IMG/VR virus record: IMGVR_UViG_2579778634_000020
Source of the DNA: a virus
Lineage: Duplodnaviria > Heunggongvirae > Uroviricota > Caudoviricetes
DNA length: 46,724 nt
Reading direction: 5' to 3' (one strand)
Part shown: in pieces, positions 1 to 46,724 of the stretch
How positions within the stretch are numbered: the stretch's first letter is position 1
Layout of the letters: every line of letters starts with the position of its first letter
Program-made: the position numbers and the translations under genes
The notes under the pieces: model-generated
The model's database searches: none
Seen by the model: only the letters and a program-made list of their open reading frames with translations
Told to the model about the DNA's origin: nothing

Positions 1-7
1 CACTAAC

Positions 8-33
8 GCCCGCACATTGCTGCGGGCTTTTTG
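8..33 (+). terminator. Rho-independent terminator hairpin at the left edge of the window
   Basis: GCCCGCA (8-14), 6-nt loop, TGCGGGC (21-27), then TTTTT (28-32). Would terminate a plus-strand transcript entering from outside the window. Confidence 0.55.
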
Positions 34-330
34 ATTCATTTCGCAAATGTGCTGACATTTTCCCCTCTAATCCGTACCATACACGCCACAGTTTTTTATA
101 TCAGATTTCTTATGCTGGGCGTTCCGGCATGACGCATACTCTTCTGATGCCATATAACGAATTGAGTCGCTTTTAATGTCGCAAAATCAAGAAATTAGTA
201 AGAAAGAACAATACAACCTGAACAAGTAAGGGCAAAAATCACAACCATCTGACACATAAAGATTTTATTTATTTTTCAAAACGTTAAACAATATCAGCGA
301 CTACAATAACCTACGATAACCCACTCTTTT

Positions 331-377
331 TTTGCCCCATTTTTGCCCCTTTTGCAGCGTTTTGCCCCATTTTTGCC
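331..377. repeat. Direct repeat, 2 x TTTGCCCCATTTTTGCC, 30 bp apart
   Basis: Identical 17-mers at 331-347 and 361-377, with a partial third copy TTTTGCCCC at 341-349; adjacent direct repeats CTACAATAAC / CTACGATAAC at 301-320. Non-coding, just beyond the tail-fibre end of the prophage. Confidence 0.5.
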
Positions 378-502
378 ACCACAAAAAATCCTAAACCACA
401 CAAATCTAAAACCTACAAATTGCCCCCTTGGATACTTTTCAATAGAATCTGTTCCGGCTGGAAATCATTCAATACTCGCACTATCGAAAGTTATCCAGCC
501 AA

Positions 503-546
503 CCGCAGCACGTCCTGCATACGTCGTGTCTGCGGTTTTTCTTTTT
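503..546 (+). terminator. Plus-strand terminator-like hairpin at the prophage boundary
   Basis: CCGCAG (503-508) pairs with CTGCGG (530-535), inner CACG/CGTG pairing, followed by TTTTT CTTTTT (536-546). Oriented to stop transcription entering the prophage from the left. Confidence 0.45.
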
Positions 547-549
547 CGC

Positions 550-732
550 TTACATTGTGTCTGGTTCTTCCGGCCACTCAATATCAGGTGCAGTTGATGT
601 ATCAACACGGTTCAACAACACCCGATACTTTTTCCATGCGGCCAGTAACGCTTTCTCTTCCTCCGTTGCGATTTCCAGCTCAACAACAGTCTGAACGTAC
701 CGGGAACAGCCTCCTTCAGAGCTTGAAGGATA
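550..732 (-). pseudogene. 3' remnant of a tail fibre assembly (Tfa) gene, no start codon, in frame directly behind the stf stop
   Basis: Minus-strand frame after the stf TGA stop reads [60 protein letters not shown] then TAA at 550-552. The ...[33 protein letters not shown]... block matches the conserved C-terminus of lambda-type Tfa as I recall it. No ATG or GTG precedes it. Confidence 0.55.
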
Positions 733-3222
733 TCAATGTTCGCTTCCTGTTAACTGCCGGACAAGTGCAACCAGTTCGCTTACCTGATTTTCCAGAGTGC
801 TGATCCGGGTGTCTGCTGTTGCCAGATTTTCACGTAGCGTTGTGTTTTCCTCTTCCAGCGCGGTAACGCGATCATCTGTTTCACGGGCGACCTGAACAAG
901 TAAACCCGTCACGGCGGCGTAGTCAACATTAAGATAGCGCGTTTCTTCGCGTAGCTCGTTGCCGTCAACGGTCGGACCTTGTAACGCTTCACCGTAATGA
1001 GTAAACGATCCCACAGCTTCCGGTAGCGCCTCCATTACCTCCTGAGCGATAACGCCAGCGTAAGGTAGTCCGTTTTCCTTAAGGGTATAAGTGTACCCGT
1101 TCATTTTGCGGATGGCTTCAGTTGCATCACCTATAACCTGAATGTTGTCCTTCAGATCACGATCAGATGATTGGTTTATCGTTTCGCATGTAATGTGACC
1201 AGACGCTTTAAGATTTTTTACATCAAGTCTGTCGTTTGCAAAATTATATGAAATTGCGGTGCTGGTGCTTCCGGCATCATCATAATCGCTTTTATGAATA
1301 AACCAGTTTCCACCATTAGCAATGAGAGTATAAGTAGGCGTGTTAGCCGGGCGATCTGTTTCATTAAATCTTATTGCTGGGTTAGCGCTCCTTATTTGTA
1401 AAGGTTTTTCAACCGTGGATTTCAGTATCGCACTATCTACAATTAAATTACCTTCTGAGTTAATGTTTAGATATTTTGAAGCACCAGTTGAACCATCGTA
1501 TGTAAACCTTATTGTTAATTGACCTGGCTCATTTGATAAAGTCTCAACATACATATCAGCACCAAGACGCACAGTGCTGTCAGTTGCTAACAGTCTTGTA
1601 TGGAGAATACCACTAGATGTGTATGTATTGGTCGAATCACTATATCTATCAAGAAATAGACTGTTAAGTTGAGGGCTATTGCTCCTGCCTAATCCAAGAT
1701 TCGTTCTGGCACCATCAATAGTTGCCGCACCAGTACCTCCGGCCGCGATCGAAAGCGGAATCCATTCGCTATTCTCTGCATCGTAATAACCCCATGTTCC
1801 TGAATCGTAGATACTAAAAAATTTGCTTGCATTTTGACAATATACGCGTGTATTACCTGTTAGTTGAGTAAGCCTGTCCACTTCATCTTTTCTTGCGTGA
1901 CGCGTCCACTGCGGGCCTATTGTCGGATTCCAGCGATAAGTATAAAGCGAGCGCGTAGCCCATCCCTGAAATACACCTGTATACGCTGGTGTTCCATCTA
2001 CCTGACTAATAAACCCCGTAAGACTGCTTTCACCGGATGCAATCGATGGAAAGCCTTTTGCATTACTCATAATGCGCATAAATCCGATATACCCTGATGG
2101 GTTGCCGGAAATATCAGGACAATCACGCGGGGCTGAGCCAAGACCGATATTATCGCCAACAATTACTTGCGCCTGGTTGCGATAATTAAGTGCGTCCGCT
2201 GCAGATTTCGCCGCGTTTGTTTCACTGGATTTAGCATTAGTTTCGCTGGCTTTAGCGTTTGTTTCGCTGCTCTTTGCTGCTGCCTCGCTATTTTTCGCGT
2301 TGGTTTCTGATTTTTTGGCTGCTGTCGCGGAGTTTGCCGATGCAGTTTGTGAGGCCGCTGCCGCCTGTGCGCTGTTATCCGCATTCGTCTCAGACGTTTT
2401 TGCGGCCTTCGCGGAATTTCCTGCCGCCGTTGCCGAGGAAGCTGCACTACTGGCACTTGATGATGCGTTCGTTTCTGATGATTTCGCTGCCTCTTTTGAG
2501 GCCGCCGCATCCCGGGCTGAGGTGGCAGCTTCTGACGCTTTCGTGGTCGCGGTGGATGCAGAAGTGGCTGCAGATTTTTGTGACGCTGCAGCATTCGTTT
2601 CTGACGTTTTCGCCGCACCGGCACTGGTAGCCGCCGCGCTTTTTGAGGACTCTGCAGCGGCAGCACTTTTTGATGCTTCAGTAGCCTTTGTTGATGCCGT
2701 TCCTGCGCTGGAAGACGCTGACTGAGCCGACGTCGCGGCCTGCCCGGCTGATGTGCTGGCTGCACGTGCTGAGCCTGCAGCATCAGTCGCATGGGTTGCC
2801 GCCTCACGGGCTGATGTGCCGGCATCGCTGGCTGACTTCTTCGCGGCTGCCGTGTTCTGTTCCACTGCGGACGCGTTACGCGCCACCTCTTCCACCATCA
2901 GTTCAAAGCGGCGCAGTGCCTCCGGACGGGCATCATCCTCCGTCATGGCACCGAGAAAATCATTCAGTGTGCCCGGCTTTGAGTCCTCATATACGGTGAT
3001 AATCCCGGCGTGTGACGGCGGGAATCCCTCCACCAACAGACTGACGCTGTACTGACCATACTCGACGTCCATTGTGTAACGCCCGGCTTCATCCGGGTTT
3101 TCTGAGGCCACTGTGTTCACCACCACCGTGGTGCTGTTGCGCCTGGCCTTTAGCTGAATGGTGCAGTTTTGTATCGGCTTACCTGCGCCATCTTTCAGTA
3201 CACCTGAAATCCGTACTGCCAT
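733..3222 (-). CDS. stf: Side tail fibre protein: lambda Stf-like N-terminus, Ala/Ser/Thr-rich repeat shaft, C-terminal intramolecular-chaperone-like domain
   Basis: 829-aa ORF. N-terminus MAVRISGVLKDGAGKPIQNCTIQLKA...VYEDSKPGTLNDFLGAMTEDDARPEALRRFELMVEEVARNA is lambda Stf/StfR-like from memory. The C-terminal ~130 aa (NGYTYTLKENGLPYAGVIAQEV...LENQVSELVALVRQLTGSEH) resembles the self-cleaving chaperone domains (peptidase S74 type) of endosialidase and T5-type fibres. RBS GGGGGG upstream. Confidence 0.9.
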   Translation of the reverse strand: MAVRISGVLKDGAGKPIQNCTIQLKARRNSTTVVVNTVASENPDEAGRYTMDVEYGQYSVSLLVEGFPPSHAGIITVYEDSKPGTLNDFLGAMTEDDARPEALRRFELMVEEVARNASAVEQNTAAAKKSASDAGTSAREAATHATDAAGSARAASTSAGQAATSAQSASSSAGTASTKATEASKSAAAAESSKSAAATSAGAAKTSETNAAASQKSAATSASTATTKASEAATSARDAAASKEAAKSSETNASSSASSAASSATAAGNSAKAAKTSETNADNSAQAAAASQTASANSATAAKKSETNAKNSEAAAKSSETNAKASETNAKSSETNAAKSAADALNYRNQAQVIVGDNIGLGSAPRDCPDISGNPSGYIGFMRIMSNAKGFPSIASGESSLTGFISQVDGTPAYTGVFQGWATRSLYTYRWNPTIGPQWTRHARKDEVDRLTQLTGNTRVYCQNASKFFSIYDSGTWGYYDAENSEWIPLSIAAGGTGAATIDGARTNLGLGRSNSPQLNSLFLDRYSDSTNTYTSSGILHTRLLATDSTVRLGADMYVETLSNEPGQLTIRFTYDGSTGASKYLNINSEGNLIVDSAILKSTVEKPLQIRSANPAIRFNETDRPANTPTYTLIANGGNWFIHKSDYDDAGSTSTAISYNFANDRLDVKNLKASGHITCETINQSSDRDLKDNIQVIGDATEAIRKMNGYTYTLKENGLPYAGVIAQEVMEALPEAVGSFTHYGEALQGPTVDGNELREETRYLNVDYAAVTGLLVQVARETDDRVTALEEENTTLRENLATADTRISTLENQVSELVALVRQLTGSEH
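2200..2850. repeat. Low-complexity coding repeat region inside stf (K/A-SETNA and ASxxAxT units)
   Basis: The protein here is an almost pure A/S/T/K/E repeat (…KTSETNAAAS…KSSETNASSS…KTSETNADNS…KKSETNAKNS…KSSETNAKASETNAKSSETNAAKS…). The DNA is repetitive and GC-rich, which explains several spurious overlapping ORFs on both strands. Confidence 0.7.
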
Positions 3223-3231
3223 ATTCCCCCC

Positions 3232-3259
3232 ACAAAAAAGCCCGCCTGAACCGGCGGGC
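3232..3259 (-). terminator. Rho-independent terminator downstream of lom, abutting the stf ribosome binding site
   Basis: On the minus strand GCCCGCC (3259-3253), loop, GGCGGGC (3246-3240), then TTTTTTGTGGGGGG, immediately followed by the stf start at 3222. Confidence 0.6.
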
Positions 3260-3286
3260 TGTCATAACACTGTGTTACCTGGCTAA

Positions 3287-3886
3287 TCAGAATTTATAAC
3301 CGACACCAACGATGAAACTGTTGGTACGCCAGTCACCGCTGCCGGAGCCTTCATAAGCGACGTCAACGGCCACGGATTCGGTCGGGTTAAACTGCACGCC
3401 AGCTCCCCACGCCAGAGACGTGTTGCTGTGGCGACCGTCATCACTTCCGGTCAGCACATCGTGCGTTTTCCCCTTGTTGTCAGTTACGCGGATATAATCC
3501 CCGGAGAAAGTCGACACACGGCTGTAAGCCATACCCGCCATCGCATACGCGCTGAACCATTCATTCACGCGCACAGACGGCCCCGCCATCACGCTGAACC
3601 AGCGATTACGCACGGAATCCTCATGCCAGCGGGTATCGCTGTAATGCGTTTTTTGCTCATCTTCAGCGTTGGCATAACTGAATGACGTAATCAGCCCCAG
3701 CGTGTCCGTAAACTCATAACGGTATTTCACGTTAATCCCGTTCAGATTATCGCTGCCGGGAGCGTTCGTACGGGCATGAAGATACCCTGCGCTCAGTGTG
3801 GCCTGCTGCTCAGACGCCCATGCAGGCGCACCGGATACGGCCAGACAGATGGCTGCGGACAAAATGGCTGCACAAACTTTACGCAT
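3287..3886 (-). CDS. lom: Lom-like outer membrane beta-barrel protein (Ail/Lom/PagC family), prophage cargo
   Basis: 199 aa with an N-terminal signal peptide (MRKVCAAILSAAICLAVSGAPAWA). Lambda Lom signature motifs recalled: GINVKYRYE, VMAGP, AYAMAG, and the C-terminal VDVAYEGSGSGDWRTNSFIVGVGYKF. RBS GAGAGG. Flanked by terminators on both sides. Confidence 0.9.
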   Translation of the reverse strand: MRKVCAAILSAAICLAVSGAPAWASEQQATLSAGYLHARTNAPGSDNLNGINVKYRYEFTDTLGLITSFSYANAEDEQKTHYSDTRWHEDSVRNRWFSVMAGPSVRVNEWFSAYAMAGMAYSRVSTFSGDYIRVTDNKGKTHDVLTGSDDGRHSNTSLAWGAGVQFNPTESVAVDVAYEGSGSGDWRTNSFIVGVGYKF

Positions 3887-3908
3887 AATTACCTCTCGCT
3901 TTTCTGCA

Positions 3909-3934
3909 ATAAAAAAGGCGCCATTTCTGGCGCC
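3909..3934 (-). terminator. Rho-independent terminator downstream of J
   Basis: GGCGCCA-TTTC-TGGCGCC perfect hairpin (3917-3934) followed on the minus strand by TTTTTT (complement of 3911-3916). Confidence 0.6.
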
Positions 3935-3953
3935 CGTATATGGGTTATAAAAT

Positions 3954-6900
3954 TCAGCTGATACTGATGCCTGCGGTGGCTTTCTTCATCACCACAACCA
4001 GCAAATCGCTGATACTTGCTGTGGGATACCAGTCATTTACCAGCCATGCTGACACCGAAAACTCCAGCGTCGTGTGACCGTGACCGGCAGGCATATCAAT
4101 AACGCCACTGTAAATCAGCGTATTATCCAGCGCGGTACGGTTATAAATTTCAGCACCGTTTTTCCGCACTATCAGACGGCATGAGGAGTAAATATCAGTA
4201 TGCTCTCTCTCATGTTTAGCGCCGCTGAATGCCACCGCCGGAATAACAATCTGCCGGTCAAACGGCTGATCGTCATAAATCCTGACGGTAATGGTCCCTG
4301 ATGGCCACCGCTCCGGTGCCCGGGAGTCCCGCGGGAAAGCCTTACCCACTGTTTTGACAATATCGCCTTCAATCTGGTTGGCTGACAGTTTCCCTTTAAT
4401 CTGACAGTTCTCATTTATCGTAACGTTGTTGAGCGTCCCGGCGTTCGCATTCACACTGCCACTGATATCCGCATTTTTAGCGGTCAGCTTTCCGTCCGGT
4501 GTCAGGGAAAAGGCCGGAGGATTGCCGCCGCTGGTAATGGTGGGGGCCGTCAGGCGCTTCAGGAACACTTCATTCATGAATATCTGATCACCCTGACCAA
4601 CAAACATCGGTTTTGTGTTGCCATTCGCAGGATTAATCATCGCAATCCTGTCTGCCGCCAGCAGCACCTGACTCTGCATGCCGTCAGGGGTGTTCTCAAT
4701 ACCGGCACCAATACCCGCGATATAAAGGCGTCCGTCCTGCATCTGCTGCAGCTTCACAGCCCACATGCTGTTCAGGTTATTATTTGTATCAACCTGAACC
4801 TTCTGTATCTGCTGAATTGCAGCACTCTGGTCTTCCAGTTTCTTATTGACGGTCTGCGTGATTTCATTGCTGACATCCGTAATGGACGTCCTGATTTCAG
4901 CCAGGTCAGGCGCAAGCTGACCGTTATCAATCTGCGTCCACAGCTCCTGAGCCAGATGGGTTTTCCCTATCTCGCCTTTGAAAAAATCCAGATAACCGGA
5001 TGCATCATCACTCGGCTGACCAACAGCCTCCACGAATGCCGATTTGCCAACGGTGTTCACACTGCGGATATAAAAGTAATAATCATGGCCCGGTTTGATA
5101 TTGATACTGGCGGCTATCCAGTACAGCGCCGTACCAAGATAGCGTGCTGTGGTTTCAACCTGCCTGATATCCGCAATCCGCTTTTCCGAGAACCAGAACT
5201 CAAACTGTACCGTCGGATCATAAACCGCAAGATGCGGCGTGGCGGTTATCTGAAAATAGCCCGGTGTCAGCTCAATCCGAGACGGCGCTGCCGGTGCGGC
5301 AATCCGGAACGATACCGATGCCGGATCGCCCTGCTGTCCCCACGCATTTACCGCCCGGACTGTCAGCCTGTAGTTCCCCAGCGCCAGTTGCGTGAAGCGG
5401 TATGTAGTTTCCGTCGTCCGGGCCGTGCTGACCAGCCGCTCACTGCCGTCATCCGCTGCCACGGTCAGGCGAAGCATAAAGCTCACCCCCTTCACCACCT
5501 TCGGCGTGTCCCAGCGCGCCAGCACCTGATATTCCCCGCTGTCTGCGGTGACTTCGGCAGTCAGGTGCTGCACCGCTGGCGGCGTGACACCATTCACCGT
5601 GCCGCTCTGGTCGCCGTCAAAGTGCGCCCCGTTATCCACGATGGCCTCTTTTTCCGGCACATGCTGCACGGCGGTGATGGCATACGTGCCGTCGTCGTTC
5701 TCACGGATACTCACGCAGCGAAACAGTCGCTGGCGCAGCGTCGGCAGCTTCAGCCCCCATACGCTGTATTCAGCAACACCGTCAGGAACACGGCTCACTT
5801 TTACCTTCACGCCGTCGGTGGCGGACTGGACCTCCACGCTGACCGGATTGCCATTTCCGTCAACCAGGCTTATCAGCGTGGTACCGGAGGATGGCAGCGT
5901 GATTTCACGGTCGAGCGTCAGCGTCCGGGTCTGGCTGTTCACCGCCAGCACGCGCCCACCGGTGCTGATACCCGCATAGTCATCATCACAGATTTCAATG
6001 ACATCGCCCGGCACATGGCGAAGCCCTTCTGCGCCCACGCTGAAGTCCACGGTCTGCGTTTCCAGCAGTTCTGTTTTAATCAGCCACAGCCCGGCGCGGT
6101 GTGCCTGCCCCCGGCTGGTACAGCCAAAGGCATCCATCTTCGTGACATTACGACCATAACGGGCAATGGCCTGCGTATCTTCAACAAGCTCTGTCGCCGT
6201 CTCCCAGCCGTTGTCCGGGTCAATCCAGTTCACCTCAACGGCATTATGGCGGACCTTCAGGGCGCTGAAACTGTAGCGGAACGGCGCGCCATCATCCGGC
6301 ATCACCACATTACTGCGGTTATAGGTCCACACCTTATCCGACGGCCGGTCCTGCACGAACGTCAGCGTCTGCCCGTTCCATACCGGCATACAGCGCATCG
6401 CCGAGCAGAAATCACTGAGCACATCCCACGCCTTACGCTGTGTGGTCAGCCAGGCATTACAGGTGATGCGCGGCTCCGTGCCGCCAAAGCCGTCCGGCAC
6501 CGACTGGTCGCAGTACTGGCCGATGACATACAGCGCCCATTTATCCACATCCGCCGCACCAAGACGTTTCCCCATGCCGTAGCGCGGGTGGGTCAGCATA
6601 TCCCACAGACACCATGCCATGTTGTTGCTGTATGCTGGCTTAAACGTTCCGTCCCAGATACCGCTGTATTGCCGCGTCTGCGGGTTATAGTTCGACGGCA
6701 CCTGCAGAATGCGCCCGCGAAGATGATAATTACGGCTCACCTGCTGGCTGCCGAACTGCTCCGAGTCCACCTGTACGCCGACCAGTGCCGTGTTCGGGTA
6801 GCACTGTTTCACATCGATGATTTCGGTGTATGACGACCAGAGCGTTTTGTTCTGCAGCTGGTCTGTGGTGCTGTCCGGCGTCATCCTGCGCATCCGGATG

Positions 6901-7433
6901 TTGAACGGGCGCGGCGGCAGGTTACCCACCACCACCGAGGCCAGATACTGCGAGGTGGTTTTGCCCTTAATGGTGATGTCTTTTTCCGTCACCCAGCCAC
7001 CGTTACGTTGTATCTGAACCAGCAGGCGGACTTCCGACGGATTCCGGTCCCCCTTTGAGGTGGTTTCCACCAGTGCCTGCACACCGAAGGTAAAGCGCAG
7101 TCGGTCGATGTTTGCCGACGTGATGGCGCGGGTGATCGGCGTGTCGTATTTCACTTCCGTACCCAGCACCGTCTCGGAGCCGGAGGATTCAAATCCCTCC
7201 GGCGGAGTCTGCTCCTGCTCACCAGCCCGGAACACCACCGTGACACCGGCGATGTTGGTATTCCCCTCACTGTCCAGCACCGGCGTACTGTTCAGCAGCA
7301 CGCTTTTTAATCCATCCACCGGACCTTCAATCGGCCCTTCACTGATGGCATCAATCACACTCAGCAACTGCGTGGATTTCAGGTTGTCCTTCGCTTCACG
7401 CGGGGTATGCCCCTTACTGCTGCCTTTACCCAT
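3954..7433 (-). CDS. J: Tail tip / central fibre host-specificity protein J
   Basis: 1159 aa, collinear with and similar to lambda J over the N-terminal and central parts (…[45 protein letters not shown]…). Sits downstream of I-K-L-M in the lambda order. Confidence 0.95.
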
Positions 7434-7493
7434 TCGTCACGCTCCATAAACGACAAAACCGCCCGCAGGCGGTTTCACATAAAACGTTTTTCA

Positions 7494-8135
7494 TCAGCGA
7501 CCAATCACCACAACCTGACCACCATCACCTTCATCTGCTGTGCTGATCTCCTGAGATACCACCCGCGACCCCACACGCATTTCACCGTACAGAACGGGCA
7601 GGACATTGCCCTGGGCAACCATATTATCCAGTGAAGAAAAATAGGTGTTCTGTTTGCCGTTATCCGTTGTCTGTGTGCGGGGGGTTTTGGGTTTAGGGGC
7701 CAGCATCTGTGCAACACCGCCAAGCGTCATACTGGCACCGAGAGAAAACAGCAGATTACTCGCCATAATTCCTACCCCCGGCATCCATATAGCAACCGCC
7801 ATAACAGCCGCCCCCAGCACAGCCTGAAACACACCGCCACTTTTGGCTCCTGCCAGACGCGGCACGATATGGATCACAGCACCATTTGCCAGCGGTTCAT
7901 TAAGACGGGCTGATAATTCCGTTTCACCTGTATCACGCCCGGCAATGCGTATCTGATACCAGCCGTCGCTCAGCTTCTGACGAAACGCCGGGATCTGCAT
8001 GGCCAGCGCCCGGATGGCTTCAGCCCCCGTTTTTACACGAAGGTCGATGCGGCGGCCAAATCGTTGTAAATCCCCGTAAAGGCAGATGCGCGCCATGCCC
8101 GGTGACGCCAGAGGGAGTGTGTGCGTCGCTGCCAT
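7494..8135 (-). CDS. I: Tail assembly protein I
   Basis: 213 aa. Position and 103-nt overlap with the upstream K ORF, plus a 60-nt gap before J, match the lambda K-I-J arrangement. Confidence 0.85.
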   Translation of the reverse strand: MAATHTLPLASPGMARICLYGDLQRFGRRIDLRVKTGAEAIRALAMQIPAFRQKLSDGWYQIRIAGRDTGETELSARLNEPLANGAVIHIVPRLAGAKSGGVFQAVLGAAVMAVAIWMPGVGIMASNLLFSLGASMTLGGVAQMLAPKPKTPRTQTTDNGKQNTYFSSLDNMVAQGNVLPVLYGEMRVGSRVVSQEISTADEGDGGQVVVIGR

Positions 8136-8776
8136 TTGTCGGTATACCTCTCTCGTTTGCTCAGTTGTTCAGGAATATGGTGCAGCAGCTCGCCATCACC
8201 ACAGTAAATGGCGGCATGATTCGGCACCGATGAACCAAAACAGCACAGCAGTACATCGCCCGGCTGCGCCGCTGACAACGGCACCTGATACAGCCCCGTT
8301 GCCTCCAGATTATCCAGATAGAGATTCTGGCCGTTACGCCACCAGCCATCCTCACGATGAAAATCCGGCATCTCAATCCCCGCCAGATGATAAGCATCCC
8401 GGAACAGCGTGTAACAGTCCGTCACCCCGTGCTCAAAGCGCCGCCCGGTGAGATGCGGCACACAGCGGAACTTATGAATCGCCCCCCGGCAGACCAGCCA
8501 CCACGGCAAATCACTCTGCACCTGCAGCCGCCGGTCAGCCTCACTCAGCCAGGGCAGACCACCGGGGTGGCTGTGGACCAGCGCCACAATCTCACCCTGC
8601 ATTTCTGCCCGCAGCCAGTCCTCCGGAGCCATCCGGAAATAATCCTCCGGCTCACCGGAAATATTCACGCAGGGATAATATCTTTCTCCCTCCGGCGTTC
8701 TCACCACGAAGCCGCACGACTCCGCTGGCGCACATCGCCGGGCGTGCGCCAGAATCGCTGATTCTGTCTCTGTCAT
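8033..8776 (-). CDS. K: Tail assembly protein K (MPN/JAB plus NlpC/P60-like)
   Basis: 247-aa ORF (MTETESAILAHARRCAPAESCGFVV…HSHPGG…CYTLFRDAYH…). HSHPGG is a JAMM-like motif and the Cys/His pair fits an NlpC/P60-like fold. Between L and I as in lambda. Confidence 0.85.
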   Translation of the reverse strand: MTETESAILAHARRCAPAESCGFVVRTPEGERYYPCVNISGEPEDYFRMAPEDWLRAEMQGEIVALVHSHPGGLPWLSEADRRLQVQSDLPWWLVCRGAIHKFRCVPHLTGRRFEHGVTDCYTLFRDAYHLAGIEMPDFHREDGWWRNGQNLYLDNLEATGLYQVPLSAAQPGDVLLCCFGSSVPNHAAIYCGDGELLHHIPEQLSKRERYTDKWQRRTHSLWRHRAWRASAFTGIYNDLAAASTFV

Positions 8777-8781
8777 GGGAT

Positions 8782-9480
8782 TTACTGCGAAAATTTGTTA
8801 ATGGAAAGGAAGCCGCCAAAGTTGCCGACGTTATTGCGGAACTTACATCCGCTCAGGCATTTGCTGCATTTATCCTTCGTGATATCGGACGTCGGCTGGT
8901 CATATTCATCCGCGACCGCCGGACCGTGATAACCGCACTCATCGCCGCGATAGGTCCAGGTGCAGGTGTTGGCCAGCATGATACGTCCCGGAAAAACGGC
9001 ACCATCCGTTTCAGTCGGAGTAGACAGCACAAAGGCCGCGCTAACCGCGTTCAGTTCGCTGCACTGCTCGATGCGCCAGCGGCTGATCACCTCCTGCTCC
9101 GGATCGGCTTCGCTGTTTCCGTTGATGAAGTTCACCGCATCCAGAAAACGGGCGTAGACCTTACGCCGGACCACTGTTCCGCCGACCAGACTCTGTAAAT
9201 CCTCCACCATCCCGGTGACCATGCCGTGCAGGTTAGATACTTTCAGTGTTGGCCTTGCACTGGCACCTTTGCCGTTCATCTCAAATCCACTCCCCTGAAT
9301 GGGATAGGCCTGATACTGCCGACTCTGCCAGGTGACAGACTCACCTTTTTCATTCTGCTCATTGCAGAAAAAGTAGCGATCCCCGCCTACCTCTGTCAGG
9401 TCGATTTCCCAGAGCACCACGCTGGCCGACTGCTCCGCCCGAATGCATTCATTCAGTGTTTCCTGTTGTATGTCCTGCAT
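8782..9480 (-). CDS. L: Minor tail protein L
   Basis: 232 aa, the same length as lambda L. Start overlaps the M stop as ATGA at 9480. Confidence 0.85.
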   Translation of the reverse strand: MQDIQQETLNECIRAEQSASVVLWEIDLTEVGGDRYFFCNEQNEKGESVTWQSRQYQAYPIQGSGFEMNGKGASARPTLKVSNLHGMVTGMVEDLQSLVGGTVVRRKVYARFLDAVNFINGNSEADPEQEVISRWRIEQCSELNAVSAAFVLSTPTETDGAVFPGRIMLANTCTWTYRGDECGYHGPAVADEYDQPTSDITKDKCSKCLSGCKFRNNVGNFGGFLSINKFSQ

Positions 9481-9818
9481 CAGATCACCACTTCGTCAAA
9501 CTGACACGAAAAATCGGTATAGGTGATATGTTCTGTCGCTGACCACGTTCGACACACCACTCTGATTTTTCTGTTAATACCCGGCGGGCGCCAAAAAAAA
9601 GATTTATAGCCTTCATGCCGGGCTAAAAATTTTTCAAATGAATCACGTTCATTCGCCTCAACTTTGAAATCACAGGTGAAAACGCGCAGAGAATGATTAA
9701 GTCCATTTGGACTTCGTTGCTCATAACCATCGCCAAATCTTACAATTTTTATCGATGGTTTATTTTCTGTTTTCATTCCATCCTCTGGTAACCAGTGAAA
9801 TTCTTCCGTATTAGCCAC
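9480..9818 (-). CDS. M: Minor tail protein M
   Basis: 112 aa; the …[16 protein letters not shown]…[16 protein letters not shown]… region resembles lambda M. True start may be the internal Met near 9776. Confidence 0.8.
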
Positions 9819-12800
9819 TTAACATTCCCCCATCACGTCGCATATTTAACAGATTGCCCTGCACCCGCTGATCAACCATCCCCATAAGTGCTTTTATTGC
9901 CTGAGGGCCAATCTCTCCATTCTGGCCGTCATTTTGAATAGTGATTTGGTATACAGGGGCATAGGTAATATCTCCGCCTCCATTACCACTTTTACTATTA
10001 ATAGCTCTGACACCAAGAGAACCATCGGAAGTTCGTGTTAATGGCATAATGGCTTCCGGTCCAGCCTCACCAAAAACACCAGCCCCTTTTGCAAAAGCAA
10101 AAAATTGCGGGGAATCATAAATACCGTTCGAATACGTGCTCAATGACGGAGACTCATAAACACCGCCCTTTGCATTCGGAATAAATTTACTAATAGCACT
10201 CCCGATAGTTCCTAAAATCCCCCCAGAAGAACTGTTACTAATGCTGTCGAAAATCCCAGTAATTGAAGCCTTTAATGCTATTCGACTAAGATCCGAAATC
10301 ACGGAAGTAGCGAAAGAACGAAAATTTGCCTTGCCTGTCGTGACAAAATCACCCAGCGCATCGGTCATCCCATCAAACATCTGAGTCGTGGTTGATTTTA
10401 TCTGCTCACTGATATCCTTAGTGTCATCCAGCCAGTTATTGAATCCCTGGGAGGCACCACTAACCCAGTCTCCTGCCTGAATATCGAGCTGCTCGTTTTT
10501 CTGTCTGACAATTTCTTTTTCCCGTTCCAGAGCATCATTCAGAGCCTGCATTTTCTCTTGAAAAACATGATCTGACATTCCACGGGATTTATCTGCATAG
10601 TCACGTTCAAGTTGCAGACGCTGATTGTTATATCCATGTTCAATCCGCAGTAATTCCTGCTGGCGTTGCTGATTTTTATCGCCAACCCCATAACCAGCAA
10701 TCTGAATATCATACCCCTGCTGACGATTATCAATCGAAGCCTGCAATGAATCACGCCATGCTGTTATTTCGGCGGATTCCTTGATTAGCCTGTTATTCTT
10801 TTCAATCGCAACATTTTTCTCCATCAACGCGGTTATTTCTTCCCGGTGTAAGAGAAGCGATTTCTGATCCTGGGTTAATTTCGATGATGGTCGTGACTCC
10901 AGGTCGGCAATCCGCTGACGCCACTTAACCAGTTCCTGTTCAGAGGAACTTAATTTAACGGTCAACTCAGCTTGTGAACTTAGTAACGCATTCTGTTGAT
11001 TCAGATGATCAATCATTCGTTGGGCTGCATCATCAGAATAACCTTTCGCCTTTGGTTGCTTTGGATCTTTATAACGCTCATTTATTTGAGCGATAAGATT
11101 ATTATATTCTTCCTTTGAATACTGATTCTTTAGCTTTTCCAGTTTTGCAAGTTCACTAGCTCTCTGCTGCTCCCGGGTCTGATATTGTTTTGAAAAGGCA
11201 TCTGCTCTCTGTCTGAGTTCAATTCCTTCCTGTTGTCGCTTGTTGTAATCGTTTATTGATGAATTTAGTACGTCCTGAGCAATTTTTTCTGCTTGAAGTA
11301 CGCCCAATTGCTGCTTTAATCGTGCCAGCCTTTTATTTTGAGCTCCGCCATCTCCAATGCCACCTAACCCGAAAACTCCGGGTCGGGTATTTTTTTCTAT
11401 TTCATCAATTTGACGGAGAACATCTGAGATTTTTTGATCAAGGGAGGCCTCACGGCCAATATCCAGCATGGAATCCCATGCCCATTTTGCGGAGTCTGCG
11501 ACAGCTTTCCATGCAGTCTCAAGATAACCAAGATTTTCTTTAATCTGGTTGGTGCGCTGGATCATTGAGGATGAGTATTCTTCTGTCGCAATGCGGGCGG
11601 CCTCCTGCTGGTTCCCTTCATCCTGTAGCGCCTTAATCTGGTTATAAGTCGCAAGTGTCAGAAAATGGTACTGATCATTAAGTTTTGATATGGCACTGAC
11701 AGGATCCTTTGCAATTTCATTGAAGTCATTAACCAGTTGTTCGGTTGATATTCCTGTTACTTCGCTCGTTTTTACTATCGCTGTCGTCACTTGCTCCAGC
11801 GAACTGCTCGCTACCTTTCCCGAACGCACAAGCTGATTTAATACTGCCGCCGCAGCACCAGTTGTCGAATCAGCCGCATTCCCGGCACGTTGAGCTATAT
11901 CGCCCAATTGCCCGCTGGTTGTCCCCAACTGATTTCCGGTAAGAATAAGAGATTTATTAAATTCGTCCTGCTCCTGAGAGCCTTTATAGTAAGCCAGTCC
12001 TAAGACCCCAACGGCTGCTGCGGCCAGGGTAAAAGGATTAATTAATCCCAGCACATAAGAACCTACACCTTTGATCGCCGGGCCAATCCCACCGAACATA
12101 TCTTTTAGCTGGCCGCCCTGCTGCATTAACACCATAAATGGCGACTGACCAGTGGACAACCCAACAACAATATCCGTCATTTGTGCAGGCAACATGCGCA
12201 TAGCAAAAGCCGTTTGTTTTGCCGACATTCCGGTTTTGCTTAATTGTGATTGGGTAACCTCAAGCTCACTCCGCATAGCACGAAGTTTTCCAGAAAGCTC
12301 CTCATACATTTCAGGAGAAAGCATCCCCTTAGCTTTTGCTTCATTGAGCTGTTTCTGTTGTTCTACCAGACGATTAAAAGCAGTTCCGACAGGATCAAGT
12401 TGAGCAATCAGACGTTGCAAAGCAACAACCTGTTCATCATGCGCTTTTGCTGCTTCTCGCTCTGCCTGAGCCTCTCCGGTAAGCTCTCGCCGTGTTTCCT
12501 GTATTTTTCGGCTATAATTCTCAAACTGAGAACCATTTATTTTCCCGGATGCAAACGCAGCATTAAGTTCATCATGCTGTTGTTCAAGATTTCTTAGCGC
12601 CGCAGCCAGAGGGTCGATCTTGTCCAGCATTCTTTGAAAGGCCTGAGCCTGCGCTTCCTGCTGGGCGGCAGCAAGTTTTCCGGCCTTCTCGGCTTCTCTC
12701 TGCGCTTGCGCAACCCCGCTCAATTCCTCTGTGGTTTCATTAAGTTTACGGACAAGAAATTCATATTCTTCTTTATCAATAAGCCCTTTATCGAAAAATT

Positions 12801-13044
12801 TCTTTAATTCAGAATAGCGTCGACCGACAGTATCAATTGCGGCACCAACTGGATCAATAGCTGCTTTTAATTTTGCGAGCGCGTTCTTCTCATCTTCTGT
12901 TGCCTTAGTCACTTTCCCTGCGCTATTTGCAGCAGTTTCCCCAGCCTGCGTCATTTTGACTAATGAGGAGGTCAGATTGTCAGCATTATTTTTCGCTCCA
13001 GTGCTATCAATAATTATTGCGAGACGCGAGGTTTGCTCTGCCAT
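9811..13044 (-). CDS. H: Tail tape measure protein
   Basis: 1077 aa, strongly coiled-coil and Ala/Gln/Glu-rich, with a hydrophobic Gly-rich central segment (…[35 protein letters not shown]…). Lies between G-T and M. RBS AGGAG. Confidence 0.9.
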
Positions 13045-13060
13045 TTATTAAAACTCCTGA

Positions 13061-13089
13061 CAACAAAAAACCCACCGCGAAGTGGGTTT
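13061..13089 (-). terminator. Terminator-like hairpin immediately 5' of the tape measure gene
   Basis: Minus strand AAACCCAC-TTCGCG-GTGGGTTT followed by TTTGTTG, then RBS AGGAG and the H start codon. Confidence 0.4.
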
Positions 13090-13209
13090 CAGGCGACATA
13101 ATAGTAGATATAGCGATTACGAGGCCACGCAATGCTTTTCTCCAGGAGCATCATCGATTTAATTAAAGACACCATCACATCTCTGTAACAGAGTGTACGT
13201 AATTAACAA

Positions 13210-13979
13210 CTACACACACTGCTCCTGAAAATACTGGTCATCCAGTGCAAAGATCACTGCTTCAAATTCATCGCGCTCAATCAATACCGGATGAGTGGCT
13301 AAATATTCATTTATCTCTGTCAGAGATAAAGGCAAAGGCACCCCAGCCATTCCAGCATAACGTCGGGCACGGGATATTACCGAATAGGCGTACAACAACT
13401 CCTTAAGCACCGGGTCTATTTCTGGTTCCGGTATCGGTGGCAACCTGAGTTTTTCTCGCTTCCATCTTGCCTTTTCCCCCCTTTCTCCCCCGAACTCCGA
13501 TAACCACCGCTGGGCAGCTATGGCTTTTTTATCGTATCCTGCTTCTGCTGCTCTTTACCCTGGGCGATGCTGGCTGCTTCTGCAAGGATCTGCCAGTACA
13601 ACTCTGGATTCTGCTTAAGCAGCGCGATCCCTCGTTCTGCCGTATATTCCAGTGCAACCTCAACACCATTAACCAGTTCACCAACCCCTTTCCAGTCTTT
13701 CAGCAGATAACGAGCGGCATTATCAATGAGTAAATCATCAACAGAATCCACCTCGGAAACCTTTGAAATATCAAACTCCTTCGTTCCGACGTGCAAACTG
13801 GCATCCATTTTCTCAATGTGGCGACGGATTAATGCATTACGGGAGCGATACTGATCGTTATCGCTGCTTGCCACCAACAGTTTTAACCCGTCTACAGGTT
13901 TTAAGTCCTTCATTGGCGTAAACCAGCGTTCTCCACCAATGATAATTTTCTGATTAAGAATAAACATCCATAACCTCAT
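13210..13979 (-). CDS. Tail assembly chaperone G-T fusion, made by programmed -1 ribosomal frameshift
   Basis: G frame ends …DTIKKP-stop at 13518. The -1 frame is open from the slip site through the 13210-13443 ORF (…KKAIAAQRWLSEFGGERGEKARWKREKLRLPPIPEPE…). Position between the major tail protein and tape measure genes matches lambda G/GT. Confidence 0.7.
13518..13979 (-). CDS. G: Tail assembly chaperone G
   Basis: 153-aa ORF directly upstream of the T frame and tape measure gene; the slippery site lies in its last codons. Confidence 0.8.
   Translation of the reverse strand: MRLWMFILNQKIIIGGERWFTPMKDLKPVDGLKLLVASSDNDQYRSRNALIRRHIEKMDASLHVGTKEFDISKVSEVDSVDDLLIDNAARYLLKDWKGVGELVNGVEVALEYTAERGIALLKQNPELYWQILAEAASIAQGKEQQKQDTIKKP
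13524..13530 (-). other. Slippery heptamer A_AAA_AAG for -1 frameshifting (G to G-T)
   Basis: Minus strand 13530-13524 reads A AAA AAG with AAA and AAG as in-frame G codons, 2 codons before the G stop. It is the same heptamer used in E. coli dnaX. Confidence 0.7.
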
Positions 13980-14027
13980 TCAATGCGTCCCCCTGTAGGG
14001 CAGTACCACAGGAGGAATAACGGAAAA

Positions 14028-14990
14028 TCAACTAATCGCCTCAGCACTGGCTTTTGCGATCACGGCAGCCGGGGAATTTTTTTTTCTGGTTATCGTAGGT
14101 GCTTCATCTGCTGCGGTAATGCTCAATTGAACCTGGATAATGTCGCTATTACCCCCATCAGGCCATTCACCTGACACCTGAACCTTCGGGAAACTGAAAG
14201 TGTATGCCCCCTCTCCATTCGAAAGCGTGAAGCTGAACGGAACTGTTTCTCCAGTCAGTGTTTTACTCCAGATTTCCCACGCGGCTTTAGACCATGAAAG
14301 CGTCACCGTACCGGACGGTGTAAAAGTAGTCGGAATATTTGCTCCTGCATAAGGCGAGCCAGTCCCGATACAACGCTGTGTCTGGAGTTTGTTATCGAAC
14401 TGAATATCAAAACTGTCGATACAAAAACCGTTACCTCCGGCAACACCATTCAGGCTTACTGCTGAAACCTCCTTAAACGAATAACGTAGCTTTCCTGCAC
14501 TATCCACAGGTTCGCCTTTGATAAAATTCGTATCATCGGCCTTTGATTCCCAGTCCAGTCCGGCAAAGGTTACGGTCGCTGTAATATCGCCGTCGTTAGG
14601 GATCTGCATTTTCCATGAGCCAACCTGCGCTCCTCTGACGACAGAGGCAATTCCGACATCGGACGCATAGGTCGCCAGAGAAAATGTTATTCGCTCATTC
14701 CCCATTGTCAGAGAATCGCCTGACCATTCCGCGCCGAAACAGGATGCAAGAAAATCATCATGTTGACCCCAGCGAAATTTGGTACCAACATCACCGCCGA
14801 CATCCACAGTGCCAGGCGTCGCCCCCTGAGCCATCCGGGAGCCACCAATCTCATTATTTTCGCCTTTATTCTGGGTGGGTTTTACTCCCCAGCTTGTGCG
14901 TTTTAATAAACTCCAGTCACCACTTGCTGGCGTAGTGCCTGCAACCGTCTCCCGGATAAATGCCGAGATAACCTTTGCACCTGAACTCAC
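14028..14990 (-). CDS. Major tail (tube) protein, V-position, with a C-terminal Ig-like extension
   Basis: 320-aa ORF between the neck genes and G. The C-terminal ~90 aa are Thr/Ser/Gly-rich and beta-strand-like, typical of Big_2-type decoration domains. Assigned by position and composition, not by clear identity to lambda V. Confidence 0.7.
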   Translation of the reverse strand: MSSGAKVISAFIRETVAGTTPASGDWSLLKRTSWGVKPTQNKGENNEIGGSRMAQGATPGTVDVGGDVGTKFRWGQHDDFLASCFGAEWSGDSLTMGNERITFSLATYASDVGIASVVRGAQVGSWKMQIPNDGDITATVTFAGLDWESKADDTNFIKGEPVDSAGKLRYSFKEVSAVSLNGVAGGNGFCIDSFDIQFDNKLQTQRCIGTGSPYAGANIPTTFTPSGTVTLSWSKAAWEIWSKTLTGETVPFSFTLSNGEGAYTFSFPKVQVSGEWPDGGNSDIIQVQLSITAADEAPTITRKKNSPAAVIAKASAEAIS

Positions 14991-15016
14991 AGGAGCCTCC
15001 TATGTCATAAATTGCG

Positions 15017-15409
15017 CTAGAGCGCGCGATATGGAATTTGAAGATTAAGCTGGAACCAGCCATTCTTTTCGCCAACGGCTATTGAGGAAACAGCCTGGTA
15101 ACTGAGACGATCGTCATCCTGAAACTCAAACAGTTCCCGCAATTTATCGGCTGTCTCAGTAATGAGTTTTGAACCAGAACCTGCGGGGACAAATAACTGA
15201 ATAATGATTATCCCCGTGCGATAAACAATCGGCCCCGCGCCAATTTCATTAACTCCAGCCTGCCCGGGAATATTACTTAACCGCGCCCAGATTAACTTAC
15301 CGGAAGGATCGAACGTTGGCGCGTTCGGATACAATACGTCTTTTCCATCAATAATCGTCTGTGCCGTCATTCTGGAAATAACCGTATTTCTGATTTCAGT
15401 AAACGTCAT
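15017..15409 (-). CDS. Tail terminator / tail completion protein (lambda U-position)
   Basis: 130-aa ORF immediately upstream of the major tail protein gene. Positional call. Confidence 0.55.
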   Translation of the reverse strand: MTFTEIRNTVISRMTAQTIIDGKDVLYPNAPTFDPSGKLIWARLSNIPGQAGVNEIGAGPIVYRTGIIIIQLFVPAGSGSKLITETADKLRELFEFQDDDRLSYQAVSSIAVGEKNGWFQLNLQIPYRAL

Positions 15410-15786
15410 TTGTAAGCCTGTAAAACACCATGAAAAGCGTTGGCATACACGCCAGTTGGCGCTTGTTGTGAATGACCGTTTTCAAGAATCTCTGCATAAG
15501 GAAGGTTATTCTGGATATAAATAACTCCGTAATTTGCAGCTTTCGAAATAACCCCGATCCCACGCTGAACCGCAATCGTACCGTTCGGATCCACGTTATC
15601 AGATATACCAAAATCGGGATGCTGTAACGACACCAGGTTGTTATTTCTGAAACGTCCGGTATCAACCGGAGTAGCAATATCAATAGCAGTAAGAATCTGC
15701 ATAGCGATGTAGCGAATTTTCAGCCCCACATCTTCCTCAATCATCCCGGCAAATATTGACGGTTCTATATCCCATGCCTTTGCCAT
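15406..15786 (-). CDS. Head-tail joining / tail completion protein (lambda Z-position)
   Basis: 126-aa ORF, start overlaps the next gene as ATGA. Positional call. Confidence 0.5.
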   Translation of the reverse strand: MAKAWDIEPSIFAGMIEEDVGLKIRYIAMQILTAIDIATPVDTGRFRNNNLVSLQHPDFGISDNVDPNGTIAVQRGIGVISKAANYGVIYIQNNLPYAEILENGHSQQAPTGVYANAFHGVLQAYK

Positions 15787-16170
15787 TTACGCTCTCCTTA
15801 ACTGGATAGAGTAAACTGATGCGGAAGGATCTACACTCGCTGTAATTACCTCGTATCGTTGTAACTGCCTTAATACAGGATCATAAATCTCAATAATATG
15901 GTCGACAGCGGGTTTATCCGTAACCTCGCATACCAGAGCGGTTAATTTAAGGTCACCATGCAAAATATTAATCCCATCAATTCTGCCCAGCTTATAACGT
16001 GTCAACACGCCTCGCCCGGTATAGATTGCGGTGGATTCGCCACCAGTTTCCGTCACAGGATCCCAGTGCCGGTGCGTAACGTAAGAACCAGAAAAATCAC
16101 TCACGGCGTCCGCTAAATCCTCATCAAAAGCAGCGGCAACCTCTGACTGAATCTCTTCACGAAGCCCCAT
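15787..16170 (-). CDS. Head-tail adaptor / head closure protein
   Basis: 127-aa ORF in the neck module between the capsid and tail genes. Confidence 0.5.
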   Translation of the reverse strand: MGLREEIQSEVAAAFDEDLADAVSDFSGSYVTHRHWDPVTETGGESTAIYTGRGVLTRYKLGRIDGINILHGDLKLTALVCEVTDKPAVDHIIEIYDPVLRQLQRYEVITASVDPSASVYSIQLRRA

Positions 16171-16565
16171 TATCCCCCCCTCACAACCCTGACTTGTGAG
16201 CGACTAAGTCCGTACGGTTTCAGCAGTGCTATCGCAAGCTGTAAATCGGGTTCAAGCAATGCAGTGCTGTTTGCTGGCAACTCAGCAAATGATTTCGATA
16301 CACTGACCCCGTCAGCCGACACGGCTTTACTGATAACAACGCCAGAATCATTTTTCTGCTGAAACAACTTACCGAATGAGGCAATTCTGGCTGCATATGC
16401 TCCCGCAAGTTTTACCTCTTCCGGAATACGGGATGGGTTAATTTTCAGGTTGAAGCCATTAAGCCAGGCATTAGCCATTAAAACAGCTTTATTTTTAGCG
16501 TTCTCACTCGTCCAGCCGTTCCCAAACGCATTATCAACGTCATCACAGGTCACGTAAGTGATCAT
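16170..16565 (-). CDS. Head-tail connector protein
   Basis: 131-aa ORF in the neck module; start overlaps the downstream gene. Confidence 0.5.
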   Translation of the reverse strand: MITYVTCDDVDNAFGNGWTSENAKNKAVLMANAWLNGFNLKINPSRIPEEVKLAGAYAARIASFGKLFQQKNDSGVVISKAVSADGVSVSKSFAELPANSTALLEPDLQLAIALLKPYGLSRSQVRVVRGG

Positions 16566-16568
16566 GTG

Positions 16569-16745
16569 TTACTCCTGAGTTTTCCAGCCCATAGCCTTCC
16601 AGTTGTCAACTTCATCAGGATGAACATTAGCGATAGTTGGTGCGCCGGGAAACATCTGATAATCGGTCACCATAACCACTAACTCAATTTGCGTTTTTTG
16701 TGCGGCTTCACGCTGTGCTCTTTGCTCTTTAGTTAATCCGGCCAT
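16569..16745 (-). CDS. Small ORF (58 aa) between the major capsid and neck genes
   Basis: Not in the supplied track (<60 aa). ATG at 16745 preceded by RBS GGAGG; reads MAGLTKEQRAQREAAQKTQIELVVMVTDYQMFPGAPTIANVHPDEVDNWKAMGWKTQE, TAA at 16569-16571. Confidence 0.4.
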   Translation of the reverse strand: MAGLTKEQRAQREAAQKTQIELVVMVTDYQMFPGAPTIANVHPDEVDNWKAMGWKTQE

Positions 16746-16756
16746 ATGCCCTCCAT

Positions 16757-16777
16757 TAAAAATGGGGCCGAAGCCCC
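16757..16777 (-). terminator. Short GC hairpin with UUCG loop after the major capsid gene (attenuator-like)
   Basis: Minus strand GGGGC-TTCG-GCCCC followed by ATTTTTA, then RBS GGAGG of the small ORF. Confidence 0.4.
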
Positions 16778-16787
16778 GTTTGAATGT

Positions 16788-17927
16788 TTAACCAAGAATC
16801 AGACAACCATGTGCCGGCTTCACTGATGAAACACCCCATGCCAGTCCAACTTCATAGCGCACCTGGCGATACTGACGATACAGTGCAATCTGGAACGTAA
16901 TCCCTGAAATCGGGTCCGTAACATTCATTACATCATCAGCATTATCGCCACCTTCCGGCATTGCCGGAGTACGGGATGCCAGCAGAAACGCGTTGCGATC
17001 AAACGCCATATTTGCAGTAAAGGAGCCAACAACTGTGATTGCAGTATCATCGGCCAGATCCTGACGCAGTCCGGGCGCTGCAAGAGTAATCAGATTGCTG
17101 GTCGCTGCTGCCACAACATACTGATTCGGATCGCCAGCGAACGTAACAATCTGACCTGCAGAAATACTCCCCGAACCAGTATCAATGGAAATAAGAACAT
17201 CGCCTTCTTTTTTCTCGCCATTCACGAGATAACCAGTTGCAGCAACCTTTGGCGCTCGTTTTACACCTGCCGAACTGTGAATATTGAATCCCTCCAGACG
17301 CCCCAACACGCCCTCACGCAGTAGCTGTTCAGTGCCGGATTCATTCACTTTAAACAGTACAGACTGTTTTCCGCGCAAATTAGCAATGGCAGTGGAGCCA
17401 AGCACCATCTGCAGATCGGTTGTCGGTGCGCCGTTATCCTCCAGAACCTGACGAGCCAGAGCAGCATCAGAAAGATCATCTTTAACACCAAACGGCGTTG
17501 TCCCTGCGGTTCCCACGGCGCGGGAAGCACCGAAATACAACGCACCAAGATCAGCCTCAACCTCGTTTGCAAGGGCGCGAAAAGCCTGCTTGAACTGATC
17601 AGCAAGAATGGTGTTGTAAGTCCCTGAAGGGCCAAGAGCCAGTTGTTCTTCACCATTCCATTTAACCGGTGCCATTTTGGATTTAGTAATTTTCACATCA
17701 ACAGTGCCAATATTTTGATCACCGGTATTCGGAGCTGACGGCCCCGGTACGATATCTTCGGTTTTCGCCTCAGGCGCAACTGGCGCGGTTACCGTCTGAT
17801 CTTTTGCTGCGGCGTCAGCTTTTGCGTTTTTTGCTACCGCAGGGATAAAACCTACCTGCTCACGGGATACAATATCCAGGGCGGTATAAATAGTCGGGAT
17901 CAACCCGGTCAGGGTATTTCCAGCCAT
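16788..17927 (-). CDS. Major capsid protein
   Basis: Long ORF downstream of the scaffold gene, followed by a terminator-like hairpin. Likely start is the ATG at 17927 (MAGNTLTGLIPTIYT…); the track ORF extends to 18020 with no RBS. Confidence 0.8.
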   Translation of the reverse strand: MAGNTLTGLIPTIYTALDIVSREQVGFIPAVAKNAKADAAAKDQTVTAPVAPEAKTEDIVPGPSAPNTGDQNIGTVDVKITKSKMAPVKWNGEEQLALGPSGTYNTILADQFKQAFRALANEVEADLGALYFGASRAVGTAGTTPFGVKDDLSDAALARQVLEDNGAPTTDLQMVLGSTAIANLRGKQSVLFKVNESGTEQLLREGVLGRLEGFNIHSSAGVKRAPKVAATGYLVNGEKKEGDVLISIDTGSGSISAGQIVTFAGDPNQYVVAAATSNLITLAAPGLRQDLADDTAITVVGSFTANMAFDRNAFLLASRTPAMPEGGDNADDVMNVTDPISGITFQIALYRQYRQVRYEVGLAWGVSSVKPAHGCLILG

Positions 17928-18025
17928 AATTAAATATTCCTTAAAAATTTGCGTAATTGTGAATAGATGGAGTAATGAGCTATCCAGCCCTGACACCAGC
18001 TCCCATCCGGAAGCTGACAAATGTG

Positions 18026-18790
18026 TTAATCAACAATTGTGATACCGTCTTTCAATGCGTTTTGCTTACCTGCAATATCCAGTGCATCAAAAGCAGAGCG
18101 TTTCATCGTTTTCTGACCAATATCATGCTGTGTCGGACGGGAGCCGCCGCCATTGTTGCCACTGGCTTTCAGGATGTAGTCTTTCTGAGGGTAATTTTCG
18201 ACGAGGAACTCCAGCGCCTCATCAAACTGCGCCAGTTCGCCAGGCTTCGCGCGGGAATAAATTTTGTTGCCGGAAGCGTCATAAGCAACGATCTTCCCTT
18301 CTTCCACTTTGAATGCCTGCCCGAAGCGGGCTTGTAATAAATCTGCCGGGATCGCAATTTTATCGGCAATATATTTTGAACCCGCAAAACTACCGCCAAT
18401 CATAGAATCGTAAAGCTGCGTCTCCAGCATCTGAGAGCGTTGCTTTTCTTCATCTAATTGCTGCTGAAAATTTTTCGTAATTTCTGCCTTAACCTGGTCA
18501 ACCTGTCCCGCATCGAGCAGCTTTTTCTGGTCGATTTTTGACAGCATTTCCAGTGCCTCGATCGCCTTCTTCGGGTCTTCGATAGCGGCAAACTTAGCCA
18601 GTTTTTCCTCTGCAGCTTCTTTAGCCAGGCGATGATTTTTTGCCTCGCCATTAAGCTCTGTAATTTTTTTTGTCGCCAGCGGTGCATCGAAGCCAATTTC
18701 TTTACCATCGTCGTGCACATAAACTGGCAGGCCAGCAGTATCAATTTCTGCGTATTGTTTTCCGTTAATCTCGACCGTTTTCAGTTTCAT
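18026..18790 (-). CDS. Head scaffolding protein
   Basis: Charged, helical, K/E/A/Q-rich (…KEAAEEKLAKFAAIEDPKKAIEALEMLSKIDQKKLLDAGQVDQVKAEITKNFQQQLDEEKQRSQMLETQLYD…), directly upstream of the capsid gene. Likely start is the ATG at 18790 (MKLKTVEING…). Confidence 0.65.
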   Translation of the reverse strand: MKLKTVEINGKQYAEIDTAGLPVYVHDDGKEIGFDAPLATKKITELNGEAKNHRLAKEAAEEKLAKFAAIEDPKKAIEALEMLSKIDQKKLLDAGQVDQVKAEITKNFQQQLDEEKQRSQMLETQLYDSMIGGSFAGSKYIADKIAIPADLLQARFGQAFKVEEGKIVAYDASGNKIYSRAKPGELAQFDEALEFLVENYPQKDYILKASGNNGGGSRPTQHDIGQKTMKRSAFDALDIAGKQNALKDGITIVD

Positions 18791-18848
18791 ATTAGTACCT
18801 GGTTTAAGTCTTCCGACAGTTACGCTGCTCACCATCCGGATCGCAGCA

Positions 18849-18875
18849 ATAAAAAAGGCCACCCGAAGGTAGCCT
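18849..18875 (-). terminator. Intrinsic terminator-like hairpin inside the head operon
   Basis: Minus strand AGGCTACC-TTCG-GGTGGCCT (one G-U wobble pair) followed by TTTTTTATT, between the Mu-F-like gene stop (18895) and the scaffold start. Confidence 0.5.
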
Positions 18876-18894
18876 GTTGTAATAAATGATTTAT

Positions 18895-20010
18895 TTAAAT
18901 CCCTGCTTTTCTGAATACCTGTGCATCACGCTCACGGAGCTGCTTCAGCGTCAGCCATTCGCCTTTATCGGTGTAAAATTCATCTGGCGACATACCACCA
19001 TCCCGAATCAGCTTTGCTCGGGTTTCCCCCACAATCTGTTTTTGTCTGGTGTAAGGCTGACGCAAAAACCATTCCCTGTAGGTTGTATCTCCGGCCACCA
19101 CGCCATCCATGCTGGCCCGCTCAGCCGGGGAAATATCGCGAACATCAATACCCAGTTCCTTCGCTGATTTCAGAATGAACGTTTCCGTTGAGCGGCAGCA
19201 GAAATGAATTTTTCCCGGCCCCTGCAAATAAGGCACGCTGTGACCTACAGGTTTATTATTCAGCGTATATTTGAGGCGATCCCTGATTCGACATTGTGGC
19301 GTAGTACGATTATCAAGCGTTGATAACCATTGCTTACCCTTAATCAAATCATTATTCGCGCTGGCAAAACTCTCACGGGCAGTAGCAGCAAGATGTCCAA
19401 CCGCTGTTTTTGCAATGCTGGCCGCATTAGCCCGGCTCATCTGCAATGCACCATCCTGAAATCCCTTACTGACATGTCCCCGAATTTTTCTTGCGATCTG
19501 CTCATTGGTATCCCCCAGCAAAAAACCCTGACGCACTGTATTTGTTATGCGTCTGAGCCGATCCGCCTCAAGATCTGAGGCCCACTCACTGAGCAGTCGT
19601 CCCTGGAATGGTCGCGCCATTGCAGCGGCATAAAGTGCATCAGGAGAGATACCAACCAGAGGGTGAACATCAGCAACAAAATCAGGTAGCATAGAATCAA
19701 ACAGACTTAACTGATAACCAGCCTCATAAATTGCCAGCTCGTTCAGCTCTCCGGAGAGACGGGTAAACATGCTGTTAATAGCAGCGCGGTTAACCTCTCT
19801 GACACTCGCCAGAAGTGACTCCAGGCGCGTAACGGTAAAACTACCAGGATCGAGGCTGTCCAGTGCTACCAGCAGGCGAGCTGTAAGCTCCGCATCGCTG
19901 TCATTCAGTATTTTCACCATTCTGGCAGCCACACCAGTGCTATAGCGGGATATCCAGACTGCATGAGCAATTGATTCATCACGCAGCCGTTCATTCACGG
20001 TTTGCATCAT
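18895..20010 (-). CDS. Head morphogenesis protein (Mu gpF / SPP1 gp7 family)
   Basis: 371-aa ORF immediately downstream of the portal gene, overlapping it by 20 nt. Family call from position and recalled composition. Confidence 0.75.
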   Translation of the reverse strand: MMQTVNERLRDESIAHAVWISRYSTGVAARMVKILNDSDAELTARLLVALDSLDPGSFTVTRLESLLASVREVNRAAINSMFTRLSGELNELAIYEAGYQLSLFDSMLPDFVADVHPLVGISPDALYAAAMARPFQGRLLSEWASDLEADRLRRITNTVRQGFLLGDTNEQIARKIRGHVSKGFQDGALQMSRANAASIAKTAVGHLAATARESFASANNDLIKGKQWLSTLDNRTTPQCRIRDRLKYTLNNKPVGHSVPYLQGPGKIHFCCRSTETFILKSAKELGIDVRDISPAERASMDGVVAGDTTYREWFLRQPYTRQKQIVGETRAKLIRDGGMSPDEFYTDKGEWLTLKQLRERDAQVFRKAGI

Positions 20011-21397
20011 TGATTTCCATCAGCATTACACTCTGATTTTTTAATTCATCGATCACTTCCTCTGGACGGGAATCCTGATCGATAAATTTCAACGCCTGCA
20101 ACACCCGAACCGCATCAATCTGACGTATATCACCGCCCTGACGCAATGACTGAACAGCCAGCGCGGAGGATGAGTCAAACACCTGGGCAGATACATCCAG
20201 TTCAGTGCGCACATCCACATTGCCACCGCAACTCTCTCCGATCCATTCCGCCATTATCTGGAGAATATTATCGAGGGCATCTTCGAGGGAGTTCGCCATT
20301 GTATAAAGCGGCGAGTTTTCCTGCATTCGCTCTTCATTAGTCTGATCAACAGATTTGGTGGATGTATTTTCAGCACGCAGAAGTTTAGCGCCGGCATGAC
20401 GCATCTGATTTTCCAGCTTCTCAAGTGATGTTTCGCCAGATTCTATCGCTGCGCCACTATGTTCAACATATTCGAGGCCATTTTTTGTTCTGTCCTCAAA
20501 AATCGTAGCGGTGGATGCACCAACCGTCAGTTCTTCATTCCTGTCCAGCCCGTAGGCCACCAGCAATGGAACGCGGGCAACATGAAGAATATTGTCCTGC
20601 TCGCTCTGGCTTTGCCAGTGCTTGATATTCAGCAAGCCAAGATTAAGCAATGGCGGTGTACCACGCATAAACCCTGTTTTCTTCGTATACAGTGTTACCA
20701 GAGGAATATCATCACGGCTGGTATTCCATGACTCATGAAGCGTCCAGACAGATTCGCCATTAGTACCTTCGCTGCGTCGATAAATTTCAACTCGACGGGG
20801 CATAATATGGCGGATCTGCTCCACCTTCTTCTGCCCGAAATCATCACCATCAATAATGATGACCTCTTTTATACGCAAATCAGTGAGAACAACTTTCCCT
20901 TTTTCAACTTTCGATTTCCATCCAATAACCTGGCGTGGATTCAGCATCGTAACGTACGGGCGACCACCGGCCGCGTTTTCATCGGCTTTTGTCCGAATCT
21001 CTTTCATATCCGTTCGTGGATAGTCCACCAGCGCATGTGCCACACCATACTGAAATGCGAGACTGAAAAATTGCTGCGCCCACACATCCAGTCGGCTCCC
21101 CTCCATGTCGATATTTTCTGCATATTCCCTGATTTTTTCCGGCGTTTCCTCACTCAATACTGTCGGCTCTGCAAATATGCGCCCAATATTTTGTTTGATG
21201 CTTTCTTCATACACAGGAAGTAGCGTAGCCACAGACAGGCGTTTTTTATAAGCGTCTTCATCTTCATTAGGCCATTTGGGGAGATAATTTTCCCCCTGCC
21301 TGCGCATTTCAAGCGTACCGCCCATCAATGCGTCGTTAATATCCCACGCCTCCAGCATATCGTTATAGTCGAGGTTGGGTGTTGATATATCAGCCAT
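19991..21397 (-). CDS. Portal protein
   Basis: 468-aa ORF directly downstream of the large terminase gene; size and position typical. Confidence 0.85.
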   Translation of the reverse strand: MADISTPNLDYNDMLEAWDINDALMGGTLEMRRQGENYLPKWPNEDEDAYKKRLSVATLLPVYEESIKQNIGRIFAEPTVLSEETPEKIREYAENIDMEGSRLDVWAQQFFSLAFQYGVAHALVDYPRTDMKEIRTKADENAAGGRPYVTMLNPRQVIGWKSKVEKGKVVLTDLRIKEVIIIDGDDFGQKKVEQIRHIMPRRVEIYRRSEGTNGESVWTLHESWNTSRDDIPLVTLYTKKTGFMRGTPPLLNLGLLNIKHWQSQSEQDNILHVARVPLLVAYGLDRNEELTVGASTATIFEDRTKNGLEYVEHSGAAIESGETSLEKLENQMRHAGAKLLRAENTSTKSVDQTNEERMQENSPLYTMANSLEDALDNILQIMAEWIGESCGGNVDVRTELDVSAQVFDSSSALAVQSLRQGGDIRQIDAVRVLQALKFIDQDSRPEEVIDELKNQSVMLMEINDANRE

Positions 21398-21399
21398 AA

Positions 21400-22710
21400 T
21401 TAAATCCGAAGTGATGTGACTCTTCCGGTCGGTTTGACAATAGGGAATTGCTTAACGATGAAATAACCTCCGGCATCATTCGGGTGATCATTGCCAGATT
21501 TTTTATCAGGCTCCCCCTTATCATCCCAGACCTGTTGCTCCAGAGATTCGGCATATACCGGACAACGCTTCACATTAACTTTATAGCGACGCTCACCATT
21601 GGCATTGCAGAACATTGCATTCATTGAGTTAACGCGATCTTTTACTGGCGGGTTCGAGCTGTTCACCACAACGTTAAAACCAGCCTGCTTAAGCTGGGCT
21701 ATATCCGTCGTACTTGCGTTACTTGATTTTCTGGAATCTCCGGAAGCATCTGGATAAATATAAATCTCCCTCACTTTCCGGTAATCATTCCCGTCATACA
21801 GCCAGAAGCGTTCTTTAATGATGCGGATCATATCCGGCGTATCGTAGGCATTGATGATTTCAGTTACCGCACATGGAAGCCCCAAACGCAGCACATGGAC
21901 GATCCCCGCCATCTTTCCAACGTTAAAATCCATCCCAATATAAATCGGCTCCCCTGGCTGCTCCACTTCTTCGCAATTATTCAGTTTCCGGTCAAACTGA
22001 TGGTAAACAGTACCACTTGTCAGGTTAGTAAACTGTCCTCGAAGATAGGCTTTAATCAGCTCTGGAGGGTATGATTCAAGAAGCGAAGGAATGTAATCTG
22101 CTGGCAGGTTCTTTTCATTATCGAAAGTAGATGCCTGCACCAGACCATACAGTGAGGCCAGCTCTGTTTTTTCACGCACGGCTTTAACAAACTGCTCGTA
22201 GACAAATTTGAATCCTTCCGGCGTGGTTGTAACGTCAATACCGTTGCGAAGTCCATCAATCTTATAACGCATACGCGCAATTATCTTGCGCCACGCCGTT
22301 CTGGCTTTTTCCTTCGGCAAAATGTCCAGTTCATCCACCAGCGCATTACCAATTTTGAAACCGACGATCGTTTGTGGCTTCTCCATCGATCTGCAGATAG
22401 TGGTTCCCCGATACTGGCGTCCGTAATAAAAGTGAACCTCTTTATTTCCCTCATTAATTTTTACGTTCAATCCCCAGTCAGCAGCAACTTCTTCCACTGT
22501 AGGGTAAAAAATATCGCGAATTTGGGGATACGTTGGCGCAAAATATCCCTGATTTATACCTGGATGCTCCCAAATCCCCTTGCATATGCCGCCACACCCA
22601 ACCCATGTTTTGCCCGAGCCAAAACCAGCAATATAGGCTTTAAATTTATGGGGCATTGAAAGAAATCGCGCCTGAGGCACATTAAGCGTCGGAGAGATCA
22701 TCTTCATCAC
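21400..22710 (-). CDS. Terminase large subunit
   Basis: 436 aa; N-terminal Walker A-like GFGSGKT and a C-terminal nuclease-like acidic region. Upstream of portal. Confidence 0.9.
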   Translation of the reverse strand: MMKMISPTLNVPQARFLSMPHKFKAYIAGFGSGKTWVGCGGICKGIWEHPGINQGYFAPTYPQIRDIFYPTVEEVAADWGLNVKINEGNKEVHFYYGRQYRGTTICRSMEKPQTIVGFKIGNALVDELDILPKEKARTAWRKIIARMRYKIDGLRNGIDVTTTPEGFKFVYEQFVKAVREKTELASLYGLVQASTFDNEKNLPADYIPSLLESYPPELIKAYLRGQFTNLTSGTVYHQFDRKLNNCEEVEQPGEPIYIGMDFNVGKMAGIVHVLRLGLPCAVTEIINAYDTPDMIRIIKERFWLYDGNDYRKVREIYIYPDASGDSRKSSNASTTDIAQLKQAGFNVVVNSSNPPVKDRVNSMNAMFCNANGERRYKVNVKRCPVYAESLEQQVWDDKGEPDKKSGNDHPNDAGGYFIVKQFPIVKPTGRVTSLRI

Positions 22711-23776
22711 TCCTTACTCTGGCATCAACCACATTAATATTGATCGCCACAGGCTGGGGATGTTCATTATCTTCCACCGTTTCGATCTCTTTGCGCAGCT
22801 TCTGGTTTTCCATTCTGCGCCGTTCAATTTCCAGTTCCTGTAGCCGTTTATCTGCACATAAAGCCCCGCCAGCAGAAAACAAACGCAACAATTCACGCCG
22901 GGCGGCAGCCTTATCCTCCAGCAGGATCTCAACGCCGAATTTTCCGAATTTTGCCCCTGCATATAATTGCCGCGCATCCCCATCAAGCAGAGTGGTATCA
23001 GCCATATAAAGCTGTCCCGTTCCCTCACCGCAGCACTTCGGGCAGTCCGGATTGGGTATGGCGTTATCAACAAAGCCGAGGCCTCCATATTCCGGTTCGG
23101 GTTTGCCATCTCTGGAAGCCTGCGCCGCTGCCTTGTCGAATTCTGCTATATCGCGCCACTGGTAGAGATGATTCTCGCCCCAGCAATAACGGCAGTTAAC
23201 ACGGCGAAATTGTGCAAGCTGATTGGGGTCGGCCAGGACAATGGCCATCAACTGACTCACCAGTAAATCCAGGTCTGCGGTATAGCGTTTCTGGTACTGA
23301 TTGCGGAAGTAGCTGATAGCGCGAAAAACCCTGGCATTTCTAAGCATACGACTGGCGTTGCTGTTAGCTGTCGCACCTTGCCCCTCATAACCGGCTAGTC
23401 GGTACGCCTCTGTCGGCTTTTTCCCCTGAGCAACAAGCATCGCAAACTTAGCCTGCTGGTCAGAAATGCCGAATTCATCGGGACAGAACGAAAATTCCTC
23501 CGCGTCGCCCTCATTCAGGCCCGCATCGAATACTGGCTTTTTTTCCTGAGATTTTTCGTTCCGCTTTTGTGCAGTCTGCGCAGATTTTTTCTGCGCACTT
23601 TTTTGCGCAGTTTTGCGCATTTCTGTCTGCGCATTTTTCGGAGGTTTTTTGATGTAACGACGGGCTGTTGCGTAATTCAGTCCCCTTGCTTCACACCATG
23701 CCACCGGAGATATACCGGAGCGGGTGTATTCAGCAATATACTCCTGCTGCAACGCCCCCCAGTCCGGTCTGCTCAT
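22682..23776 (-). CDS. Putative terminase small subunit / DNA-recognition component
   Basis: 364 aa with an N-terminal HTH-like segment (…YIAEYTRSGISPVAWCEARGLNYATARRYIKK…), basic linker, Cys cluster (CRYC…CPKCCGEG) and C-terminal coiled coil. Overlaps the large terminase start. Confidence 0.55.
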   Translation of the reverse strand: MSRPDWGALQQEYIAEYTRSGISPVAWCEARGLNYATARRYIKKPPKNAQTEMRKTAQKSAQKKSAQTAQKRNEKSQEKKPVFDAGLNEGDAEEFSFCPDEFGISDQQAKFAMLVAQGKKPTEAYRLAGYEGQGATANSNASRMLRNARVFRAISYFRNQYQKRYTADLDLLVSQLMAIVLADPNQLAQFRRVNCRYCWGENHLYQWRDIAEFDKAAAQASRDGKPEPEYGGLGFVDNAIPNPDCPKCCGEGTGQLYMADTTLLDGDARQLYAGAKFGKFGVEILLEDKAAARRELLRLFSAGGALCADKRLQELEIERRRMENQKLRKEIETVEDNEHPQPVAININVVDARVRSDEDDLSDA

Positions 23777-23779
23777 CAG

Positions 23780-24031
23780 TTAGTCCTGATTTTTATCCAC
23801 CCTGAGTAGTTCGCGCAGAGCAAAGGCATCCCCTTTTCTGGCAAGCTTAAACAATGCCGCTCGTAACTCGGCTTCACCTTTCGCTCTGCCCTTACGGATG
23901 GCCGCATAAAAATCTGTCATTGCTTCCCGATTTTCTTTCAGTCGGTTCAGATCAACATCCAGAACGTCAGCGATTTGTTGTGCAGTCATCCGGCACGCTG
24001 CCAGAGACTCGACTTTCGAATACGGAATCAT
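23780..24031 (-). CDS. Small HTH-like protein upstream of the terminase genes
   Basis: 83-aa ORF (…MTAQQIADVLDVDLNRLKENREAMTDFYAAIRKGRAKGEAELRAALFKLARKGDAFALRELL…). The start overlaps the 3' end of the upstream gene, so the true start may be internal. Confidence 0.45.
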   Translation of the reverse strand: MIPYSKVESLAACRMTAQQIADVLDVDLNRLKENREAMTDFYAAIRKGRAKGEAELRAALFKLARKGDAFALRELLRVDKNQD

Positions 24032-24899
24032 TTGTCACCCCTATTGATATGCAGGGTGTCTTCTTCCTGTATTTTTCGTGAAGGATTTTTACTGCAGCGT
24101 TGTTCCAGGTGACCTGATGGTGAATGCGTTTATGGCTGGCACCCATCAGTGAGATTTTTACGCACGACGGCGCATACATGACGGAGTAAAAACTTTTAAC
24201 GTAGGTTCCGGAATCCAGATACAGCTCGGTCATTCCGCCGCTGTTTTTCTGCGTCTGTTTCTGCCCTAACTGGACAGCACCGATCGTCATGAACAATTCA
24301 CCACAGCGACCGAGATTCGTGTACGTATTCACATCCTCGTTAATGCGCCCCATGAATGAGAACGGTCGATCAACCGAACAGATAAAGCTGTTCATTGCCT
24401 TGCGTTTCACCCACGAAGCATGGCCGCCATTGTCACCAAGAAAATCCCCGCCCTGCGACATAGCGATGGAAAGAGCAGGTATTGATTCGTAGTACGCCAG
24501 CATTTCAGAAAGGATCGCATCCAGTTTCCTTATCGGAAAATAGGCCTGGTCATAGTTGCGATCCACCCGAAACTGGAACTCGTGATAATCATCATCGAGC
24601 TGAATGAAGTATTTACACCCGACCAGTTTTGCCAGGTCGAAACAGGCATTACGGGCGTAAAAAATTGAGCGGCGGTCACCGAAATTATCGGCTTCGTCAA
24701 AACGACTGGCGATATCGGCTTTGGAAAACACCAGCACCTGTTCACCAAATTCAGCCATGTACTGATGCCGTGTCTTATCTTCATCATCAACAACGATAAA
24801 AATTTTCCCGGTATAGCCAGCACGACGCAACGTCCGGTAAGTCAGAACTTTGTCCGGTCGCCCGTGAGTCAGAATAAAGGCGCAAAAATCATCACGCAT
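23967..24899 (-). CDS. Uncharacterised soluble protein with GT-A-fold glycosyltransferase-like motifs
   Basis: Start ATG at 24899 with strong RBS GAGGAGGAGG. N-terminal pattern FCAFILTHGRPD … KIFIVVDDEDKT … KYFIQLDDDYHEF resembles the beta1 / DD / DxD layout of GT-A nucleotide-sugar transferases. No predicted TM helices. Motif-level inference only. Confidence 0.45.
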   Translation of the reverse strand: MRDDFCAFILTHGRPDKVLTYRTLRRAGYTGKIFIVVDDEDKTRHQYMAEFGEQVLVFSKADIASRFDEADNFGDRRSIFYARNACFDLAKLVGCKYFIQLDDDYHEFQFRVDRNYDQAYFPIRKLDAILSEMLAYYESIPALSIAMSQGGDFLGDNGGHASWVKRKAMNSFICSVDRPFSFMGRINEDVNTYTNLGRCGELFMTIGAVQLGQKQTQKNSGGMTELYLDSGTYVKSFYSVMYAPSCVKISLMGASHKRIHHQVTWNNAAVKILHEKYRKKTPCISIGVTNDSVFESRVSGSVPDDCTTNR

Positions 24900-25683
24900 A
24901 TTCCTCCTCCTCACCACCATGCATGATCTCCACCATGCGCTGCGTCATCCGGACAAATCCATTTTCAATAGCCTGCTGATAATCAATGATCACCAGCGCC
25001 GACTCCTCGAAAAAACACTGAATTTCAGCGGGGGCGTGAGCGTAATAGTCCGCAATTCTGCTGAAATTAAACACCGTGTGACGTTCTGCCGCACACAGGA
25101 GGAATTTCTCAATATCAGGCTCAAGAGACGCCGAACGTATCCGGCTGATCAGCTCCTGAGTTTTCGTATCGTCGTACAGTTCACTGATATCCGGTTTACC
25201 GCCCGACGGCTCATAAACAGGCGTATCAATTTTCGTCGTATACGGCTCCTCCTCATTTCCTGTACCGGGCAAAACATCCGTCAACAGTTCATCAATTTCT
25301 GTCGGGATGAAGCCTGTCAGGGAGACATCAAAATCAGCATTGATTAGGTCCGACAGCTCCATCCGCAACAGATCTTCATCCCAGCCAGCATTCATCGGCA
25401 GGCGATTATCTGCCAGGCGGTACGCCTTTTTCTGCTCATCCGTCAGGCCAGACAGAACAATGACCGGAACAGAATCCATTTTGAGCATTTCAGCCGCCAT
25501 AACACGACCGTGACCCGCAATAATTTCGCCCTTTTCGTCAATCAGCACCGGATTAGTCCAGCCGAATTGCTTAATACTTTCTACCAGTTGTGCCACCTGC
25601 TCAGTACTGTGCGTCCTGGCGTTGTGCGCATACGGTGACAATTCTTGTAATGGGCGATAGACTATCTTTAATTTCTCGCTCAT
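24892..25683 (-). CDS. ParB N-terminal-domain (ParB/Srx-fold) nuclease-like protein
   Basis: 263 aa. N-terminus …IVYRPLQELSPYAHNARTHSTEQVAQLVESIKQFGWTNPVLIDEKGEIIAGHGRVMAA… carries the ParB-box GHGR motif. Same position as ynaK beside trkG in K-12 Rac (from memory). Confidence 0.8.
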   Translation of the reverse strand: MSEKLKIVYRPLQELSPYAHNARTHSTEQVAQLVESIKQFGWTNPVLIDEKGEIIAGHGRVMAAEMLKMDSVPVIVLSGLTDEQKKAYRLADNRLPMNAGWDEDLLRMELSDLINADFDVSLTGFIPTEIDELLTDVLPGTGNEEEPYTTKIDTPVYEPSGGKPDISELYDDTKTQELISRIRSASLEPDIEKFLLCAAERHTVFNFSRIADYYAHAPAEIQCFFEESALVIIDYQQAIENGFVRMTQRMVEIMHGGEEEEYA

Positions 25684-25702
25684 ACAGCCTTGCTTTATGA
25701 AT

Positions 25703-25734
25703 AAAACGCACCCCAGCAGCCAGTGCTACTGGGG
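25703..25734 (-). terminator. Rho-independent terminator downstream of trkG
   Basis: Minus strand CCCCAGTAG-CACTGG-CTGCTGGGG (one G-U pair) followed by TGCGTTTTATT. Confidence 0.55.
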
Positions 25735-25820
25735 ACGGAGGTATTGCTGGTAAAGTTAGGTATTGGATCAATGAGTGAGTCAACATAATATTAAACTCAC
25801 AATTATAAATCAGCCATATA

Positions 25821-27278
25821 TTAGGAGCGCCAAAAAAAACCTGAAAACAATATAATAACAGGATAAATTTCAAGGCGACCAAGAATCATAGCTATGCACA
25901 TTAAACATTTTGCAATGTCATTAAGCACTCCGAATGACGATGCAGTAGCCCCAAAACCTAATCCCATATTATTAATACATGCAGCCACTGTTGCAAATGA
26001 TGTAAGAAAATCATATCCCATACCATTTAACACCAGTATAAAAAACACCGTGAAGAGAGTATAAAGAAAAAAGAAACTCCATACAGACCTCATTACACGA
26101 TCTGTAACTATCTTCCCTCCTACATTTACACTCAACAACGCTCTGGGATGAGAAAGCTGATTTATCTCGTGTTTGCTTTGTTTGAAAAGTATAAGAAATC
26201 GAAGTGACTTAATTCCACCACAAGTTGAACCTATACATCCCCCAAAGAAACTTGACAACAGCAAAAACACTATCGTGTGCGTGGGCCAACTTGCATAATC
26301 CTGCGTAGCTAAACCATTATCAGTGAGCATGGAGCTGGCAAGAAAAAACGAATGAATAAAACTTCCATGCAAGTCATACATACCTATATGCCAGACCTGG
26401 AAAGAGGTAACAATGATCACCCCTAAGGCTATTAACAGAAAGAAACGAAGTTCAATATCTCTGATTAAAGGTTTTATCGTTTTCCTGCTAATAACAATAT
26501 ACCAAAGAGTGAAGTTGAAAGCCGATAGCAGGGAAAAAGAACCAGCCACCAGCTCAACCAAATAGTTATTAAAATATCCGATACTCTCGCTATGAGTTGA
26601 GAAACCACCAAGCGAAACTGTGGAAATCCCGTGACAAATAGCATCAAACAAAGGCATTCCTGCAAGTCTATAACAGACAATACAAGCAATACCTAATAAA
26701 GAATAAGTTATCCACAGTGTCCGTGACGTATCGGCCAGGCGGGGAGTGAGTTTGTCATCCTTAAATGGCCCCGGCATTTCTGACTGATAAAGCTTTGCAC
26801 CACCAATACCCAATAATGGCAATACAGCAACCGCCAGAACAATAACTCCTAAACCACCTATAAAATTTAACTGTGACCGATAGTACAAATATGCCCGAGG
26901 TAATGAACTAACATCATCAATTACAGTTGCTCCTGTTGTTGTTATTCCAGAAACCCCTTCAAACAGAGCATCAATGAACGTTAAATTAAGTTCTGAGTCA
27001 ATCCATAAAGGGAATGCACTAATAACAGAAAACAAAATCCAAAACATTACAATTATAATAAACCCATCACGGGTACGTAATTGAATGCCAGATTTCTTAG
27101 TTGTATACCACGCTCCGCCACCAATGCAAAAAAATATAACGAAAGTTATAAAGAAAACGAACAGGCTTTTTTCTTTATAAAACAATGCTACAACCATTGG
27201 TGGCAACATTGAAAGACTATAGAGCCAAACCAGGAACCCACACATATGAGTAACAACTCTTACATGAGATGTATTCAT
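25821..27278 (-). CDS. trkG: Trk-system potassium uptake protein TrkG, prophage cargo
   Basis: Translation from the ATG at 27278 (MNTSHVRVVTHMCGFLVWLYSLSMLPPMVVALFYKEK…) matches Rac-encoded TrkG as I recall it. Multi-pass membrane protein. Noticeably AT-rich codon usage, own AT-rich upstream region and own terminator. Confidence 0.9.
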   Translation of the reverse strand: MNTSHVRVVTHMCGFLVWLYSLSMLPPMVVALFYKEKSLFVFFITFVIFFCIGGGAWYTTKKSGIQLRTRDGFIIIVMFWILFSVISAFPLWIDSELNLTFIDALFEGVSGITTTGATVIDDVSSLPRAYLYYRSQLNFIGGLGVIVLAVAVLPLLGIGGAKLYQSEMPGPFKDDKLTPRLADTSRTLWITYSLLGIACIVCYRLAGMPLFDAICHGISTVSLGGFSTHSESIGYFNNYLVELVAGSFSLLSAFNFTLWYIVISRKTIKPLIRDIELRFFLLIALGVIIVTSFQVWHIGMYDLHGSFIHSFFLASSMLTDNGLATQDYASWPTHTIVFLLLSSFFGGCIGSTCGGIKSLRFLILFKQSKHEINQLSHPRALLSVNVGGKIVTDRVMRSVWSFFFLYTLFTVFFILVLNGMGYDFLTSFATVAACINNMGLGFGATASSFGVLNDIAKCLMCIAMILGRLEIYPVIILFSGFFWRS

Positions 27279-27415
27279 ATCTAAATATTCTTTCAATTAT
27301 AACCACCTTGCTGCAATATTATGATTATACTGTATAAAATTTAACTCCTCTTAGATCTTACTTCACTGTTCCTTATGAAACAATCATCAAAATGAATCAT
27401 ATTGTAGTTAAGATT

Positions 27416-27880
27416 TTACTTTAAACACTGCTCGGTTATGTATTGCTGAGCACCTTCAAGTTGGGCCTGCATCATTACCAGTCGTTCCCGCAGGGTGAAA
27501 TAATCCCGTTCAGCGGTGTCTGCCAGTCGGGGGGAGGCTGCATTATCCACGCCGGAGGCGGTGGTGGCTTCACGCACTGACTGACAGACTGCTTTGATGT
27601 GCAACCGACGACGACCAGCGGCAACATCATCACGCAGAGCATCATTTTCAGCTTTCGCATCAGCTAACTCCTTCGTGTATTTTGCATCGAGCGCAGCAAC
27701 ATCACGCTGACGCATCTGCATGTCAGTAATTGCCGCGTTCGCCAGCTTCAGTTCTCTGGCATTTTTGTCGCGCTGTTCTTTGTAGGCGATGGCGTTATCA
27801 CGGTAATGATTAACACCCCATGACAGGCAGACGACGATGCAGATAACCAGAGCGGAGATAATCGCGGTTACTCTGCTCAT
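27416..27880 (-). CDS. Rz: Rz i-spanin
   Basis: 154 aa, N-terminal TM anchor then coiled coil; start overlaps the endolysin stop as ATGA; Rz1 embedded in the +1 frame. Confidence 0.9.
27475..27660 (-). CDS. Rz1: Rz1 o-spanin (outer-membrane lipoprotein)
   Basis: 61 aa entirely inside Rz in another frame. Lipobox LVVVGC, proline-rich ([19 protein letters not shown]). Confidence 0.85.
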
Positions 27881-28353
27881 ACCTCAATCTCTCTGACCGT
27901 TCCGCCAGCTTCTTTGAATTTTGCAATCAGACTGTCAGCCTTATGCTCGAACTGACCATAACCAGCGCCCGGCAGTGAAGCCCATATATTGCTGCAACGG
28001 TCGATAGCCTGACGGATATCACCGCGATCAATCATCGGCAAAGCGCCACGCTCTTTAATCTGCTGCAGCGCTACAGCATCCTGACTTTCTGGAGAAAAAT
28101 CTTTCAGGCCAAGTTGCTTGCGGTAGGCATCCCACCAGCGTGAAAGAAGCTGGTAACGTCCAGCGGCTGTTGATTTGAGTTTCGGATTTAGCGTGACAAG
28201 TTTGCGGGGGTGATCGGAGTAATCAGTGAACAGTTCGCCACCGACAATAACATCATAACCGTGATTTCTGGTTTTCTGCCGTCCGTTATCTGTTCCTTCT
28301 GACCATGCCACCATATCAAGGAAAGCTTTACGCTGGGAATTAAGTGTCTGCAT
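27877..28353 (-). CDS. R: Endolysin (lambda R-type lytic transglycosylase)
   Basis: 158 aa; N-terminal region [39 protein letters not shown]…YSDHPR is R-like from memory, including the catalytic Glu in WSEGT. Lies between the holin and Rz. Confidence 0.9.
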
Positions 28354-28356
28354 TAA

Positions 28357-28707
28357 TTACTCCTTATGGGCACCGAACTTGTTACCGATGACCCTCATTG
28401 CCGCACCACGAATAGCATCAACACCAATCAGCCCCACCCCACCACCAATGGCAACAGAAAGTGATTTAGGCCATCCGACATACTCAAGCGCGGATGCAAA
28501 GGTCAGCGTCAGAGCACCACAAAGCAGAATCTCAAGCGTTTTTCGTTTCCAGCCGCCGCCACCGCCAAAATAGGCAATGCGCAAACCAGCCATAATAATT
28601 GACATAACCACTGCACCCAGCGGCGTATCTCCACGCCACCAACTTTGTAAGAGTTCCAGTAAGTCAGGCCAGGAATGAGGGGCATTGTGCATTTTCATAA
28701 GCCTCAC
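28357..28707 (-). CDS. S: Holin with a dual-start motif (possible holin/antiholin pair)
   Basis: 116-aa ORF beginning MRLMKMH…, with hydrophobic segments and a charged C-terminus. Three in-frame Met codons at positions 1, 4 and 6, analogous to lambda S107/S105. Confidence 0.75.
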   Translation of the reverse strand: MRLMKMHNAPHSWPDLLELLQSWWRGDTPLGAVVMSIIMAGLRIAYFGGGGGWKRKTLEILLCGALTLTFASALEYVGWPKSLSVAIGGGVGLIGVDAIRGAAMRVIGNKFGAHKE

Positions 28708-28792
28708 CTCCGAGAGTTCGGATGGTGCTAAGTGTAAGATTCAGGCTCTCAGGCTTGCTAACAAGAAGTCGAGGATGTTTCCGGAGCCTAAC

Positions 28793-28821
28793 AACGAAAA
28801 AGCCCCGGGACATGCCGGGGC
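28793..28821 (-). terminator. tR'-like terminator upstream of the holin gene
   Basis: Minus strand GCCCCGG-CATGTC-CCGGGGC followed by TTTTTCGT, about 85 nt before the holin start. Confidence 0.5.
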
Positions 28822-28915
28822 CAGATGGAGTGCCAGATTAAGCTTCTGGCGGTATATACTCGTGTTTGATATCGTTAAATCGCCAAAAGTAACAATTCAA
28901 ACAAAGAGGATTTTT

Positions 28916-29077
28916 ATGTCTGAAAAAAACAAACCACAAGGTGAAAATAAACCTCAGCACCCCGTGGCACCAAAACCAACTCCAACACAAAGTACTACAG
29001 ACTTTGCTACACGTCGTGTTTTTGTTGGAGATTCTGCCGACTCAGTCATTGAACATATAAAAAAACAGCCGAGATAA
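28916..29077 (+). CDS. Small plus-strand ORF (53 aa), antisense to the late operon
   Basis: ATG at 28916 preceded by AAAGAGGA, 5 nt before the ATG. Encodes MSEKNKPQGENKPQHPVAPKPTPTQSTTDFATRRVFVGDSADSVIEHIKKQPR. Overlaps the 3' end of the minus-strand membrane-protein gene by 32 nt. Confidence 0.3.
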   Translation: MSEKNKPQGENKPQHPVAPKPTPTQSTTDFATRRVFVGDSADSVIEHIKKQPR

Positions 29078-29615
29078 ACATCGCCGCTACCGGAGCAAGG
29101 ATGGTATACATCCTTGCTTTATCGAGACTCGTGCGGATTTTCTCATTTTCCAACAGTAACTCTCTTGCTGTATCACTCAAGTCAACAAGGCGATACCTTC
29201 GTATAAGCGGCAATAACTTATCAGGTCCTAAATATCCTGCATCAGCGAATATTTTAAAGCTCGAGGGCTCCATATCCTTATATTTTTCATGATATAGATG
29301 ATCAGGAGGGGCATTGATCAGGCCCCTAACCTTCACAGATAAACCAGTACATACCAAGTAAATGGCGCACCATGTCCATAGTAATGTAAATGTGGTAATT
29401 CCGGCGGTGAGAAAATCGAAATTAGTTTTCTGTGTCAGCAATAAAAAAGATGAACCAATTCCAACAATCTGAATGTTCAGAAGTTTGTATCCATTCTCAA
29501 CATTGGTTTTGTTAGAAAGATGAATCTCTCGTATCGTCTCTTCCCCTTGTTTTTCAAGATAATCGACGAGCTCATCATCTACTCCTAAAAAATAATCTTT
29601 AGGTAGTTCTCTCAT
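29046..29615 (-). CDS. Membrane protein of unknown function, cargo gene between Q and the holin
   Basis: 189 aa with about three predicted TM segments (…LLNIQIVGIGSSFLLLTQ…, …LTAGITTFTLLWTWCAIYLVCTG…, …MYTILAPVAAMFISAVFLYVQ). Visibly AT-rich. Bracketed by terminator-like hairpins. Confidence 0.6.
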   Translation of the reverse strand: MRELPKDYFLGVDDELVDYLEKQGEETIREIHLSNKTNVENGYKLLNIQIVGIGSSFLLLTQKTNFDFLTAGITTFTLLWTWCAIYLVCTGLSVKVRGLINAPPDHLYHEKYKDMEPSSFKIFADAGYLGPDKLLPLIRRYRLVDLSDTARELLLENEKIRTSLDKARMYTILAPVAAMFISAVFLYVQ

Positions 29616-29721
29616 CTCACCTCCACATCCTGTACTGAAAACAATTTTACCAGAATGTCTCGATTCTAGGTATTCCGCCAGGAATCGCGCTCCAGAAATG
29701 AAACATCAGGTTCGCCAGTAC

Positions 29722-29758
29722 CAGAAACAACAAAACCCGCTCAATGGCGGGTTCTGGT
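29722..29758 (-). terminator. Terminator-like hairpin about 80 nt downstream of the Q-like gene
   Basis: Minus strand AACCCGCC-ATTGA-GCGGGTT followed by TTGTTGTTTCTGG; an outer CCAGAA/TTCTGG pairing extends the structure. Confidence 0.5.
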
Positions 29759-29836
29759 AAAGTTCATGCGCTTGGTTCGCCTCGCGATACAGCTTTGCGA
29801 AGCATACCGGAATTGAAGCAGTTTATGCGTAAAAAA

Positions 29837-30379
29837 TCAAGCTATTTTTTGAGCAAATGATTCTCGCATGGGAATATATAGGGCATACTCAGCAACAGCC
29901 AACCAATTAGCAATTCGCTTTTCGCATGTGCTAAAACACCACTCAGGATGTGCATCATTTAGCAATTCAGCCATTTTGCGCTTAGTCATCCCCCGTCCTT
30001 CATACCGTTGCCGGAGGACACTAATCAATCCAGGATGCTCTGCCAGCACCTCACTTATGACTCTATCAATACATAACGCCTCTGCATCAGTACAATGCGC
30101 CAGCCAGGTCTTTTGCTTGCCATTGATCATCTCTCGCAAAAACGCTTCCAGCTCAGGTTTCTCTATTCCCGCTTTTTTCATCCTGCGCAGGGCTTCATTG
30201 ACGGCTGTTTTCGTCAATTTTTTGGATGCCAGCAACTGGTTAAACATATTTCCCGTCTTACCGCCGCCAATATACGACCAGCGCCCCCACATGCGCAGTT
30301 TTCCCTGAATCCAGACACTTTCCAGCGTGGTGAGACGAAGGTGTTCCCCGCTTTTGCCTGTATTTGTTGGGTAAATCAT
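29837..30379 (-). CDS. Putative late antiterminator (Q-like)
   Basis: About 180 aa from the ATG at 30379, which overlaps the upstream gene stop as ATGA. Last gene before the terminator, cargo gene and lysis cassette. Positional call; the sequence is not lambda Q-like. Confidence 0.6.
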   Translation of the reverse strand: MIYPTNTGKSGEHLRLTTLESVWIQGKLRMWGRWSYIGGGKTGNMFNQLLASKKLTKTAVNEALRRMKKAGIEKPELEAFLREMINGKQKTWLAHCTDAEALCIDRVISEVLAEHPGLISVLRQRYEGRGMTKRKMAELLNDAHPEWCFSTCEKRIANWLAVAEYALYIPMRESFAQKIA

Positions 30380-30666
30380 AAATAACCTTCCTTTCTCCAG
30401 ATTTCTTGTGTGCGAAAAACACCTTCTGCATGCATCAGGCGTAATTCTTCTTTGGTGTAATCGCTGGTTTTTACCCGCCCGTCGATTAAATCGTGGCATG
30501 AGCTACAGGCAATCGCTGCCTGCATATCGTGTGGTTTTGTCGCTGTTCCGCACGTCCCCGCCAGCCTGTAATGCGCCAGCACAGATGTTTCGGGATTGTG
30601 ATTGCAGTAGCCAGGAATTCTGACGGTGCACATCTGCCCCCGCGCCGCTTTACGTAAATCCACCAT
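30376..30666 (-). CDS. YbcO-like (DUF1364) putative nuclease
   Basis: 96 aa: MVDLRKAARGQMCTVRIPGYCNHNPETSVLAHYRLAGTCGTATKPHDMQAAIACSSCHD…, closely resembling DLP12 YbcO as I recall it, with four conserved Cys. Translationally coupled to both neighbours. Confidence 0.7.
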   Translation of the reverse strand: MVDLRKAARGQMCTVRIPGYCNHNPETSVLAHYRLAGTCGTATKPHDMQAAIACSSCHDLIDGRVKTSDYTKEELRLMHAEGVFRTQEIWRKEGYL

Positions 30667-31265
30667 TACGCAAACTCCAGCAGCTGCGCGGCCACATTTT
30701 CGACTTGTTCCGGAGAGGAAAATTTACGGAACAGAATCCAGTTCCACAGCACATTCAGAACAGATTTATAAACCTGCTGAAACTCGGTTTCGTCCATATT
30801 CGCAAAAGCGATAGATTTTGCCCGACGCCCGCGGCTACCGTCCTGATAAAAATGTTCGGTGTAAAATCCAGCCTGAATGGTTACCCACTCGCGAAAAGCC
30901 TCAAACGACTTTAGCAATGCCGTATCCCGGGTTCTGCGTGTCGCAACTGTATTCAGATATTGCTCTGCGGCATCACTCAGGGCTGGCGTGTGTTCCCGAC
31001 CAACTGATTCGCACAGGTAATCAACGAAACCAGACAGCAGTTCTCGTTCGCGAGGCGTGATCGCCCCACCGACCGGAGTCCAGTAATCGAATCCCAGTTG
31101 CAGGAGTTTGAAAAAACGCTTGTGGAATGCGTAGTTACGCACACGCTTAAAGTCTGCGTGTATCCACTCGCCTATTTTGATTTGATGCAGAAAATCACAA
31201 CTCTCCGGCGTCGCCGGGAGAAGTAATCCGGAAGAGGTTTGTTTGACCAGTTGTATATGCGCCAT
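30666..31265 (-). CDS. DUF1367-like protein (YbcN/YdaW family)
   Basis: 199-aa ORF directly upstream of the YbcO-like gene, at the position of ydaW in K-12 Rac. Family call from synteny and recalled similarity. Confidence 0.6.
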   Translation of the reverse strand: MAHIQLVKQTSSGLLLPATPESCDFLHQIKIGEWIHADFKRVRNYAFHKRFFKLLQLGFDYWTPVGGAITPRERELLSGFVDYLCESVGREHTPALSDAAEQYLNTVATRRTRDTALLKSFEAFREWVTIQAGFYTEHFYQDGSRGRRAKSIAFANMDETEFQQVYKSVLNVLWNWILFRKFSSPEQVENVAAQLLEFA

Positions 31266-31537
31266 TTCTTAATCTCTCGATGGCGCAGCGCAGCAGATGC
31301 CAGTTGTTCAGGCTGACGTATGAAGTATAAATAAACTGGCTCCAGTGTAAAGCCCCACCTTAATGGAATAAAAACCAAACAACAGATTGCTGGGATACAA
31401 ACAACGCTTATTATTAAAAGCGGTTAAACAAATTAAATTTTAATGTTATGCAAATCTGCCAGATCACCATAATATCTCATTTGAAAACCGCTGAAATAAC
31501 AACCCTATTAGGGTTAATCATATTAAGGTGAGTAAAT

Positions 31538-31624
31538 ATGGAAAACAACAAATCTGCACATTACGTTCCTTTTTTATCTGTAATACTTTTTGTTTTATGC
31601 TGTGCGTGGGCATTATTTTTATAA
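31538..31624 (+). CDS. Candidate small hydrophobic peptide (28 aa)
   Basis: ATG at 31538 preceded by AAGGTGAG; encodes MENNKSAHYVPFLSVILFVLCCAWALFL, a polar head then a single hydrophobic helix. Convergent with hok. Confidence 0.3.
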   Translation: MENNKSAHYVPFLSVILFVLCCAWALFL

Positions 31625-31730
31625 AAATATTCACAGATAAAATATACCCGCCAAAGTTGGTTAAGTGCGGGTGCGTTGAGGATGCCTGACTCATCAGAGG
31701 TGGCGAGGGATTTCTCCCTCGCCTGGTCTC

Positions 31731-31883
31731 TCACTCCTCAGGTTCGTAAGCTGTGAAGACAGCGACCTCCGTCTGACCGGTTCGGATTTGTACCTCGCAG
31801 AAGTCTTTCCTTGTTACCAGTGCCATCACAACGACGGTAATACAGATGACAATCAGGGCGGTTAACATCGTCTTTTGCTGCAT
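31731..31883 (-). CDS. hok: Hok/Gef-family type I toxin (HokD/RelF-like)
   Basis: Minus-strand translation MQQKTMLTALIVICITVVVMALVTRKDFCEVQIRTGQTEVAVFTAYEPEE (50 aa), near-identical over most positions to E. coli HokD/RelF as I recall it (MKQQKAMLIALIVICLTVIVTALVTRKDLCEVRIRTGQTEVAVFTAYEPEE). A 9-bp perfect hairpin (31701-31722) follows the stop. Confidence 0.85.
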   Translation of the reverse strand: MQQKTMLTALIVICITVVVMALVTRKDFCEVQIRTGQTEVAVFTAYEPEE

Positions 31884-31897
31884 CACAGCCTACTTAC

Positions 31898-31932
31898 CCT
31901 TACCTTTCGTTCAAGCGGTAAGGTCACTTTTT
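31898..31932 (+). terminator. Plus-strand hairpin plus T-run antisense to the hok 5' region (candidate Sok-like RNA terminator)
   Basis: CCTTACC (31898-31904), 12-nt loop, GGTAAGG (31917-31923), then TCACTTTTT. It lies just upstream of the hok start codon on the opposite strand. No convincing promoter was identified. Confidence 0.3.
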
Positions 31933-32031
31933 CTGTTGTGTGCTAACCAACAAACCTCTTTTATCTGCATTAAAAATCGTTATCATGTCATCCTCAACCT
32001 GTTAATAGCCTATTATGGACTTTAGTAAACA

Positions 32032-33861
32032 ATGAGCACTTCCGCATACAAGAGCAAAATTCGAACACTCCAGTGCGCGTTAAAAAACGGTGAATTTGAA
32101 CCATTCATACAACATATCCGTTTTCCATACTTTAAAAATATAGAGCAGAATGCAAGGATCGATTTTCAGTTCCCTATAACGGCTTTAGTAGGAAAAAATG
32201 GAACTAATAAAAGTTCTGTTATCAAAGCGCTATTTGGTTGCCCACATGGTAAAAATATAACTCGTTATTGGTTCACAACTGAAACAGATGAGTTTCCTGA
32301 CCTAAAACTTGCTGATGGCAGTTCTCTTAAACCTAGATATATATATGGATATAAAAATGCTGATGGCCGTTTAGTTGAAATACTCCAAGCACGTATCAAT
32401 GCTACCAAGAAAACAATCGATTATTGGGAAACAAGTCGACCATCTGTTGGTGATAACATGGAGAGTATTTCGGATGATCTGGGTGCTAATAGTAATGCAA
32501 CCAGATGGAAAAAAATCAAGAAGGGATTGGTTTTCCTAGATTTCAGATCGGAAATAAGTGCATTTGATAGATGTATGTATCACTCTGATTTTAAATTAAG
32601 AAAGAAGAAGAGTGGTGTATTAATTACAAAGCAAGACTATATCAGAAGCAAATCTAAATATATAAAGAAAGCTTTTGATGAAAAGCTAAGTAATTTAAGA
32701 CTCTGGGGGGCGGAAACCATTGTTAAAAATATAACCTTGGCGCCAGAACTAGTTGAGCACGTCTCATTTATATTAGGGAAAAAATATAAAGTCATTAAAT
32801 TTCTTGAGCATCGGTTATTTGGAACCAGAGGAGGAACCGCTTTACTTTCAACTGATAAGTTGAACTATACAGAAGCGTTTGCTGGAAGTGGTGAATTTGC
32901 AATAGTTTCACTAATACTCAATATTTATTCGGCCAAACCTAATTCATTAATTCTTCTTGACGAACCAGAAGTTTCACTTCACCCTGGTGCACAAAAAAGG
33001 ATGATGGATGTTCTGTACTCTATTGTTGAGCAGAAAAAACATCAAGTGGTAATATCAACCCATTCTCCTGTTATTGTGAACACTCTTCCCAAAGATGCCA
33101 TTAAATTATTTGTTTTTGATGAAGAGAGTGAAACAGCTAAAATAGTTCAAAATATAGCACCGGATGAAGCTTTTATAGAGCTAGGGCATGATATTAACAA
33201 GAAAACAATAATTGTAGAAGATAAATTAGCTAAAGCAATTATAGATAAAGCGATTAAAAATGATGAAAGATTAAGCTTATCATTTAGTGTAAGTTATATA
33301 CCAGGTGGTTCGGAGACCATTTTAAGCAAGCATCTTCCCAGTTACGCTGTGGTAGAACGCAATGATATTTTGTTTTTACTTGATGGTGATAAAAACAAAA
33401 AAATAAAACCAGTAAGAATTAGTGAAATTGCTGATGCTGATTTAGTTAATACAATGTGCAAATATTATGGTTGCGAGTTAATTATCAATGCCAGTGGTAG
33501 TAATGGCAAAAAAAATGAACAAGAATCTAATAGACTCAAAAGGCAAGTGCTTGAGTATGCATTCAATAAAGTGCAGTATTTACCATTTGATACTCCCGAA
33601 CAATTACTCATTGAAAAGGCAATTACGCCAAGTGAAAAAGAAATAATTGATTCACAGACCTGGAGTTCTAATGATCCAGAACTGTATAAGAATCAAATAA
33701 GATTATTAGCGCAACACCTGTATGATAAAGAAGAAGTAAATGCAGAGGAAATTTTTTGCCTCCAACAAATGATGACCGCAAGACTTAAAAATGAATTGCC
33801 TGAATTTATAAAAATAAGAAAAATAATTACTCAGGCTCTTGACCGTGGTATCATTAGGTAG
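32032..33861 (+). CDS. OLD-family-like nuclease candidate: ABC-type ATPase with a C-terminal TOPRIM-like region
   Basis: 609 aa. P-loop variant LVGKNGTNKSSV (54-62), Walker B and D-loop LILLDEPEVSLHP, H-loop VVISTHSP; C-terminal TIIVEDKLAKAII … ILFLLDGDKNKK gives a conserved Glu and a DxD about 55 residues apart as in TOPRIM. Architecture and size resemble P2 Old / GajA-like proteins. Visibly AT-rich gene. Confidence 0.7.
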   Translation: MSTSAYKSKIRTLQCALKNGEFEPFIQHIRFPYFKNIEQNARIDFQFPITALVGKNGTNKSSVIKALFGCPHGKNITRYWFTTETDEFPDLKLADGSSLKPRYIYGYKNADGRLVEILQARINATKKTIDYWETSRPSVGDNMESISDDLGANSNATRWKKIKKGLVFLDFRSEISAFDRCMYHSDFKLRKKKSGVLITKQDYIRSKSKYIKKAFDEKLSNLRLWGAETIVKNITLAPELVEHVSFILGKKYKVIKFLEHRLFGTRGGTALLSTDKLNYTEAFAGSGEFAIVSLILNIYSAKPNSLILLDEPEVSLHPGAQKRMMDVLYSIVEQKKHQVVISTHSPVIVNTLPKDAIKLFVFDEESETAKIVQNIAPDEAFIELGHDINKKTIIVEDKLAKAIIDKAIKNDERLSLSFSVSYIPGGSETILSKHLPSYAVVERNDILFLLDGDKNKKIKPVRISEIADADLVNTMCKYYGCELIINASGSNGKKNEQESNRLKRQVLEYAFNKVQYLPFDTPEQLLIEKAITPSEKEIIDSQTWSSNDPELYKNQIRLLAQHLYDKEEVNAEEIFCLQQMMTARLKNELPEFIKIRKIITQALDRGIIR

Positions 33862-33884
33862 TGATTCTGGATGCAGAGGGAAAA

Positions 33885-34925
33885 ATGAAAAAAATCAAAG
33901 TGTTTGACTTCTTTTCCGGTTGTGGTGGAACCAGCCAAGGTTTCCATCAAGCTGGAATGGATATTGTTTTTGGCCTCGATTTCGACGTTGATGCAGCCAG
34001 TTCATTTCGTGCAAATTTCCCGCAGGCTGCTTTTATTAACTCGGACATTAGGTTAATCGACAACAATGCCATAAACAAGTTAGTAAAAAAACATCGTAAT
34101 GATTACATTCTTTTTTCAGGATGTGCGCCTTGTCAACCGTACTCTAAGCAAAACTCAAATAAGAAAAATGATGATCCACGATTAGATCTATTAAAGGAAT
34201 TCAGTCGCTTTGTAGAGCATTATATGCCTGATTTTATTTTTGTTGAAAACGTGCCAGGAATGCAAAAGTTTAACAAAAATGAAGGAACATTCATGATGTT
34301 TTTAGAAATGCTTTCATCAAAGGGATATAGTGTAGATTATAAAGTAATGCCAGCTGCGTGGTACGGTGTACCACAGACGCGAGAAAGATTAGTGCTCATT
34401 GCATCCAAGGATTTTTATGTCGCATTGCCTTCTCCTACACATGGGGTTGGAAATACTCCCTATTCAACAGTAAAGGACTGGATCGCTAATTTACCGAAGA
34501 TAGAAGCAGGAGAAAAGCATAATAGTATTCCTGATCATGAAGCTGCACGCTTATCAGAGCTTAATTTACGTAGAATAAAATGCACTCCTGAAGGTGGAAG
34601 TCGAGAATTTTGGCCAGATGAATTGATTTTAGAATGCCATCGTAACCATAAAGGGCATACAGACGTATATGGACGTTTGAGTTGGGACAAACCAGCCAGC
34701 GGACTAACAACTCGTTGTATTAGCTATTCAAATGGACGTTTTGGACATCCAACACAAAATCGAGCAATATCGGTTCGTGAAGCAGCGTGTCTACAAACAT
34801 TTCCTTTGGATTATAAATTTATTGGTTCTTTGCAATCTCGGGCTCGTCAAATAGGAAATGCGGTCCCTCCGAAGATGTCTGAAACGATTGGAAAACATTT
34901 GCTTAATATAATCAAAGCCTCCTAG
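33885..34925 (+). CDS. DNA (cytosine-5)-methyltransferase
   Basis: Motif I FDFFSGCGGTSQGF, motif IV GCAPCQPYS (catalytic PC), motif VI ENV, motif VIII QTRER, motif X GNAVPP. ATG at 33885 with RBS AGAGGG; an in-frame GTG at 33861 overlaps the upstream TAG. Confidence 0.9.
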   Translation: MKKIKVFDFFSGCGGTSQGFHQAGMDIVFGLDFDVDAASSFRANFPQAAFINSDIRLIDNNAINKLVKKHRNDYILFSGCAPCQPYSKQNSNKKNDDPRLDLLKEFSRFVEHYMPDFIFVENVPGMQKFNKNEGTFMMFLEMLSSKGYSVDYKVMPAAWYGVPQTRERLVLIASKDFYVALPSPTHGVGNTPYSTVKDWIANLPKIEAGEKHNSIPDHEAARLSELNLRRIKCTPEGGSREFWPDELILECHRNHKGHTDVYGRLSWDKPASGLTTRCISYSNGRFGHPTQNRAISVREAACLQTFPLDYKFIGSLQSRARQIGNAVPPKMSETIGKHLLNIIKAS

Positions 34926-34938
34926 GAGGCTTTATTTT
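34914..34938. terminator. Palindromic terminator between the convergent MTase and early-right genes
   Basis: AAAGCCTCC-TA-GGAGGCTTT palindrome at 34914-34933 containing the MTase TAG stop, followed by TTTATTTTATT. Also hairpin-forming on the minus strand, with a weaker T-tract. Confidence 0.55.
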
Positions 34939-34958
34939 ATTGTTATCCCCCCTAGTAG

Positions 34959-35390
34959 TTAATCGTGCTCACCAGACAACCTCCTGAAATTACTCTGGTA
35001 AAATGCCAGTACACGCTGCATAACTTCGCTTTTCCGGCACTCGCGACAGATTATATTCAGGCGCCTGTCGTAGCGGCGTATTTCTCCGTCTGGTAATGAC
35101 CAGATAAGGTCAGGATCAACCACAACCGTTTTTTTCACCTTTGCCCTGGATAGTTTTTTGCGGGCGTTTTGCCAGTCCTTACGAGCCTGCTCAGACGGGA
35201 ATAATCCGTAGCCTGAATTGTAAACATCACCACTGGCGACCAGTTCTCTGGCGAGAGTGCTTATGTAATACCTTGATGCACCGGTTTTAGCCTCCAGAGC
35301 CCGTAACGTCTCGCGACCGCTCAGACGTACAAGTTCAACAACCTGCCCTTTAATTTTTTCCCGCTCTTCTGGTGTAAATACTTTTGCCAT
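34959..35390 (-). CDS. Hypothetical protein (143 aa)
   Basis: ATG at 35390 preceded by RBS GGAGG. Basic protein with a Cys pair (ICRECRK). No family recognised. Confidence 0.55.
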   Translation of the reverse strand: MAKVFTPEEREKIKGQVVELVRLSGRETLRALEAKTGASRYYISTLARELVASGDVYNSGYGLFPSEQARKDWQNARKKLSRAKVKKTVVVDPDLIWSLPDGEIRRYDRRLNIICRECRKSEVMQRVLAFYQSNFRRLSGEHD

Positions 35391-35405
35391 AGGTGCCTCC
35401 GGCAA

Positions 35406-36167
35406 TCACTTTTCCGACACAATACGACTGGAGGAATCGAAAATCTGTCGAACAATATCCCGGTGCTTGTTCAGCTCCCGCAGCGCGGCGCAGACTCGCT
35501 CCCACTTCTGGACATGATTTTTCGCCCGACGCAGTTCACGGTTTGCCATATGCAGCGATGGTAAAATCAGGTTATCCGCTTGCGTTTCAGTAAACGATGG
35601 CAACGACTGCACAATGTCCGCCACAGTTTCTGTTTTAATATCTTCCTGTGTTGCAGCTTCCTGTACTGGTAACGCAACACCGGCTAGCTGAGGAAAGGCT
35701 TTACCATCTGTTTCCGCTACCGATGCAGCTTTCGGCTCTGCTGGTAAATTACCGCCCGGCATGCAGTAACGAAATTTACCGTTCTGATTAACGCGAATCA
35801 GACGAGCTTTGCTGATTGCCATTGCCAGCGTTGAAGCCACTTTGCGGGATGTGGTACCGAACACCGTAGCCAGTTCATCCGCAGTTAGTGGACCACGTTG
35901 TTCAATCGTCGCAGTTAAATCGCTCTCTGAAATTTTCGCGACTGTTGCCGTGGTAGTTTCTTCCGGCAGTTCTGCCGGCGCTGGCTGTTCCTGCTGAACG
36001 TTGTTATCAGCCACACGCCAGGTGTACGCGCTTTTATCAACGAAACCAGCCTTTTTCAGTTCCCATAGTTCGTTCAGCACTTCTTCACGGCTGATATCAA
36101 GTCGCGCAGCAAGTTCTATGGATGTGGCTTTTCCCATTGCTTTCAGTGCGTCAAAAACAGTCTCCAT
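35406..36167 (-). CDS. Hypothetical DNA-binding protein with two winged-helix-like segments
   Basis: Likely start is the ATG at 36167 ([43 protein letters not shown]…); a second similar segment is [31 protein letters not shown]. Immediately downstream of the DnaC-like gene. Confidence 0.55.
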
Positions 36168-36189
36168 TAAATTTTTCTCCCGGTAAAAA

Positions 36190-36936
36190 TTACTTCGCAA
36201 TTCCTGGCTGGACGACATTCGGACGCCAGCTCTCCCAGTTAAAATTCACCCATCGCCCGCCGTTCATGGTCATGCGATCCATAATCCTCTCGCCGAGCAA
36301 TGTTTTCATGGCCTCATAATTCAGGTTTGTCAGCATCCCCACGCTGCGCATCGACGCTGTCCGGCGATCAACAATCTGGTGCAGCACCACCTGCTCGTTT
36401 TTTGTCTCGCGCTGAATGCCAATTTCATCAAGAACCAGCAGATCCACTTGGCACAGTTCCCGCAAAAATTTTTCGCCTGATTGCCCGTCGTCATAGCTGG
36501 CGTGTAGGGCACTCATGACATCAGCCACGGTAACCACAATCACTGTCTGGCCATCTTTCAGCAGGCGATTCCCGATAGCTGCCGCTAAGTGGTTCTTCCC
36601 GGTACCAGGTTTTCCGCTGAACGCAAAATTTGTACACCCGGTCATCAGTTCATCAGCGATGGATTTCGCCTGACTCAACGCGTATCGCTGCCCTTCGTTC
36701 TGCACCTGGTAATTCGAAAACGAGCATTTGCGGTGCAATGGCTGGATGCCAGAGCGATTCAGAATTTTTTCCACCCGCAACTGACGATTCTGACGGTTGA
36801 TCTCCTCACAACGTTTCTGGCCTTCGGAAAGTTGCCACTCGCGCCACTCCGCTACCGTCTTGAATGGCGCGGTTACATGCGACGGGGCCAGTCTGCGGAT
36901 ACGTTCAAGAACGTCGCCTGTCGCAATATTTTTCAT
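36190..36936 (-). CDS. ydaV: DnaC-like helicase loader / replication protein (lambda P functional analogue, IstB-like ATPase)
   Basis: 248 aa; Walker [18 protein letters not shown], Walker B LLVLDEIG. Downstream of the O-like gene. Symbol by synteny with K-12 Rac. Confidence 0.85.
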
Positions 36937-36942
36937 GGTCAG

Positions 36943-37731
36943 TTACCCCCTGAAGCCTGGCGGGATCGCACTATCCGGTAACGAGACGGTGTTAACCTGT
37001 CGGAGTAACGTCTCAGGTCGAACACCTTTCGGCGCGAACAAGCCCTGGTATTCGTTGGCGATGCTGTGTCGAATCACCTGCTCAGGTGAAAAACCCTGCT
37101 GGCGGAATTTTTCCAGCTCCCGTATCGCCCCGTTAGCGCCCTGCTCCGTTCGAATCGGTTTTCGCAATGCCTGCCTGAACTGAACCCACTCATGCCAGAG
37201 TGTTTCCGGCAACCAGTCAGGCAGCTCGATAGCCTCCGGTTCGAATTTTTTAGACGCTCGTTTTTGGCGAGGGGGATTTAGGGGGAGATAAGTATTTATA
37301 TCTTCCTCTTTCTCTTCCTCTGGTAACGCTTTTTGATCCGTTTTTGTAACGCTGGCAGCGTTACCTTTTCGTTTCAGTTCTCGTATTTTTGTTACTCTCT
37401 CGTTTGTAACCGCCCGTTTTTTAGAGCTTTTCCCGTTATGGCGCTCAAAGTTAGGAAGCGACAACACACCATTAGTTTCGACCAGCCATCCAACCTGAAT
37501 TAACGCATCAGCAAAACCAGCCATAAAAGTGATGCGATCTATTGCACTTTTTGTAACGCCGCGAGCGTTACACTCTGCGTTACCGTCTATCATTTGTTGA
37601 TCCGCCCATGCCCAGAAGCGAATGACTTTCCCTAATGCGGCATCTGGATCAATATTCAGAATCTCAGCAAGCCTGAATATTTCCGGCTTATCCGGCGTAA
37701 TAACTTCGAGCTTTATCCAGTTTGAAGCCAT
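36943..37731 (-). CDS. ydaU: Replication initiation protein (O-like, YdaU/DUF1376-like)
   Basis: 262 aa, upstream of the DnaC-like loader. Contains internal palindromic repeats and an acidic/AT-rich stretch. Symbol by synteny. Confidence 0.7.
   Translation of the reverse strand: MASNWIKLEVITPDKPEIFRLAEILNIDPDAALGKVIRFWAWADQQMIDGNAECNARGVTKSAIDRITFMAGFADALIQVGWLVETNGVLSLPNFERHNGKSSKKRAVTNERVTKIRELKRKGNAASVTKTDQKALPEEEKEEDINTYLPLNPPRQKRASKKFEPEAIELPDWLPETLWHEWVQFRQALRKPIRTEQGANGAIRELEKFRQQGFSPEQVIRHSIANEYQGLFAPKGVRPETLLRQVNTVSLPDSAIPPGFRG
37346..37364. promoter_or_regulatory. 19-bp inverted repeat GTAACGC-N5-GCGTTAC, copy 1 (inside the O-like gene)
   Basis: GTAACGC TGGCA GCGTTAC; a GGTAACGC half-site at 37322-37329 sits just upstream. 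Confidence 0.5.
37553..37571. promoter_or_regulatory. 19-bp inverted repeat GTAACGC-N5-GCGTTAC, copy 2 (inside the O-like gene)
   Basis: GTAACGC CGCGA GCGTTAC; a GCGTTACC half-site follows at about 37577-37584. Confidence 0.5.
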
Positions 37732-37743
37732 TTGTTTTCACCT

Positions 37744-37762
37744 TGTAACGCTCGCAGCGTTA
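37744..37762. promoter_or_regulatory. 19-bp inverted repeat GTAACGC-N5-GCGTTAC, copy 3 (immediately upstream of the O-like RBS)
   Basis: GTAACGC TCGCA GCGTTAC, 13-31 nt upstream of the O-like start codon and adjacent to its RBS AGGTG. Confidence 0.5.
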
Positions 37763-37808
37763 CATTTAACTGATACCGAACAAAACAGTTCGGTACGATT
37801 AATTTCAA

Positions 37809-38231
37809 TCAATGCACTACGACAGAATCGCTAGGAGAACCGCCGCCGCTGAAATGTGCTTTACGGTAAACGGCCTGGACTGCATCATCATGCGCATCAA
37901 TTGCCGTACTCAGTGCATCCTGTGCCGCCAGTAATGCACGGCGTTCCAGGGTATCGAAGATGCAGAGTCGGTGACGCAGCTCGCGAGGAAGAATTGCCAG
38001 AACCGCAGGGATCAGTTTCTGAATTTTTTCCCTTTGCGCATTCGTTTCACCTTTCAACCAACGATGATAGATATTCTGCTGATTGTTCCAGTCCTTGCCT
38101 GGTACCAGGGGCAATTCGCCGCCCCCCTGGCGCAGATATTCTTCAGTAATTGCGTTAGCGACCCACGCCTGCCCTTTTTCGGCTGCCAGGGCTAACAACA
38201 CTGATTCGATGTGCTCATGCTTGATTTTCAT
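37809..38231 (-). CDS. ydaT: YdaT-like protein
   Basis: 140-aa ORF translationally coupled to the upstream Cro-like gene, between ydaS-like and the O-like gene as in K-12 Rac. Positional call. Confidence 0.7.
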   Translation of the reverse strand: MKIKHEHIESVLLALAAEKGQAWVANAITEEYLRQGGGELPLVPGKDWNNQQNIYHRWLKGETNAQREKIQKLIPAVLAILPRELRHRLCIFDTLERRALLAAQDALSTAIDAHDDAVQAVYRKAHFSGGGSPSDSVVVH

Positions 38232-38482
38232 GAATCAACTCCCATCAGCTTTTTCGTAGTAGTTTTATTTCTGCCAATAGTTAAAATTGCATCGGCAGAA
38301 AATAATCCGTTTGATGCATGAGCGATTTTTTCAGCGTAATTTGTTTCGCCGGTATATTCTGTGCGAGGCAATTTTCCGTTATCCATCCATTTGTAGATTG
38401 CTCTTTGGCTGACACCACAAACGTCGGCCACAACAGAAACGCGAACAGTTTTGATTACATCTTCAAGTGTTTTCTGGTTCAT
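38228..38482 (-). CDS. ydaS: Cro-like HTH regulator (YdaS-like)
   Basis: ATG at 38482 preceded by RBS GAGGG: MNQKTLEDVIKTVRVSVVADVCGVSQRAIYKWMDNGKLP…, a Cro/XRE-type HTH. Divergent from the racR-like repressor gene. Confidence 0.75.
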   Translation of the reverse strand: MNQKTLEDVIKTVRVSVVADVCGVSQRAIYKWMDNGKLPRTEYTGETNYAEKIAHASNGLFSADAILTIGRNKTTTKKLMGVDS

Positions 38483-38497
38483 ATCACCCTCACAATG

Positions 38498-38571
38498 TGA
38501 ACTTTGAGTACATGCTATAACAGAACTGACAGTACATTCAAGAGCGAATATCATTGAACTTATGGTTCATG
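38498..38571. promoter_or_regulatory. Immunity switch region (OR-like) with direct repeats containing AGTACAT
   Basis: 17-bp direct repeats TGAACTTTGAGTACATG (38498-38514) and TGAACTTATGGTTCATG (38555-38571, overlapping the racR ATG), plus AGTACAT at 38531-38537, 24 bp from the first copy. The racR ATG has no Shine-Dalgarno. Confidence 0.45.
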
Positions 38572-38981
38572 AAGATAAAGCGCGTAAAGAGTTCGCCAGT
38601 AGGCTTGCGCTAGCCTGTGAAAACGCTGGTTATGAACAACATGGAAGGCAGGCAGAAATTGCCCGTCGAATGAAATTAACACCAAAAGCGGTTAGCAAAT
38701 GGTTTAATGGTGAAACAATTCCTCGCCGAGAGAAATTAAGGGAATTAGCAACACTCATTGGAACAACACCAACCTATCTTTTGGGAGAGGATACAGAAGA
38801 AAGTGGACAGATACGTTTCTATCAGGAGTTAAATCCAAGACAAAAAATCATCATTGACCTTCTGGACGAGCTCCCTGACAGTGAGACAGATGAACTTTTA
38901 AAAACTCTTGAGGAGAAAAAACAGAAGTACAATGCAATTTACGAAGAGTTAGCACGAAAGAAAAAACAAAAAGCCTCTTAA
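38562..38981 (+). CDS. racR: Prophage repressor, RacR-like (XRE-family HTH)
   Basis: 139 aa; HTH in …QAEIARRMKLTPKAVSKWFNGETIPRREKLRELATLIG…; charged C-terminus. Divergent from the Cro-like gene, with the early-left operon downstream on the same strand. Confidence 0.8.
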   Translation: MVHEDKARKEFASRLALACENAGYEQHGRQAEIARRMKLTPKAVSKWFNGETIPRREKLRELATLIGTTPTYLLGEDTEESGQIRFYQELNPRQKIIIDLLDELPDSETDELLKTLEEKKQKYNAIYEELARKKKQKAS

Positions 38982-39056
38982 ACCAGCATAAATCCGGTAG
39001 CGTCCCCCTCCGGGTTTGTGCTTCACTTTATCCCGTCTCATTTTTTTATACATAAA

Positions 39057-39100
39057 ATGTACTTAAAGTACTTTACAATGATGAACACAAAGTACATTAT
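39057..39100 (+). promoter_or_regulatory. Candidate PL-like promoter with operator motifs
   Basis: -35 TTTACA (39072-39077), 17-bp spacer, -10 CATTAT (39095-39100). The OR motif recurs as ATGTACT (39057-39063), palindrome AAGTACTT (39066-39073) and AGTACAT (39091-39097, overlapping the -10). Confidence 0.4.
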
Positions 39101-39268
39101 ATACCTACCAACCCACCCCGCCCCACAGAACGCCGGGCAATACTTCGAGTTACCAGGCAGTGGTCAGGGGTTAAGTAGCCAGCCCGAGGCGTATGAACAT
39201 GACGGCGGGATTCAAATTTTGCAGTGCAGCAGTTAGTTCCGCCACCCGGCGTTAAGGGGATAGATAAG

Positions 39269-39403
39269 ATGGTGCATTACGAAGTAGTTCAGTATTTGAT
39301 GGATTGTTGCGGTATCACTTACAACCAGGCTGTGCAGGCTTTACGCAGCAACGACTGGGATCTCTGGCAGGCAGAAGTCGCTATACGTAGCAACAAGATG
39401 TGA
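39269..39403 (+). CDS. ydaG: Small protein YdaG-like (44 aa)
   Basis: ATG at 39269 with RBS AAGGGGA: MVHYEVVQYLMDCCGITYNQAVQALRSNDWDLWQAEVAIRSNKM. Not in the track (<60 aa). Size and position match ydaG of K-12 Rac. Confidence 0.6.
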   Translation: MVHYEVVQYLMDCCGITYNQAVQALRSNDWDLWQAEVAIRSNKM

Positions 39404-39413
39404 GATTCGCAAA

Positions 39414-39569
39414 ATGCAAAAAATCGACCTCGGCAACAACGAATCCCTGGTGTGCGGCGTGTTCCCCAACCAGGATGGAACGTTCACTGCCATGACGTAT
39501 ACCAAAAGCAAAACATTTAAAACCGAAACTGGTGCGCGCCGATGGTTGGAGAAGCACACAGTAAGCTAA
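39414..39569 (+). CDS. ydaF: Small protein YdaF-like (51 aa)
   Basis: ATG at 39414: MQKIDLGNNESLVCGVFPNQDGTFTAMTYTKSKTFKTETGARRWLEKHTVS. Its 3' end overlaps the 3' end of the convergent sieB-like gene. Confidence 0.6.
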   Translation: MQKIDLGNNESLVCGVFPNQDGTFTAMTYTKSKTFKTETGARRWLEKHTVS

Positions 39570-40054
39570 CGATTAAAACGTCTACTCCTGCTGTTCCAGA
39601 ATAACTTCATAAAATGGGAGTATTTTTCGGTGACGAGATAATAAGAACAGTTTGCGCTATCACTCTGATGTTGAATGATGCCCTTCCGTTCTAATTTTTT
39701 CATAACCGGGTTACGGCAAGGAGAAGTGATAATAAGATTTCCTGTTTTAAGGAAATCTTTAAATACAGCGATTTCTTTCTCAGATAAACGAAGCAATACT
39801 CGTTGCTCTGGTAGTAATGAATAATGCTTTTGAATATGTGCTCGCAATCTTGAGAAGGAAATGGCGACCACGAAAGAAAAGGCAAAAACGATAATCTGAA
39901 AGAGCCAAGGTATTTCAGTATAAGCATTGAATGCGACAGTAAACTCTTTCGGTATCAGCCAGAGAGTGAGACCAAAAATGATAATCGTATACATAAGTCT
40001 TTCGAGTGGCTCGTTAGCAAAAAGTTTCAACAATGGAGTAAATACATCCAACAT
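39566..40054 (-). CDS. sieB: Superinfection exclusion protein B-like membrane protein
   Basis: About 162 aa from the ATG at 40054 (MLDVFTPLLKLFANEPLERLMYTIIIFGLTLWLIPKEF…), with two hydrophobic segments. Opposite orientation to the early-left genes, between racR and kilR. Confidence 0.7.
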   Translation of the reverse strand: MLDVFTPLLKLFANEPLERLMYTIIIFGLTLWLIPKEFTVAFNAYTEIPWLFQIIVFAFSFVVAISFSRLRAHIQKHYSLLPEQRVLLRLSEKEIAVFKDFLKTGNLIITSPCRNPVMKKLERKGIIQHQSDSANCSYYLVTEKYSHFMKLFWNSRSRRFNR

Positions 40055-40495
40055 ATCAATAACTCTCAACTGTAAGGGTATTGAAATGTTAACACAAGCT
40101 CTCGCTGTAGGGGTATAGCCGAGACCACCGAAGCCCGGAGGTGGTGAAATAAAACCGGGCACAACACGAAGGCGCATTTCCGATATCCATAAAGAGTCGG
40201 TCTTGTCTGTTAAATTTAAATGGTGGGAGTGCGCCTCCGGTTGTAAATAACGACATTGCTGTGTGTAGTCCTGGCGGCATCAGTTTTTTTCTTGAAGTTC
40301 GGCTGATGTCCGCCCTTTTTAAAGTGAATTTTGTGATGCGGTGAATGCGGCTAAGCGCACGTGGCACAGTTAAAAGTCATGTTAGTCCTTATTGGTTTGG
40401 GTGGGAAAGCCGACTGTAATTGTTAACTGGTTGCAGTCACCTGGAGGCACCAGGCACCGCATCAACAAAGTTCATTTGTAAAAATGGAGATAATT

Positions 40496-40717
40496 ATGAT
40501 TGCACATCACTTCGGAACTGATGAAATACCACGTCAGTGTGTGACTCCTGGCGATTATGTTCTTCATGAAGGCCGGACATATATTGCCTCGGCAAACAAT
40601 ATTAAAAAGCGAAAACTATATATTCGTAACCTGACCACAAAAACATGCATTACTGACCGCATGATTAAAGTCTTCCTCGGTCGTGATGGTTTACCTGTAA
40701 AGGCGGAGTCATGGTGA
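40496..40717 (+). CDS. kilR: KilR, FtsZ-targeting cell division inhibitor
   Basis: ATG at 40496 with RBS GGAG: [73 protein letters not shown], matching Rac KilR (73 aa) as I recall it. Confidence 0.85.
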
Positions 40718-40887
40718 TGACTAAGAAAATAAAATGTGCTTACCACCTTTGCAAAAAAGACGTTGAAGAAAGCAAAGCTATTGAAAGAATGCTTCACTTC
40801 ATGCACGGGATTTTATCAAAAGACGAACCGAGAAAATATTGCAGTGAAGCTTGTGCCGAAAAAGACCAGATGGCACATGAACTTTAA
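40717..40887 (+). CDS. ydaE: YdaE-like small Cys-rich protein
   Basis: ATG overlaps the kilR stop (TGATG): [56 protein letters not shown] (56 aa), with a possible Cys/His metal site. Not in the track. Confidence 0.65.
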   Translation: MTKKIKCAYHLCKKDVEESKAIERMLHFMHGILSKDEPRKYCSEACAEKDQMAHEL

Positions 40888-40961
40888 TTAATTGACTATT
40901 CGAAACTGAATTTATGCCAGAAATGGCAGGTATTCGCTCAACCTTAATTAAGGAGAAAAAC

Positions 40962-41237
40962 ATGATTACCAATTATGAAGCCACTGTTGTAACTACCGAT
41001 GACATTGTTCACGAGGTGAATCTGGAAGGAAAGCGCATTGGCTACGTAATTAAAACAGAAAATAAAGAAACCCCATTCACTGTGGTTGATATCGATGGTC
41101 CATCAGGCAACGTAAAAACACTTGATGAAGGTGTCAAAAAAATGTGCCTGGTGCATATCGGAAAGAATCTGCCCACAGAAAAAAAAGCCGAATTTCTGGC
41201 AACTCTAATTGCAATGAAATTAAAAGGTGAAATCTGA
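40962..41237 (+). CDS. racC: RacC
   Basis: ATG at 40962 with RBS AGGAG: MITNYEATVVTTDDIVHEVNLEGKRIGYVIKTENKETPFTVVDIDGPSGNVKTLDEGVKKMCLVHIGKNLPTEKKAEFLATLIAMKLKGEI (91 aa), matching Rac RacC from memory. Confidence 0.8.
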   Translation: MITNYEATVVTTDDIVHEVNLEGKRIGYVIKTENKETPFTVVDIDGPSGNVKTLDEGVKKMCLVHIGKNLPTEKKAEFLATLIAMKLKGEI

Positions 41238-41242
41238 AAGAA

Positions 41243-41267
41243 ATAGCCTGCGTATGGCGCAGGCTAT
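41243..41267. other. Perfect 10-bp stem-loop between racC and recE
   Basis: ATAGCCTGCG (41243-41252), 5-nt loop, CGCAGGCTAT (41258-41267), starting 6 nt after the racC stop. No downstream U-tract. Confidence 0.4.
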
Positions 41268-41338
41268 GAACAGTGTGTATCCGGCAAGATCATTCACTGA
41301 ACAAAACGAATTTTAATCTGAGTTGAGGTTAAAAAACA

Positions 41339-43939
41339 ATGAGCACAAAACCACTCTTCCTGTTACGGAAAGCGAAAAAATCATCCGGTGAACCTGACGT
41401 CGTCCTGTGGGCAAGCAACGATTTTGAATCGACCTGTGCCACTCTGGACTACCTGATCGTTAAGTCAGGTAAAAAACTGAGCAGCTATTTTAAAGCTGTT
41501 GCCACGAATTTTCCTGTCGTTAATGACCTGCCCGCTGAAGGTGAGATCGATTTTACCTGGAGTGAACGCTATCAACTCAGCAAAGACTCCATGACATGGG
41601 AACTAAAACCGGGAGCAGCACCAGACAACGCTCACTATCAAGGCAATACCAACGTCAACGGCGAAGACATGACTGAGATTGAGGAGAATATGCTACTCCC
41701 AATTTCTGGCCAGGAACTGCCCATTCGTTGGCTTGCTCAACACGGCAGCGAAAAACCGGTAACGCACGTTTCACGCGACGGACTCCAGGCATTACACATT
41801 GCTCGGGCTGAAGAACTACCGGCTGTTACTGCCCTGGCTGTTTCCCACAAAACCAGCCTGCTCGACCCGCTGGAAATTCGCGAACTCCACAAACTGGTTC
41901 GTGACACTGACAAAGTTTTCCCTAATCCTGGTAATTCAAACCTGGGACTGATAACTGCTTTTTTCGAAGCATACCTGAACGCTGACTACACCGATCGAGG
42001 ACTGCTGACAAAAGAGTGGATGAAGGGTAATCGTGTTTCACACATCACTCGCACGGCTTCCGGTGCTAATGCTGGCGGCGGAAACCTCACCGATCGCGGC
42101 GAAGGTTTCGTACACGATCTGACGTCACTGGCGCGCGACGTAGCCACTGGCGTACTGGCCCGTTCAATGGATCTGGACATCTATAACCTTCATCCGGCAC
42201 ACGCTAAACGCATTGAGGAAATTATCGCTGAAAATAAACCGCCCTTTTCTGTTTTCCGCGACAAATTCATCACCATGCCTGGCGGGCTGGATTATTCCCG
42301 CGCCATCGTGGTTGCGTCCGTAAAAGAAGCACCAATTGGGATCGAGGTCATCCCCGCGCACGTCACTGAATATCTGAACAAAGTACTGACTGAAACCGAT
42401 CATGCCAACCCTGATCCGGAAATCGTGGATATTGCCTGCGGTCGCTCCTCTGCCCCGATGCCGCAGCGAGTAACAGAAGAAGGAAAACAGGATGATGAAG
42501 AAAAACCGCAACCATCTGGAACAACGGCAGTTGAACAGGGAGAGGCTGAAACAATGGAACCGGACGCAACTGAACATCATCAGGACACGCAGCCGCTGGA
42601 TGCTCAGTCACAGGTAAATTCTGTTGATGCGAAATATCAGGAACTGCGGGCAGAACTCCATGAAGCCCGGAAAAACATTCCATCAAAAAATCCTGTCGAT
42701 GCCGATAAATTGCTTGCTGCATCACGTGGTGAATTTGTTGACGGAATTAGCGACCCGAACGATCCGAAATGGGTAAAGGGGATCCAGACTCGCGATTGTG
42801 TGTACCAGAACCAGCCAGAAACGGAAAAAACCAGCCCGGATATGAATCAACCTGAGCCAGTAGTGCAACAGGAACCGGAAATAGCCTGCAATGCCTGCGG
42901 CCAGACTGGCGGGGATAACTGCCCTGACTGTGGTGCGGTGATGGGCGACGCAACATACCAGGAAACATTCGATGAAGAGAGTCAGGTTGAAGCTAAGGAA
43001 AATGATCCGGAGGAAATGGAAGGCGCTGAACATCCGCACAATGAGAATGCTGGCAGCGATCCGCATCGCGATTGCAGTGATGAAACTGGCGAAGTCGCAG
43101 ATCCCGTAATCGTAGAAGACATAGAGCCAGGTATTTATTACGGAATTTCGAATGAGAATTACCACGCGGGTCCCGGTGTCAGTAAGTCTCAGCTCGATGA
43201 CATTGCTGATACTCCGGCACTGTATTTGTGGCGTAAAAATGCCCCCGTGGACACCACAAAGACAAAAACGCTCGATTTAGGAACCGCTTTCCACTGCCGG
43301 GTACTTGAGCCGGAAGAATTCAGTAACCGCTTTATCGTAGCACCTGAATTTAACCGCCGGACAAACTCCGGAAAAGAAGAAGAGAAAGCGTTTCTGAGGG
43401 AATGCGCAAGCACAGGAAAAACGGTTATCACTGCCGAAGAAGGCCGGAAAATTGAACTCATGTATCAGAGCGTTATGGCTTTGCCGCTGGGGCAATGGCT
43501 TGTTAAAAGCGCCGGACACGCTGAATCATCAATTTACTGGGAAGATCCTGAAACAGCAATTTTGTGTCGGTGCCGTCCGGACAAAATTATCCCTGAATTT
43601 CACTGGATCATGGACGTGAAAACTACGGCGGATATTCAACGATTCAAAACCGCTTATTACGACTACCGCTATCACGTTCAGGATGCATTCTACAGTGACG
43701 GTTATGAAGCACAGTTTGGAGTGCAGCCAACTTTCGTTTTTCTGGTTGCCAGCACAACTATTGAATGCGGACGTTATCCGGTTGAAATTTTCATGATGGG
43801 CGAAGAAGCAAAACTGGCAGGTCAGCTGGAATATCACCGCAATCTGCGAACCCTGGCTGACTGCCTCAATACCGATGAATGGCCAGCTATTAAGACGTTA
43901 TCAGTGCCCCGCTGGGCTAAGGAATATGCAAATGACTAA
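41339..43939 (+). CDS. recE: Exodeoxyribonuclease VIII (RecE)
   Basis: 866 aa; long acidic/disordered middle region and a C-terminal nuclease domain; stop overlaps the recT start. Matches the size of Rac RecE. Confidence 0.95.
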
Positions 43940-44741
43940 GCAACCACCAATCGCAAAAGCCGATCTGCAAAAAACTCAGGGAAACCGTGCACCAGCAGCA
44001 ATTAAAAATAACGACGTGATTAGTTTTATTAACCAGCCATCAATGAAAGAGCAACTGGCAGCAGCTCTTCCACGCCATATGACGGCTGAACGTATGATCC
44101 GTATCGCCACCACAGAAATTCGTAAAGTTCCGGCGTTAGGAAACTGTGACACTATGAGTTTTGTCAGTGCAATCGTACAGTGTTCACAGCTCGGACTTGA
44201 GCCCGGTAGCGCCCTCGGTCATGCATATTTACTGCCTTTTGGTAATAAAAACGAAAAGAGCGGTAAAAAAAACGTTCAGCTAATCATTGGCTATCGCGGC
44301 ATGATTGATCTGGCTCGCCGTTCAGGTCAAATCGCCAGCTTGTCAGCCCGTGTTGTCCGTGAAGGTGACGAGTTTAATTTCGAATTTGGCCTTGATGAAA
44401 AGTTAATACACCGCCCAGGAGAAAACGAAGATGCCCCTGTTACCCACGTCTATGCTGTCGCAAGACTGAAAGACGGAGGTACTCAGTTTGAAGTTATGAC
44501 GCGCAAACAGATTGAGCTGGTGCGCAGCCAGAGTAAAGCTGGTAATAACGGGCCGTGGGTAACTCACTGGGAAGAAATGGCAAAGAAAACGGCTATTCGT
44601 CGCCTGTTCAAATATCTGCCCGTATCAATTGAGATCCAGCGTGCAGTATCAATGGATGAAAAGGAACCACTGACAATCGATCCTGCAGATTCCTCTGTAT
44701 TAACCGGGGAATACAGTGTAATCGATAATTCAGAGGAATAA
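43932..44741 (+). CDS. recT: RecT single-strand annealing protein
   Basis: 269 aa from the ATG at 43932 ([65 protein letters not shown]…); start overlaps the recE stop. Confidence 0.95.
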
Positions 44742-44749
44742 TTCAGCCT

Positions 44750-44768
44750 GGCGGTGTAATGCACCGCC
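44750..44768 (+). terminator. Weak hairpin after recT (possible attenuator)
   Basis: GGCGGTG-TAATG-CACCGCC, then AACTTGAAATATTTTT; the T-run is displaced by about 10 nt. Confidence 0.3.
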
Positions 44769-44796
44769 AACTTGAAATATTTTTATGAGAAAAATT

Positions 44797-44991
44797 ATGA
44801 GATATGACAATGTTAAACCATGTCCATTTTGTGGTTGTCCATCAGTAACGGTGAAAGACATTTCAGGATATTACCGGGCAAAATGCAACGGATGCGAATC
44901 CCGAACTGGCTATGGTGGAAGTGAAAAAGAAGCGCTCGAAAGATGGAATAAACGAACCACTGAAAATATTAATGGAGGCGTTCATGTATAA
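44797..44991 (+). CDS. ralR: RalR (Lar) restriction-alleviation protein / type I TA toxin
   Basis: MRYDNVKPCPFCGCPSVTVKDISGYYRAKCNGCESRTGYGGSEKEALERWNKRTTENINGGVHV, near-identical to Rac RalR as I recall it. An alternative in-frame ATG lies at 44785 (MRKIM…). Confidence 0.85.
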   Translation: MRYDNVKPCPFCGCPSVTVKDISGYYRAKCNGCESRTGYGGSEKEALERWNKRTTENINGGVHV

Positions 44992-45172
44992 AATTACCGC
45001 TACAATTGAAAAGGAAGGTGGCACTCCTACTAACTGGACAAGATATTCAAAATCTAAACTAACGAAATCAGAATGCGAAAAAATGCTCTCAGGTAAAAAA
45101 GAAGCAGGCGTTTCCAGAGAGCAGAAAGTAAAACTGATAAATTTTAATTGCGAGAAACTTCAGTCCTCGTGA
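44984..45172 (+). CDS. ydaC: YdaC-like small protein
   Basis: ATG at 44984 preceded by GGAGG, overlapping the ralR stop: MYKITATIEKEGGTPTNWTRYSKSKLTKSECEKMLSGKKEAGVSREQKVKLINFNCEKLQSS. Symbol by synteny. Confidence 0.6.
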   Translation: MYKITATIEKEGGTPTNWTRYSKSKLTKSECEKMLSGKKEAGVSREQKVKLINFNCEKLQSS

Positions 45173-45204
45173 ATTGCATTGTATTCAAATTAAAACTTCA
45201 TAGC

Positions 45205-45218
45205 TGATTATTAATAAT
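45205..45218. other. Perfect 14-bp AT-rich palindrome GATTATTAATAATC upstream of xis
   Basis: Self-complementary over all 14 bp, in the AT-rich spacer between ydaC and xis. Confidence 0.4.
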
Positions 45219-45271
45219 CAACATCAGGCGTCAATTTCAGTCTAACATTGGCGCCTGCCAGAGGTGATGCG

Positions 45272-45487
45272 ATGGCACAAGTAATCTTTAATGAAGAGTG
45301 GATGGTTGAATACGGCCTGATGCTTCGCACTGGTCTGGGGGCCAGACAAATTGAAGCATACCGCCAGAACTGTTGGGTGGAGGGCTTCCACTTCAAACGA
45401 GTATCTCCTTTAGGTAAGCCAGACAGCAAACGAGGGATTATCTGGTACAACTATCCAAAGATAAATCAGTTTATCAAAGACTCATGA
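45272..45487 (+). CDS. xis: Excisionase / recombination directionality factor
   Basis: 71 aa from the ATG at 45272 with RBS GAGGTG: [71 protein letters not shown]. Immediately upstream of int, stop 1 nt before the int ATG. Confidence 0.8.
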
Positions 45488-45488
45488 T

Positions 45489-46724
45489 ATGTCTAAATTA
45501 CCAACAGGTGTCGAGATTAGAGGTAGAAACATTCGCATCTGGTTCATGTTTCGAGGAAAACGATGTCGGGAAACATTAAAAGGCTGGGAGATTACAAACA
45601 GTAATATTAAAAAAGCCGGAAATTTAAGAGCGCTGATAGTTCATGAAATAAACTCCGGTGAATTTGAGTATTTAAGACGTTTTCCCCAGTCCAGCACTGG
45701 GGCAAAAATGGTGACAACGAGAGTCATAAAAACGTTCGGGGAGCTTTGTGATATCTGGACAAAAATTAAAGAGACAGAGTTAACAACAAACACAATGAAG
45801 AAAACGAAATCACAATTAAAAACACTCAGAATAATAATTTGTGAAAGTACCCCGATATCATATATTCGTTATAGCGATATCTTAAACTACCGGAATGAAC
45901 TGCTGCATGGAGAAACGCTTTACCTGGATAATCCAAGATCCAACAAAAAAGGAAGAACCGTGCGCACAGTTGATAACTATATCGCCCTGCTCTGTTCGCT
46001 GTTACGTTTTGCGTATCAGTCGGGATTTATATCAACCAAACCATTTGAAGGAGTAAAAAAATTACAGCGAAACAGAATAAAGCCTGACCCGTTATCTAAA
46101 ACAGAATTCAATGCATTAATGGAAAGTGAAAAAGGACAGAGCCAAAACTTGTGGAAATTTGCCGTTTACTCCGGGCTTCGTCACGGGGAACTGGCAGCTC
46201 TGGCGTGGGAGGATGTGGATTTCGAGAAGGGAATTGTGAATGTCAGAAGAAACCTGACGATACTTGATATGTTCGGTCCCCCAAAAACAAATGCCGGGAT
46301 CCGGACGGTAACATTACTACAGCCAGCTCTTGAAGCACTGAAGGAGCAATACAAACTGACCGGGCATCATCGCAAAAGCGAAATCACTTTTTATCATCGG
46401 GAGTACGGCAGAACCGAAAAGCAAAAACTGCATTTTGTTTTCATGCCCAGGATGTGTAACGGAAAACAGAAACCTTATTACTCGGTAAGCAGTTTGGGTG
46501 CGAGATGGAATGCAGCAGTAAAACGTGCTGGTATTCGCCGCCGTAATCCGTACCATACGCGACATACTTTTGCCTGCTGGCTGTTGACGGCAGGAGCGAA
46601 CCCGGCATTTATAGCCAGCCAGATGGGGCATGAAACTGCGCAGATGGTGTATGAAATTTACGGTATGTGGATTGATGACATGAACGACGAACAGGTAGCC
46701 ATGTTGAATGCGCGGTTATCATAG
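45489..46724 (+). CDS. int: Tyrosine integrase (lambda Int family)
   Basis: 411 aa; C-terminal catalytic region …RRNPYHTRHTFACWLLTAGANPAFIASQMGHETAQMVYEIYGMW… gives the H-x-x-R … H … Y signature. The stop codon is the last 3 bases of the window. Confidence 0.95.
   Translation: MSKLPTGVEIRGRNIRIWFMFRGKRCRETLKGWEITNSNIKKAGNLRALIVHEINSGEFEYLRRFPQSSTGAKMVTTRVIKTFGELCDIWTKIKETELTTNTMKKTKSQLKTLRIIICESTPISYIRYSDILNYRNELLHGETLYLDNPRSNKKGRTVRTVDNYIALLCSLLRFAYQSGFISTKPFEGVKKLQRNRIKPDPLSKTEFNALMESEKGQSQNLWKFAVYSGLRHGELAALAWEDVDFEKGIVNVRRNLTILDMFGPPKTNAGIRTVTLLQPALEALKEQYKLTGHHRKSEITFYHREYGRTEKQKLHFVFMPRMCNGKQKPYYSVSSLGARWNAAVKRAGIRRRNPYHTRHTFACWLLTAGANPAFIASQMGHETAQMVYEIYGMWIDDMNDEQVAMLNARLS

Follow-up and report, generated by a model that had tools for sequence, protein, structure and literature searches.

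The DNA considered here, which we call the window, is a 46,724-nucleotide stretch from a virus of the Caudoviricetes (IMG/VR record IMGVR_UViG_2579778634_000020). The local genes all lie on the minus strand and form a Rac-like lambdoid replication module, made up of a ydaS/cro-like gene, a YdaT/CII-like gene, an O-like initiator and a DnaC-like loader. The features that enter the argument are the following.

33861-34925: C5 methyltransferase gene.
36190-36936, minus strand: ydaV, a DnaC-like helicase loader (PF01695, NF009043 and NF005931 DnaC matches), the functional partner of the initiator.
36943-37731, minus strand: ORF for the O-like replication initiator (262 aa; phrog_2509, 'replication initiation protein', E=5e-88).
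37289-37321, minus strand: polypurine and AT-rich tract, a proposed DNA-unwinding or helicase-entry element.
37323-37329, no strand assigned: extra half-site that adjoins the polypurine tract directly and reads GCGTTAC in gene orientation.
37346-37364, no strand assigned: palindrome 1, in linker codons 123-129, the proposed origin core.
37402-37731, minus strand: coding region for the N-terminal domain (aa 1-110), which is predicted to fold as a winged helix and proposed to read the palindromes.
37553-37571, no strand assigned: palindrome 2, in codons 54-60 for a surface loop of the N-domain, a proposed auxiliary intragenic site.
37577-37583, no strand assigned: extra direct half-site, 12 bp from palindrome 2.
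37745-37763, no strand assigned: palindrome 3, 13 nt before the initiator ATG, a proposed accessory upstream site.
37809-38231, minus strand: YdaT/CII-like regulator (PF06254), 94% identical to K-12 YdaT.
38221-38238, no strand assigned: perfect copy of the YdaT box TTGATT-N6-AATCAA, located at the ydaT start codon.

The initiator is built of an N-terminal DNA-binding domain, a basic and acidic linker and a C-terminal DnaT-like domain; residues 170-262 resemble the C-terminal domain of DnaT (PDB 2ru8, E=1.6e-4). The whole protein reaches no Pfam family at E<0.01, that of lambda O (Phage_rep_O) included. It is matched by PHROG only, and the match labelled 'O-like' spans residues 76-236 and not the N-domain, for which searches of Pfam and NCBIfam returned no family. 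The structure model of this domain is a winged helix with a moderate pLDDT of 70, resembling generic winged helices and not a known initiator, and a first homologue search with the 110-residue domain as query returned fragments only. The prophage that carries the module may be defective.

Three copies of the palindrome GTAACGC-N5-GCGTTAC had been described in an earlier note on this DNA, and the observation is real: an exact search of the window finds three matches, and none occurs in any of 100 dinucleotide-preserving shuffles. Copies 1 and 2 lie where they were first placed; copy 3 had been put one base off, at 37744-37762. Given the minus-strand orientation of the genes, it lies 14-32 nt upstream of the initiator ATG (37731) and not 13-31 nt, as first given, although its place beside the ribosome-binding site is correct, since it immediately precedes and touches the Shine-Dalgarno sequence AAGGTG. 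A search of the spacer between ydaT and the initiator revealed no sigma-70-like promoter. The two extra half-sites also exist, at exact positions that differ slightly from the 37322-37329 and about 37577-37584 claimed for them. Copies 1 and 2 are indeed inside the coding sequence, but the acidic stretch (37301-37321) said to accompany both adjoins only copy 1, copy 2 being about 230 nt away. Palindrome 1 is a perfect 9+1+9 repeat, GTAACGCTG-G-CAGCGTTAC, and the loop encoded at palindrome 2 has low pLDDT in the structure model.

GTAACGC heptamers number 17 in the window, against about 3.8 expected, and 8 of the 17 fall inside 37323-37763; the isolated heptamers at 645-3082, lone half-sites within a large ORF, were considered unrelated. 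The sites form three clusters, 192 and 207 bp apart, with one full palindrome in each and no tandem array of at least four full 19-bp iterons. The clusters hold both direct and inverted half-sites, which have an iteron-like phasing of 11-12 bp, in addition to the palindrome at -32. The spacing of about 200 bp had been noted as unlike the tandem iterons of lambda, and so it is; the worry that it raised is resolved by the finding that each palindrome heads a cluster with this shorter phasing. The half-site at 37577-37583 was created by a 12-nt duplication (four codons, ECNA) and is missing from most non-enterobacterial relatives and also from some E. coli copies that are 96% identical.

Comparison with relatives ties these sites to one protein domain. 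Related phages were compared at 105 distinct loci (1.06 Mb); of the 249 exact palindromes there, 247 are in or beside the initiator gene, so that one of the grounds named at the outset for rejecting the motif, that it might be common elsewhere, does not apply. When two palindromes 180-210 bp apart served as the sole query, every one of the 120 viral contigs found encoded the N-domain. Allowing up to 2 mismatches, 54 of 67 diverse representatives, the window included, carry the palindrome at both the N-domain and the linker positions. The association is with the N-domain and not with its neighbours: across 66 representative loci the domain is present in all 66, a DnaC-like gene in 11, a YdaT homologue in 5 and a C-terminal domain of the window type in 3. 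The upstream copy is less widely kept, being found in 8 of the 54 representatives that have both intragenic sites, all of them enterobacterial; a third palindrome copy occurs in 34 of the 105 distinct viral loci. The motif GTAACGC-N5-GCGTTAC is itself kept from Enterobacteria to Pseudomonas, Verrucomicrobia and Planctomycetes, and the N-domain family comprises about 6,100 clusters at 50% identity. Since the domain appears in only 2 records of a plasmid collection, no ready-made minimal replicon is available. The distance between the N-domain and linker sites ranges from 189 to 231 bp in relatives and is dominated by the 3-nt coding period. A phase test at 10-11 bp gave a mean resultant length (R) of only about 0.5, a value confounded by the 11-12 bp half-site arrays, and there is no clean helical phasing.

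The half-site varies by lineage and is identical at the N-domain and linker sites within each genome. GTAACGC is the most frequent class, the others being CTAACGC, GTCACGC, GTTGCGC, GTAGACG and GTCCGC; the classes coincide with clades, so that shared ancestry contributes to the pattern. In 74 enterobacterial sequences the arms are invariant and the spacer is variable. Codon choice at site 2 was compared in 52 sequences from hosts with GC3 between 0.35 and 0.71: GGT is used in 50 of 52 (background 22%), GCT in 44 of 52 (background 24%), GTT in 52 of 52 (background 39%) and AAC in 52 of 52. Judged by such codon preferences, here and in the tract described below, synonymous sites in palindrome and tract are under DNA-level selection inside the coding sequence.

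The linker cluster, consisting of palindrome 1, the phased half-site 37323-37329 and degenerate half-sites, is kept in the family, and its palindrome always lies just upstream of a conserved polypurine tract. In the window the tract has a polypurine part (37301-37321, purines on the minus strand) and an AT-rich part (37289-37300); its sequence, GAGGAAGAGAAAGAGGAAGAT, is a degenerate form of the family consensus (GAGAA)n. The GC content is 0.375-0.425 at the tract, compared with 0.55-0.65 further into the initiator gene. The junction between half-site and tract, CGTTAC-C(T)AGAGAAGAG, is kept across phyla, the (GAGAA)n tract falls in other reading frames from one lineage to another, and arginine is encoded by AGA in 44 of 44 cases within the tract and in 15 of 266 outside it.

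The statistics of the motif, its conserved positions, the covariation of its sequence, the constraint at the DNA level and the exclusive tie to the N-domain together lead us to regard the palindromes as initiator sites. We consider it likely that they bind initiator dimers, are read by the winged-helix N-domain and constitute an intragenic origin of the lambda style with two auxiliary sites. The earlier note had raised the idea of origin sites for an O-like protein by analogy with lambda, and this idea gains support from the exclusive co-occurrence with the N-domain, and also from the paired sequence change at both sites, the synonymous constraint and the adjoining polypurine and AT-rich tract. 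From the sequences we infer that the protein binds these sites physically, that the origin fires at the tract, and what sites 2 and 3 do.

Several other functions could be imagined for such repeats. One is purely regulatory: the palindromes would be operators or roadblocks at which the initiator acts on its own gene, the real origin lying elsewhere in the prophage. Plasmid initiators such as F RepE provide the precedent, their autorepression operator being an inverted repeat that shares the iteron half-site, and copy 3 is suitably placed at the ribosome-binding site. Yet the upstream copy is absent from most of the family, exact palindromes almost never occur elsewhere in these phage genomes, and the linker cluster has a full origin anatomy, with half-sites abutting the constrained polypurine and AT-rich tract; a purely regulatory role is accordingly improbable. 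It is quite improbable, too, that the repeats act in the early mRNA, as hairpins that control translation, provide an RNase III site or stabilize the message, and not as protein sites in double-stranded DNA. Each palindrome could form a stem of 7-9 bp, copy 3 would make a 9-bp hairpin immediately before the Shine-Dalgarno sequence, the region scoring z = -3.6 relative to shuffles, and pairing is preserved through the arm changes between lineages. Against this, all copies in a genome share their arm sequence, beyond mere ability to pair, the direct-repeat half-sites phased 11-12 bp apart cannot form hairpins, the spacer, which would be the loop, is free to vary, and no Rfam match at E<=1 was found in 37100-38000.

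Recognition by a host factor or by a DNA-modification enzyme may be considered because a C5 methyltransferase is encoded nearby in the window, and epsilon15 and Vibrio phage 1.211 have such genes beside the initiator. The site differs, however, between lineages on related hosts and is constant across hosts of different phyla, fixed positions in one gene are not expected of methylase or restriction sites, the fetched flanks of most loci contain no methylase, and DnaA boxes are absent from about 9 kb around the locus, 27543 being the position of the closest match in the window; this explanation is highly improbable. The regulator encoded just upstream was the other binder named at the outset, and for it the case is adjacency, the end of ydaT being 45 nt from palindrome 3, and the fact that YdaT proteins are tetramers on inverted repeats (PMC9986795). 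Characterized YdaT homologues bind [A/T]TGATT-N6-AATCAA (PMC9986795, PMC11879457), an inverted repeat to which the 19-bp palindrome is unrelated, and the window has a perfect site of this kind at 38221-38238, in the same position and of the same sequence class as the footprinted Rac and CP-933P boxes (PMC11879457, PMC9986795). The Rac prophage of K-12, despite its 94% identical YdaT, has no GTAACGC palindrome even when up to 3 mismatches are allowed, and 61 of the 66 representative loci have the N-domain without any YdaT homologue, in a family most of whose representatives keep both palindromes. That the palindromes are YdaT operators is scarcely credible.

The K-12 element is instructive in a further respect. 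Its oriJ/YdaU region has the same ydaS-ydaT-ydaU-ydaV module, an initiator whose C-terminal half is 81% identical to that of the window, and repeats in the linker-coding region. By contrast, its N-domain is DUF1376, to which the window N-domain bears no relation (hhalign probability 0.1%), and its linker repeats are TGTTCAAACA. As far as sequence comparison can tell, K-12 Rac is a natural domain-swap and specificity-swap control and not the same element.

If the palindromes are initiator sites in an intragenic origin, the origin core would be the linker cluster, with palindrome 1, the half-site 37323-37329 and the degenerate half-sites followed by the tract at 37289-37321. Binding of the initiator to this cluster would destabilize the adjoining tract; the DnaT-like domain at the C terminus and the DnaC-like YdaV would then jointly recruit host DnaB, and theta replication would begin as it does at the lambda ori in gene O. 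Palindromes 2 and 3 would be auxiliary sites for the same initiator, whose role is most likely either to stabilize an origin complex of higher order or to give the initiator a check on its own expression; autoregulation is possible at palindrome 3, which is the best-placed candidate for it.

Textbooks describe an origin within the initiator gene for lambda, and the kind of element proposed here is thus already known. In lambda and the Stx phages the origin lies in mid-gene O and combines O-binding repeats with an AT-rich tract; gain of a repeat in Stx phages adds 13 aa to the O protein (PMC7466680). The window resembles these origins in the placement of the sites within the initiator's own gene, in the part that codes for the inter-domain linker; in 19-bp dyad sites read by the N-terminal domain, as is predicted here; in an easily melted tract that follows the sites and a helicase-loader gene that comes next; and in repeat gain that lengthens the protein, here by 4 aa. 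Unlike lambda, it has an N-domain without detectable similarity to lambda O, a different site sequence and a C-terminal domain that is DnaT-like. Its core is one palindrome with phased half-sites in place of four tandem 19-mers, two more clusters lie about 200 bp off, one of them in the DNA-binding domain's own codons, and the element proposed to melt is a conserved (GAGAA)n polypurine sequence and not a generic AT-rich run.

Iteron plasmids offer a second parallel. The initiators of F (RepE), P1 (RepA), R6K (pi) and RK2 (TrfA) are winged-helix proteins whose half-site occurs in the direct repeats of the origin; the same half-site recurs in inverted form close to the start of the gene, where it serves dimer-mediated autorepression. 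The window likewise presents one half-site that is repeated directly and also, at the start of the gene, in inverted form, with function predicted, although no sequence relationship emerged, its sites lie inside coding sequence, and it belongs to a phage module dependent on a DnaC-type loader. Rep proteins contact a strand of the AT-rich DUE, the DNA-unwinding element (PMC4081077). In SPP1, oriL sits within gene 38, and the origin-binding protein G38P binds repeats in its own gene beside an AT-rich DUE (PMC6316719), an arrangement like the one proposed for the window. Phage_rep_org_N and Lin1244_N proteins of viral contigs have their own 11-bp-phased repeats, which abut the same (GAGAA)n tract. 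The window protein reaches no Pfam model of these two families; their repeats and those of SPP1 are direct, whereas its gene has a palindrome.

The recurrence of (GAGAA)n beside unrelated N-domains, namely that of the window, Phage_rep_org_N, Lin1244_N and DUF1376-like domains, invites a broader speculation, which we think rather unlikely as a whole. It is that the locus is one instance of a very widespread, undescribed 'basal origin' design, in which lineage-specific half-sites are set against a universal polypurine repeat and the second site, in the N-domain codons, provides built-in control of copy number or expression. The (GAGAA)n sequence would be a strand-specific opening element for the initiator or the helicase loader, comparable to the combination of DnaA boxes with DnaA-trios. 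A role of this shared element in origin opening can be tested directly.

Searches of the literature for the motif, ydaU, oriJ and DnaT-like initiators with iterons returned no description of these sites, and the searchable literature yielded no data on binding, footprinting or replication for this protein family. What appears to be new is the large N-domain family itself, which has no Pfam model and for which no literature was found, and a single recognizable cis-element that is kept across phyla and overrides codon choice in a protein-coding gene. To judge from the loci compared, the layout would recur in thousands of phages, from those of E. coli to those of Planctomycetes, and we found no earlier account of it. 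The half-site classes are natural specificity variants with which initiator-DNA recognition could be dissected. The palindromes also provide a simple rule by which origins can be located from sequence, and replication specificity or incompatibility predicted, in thousands of prophages, among them the Rac-like elements that 2,225 of 5,426 complete E. coli genomes contain.

An exact search of the window finds GTAACGC-N5-GCGTTAC three times within 46.7 kb, as the earlier note had claimed, although the third copy lies one base from the position given there, at 37745-37763. The pattern has no match in 100 dinucleotide-preserving shuffles of the window. Eight of the 17 GTAACGC heptamers fall inside 37323-37763, against an expectation of 3.8 for the whole window; the eight include the extra half-sites at 37323-29 and 37577-83 that had also been reported beside the copies. 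Copy 1 is a perfect 9+1+9 palindrome.

Palindromes relative to the initiator gene (gene orientation)
37745-37763: palindrome 3, ending 13 nt before the ATG and touching the Shine-Dalgarno sequence
37553-37571: palindrome 2, codons 54-60
37346-37364: palindrome 1, codons 123-129, in the charged linker between the domains

Five further heptamers (645, 863, 981, 2873 and 3076) are isolated within 2.5 kb, almost all in an 829-aa minus-strand ORF (733-3222). None belongs to a palindrome, and this cluster is probably due to chance or codon bias.

The stretch matches prophages of many E. coli genomes at 100% identity; of 5,426 complete genomes, 2,225 contain related sequence. A Pfam search assigns the initiator to no family; over residues 170-262 it is similar to the DnaT C-terminal domain (PDB 2ru8).

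Genes around the palindromes
38562-38981, plus strand: cI-like repressor
38228-38485, minus strand: ydaS/cro-like
37809-38231, minus strand: YdaT/CII-like (PF06254)
36943-37731, minus strand: O-like initiator (PHROG 2509, "replication initiation protein")
36190-36936, minus strand: DnaC-like loader (YdaV)

After the loader come genes for DUF1627 (ydaW-like) and DUF977 proteins (34959-36218), as in Rac. The ydaT-initiator spacer holds a strong 8-9 bp hairpin at 37774-37795 (TACCGAAC...GTTCGGTA), marked as a terminator-like structure of the plus (antisense) strand. In lambda the oop terminator, between cII and O, has a comparable place; no promoter to go with the hairpin was found.

The YdaT-like protein, suggested earlier as a possible binder, can be rejected. 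In footprints of the homologues from K-12 Rac and CP-933P, the protected sequence at the ydaS/ydaT junction is [A/T]TGATT-N6-AATCAA (PMC9986795, PMC11879457). The window carries a perfect box, TTGATT-N6-AATCAA, over the ydaT start codon (38221-38238), the place occupied by the footprinted box in K-12 Rac, and a two-mismatch copy at the 3' end of ydaT (37795-37812). The K-12 Rac YdaT is 94% identical to that of the window, yet the palindrome is absent from the K-12 ydaS-ydaW region even with three mismatches allowed.

The K-12 locus is in effect a natural domain swap. Only the C-terminal half of K-12 YdaU is shared with the window initiator (81% identity over aa 139-262). At its N-terminus YdaU has DUF1376 instead, a domain that hhalign does not relate to the window N-domain (probability 0.1%), and the YdaU linker carries different repeats, TGTTCAAACA. 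Thus the palindrome follows the N-terminal domain, a predicted winged helix (aa 1-110), and not YdaT, the C-domain or YdaV. The K-12 linker repeats, (A/G)GTGTTCAAACA with an inverted copy (2505-2575 of the Rac locus), are probably the oriJ iterons. A C-rich CCCCC-TAAAT-CCCCC lies just downstream of the repeats in both K-12 and the window (37262-37285).

Relatives of the N-domain were gathered from phage GenBank records (32-100% identity; phages of Escherichia, Klebsiella, Xanthomonas, Vibrio, Pseudomonas and Ralstonia, and Salmonella epsilon15), from IMG/VR viral contigs, and from one genome per species, including Enterobacterales, Pseudomonas, Burkholderiales, Verrucomicrobiota (Akkermansia) and Planctomycetota. 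In nearly all, GCGTTA or CGTTAC is the hexamer that the gene repeats most often, near +148/+161 and between about +345 and +395. The palindrome, with at most two mismatches, occupies both intragenic positions in 54 of 67 representatives (<90% identity). Conversely, viral contigs searched solely for two palindromes 180-210 bp apart yielded 120 loci, every one of which encodes the N-domain. Among 66 representatives the N-domain is present in 66, a DnaC-like gene in 11, a YdaT homologue in five and a C-domain of the window type in three. Nor is the motif common elsewhere, the outcome that the earlier note had named as refuting: across 105 distinct loci (1.06 Mb), the initiator gene or its immediate flank accounts for 247 of the 249 exact palindromes. 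The other two (L205 1368-1386 and L248 about 1561, both viral loci) are about 4.5 kb away, within a small ORF of unknown function.

Where a lineage has an altered site, the new half-site stands at both intragenic positions, with one exception.

Variant half-sites
GTAGACG: Ralstonia phage Raharianne; Limnohabitans prophage
GTCCGC: epsilon15; Ralstonia phage RPZH3
GTCACGC / GTCAC: Rhodospirillaceae MAG; Puniceicoccaceae MAG (linker only); Vibrio phage 1.211
GTTGCGC: Planctomycetales MAG
CTAACGC: Pirellula MAG

That two sites 200-280 bp apart change together implies one reading factor with evolving specificity, and the variant loci all have just one gene in common, the gene in which the sites lie. 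Past the winged helix, the basic segment reads RALTxxRV with GTAACGC, RKxKxRD with GTCAC and RQARWR with GTAGAC; since these classes are also clades, such sequence differences are only suggestive.

Palindrome 2 encodes G-N-A-x-S-V-T, which the AlphaFold2 model places in a surface loop of low confidence (residues 54-57). Codon choice here is nearly fixed across 52 representatives whose third-position GC ranges from 0.35 to 0.71.

Codon use at palindrome 2 (share in the rest of the domain)
Gly GGT: 50/52 (22%)
Asn AAC: 52/52 (59%)
Ala GCT: 44/52 (24%)
Val GTT: 52/52 (39%)

The linker, variable in other respects, contains this peptide again because it carries the same DNA. In 74 distinct enterobacterial sequences no arm position changes, whereas the 5-nt spacer varies.

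In the linker, one to three direct half-sites precede the palindrome and one more inverted half-site follows, spaced 11-12 bp throughout. The last half-site adjoins a polypurine repeat, CGTTAC-C(T)AGAGAAGAGAAGAGAAGAGAAGA, or (GAGAA)4-5, and then AT-rich sequence. This tract is conserved as DNA rather than as peptide, since its reading frame differs between lineages (PREEKRRE versus PEKRREEK) and AGA serves for every Arg (44/44, against 15/266 elsewhere in the same genes). The window has a degenerate form (minus strand, 37321 down to 37301, CAGAGGAAGAGAAAGAGGAAGAT) followed by ATAAATA; GC there is 0.375-0.425, compared with 0.55-0.65 deeper into the gene. A search of viral contigs for the tract alone gave 103 usable loci, with the N-domain upstream in 81 and different initiator N-domains in the other 22 (Phage_rep_org_N, Lin1244_N, a weak DUF1376 match, and several without a Pfam hit). 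Each of these has its own 11-bp-phased direct repeats, in the gene and abutting a (GAGAA)4+ tract (for example loci L310, L316, L325, L341, L354, L375, L393 and L409). The pattern suggests that (GAGAA)n is an origin or origin-opening module common to several initiator families.

Could the palindromes act instead as RNA hairpins? As RNA, copy 3 would pair into a 9-bp stem ahead of the Shine-Dalgarno sequence, but the arm sequence is identical in all copies, direct half-sites lack pairing partners and Rfam gives no match, which argues for recognition of double-stranded DNA. Against a purely operator role, with the origin elsewhere, speak the conserved tract and the near absence of exact palindromes elsewhere in these genomes. 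Reading by a host factor or methylase is likewise disfavoured, because the site changes are lineage-specific and the position is fixed in one gene; no DnaA box is near. Several of these phages do have C5 cytosine methyltransferase genes close to the initiator gene or right next to it (window 33861-34925; epsilon15 locus 342-1511; Vibrio phage locus 504-1508 and 2889-3312), and no link between them and the palindrome was found.

The initiator itself is the most likely reader of these sites. Its dimers would bind the palindromes and the phased half-sites; the linker cluster, beside the polypurine, AT-rich tract where DNA would open, would form the origin core, and host DnaB would then be delivered by the DnaT-like C-domain with YdaV. 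Palindromes 2 and 3 would be auxiliary sites. Site-to-site distances (189-231 bp) display no clean helical phasing, so a strict looping geometry is not supported. Palindrome 3 is confined to enterobacterial relatives; an upstream copy occurs in eight of the 54 representatives with both intragenic palindromes, and a third copy in 34 of 105 distinct viral loci. Of the three palindromes it is the strongest candidate for an autoregulatory site, given its location at the ribosome-binding site.

An intragenic origin with initiator sites is an already known kind of element. The searchable literature yielded no description of the 7-N5-7 site, of a second site within the codons of a DNA-binding domain, or of the (GAGAA)n junction, and these are the features that appear to be new. 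The N-domain family, with about 6,106 clusters at 50% identity, has no Pfam coverage. SPP1 offers one parallel to the proposed mechanism, its oriL lying inside gene 38 (PMC6316719). Lambda and Stx phages offer another: their origin, in the middle of gene O, consists of O-binding repeats and an AT-rich tract, and O itself gains residues where repeats are added (PMC7466680). The Rac lineage shows something similar at the site-2 loop, which a 12-nt duplication carrying a half-site has lengthened by four residues. In the window (37572-37583, codons 51-54) the duplication creates a third half-site in cluster 2 and adds ECNA to the surface loop; some 96%-identical E. coli copies have lost this extra half-site again. 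About 50 bp downstream of cluster 2, a one-mismatch half-site, GCGTTAA (+225 in gene orientation; window 37500-37506), is kept in nearly all Rac-type copies.

Follow-up and report, generated by a model that had tools for sequence, protein, structure and literature searches.

Genes of the locus and domains of the repressor

The locus lies within a stretch of viral DNA of 46,724 nucleotides, the whole of which is referred to here as the window. It is organised around two divergent regulatory genes, a leftward cro-like gene and a rightward repressor gene, separated by an intergenic region of 79 bp (38483-38561, given a cro-like start at ATG 38482). The genes and associated elements are as follows:

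36190-36936, minus strand: ydaV-like gene
36943-37731, minus strand: gene in the ydaU position
37809-38231, minus strand: ydaT, 94% identical to ydaT of K-12
38221-38238: box for YdaT (a CII analogue), TTGATTTTCATGAATCAA, at the junction of the cro-like stop and the ydaT start
38228-38482, minus strand: cro-like gene, 84 aa, with the same start (ATG 38482) in PGAP
38562-38981, plus strand: repressor gene, 139 aa, with an HK022/933W-type helix-turn-helix N-terminal domain and a short DicA-like C-terminal domain
38985-39022, plus strand: hairpin following the repressor stop

Downstream of the repressor gene, as read in an identical genome, come a ydaG-like gene, ydaF and sieB (minus strand), followed by kilR, recE, recT, ralR, xisR, intR and ttcA. 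The hairpin after the repressor gene is stable (dG -20.5 kcal/mol, z -4.5, none of 200 shuffles equally stable) and is a possible terminator, with a weak U-tract and no call in the terminator scan.

The cro-like protein shares 62% identity with HK022 Cro over 73 aa (E 1e-34) and has no real similarity to K-12 YdaS; its gene is preceded by a good Shine-Dalgarno sequence (GAGGGTGA, 38484-38491, minus strand). The DNA-binding part of the repressor shows a similar relationship. Its first 78 residues are 57% identical to HK022 CI and 51% identical to 933W-type CI, and in tblastn searches of phage records, residues 1-73 matched CI of 933W-type Stx phages at ~51% and residues 4-102 matched HK022 CI at 46%. 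The recognition helix reads TPKAVSKW and is one conservative substitution away from the HK022 helix. Among the residues through which the 933W repressor contacts DNA, namely S41, K42 and K46 (PMC3317979, PMC5977221), both lysines are retained, while S41 is replaced by P41, as in HK022. The gene had earlier been called racR-like, which holds for its position only: similarity to K-12 RacR amounts to 12 identities in 33 residues of the helix-turn-helix stretch (25.8 bits), and the two proteins are associated with different operators. Descent from the RacR/YdaS pair was accordingly rejected as a candidate.

The C-terminal part is of a different kind. Pfam identified HTH_3 alone (residues 29-73) and no S24 peptidase domain, so that the repressor is without the autocleavage domain of lambdoid repressors. 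This domain is typical of, and not universal among, lambdoid repressors; those of Sp4, Sp6, Sp9 and Sp10 are without it (PMC2669165). Residues 30-138 are instead 30% identical over 113 aa to a DicA-type repressor of another Rac prophage, with a score of 56 bits against the NCBIfam DicA subfamily, under its cutoff of 101. The DicA repressor of Qin and the DicA-type repressors of some Rac prophages likewise combine a helix-turn-helix with a helical C-terminus of ~55 aa, but the DNA-binding domain encoded in the window, and hence its operators, are of the HK022/933W type. The same short C-terminus is joined to a related DNA-binding domain in Arsenophonus and Xenorhabdus, although most relatives of the DNA-binding domain occur in the long, cleavable form. 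No solved structure covers the C-terminal domain. Since this DicA-like C-terminus replaces the S24 domain, RecA-stimulated cleavage would not be expected to take part in induction.

Predicted operators on either side of the repressor gene

All motifs listed for this region in the earlier note were recovered where it had placed them. AGTACAT occurs here at 38507, 38531 and 39091, with the opposite orientation, ATGTACT, at 39057; the two 17-mers are found at 38498-38514 (TGAACTTTGAGTACATG) and 38555-38571 (TGAACTTATGGTTCATG), and AAGTACTT at 39066-39073. These strings are better read as parts of five predicted repressor operators, each a 15-bp inverted repeat of the form TGWAC-N5-GTWCA, with three in the divergent region (OR) and two downstream of the repressor gene (OL):

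38498-38512: OR1, TGAACTTTGAGTACA, exact dyad (0 mismatches), spanning the predicted start of the leftward PR-like promoter
38522-38536: OR2, AGAACTGACAGTACA, 1 mismatch (outer position 1), with at its centre CTGACA, the predicted -35 of the PRM-like promoter
38555-38569: OR3, TGAACTTATGGTTCA, exact dyad (0 mismatches), with the repressor start codon at its centre
39058-39072: OL2, TGTACTTAAAGTACT, 1 mismatch (outer position 15), abutting the -35 of the rightward PL-like promoter
39082-39096: OL1, TGAACACAAAGTACA, exact dyad (0 mismatches), in the PL spacer and overlapping the PL -10

The proposal that a motif shared by the two control regions is the repressor's operator is supported by homology to HK022 and 933W, while the half-site is TGWAC/GTWCA instead of AGTACAT. 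Over the whole window, AGTACAT shows no significant enrichment (7 copies against 3.5 expected, with at least 7 in 10 of 100 shuffles). Its copies are clustered, four of the seven falling in ~150 bp, for which arithmetic gives ~4e-9 with regions picked post hoc. We dropped AGTACAT as the motif unit in favour of the 15-bp dyad. The window holds three exact copies of this dyad, every one of them in OR or OL, and when one mismatch is allowed, five of the ten sites found (~4.1 expected across 46.7 kb) belong to these two regions. Each of the 17-bp direct repeats, although present as described, consists of one of these inverted-repeat operators (OR1 or OR3) plus 2 flanking nucleotides. The operator string had no match in the literature searched.

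All five sites retain the eight core positions, with G-(A/T)-A-C as bases 2-5 of either half-site. This is the pattern established for 933W, whose operators are 15-bp and symmetric with critical positions 2-5 G-(A/T)-A-C, and which has three sites in OR and only two in OL (PMC3317979, PMC5977221). The window operators align in register with those of a 933W-type record in which OR1-3 and OL1-2 are annotated, and 933W has its cI ATG inside OR3 as well. The two systems differ at operator position 1 (C in 933W, T in the window) and in the autocleavage domain, which 933W CI carries and the window repressor does not, on a DNA-binding domain that is 51% identical. In HK022, OR3 is identical and OR1, OR2, OL1 and OL2 are near-identical; its sites are also spaced as in the window, at 24 and 33 bp within OR and 24 bp within OL, again with the ATG inside OR3. 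HK022 differs from the window in its CI (235 aa with a cleavable C-terminal domain, against 139 aa with a DicA-like C-terminus) and in its flanks, which hold cII and nun instead of the Rac-type ydaT and ydaG. HK022 and a Kluyvera relative carry an additional site 331 bp upstream of the ATG, which in HK022 lies beyond cro and is the OFR site; it has no counterpart in the window, where no OFR-like extra operator was found beyond cro at up to two core-compatible mismatches.

We next considered whether this layout extends to other species, using an alignment scan of the DNA-binding domain over one genome per species, which gave 38 loci from Enterobacterales, Pasteurellaceae and Pseudomonas. Most Enterobacterales loci, and the single Pseudomonas locus, have core-perfect dyads near -64, -40 and -7 relative to the repressor ATG, OR1 corresponding to the site at -64 or -63 in most relatives and OR2 to that at -40; some relatives have two core-perfect sites only, and two loci (L098 and L100) have a shifted layout. 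The OR2 spacer is kept as TGA(A/C/T)A across relatives, whereas the OR1 and OR3 spacers are not. In about ten loci, the repressor gene is followed by an OL dyad pair with 24-bp spacing. Overall, the geometry is conserved in more than 30 relatives, and together with the homology to HK022 and 933W-type phages it bears out the earlier suggestion of an immunity switch with a lambda-like OR/OL arrangement: a divergent repressor and cro pair, a short region with three dyads over two promoters, and a second operator cluster over a promoter beyond the repressor gene.

Polymorphism within the cassette is consistent with functional half-sites. Across 57 cassette haplotypes, 16 common polymorphisms were found in the 66-bp OL region and none fell in the 20 half-site positions (hypergeometric P = 0.0012); in OL2, which aligns with HK022 OL2 and with the annotated 933W-type OL2, common polymorphisms occur in the spacer only. 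OR1 similarly aligns with HK022 OR1 and the annotated 933W-type OR1. Copies from IMG/VR were used only for polymorphism, because all of them are 99-100% identical at the protein level.

Predicted promoters, the repressor start codon and the proposed regulation

Three predicted promoters are interleaved with these operators:

38514-38541, minus strand: PR-like promoter for cro-ydaT-ydaU-ydaV, with -35 TTGAAT (38541-38536), a 16-nt spacer holding OR2, and -10 TATAGC (38519-38514)
38526-38554, plus strand: PRM-like promoter CTGACA-17-TATCAT, matching 10 of 12 consensus positions, predicted start A38562 or 1 nt earlier
39072-39100, plus strand: PL-like promoter TTTACA-17-CATTAT, matched by the promoter scan and reading into ydaG, ydaF, kilR and recET

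The downstream promoter had been proposed as the counterpart of PL, and this assignment is strengthened by its homology to HK022, with TTTACA-17-CATCAT there and TTTACA-17-CAT(C/T)AT shared. The PR-like site is homologous in position to HK022 TTGACT-16-CATAAT; its -10 is without the conserved final T, and an alternative -10, TAGCAT, lies at 38517-38512 with an 18-nt spacer. Because it falls below the threshold of the promoter scan, PR is a candidate that appears weaker than in relatives. CTGACA-17-TATCAT is the sole plus-strand promoter-like site that the scan returned in OR.

After an in-frame stop, the first possible start of the repressor reading frame is the ATG at 38562, and, in agreement with the earlier note, no GGAG, GAGG or AGGA occurs in the preceding 20 nt. 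The PRM -10 directly adjoins OR3, ending 7 nt short of A38562, so that the predicted transcription start is A38562 or the preceding T, which would make the message leaderless. Several observations across relatives bear on this reading. In 27 of them, the hexamer abutting OR3 matches TATAAT at a mean of 4.5 of 6 positions, against at most 2.9 at any shift of 1 to 6 nt in either direction. The ATG lies at the centre of OR3 (TGAACnnATGGTTCA) in the majority of the relatives examined, which are mainly Enterobacterales and whose proteins start with MV(Q/H); the enteric ones have no Shine-Dalgarno sequence. An ATG within OR3 is likewise seen in HK022, in 933W-type phages and in one Pseudomonas locus. 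With this placement, the right half of OR3 would encode codons 2 and 3, and the MV(Q/H) N-terminus is found only where the ATG is within OR3 (ATG-GTT/GTA-CAx), a restriction that fits dual coding of operator and protein. Relatives from Pasteurellaceae have the same TATAAT and OR3 with the ATG 19-21 nt further on, a leader with an AAGGTGA-type Shine-Dalgarno sequence, and proteins that begin MIT, MIS or MNE. This contrast with the enteric loci is as expected if transcription starts inside OR3 in both groups. The leaderless layout is not universal in the family, since L098 and L100 lack a -10 at the conserved register and carry AGGA 9-13 nt upstream of the ATG.

An ATG inside the third operator with a leaderless repressor mRNA has experimental precedents in the RacR (PMC9638921) and PaaR2 (PMC8630535) systems. 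In K-12, the racR ATG lies in the O3 spacer, and the leaderless transcript comes from the strongest promoter, which is needed for racR expression (PMC9638921); for CP-933P paaR2, the leaderless message was established by 5'-RACE and N-terminal sequencing (PMC8630535). With these precedents and the conserved geometry, a leaderless repressor mRNA, as first proposed for this locus, is the best reading, and for this operator family it is probable.

Alternatively, the repressor mRNA that matters could be leadered, deriving for instance from a YdaT-activated, PRE-like promoter in the cro-like gene, with TATCAT forming no working promoter. One argument for this is the YdaT box at 38221-38238, the sole perfect match to TTGATT-N6-AATCAA in the window. 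This operator was defined for YdaT of CP-933P (PMC9986795), and in K-12 the YdaT-box activates racR from PracR4, a promoter inside ydaS (PMC11879457). By this parallel with K-12, a PRE-like establishment transcript is likely here too, and the box is likely the control site of a PRE-like promoter directed towards the repressor gene. Just one of the three mapped racR starts in K-12 is leaderless (PMC9638921), and OR2 overlaps the proposed PRM -35, both of which could be taken to favour a leadered message. However, a leadered repressor transcript would still be without a Shine-Dalgarno sequence, the position of the -10 abutting OR3 is strongly conserved even in the clade that has a leader, and it is the leaderless promoter on which racR depends in K-12. 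We thus consider it unlikely that a leadered message is the one that matters. The two proposals partly overlap, as both transcripts may exist.

Returning to a leaderless repressor message, motif positions, homology and geometry suggest how the switch would operate. Repressor dimers would bind the TGWAC-N5-GTWCA dyads. Occupancy of OR1, which would cover the PR start, and of OR2, which would fill the PR spacer, would block leftward transcription of the cro-like gene, ydaT, ydaU and ydaV, and occupancy of OL1 and OL2 would block rightward transcription from PL into ydaG, ydaF, kilR and recET. The repressor itself would be transcribed from PRM, with its -10 against OR3 and its -35 at the centre of OR2, and the message would begin with the A of the start codon in the middle of OR3 or with the nucleotide preceding it. 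Filling of OR3 would then cover both the PRM start and the start codon and turn repressor synthesis off. The cro-like protein presumably acts at these operators as well, and YdaT, acting at its box, probably gives a second, establishment-type transcript. We estimate a probability of about 85% that 38239-39105 is an HK022/933W-type immunity cassette, carried by a Rac-family prophage integrated at ttcA, which would work in this way.

Positive autoregulation is uncertain, because OR2, centred near -33 for a start at the ATG, covers the PRM -35, unlike the lambda OR2 at -42. With the PRM -35 flanked by the two half-sites of OR2, repressor and sigma region 4 might share the same 15 bp of OR2 from opposite helix faces, as with lambda CII at PRE. 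Two broader propositions are tentative and, in our view, rather doubtful: that in this operator family the placement of the PRM -35 in the OR2 spacer makes autoregulation unlike that of the textbook switch, and that the non-cleavable, DicA-type version, present in about a fifth of complete E. coli genomes, confers standing, SOS-proof immunity against phages of HK022 immunity.

Cassette exchange among Rac-family prophages

Comparison with K-12 Rac delimits the cassette. The two prophages belong to the same family and share the ttcA attachment site, and their flanks are closely related: beyond ydaT, the PL leader and ydaG/ydaF are near-identical. On the left, K-12 carries the YdaT box with one change, and homology stops just after it; on the right, it resumes at 39106, K-12 strains matching the window only from that position onward. 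The last heterologous position, 39105, precedes the predicted PL start by one or two bases. The intervening segment is thus an exchangeable unit relative to K-12 Rac:

38239-39105: immunity cassette, with its left edge at the YdaT box and its right edge at the PL start

This block of heterology is a classical exchangeable "imm" unit, as judged from the alignment. The comparison shows that Rac-family prophages swap complete immunity cassettes at fixed junctions, with the YdaT box at one end and the PL start at the other. Four cassette types were recognised in the Rac/CP-933P prophage group, namely RacR, HK022-like, DicA/DicC and PaaR2. The conserved PL leader (39107-39268) was considered as a put-like antiterminator RNA; this candidate was dropped, since its fold is not significant (z -1.7) and an Rfam search of 38200-40300 gave no family hit within OR, OL or this leader.

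The logic of the K-12 switch resembles the one proposed here, with three or four operators, the ATG in the last of them, a leaderless transcript (predicted for the window) and, past the repressor gene, a promoter with another two dyads around it. The operators themselves differ: K-12 has TAGGC-N3-GCCTA dyads, four of them in the racR-ydaS interval and another two surrounding the TTGACA-17-TATAGT that follows racR, whereas none was found in OR or OL of the window, which holds 5 matches overall against 12.8 expected. CP-933P likewise has a cI analogue, PaaR2, beside ydaS-ydaT, an OR and a PL region, the YdaT box TTGATT-N6-AATCAA and a leaderless repressor message, but its operator consensus differs (GTTTAGTAA repeats) and PaaR2 heads a toxin-antitoxin operon.

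These differences weigh against a protein homologous to RacR that recognises AGTACAT hexamers or 17-bp direct repeats, a reading to which the gene's racR position in a Rac-family prophage and the presence of both strings lend some colour. The similarity to RacR is confined to 33 helix-turn-helix residues, and its TAGGC-N3-GCCTA sites are absent from the control regions of the window; OR2 and both OL sites fit the dyad and not the 17-mer, and the homologous 933W sites are symmetric 15-mers by experiment (PMC3317979). We therefore regard this reading as highly improbable, and the HK022/933W-type assignment is retained.

The cassette adds a previously uncharacterised example to the well-studied HK022/933W family of switches; it resides in a Rac-type prophage and has a DicA-like, non-cleavable repressor. 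As such, it is an ordinary example of a known switch type and leaves the current understanding of lambdoid switches unchanged. Its interest lies in the assignment of operators, promoters and cassette boundaries for a widespread module: at a coverage of at least 80%, the cassette was detected in 1047 of 5426 complete E. coli genomes (~19%), including O157:H7, at 96-100% identity. Silencing of toxic neighbours, extrapolated from K-12, where racR had been noted as essential for this reason, is plausible here because ydaT and kilR lie downstream of the two promoters, and the module probably silences both. Cross-immunity with HK022-type phages and SOS-independent induction would be predicted.

It is very improbable that the switch has decayed into a non-functional relic within a cryptic prophage, as the weaker PR-like -10 relative to relatives and the defective state of K-12 Rac might suggest, given that all reading frames are intact, the cassette is common in E. 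coli, the half-sites are spared by polymorphism, and a deposited phage genome encodes an identical repressor. A further argument comes from Sakai Sp10, which occupies the Rac attachment site and has a repressor without a peptidase domain: it excises without mitomycin stimulation, transfers to K-12 and can lysogenise it in tandem with Rac (PMC2669165). The O157:H7 copy of the cassette is accompanied by an intact recE and a DnaC-type loader, matching the description of Sp10, and we infer that this copy is Sp10.

Immunity types and repressor architecture

The Rac-type element Escherichia phage Rac (MN652886.1) carries a DicA/DicC immunity pair adjoining ydaT-ydaU, which adds to the RacR, PaaR2, and HK022-like types, so that the Rac/CP-933P prophage group includes at least four interchangeable immunity types. 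Within the operator-specificity family of the window's own repressor, the Arsenophonus and Xenorhabdus proteins (loci L103, L104, and L110-L112; 146–148 aa) combine a 933W/HK022-type DNA-binding domain with a short DicA-like C-terminus. Swapping of the C-terminal domain seems to have taken place repeatedly inside this one family.

Promoters and control sites

In K-12 Rac, two RacR-type dyads (TAGGC-N3-GCCTA) lie downstream of racR, at positions 2952-2964 and 2977-2989 of that locus, and flank a TTGACA-17-TATAGT promoter, an arrangement that constitutes an OL/PL analogue. In the window, the -10 element of the PR-like promoter is TATAGC (within 38512-38519), lacking the final T that is conserved in relatives (CATAAT), and it is improved in a few haplotypes of the cassette, e.g., to TATAGT. 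This lytic promoter may thus be weakened in the present prophage lineage. A candidate control site lies at the end of the cro-like gene:

38221-38238, box for the CII-analogue YdaT, TTGATTTTCATGAATCAA, at the cro-like stop and ydaT start (perfect match)

This box is the sole exact match within the whole window, and the K-12 Rac box differs from it by one change. Its probable role is control of a PRE-like promoter serving the repressor gene.

Leader and small RNAs

A non-coding leader of ~160 nt (39106-39268) lies downstream of PL. Among 5426 complete E. coli genomes, 3718 have a match to it, irrespective of which immunity cassette the genome carries. This leader matched no Rfam family, and its predicted fold was not significant. 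Three small RNA matches were detected further along:

40260-40315, + strand, DicF-like sRNA, matched over its full length, in the sieB-kilR interval (sub-threshold)
40317-40503, STnc100 match adjoining the DicF-like match (sub-threshold)
44990-45168, - strand, RalA antitoxin sRNA adjoining ralR (Rfam RF02694, 218 bits)

At 39.1 bits, the DicF-like match fell short of the gathering score (48); its E-value was 3e-7 for a search space of 400 bp. Both sub-threshold matches lie on the strand of PL transcription. The RalA sRNA beside ralR is typical Rac-family content.
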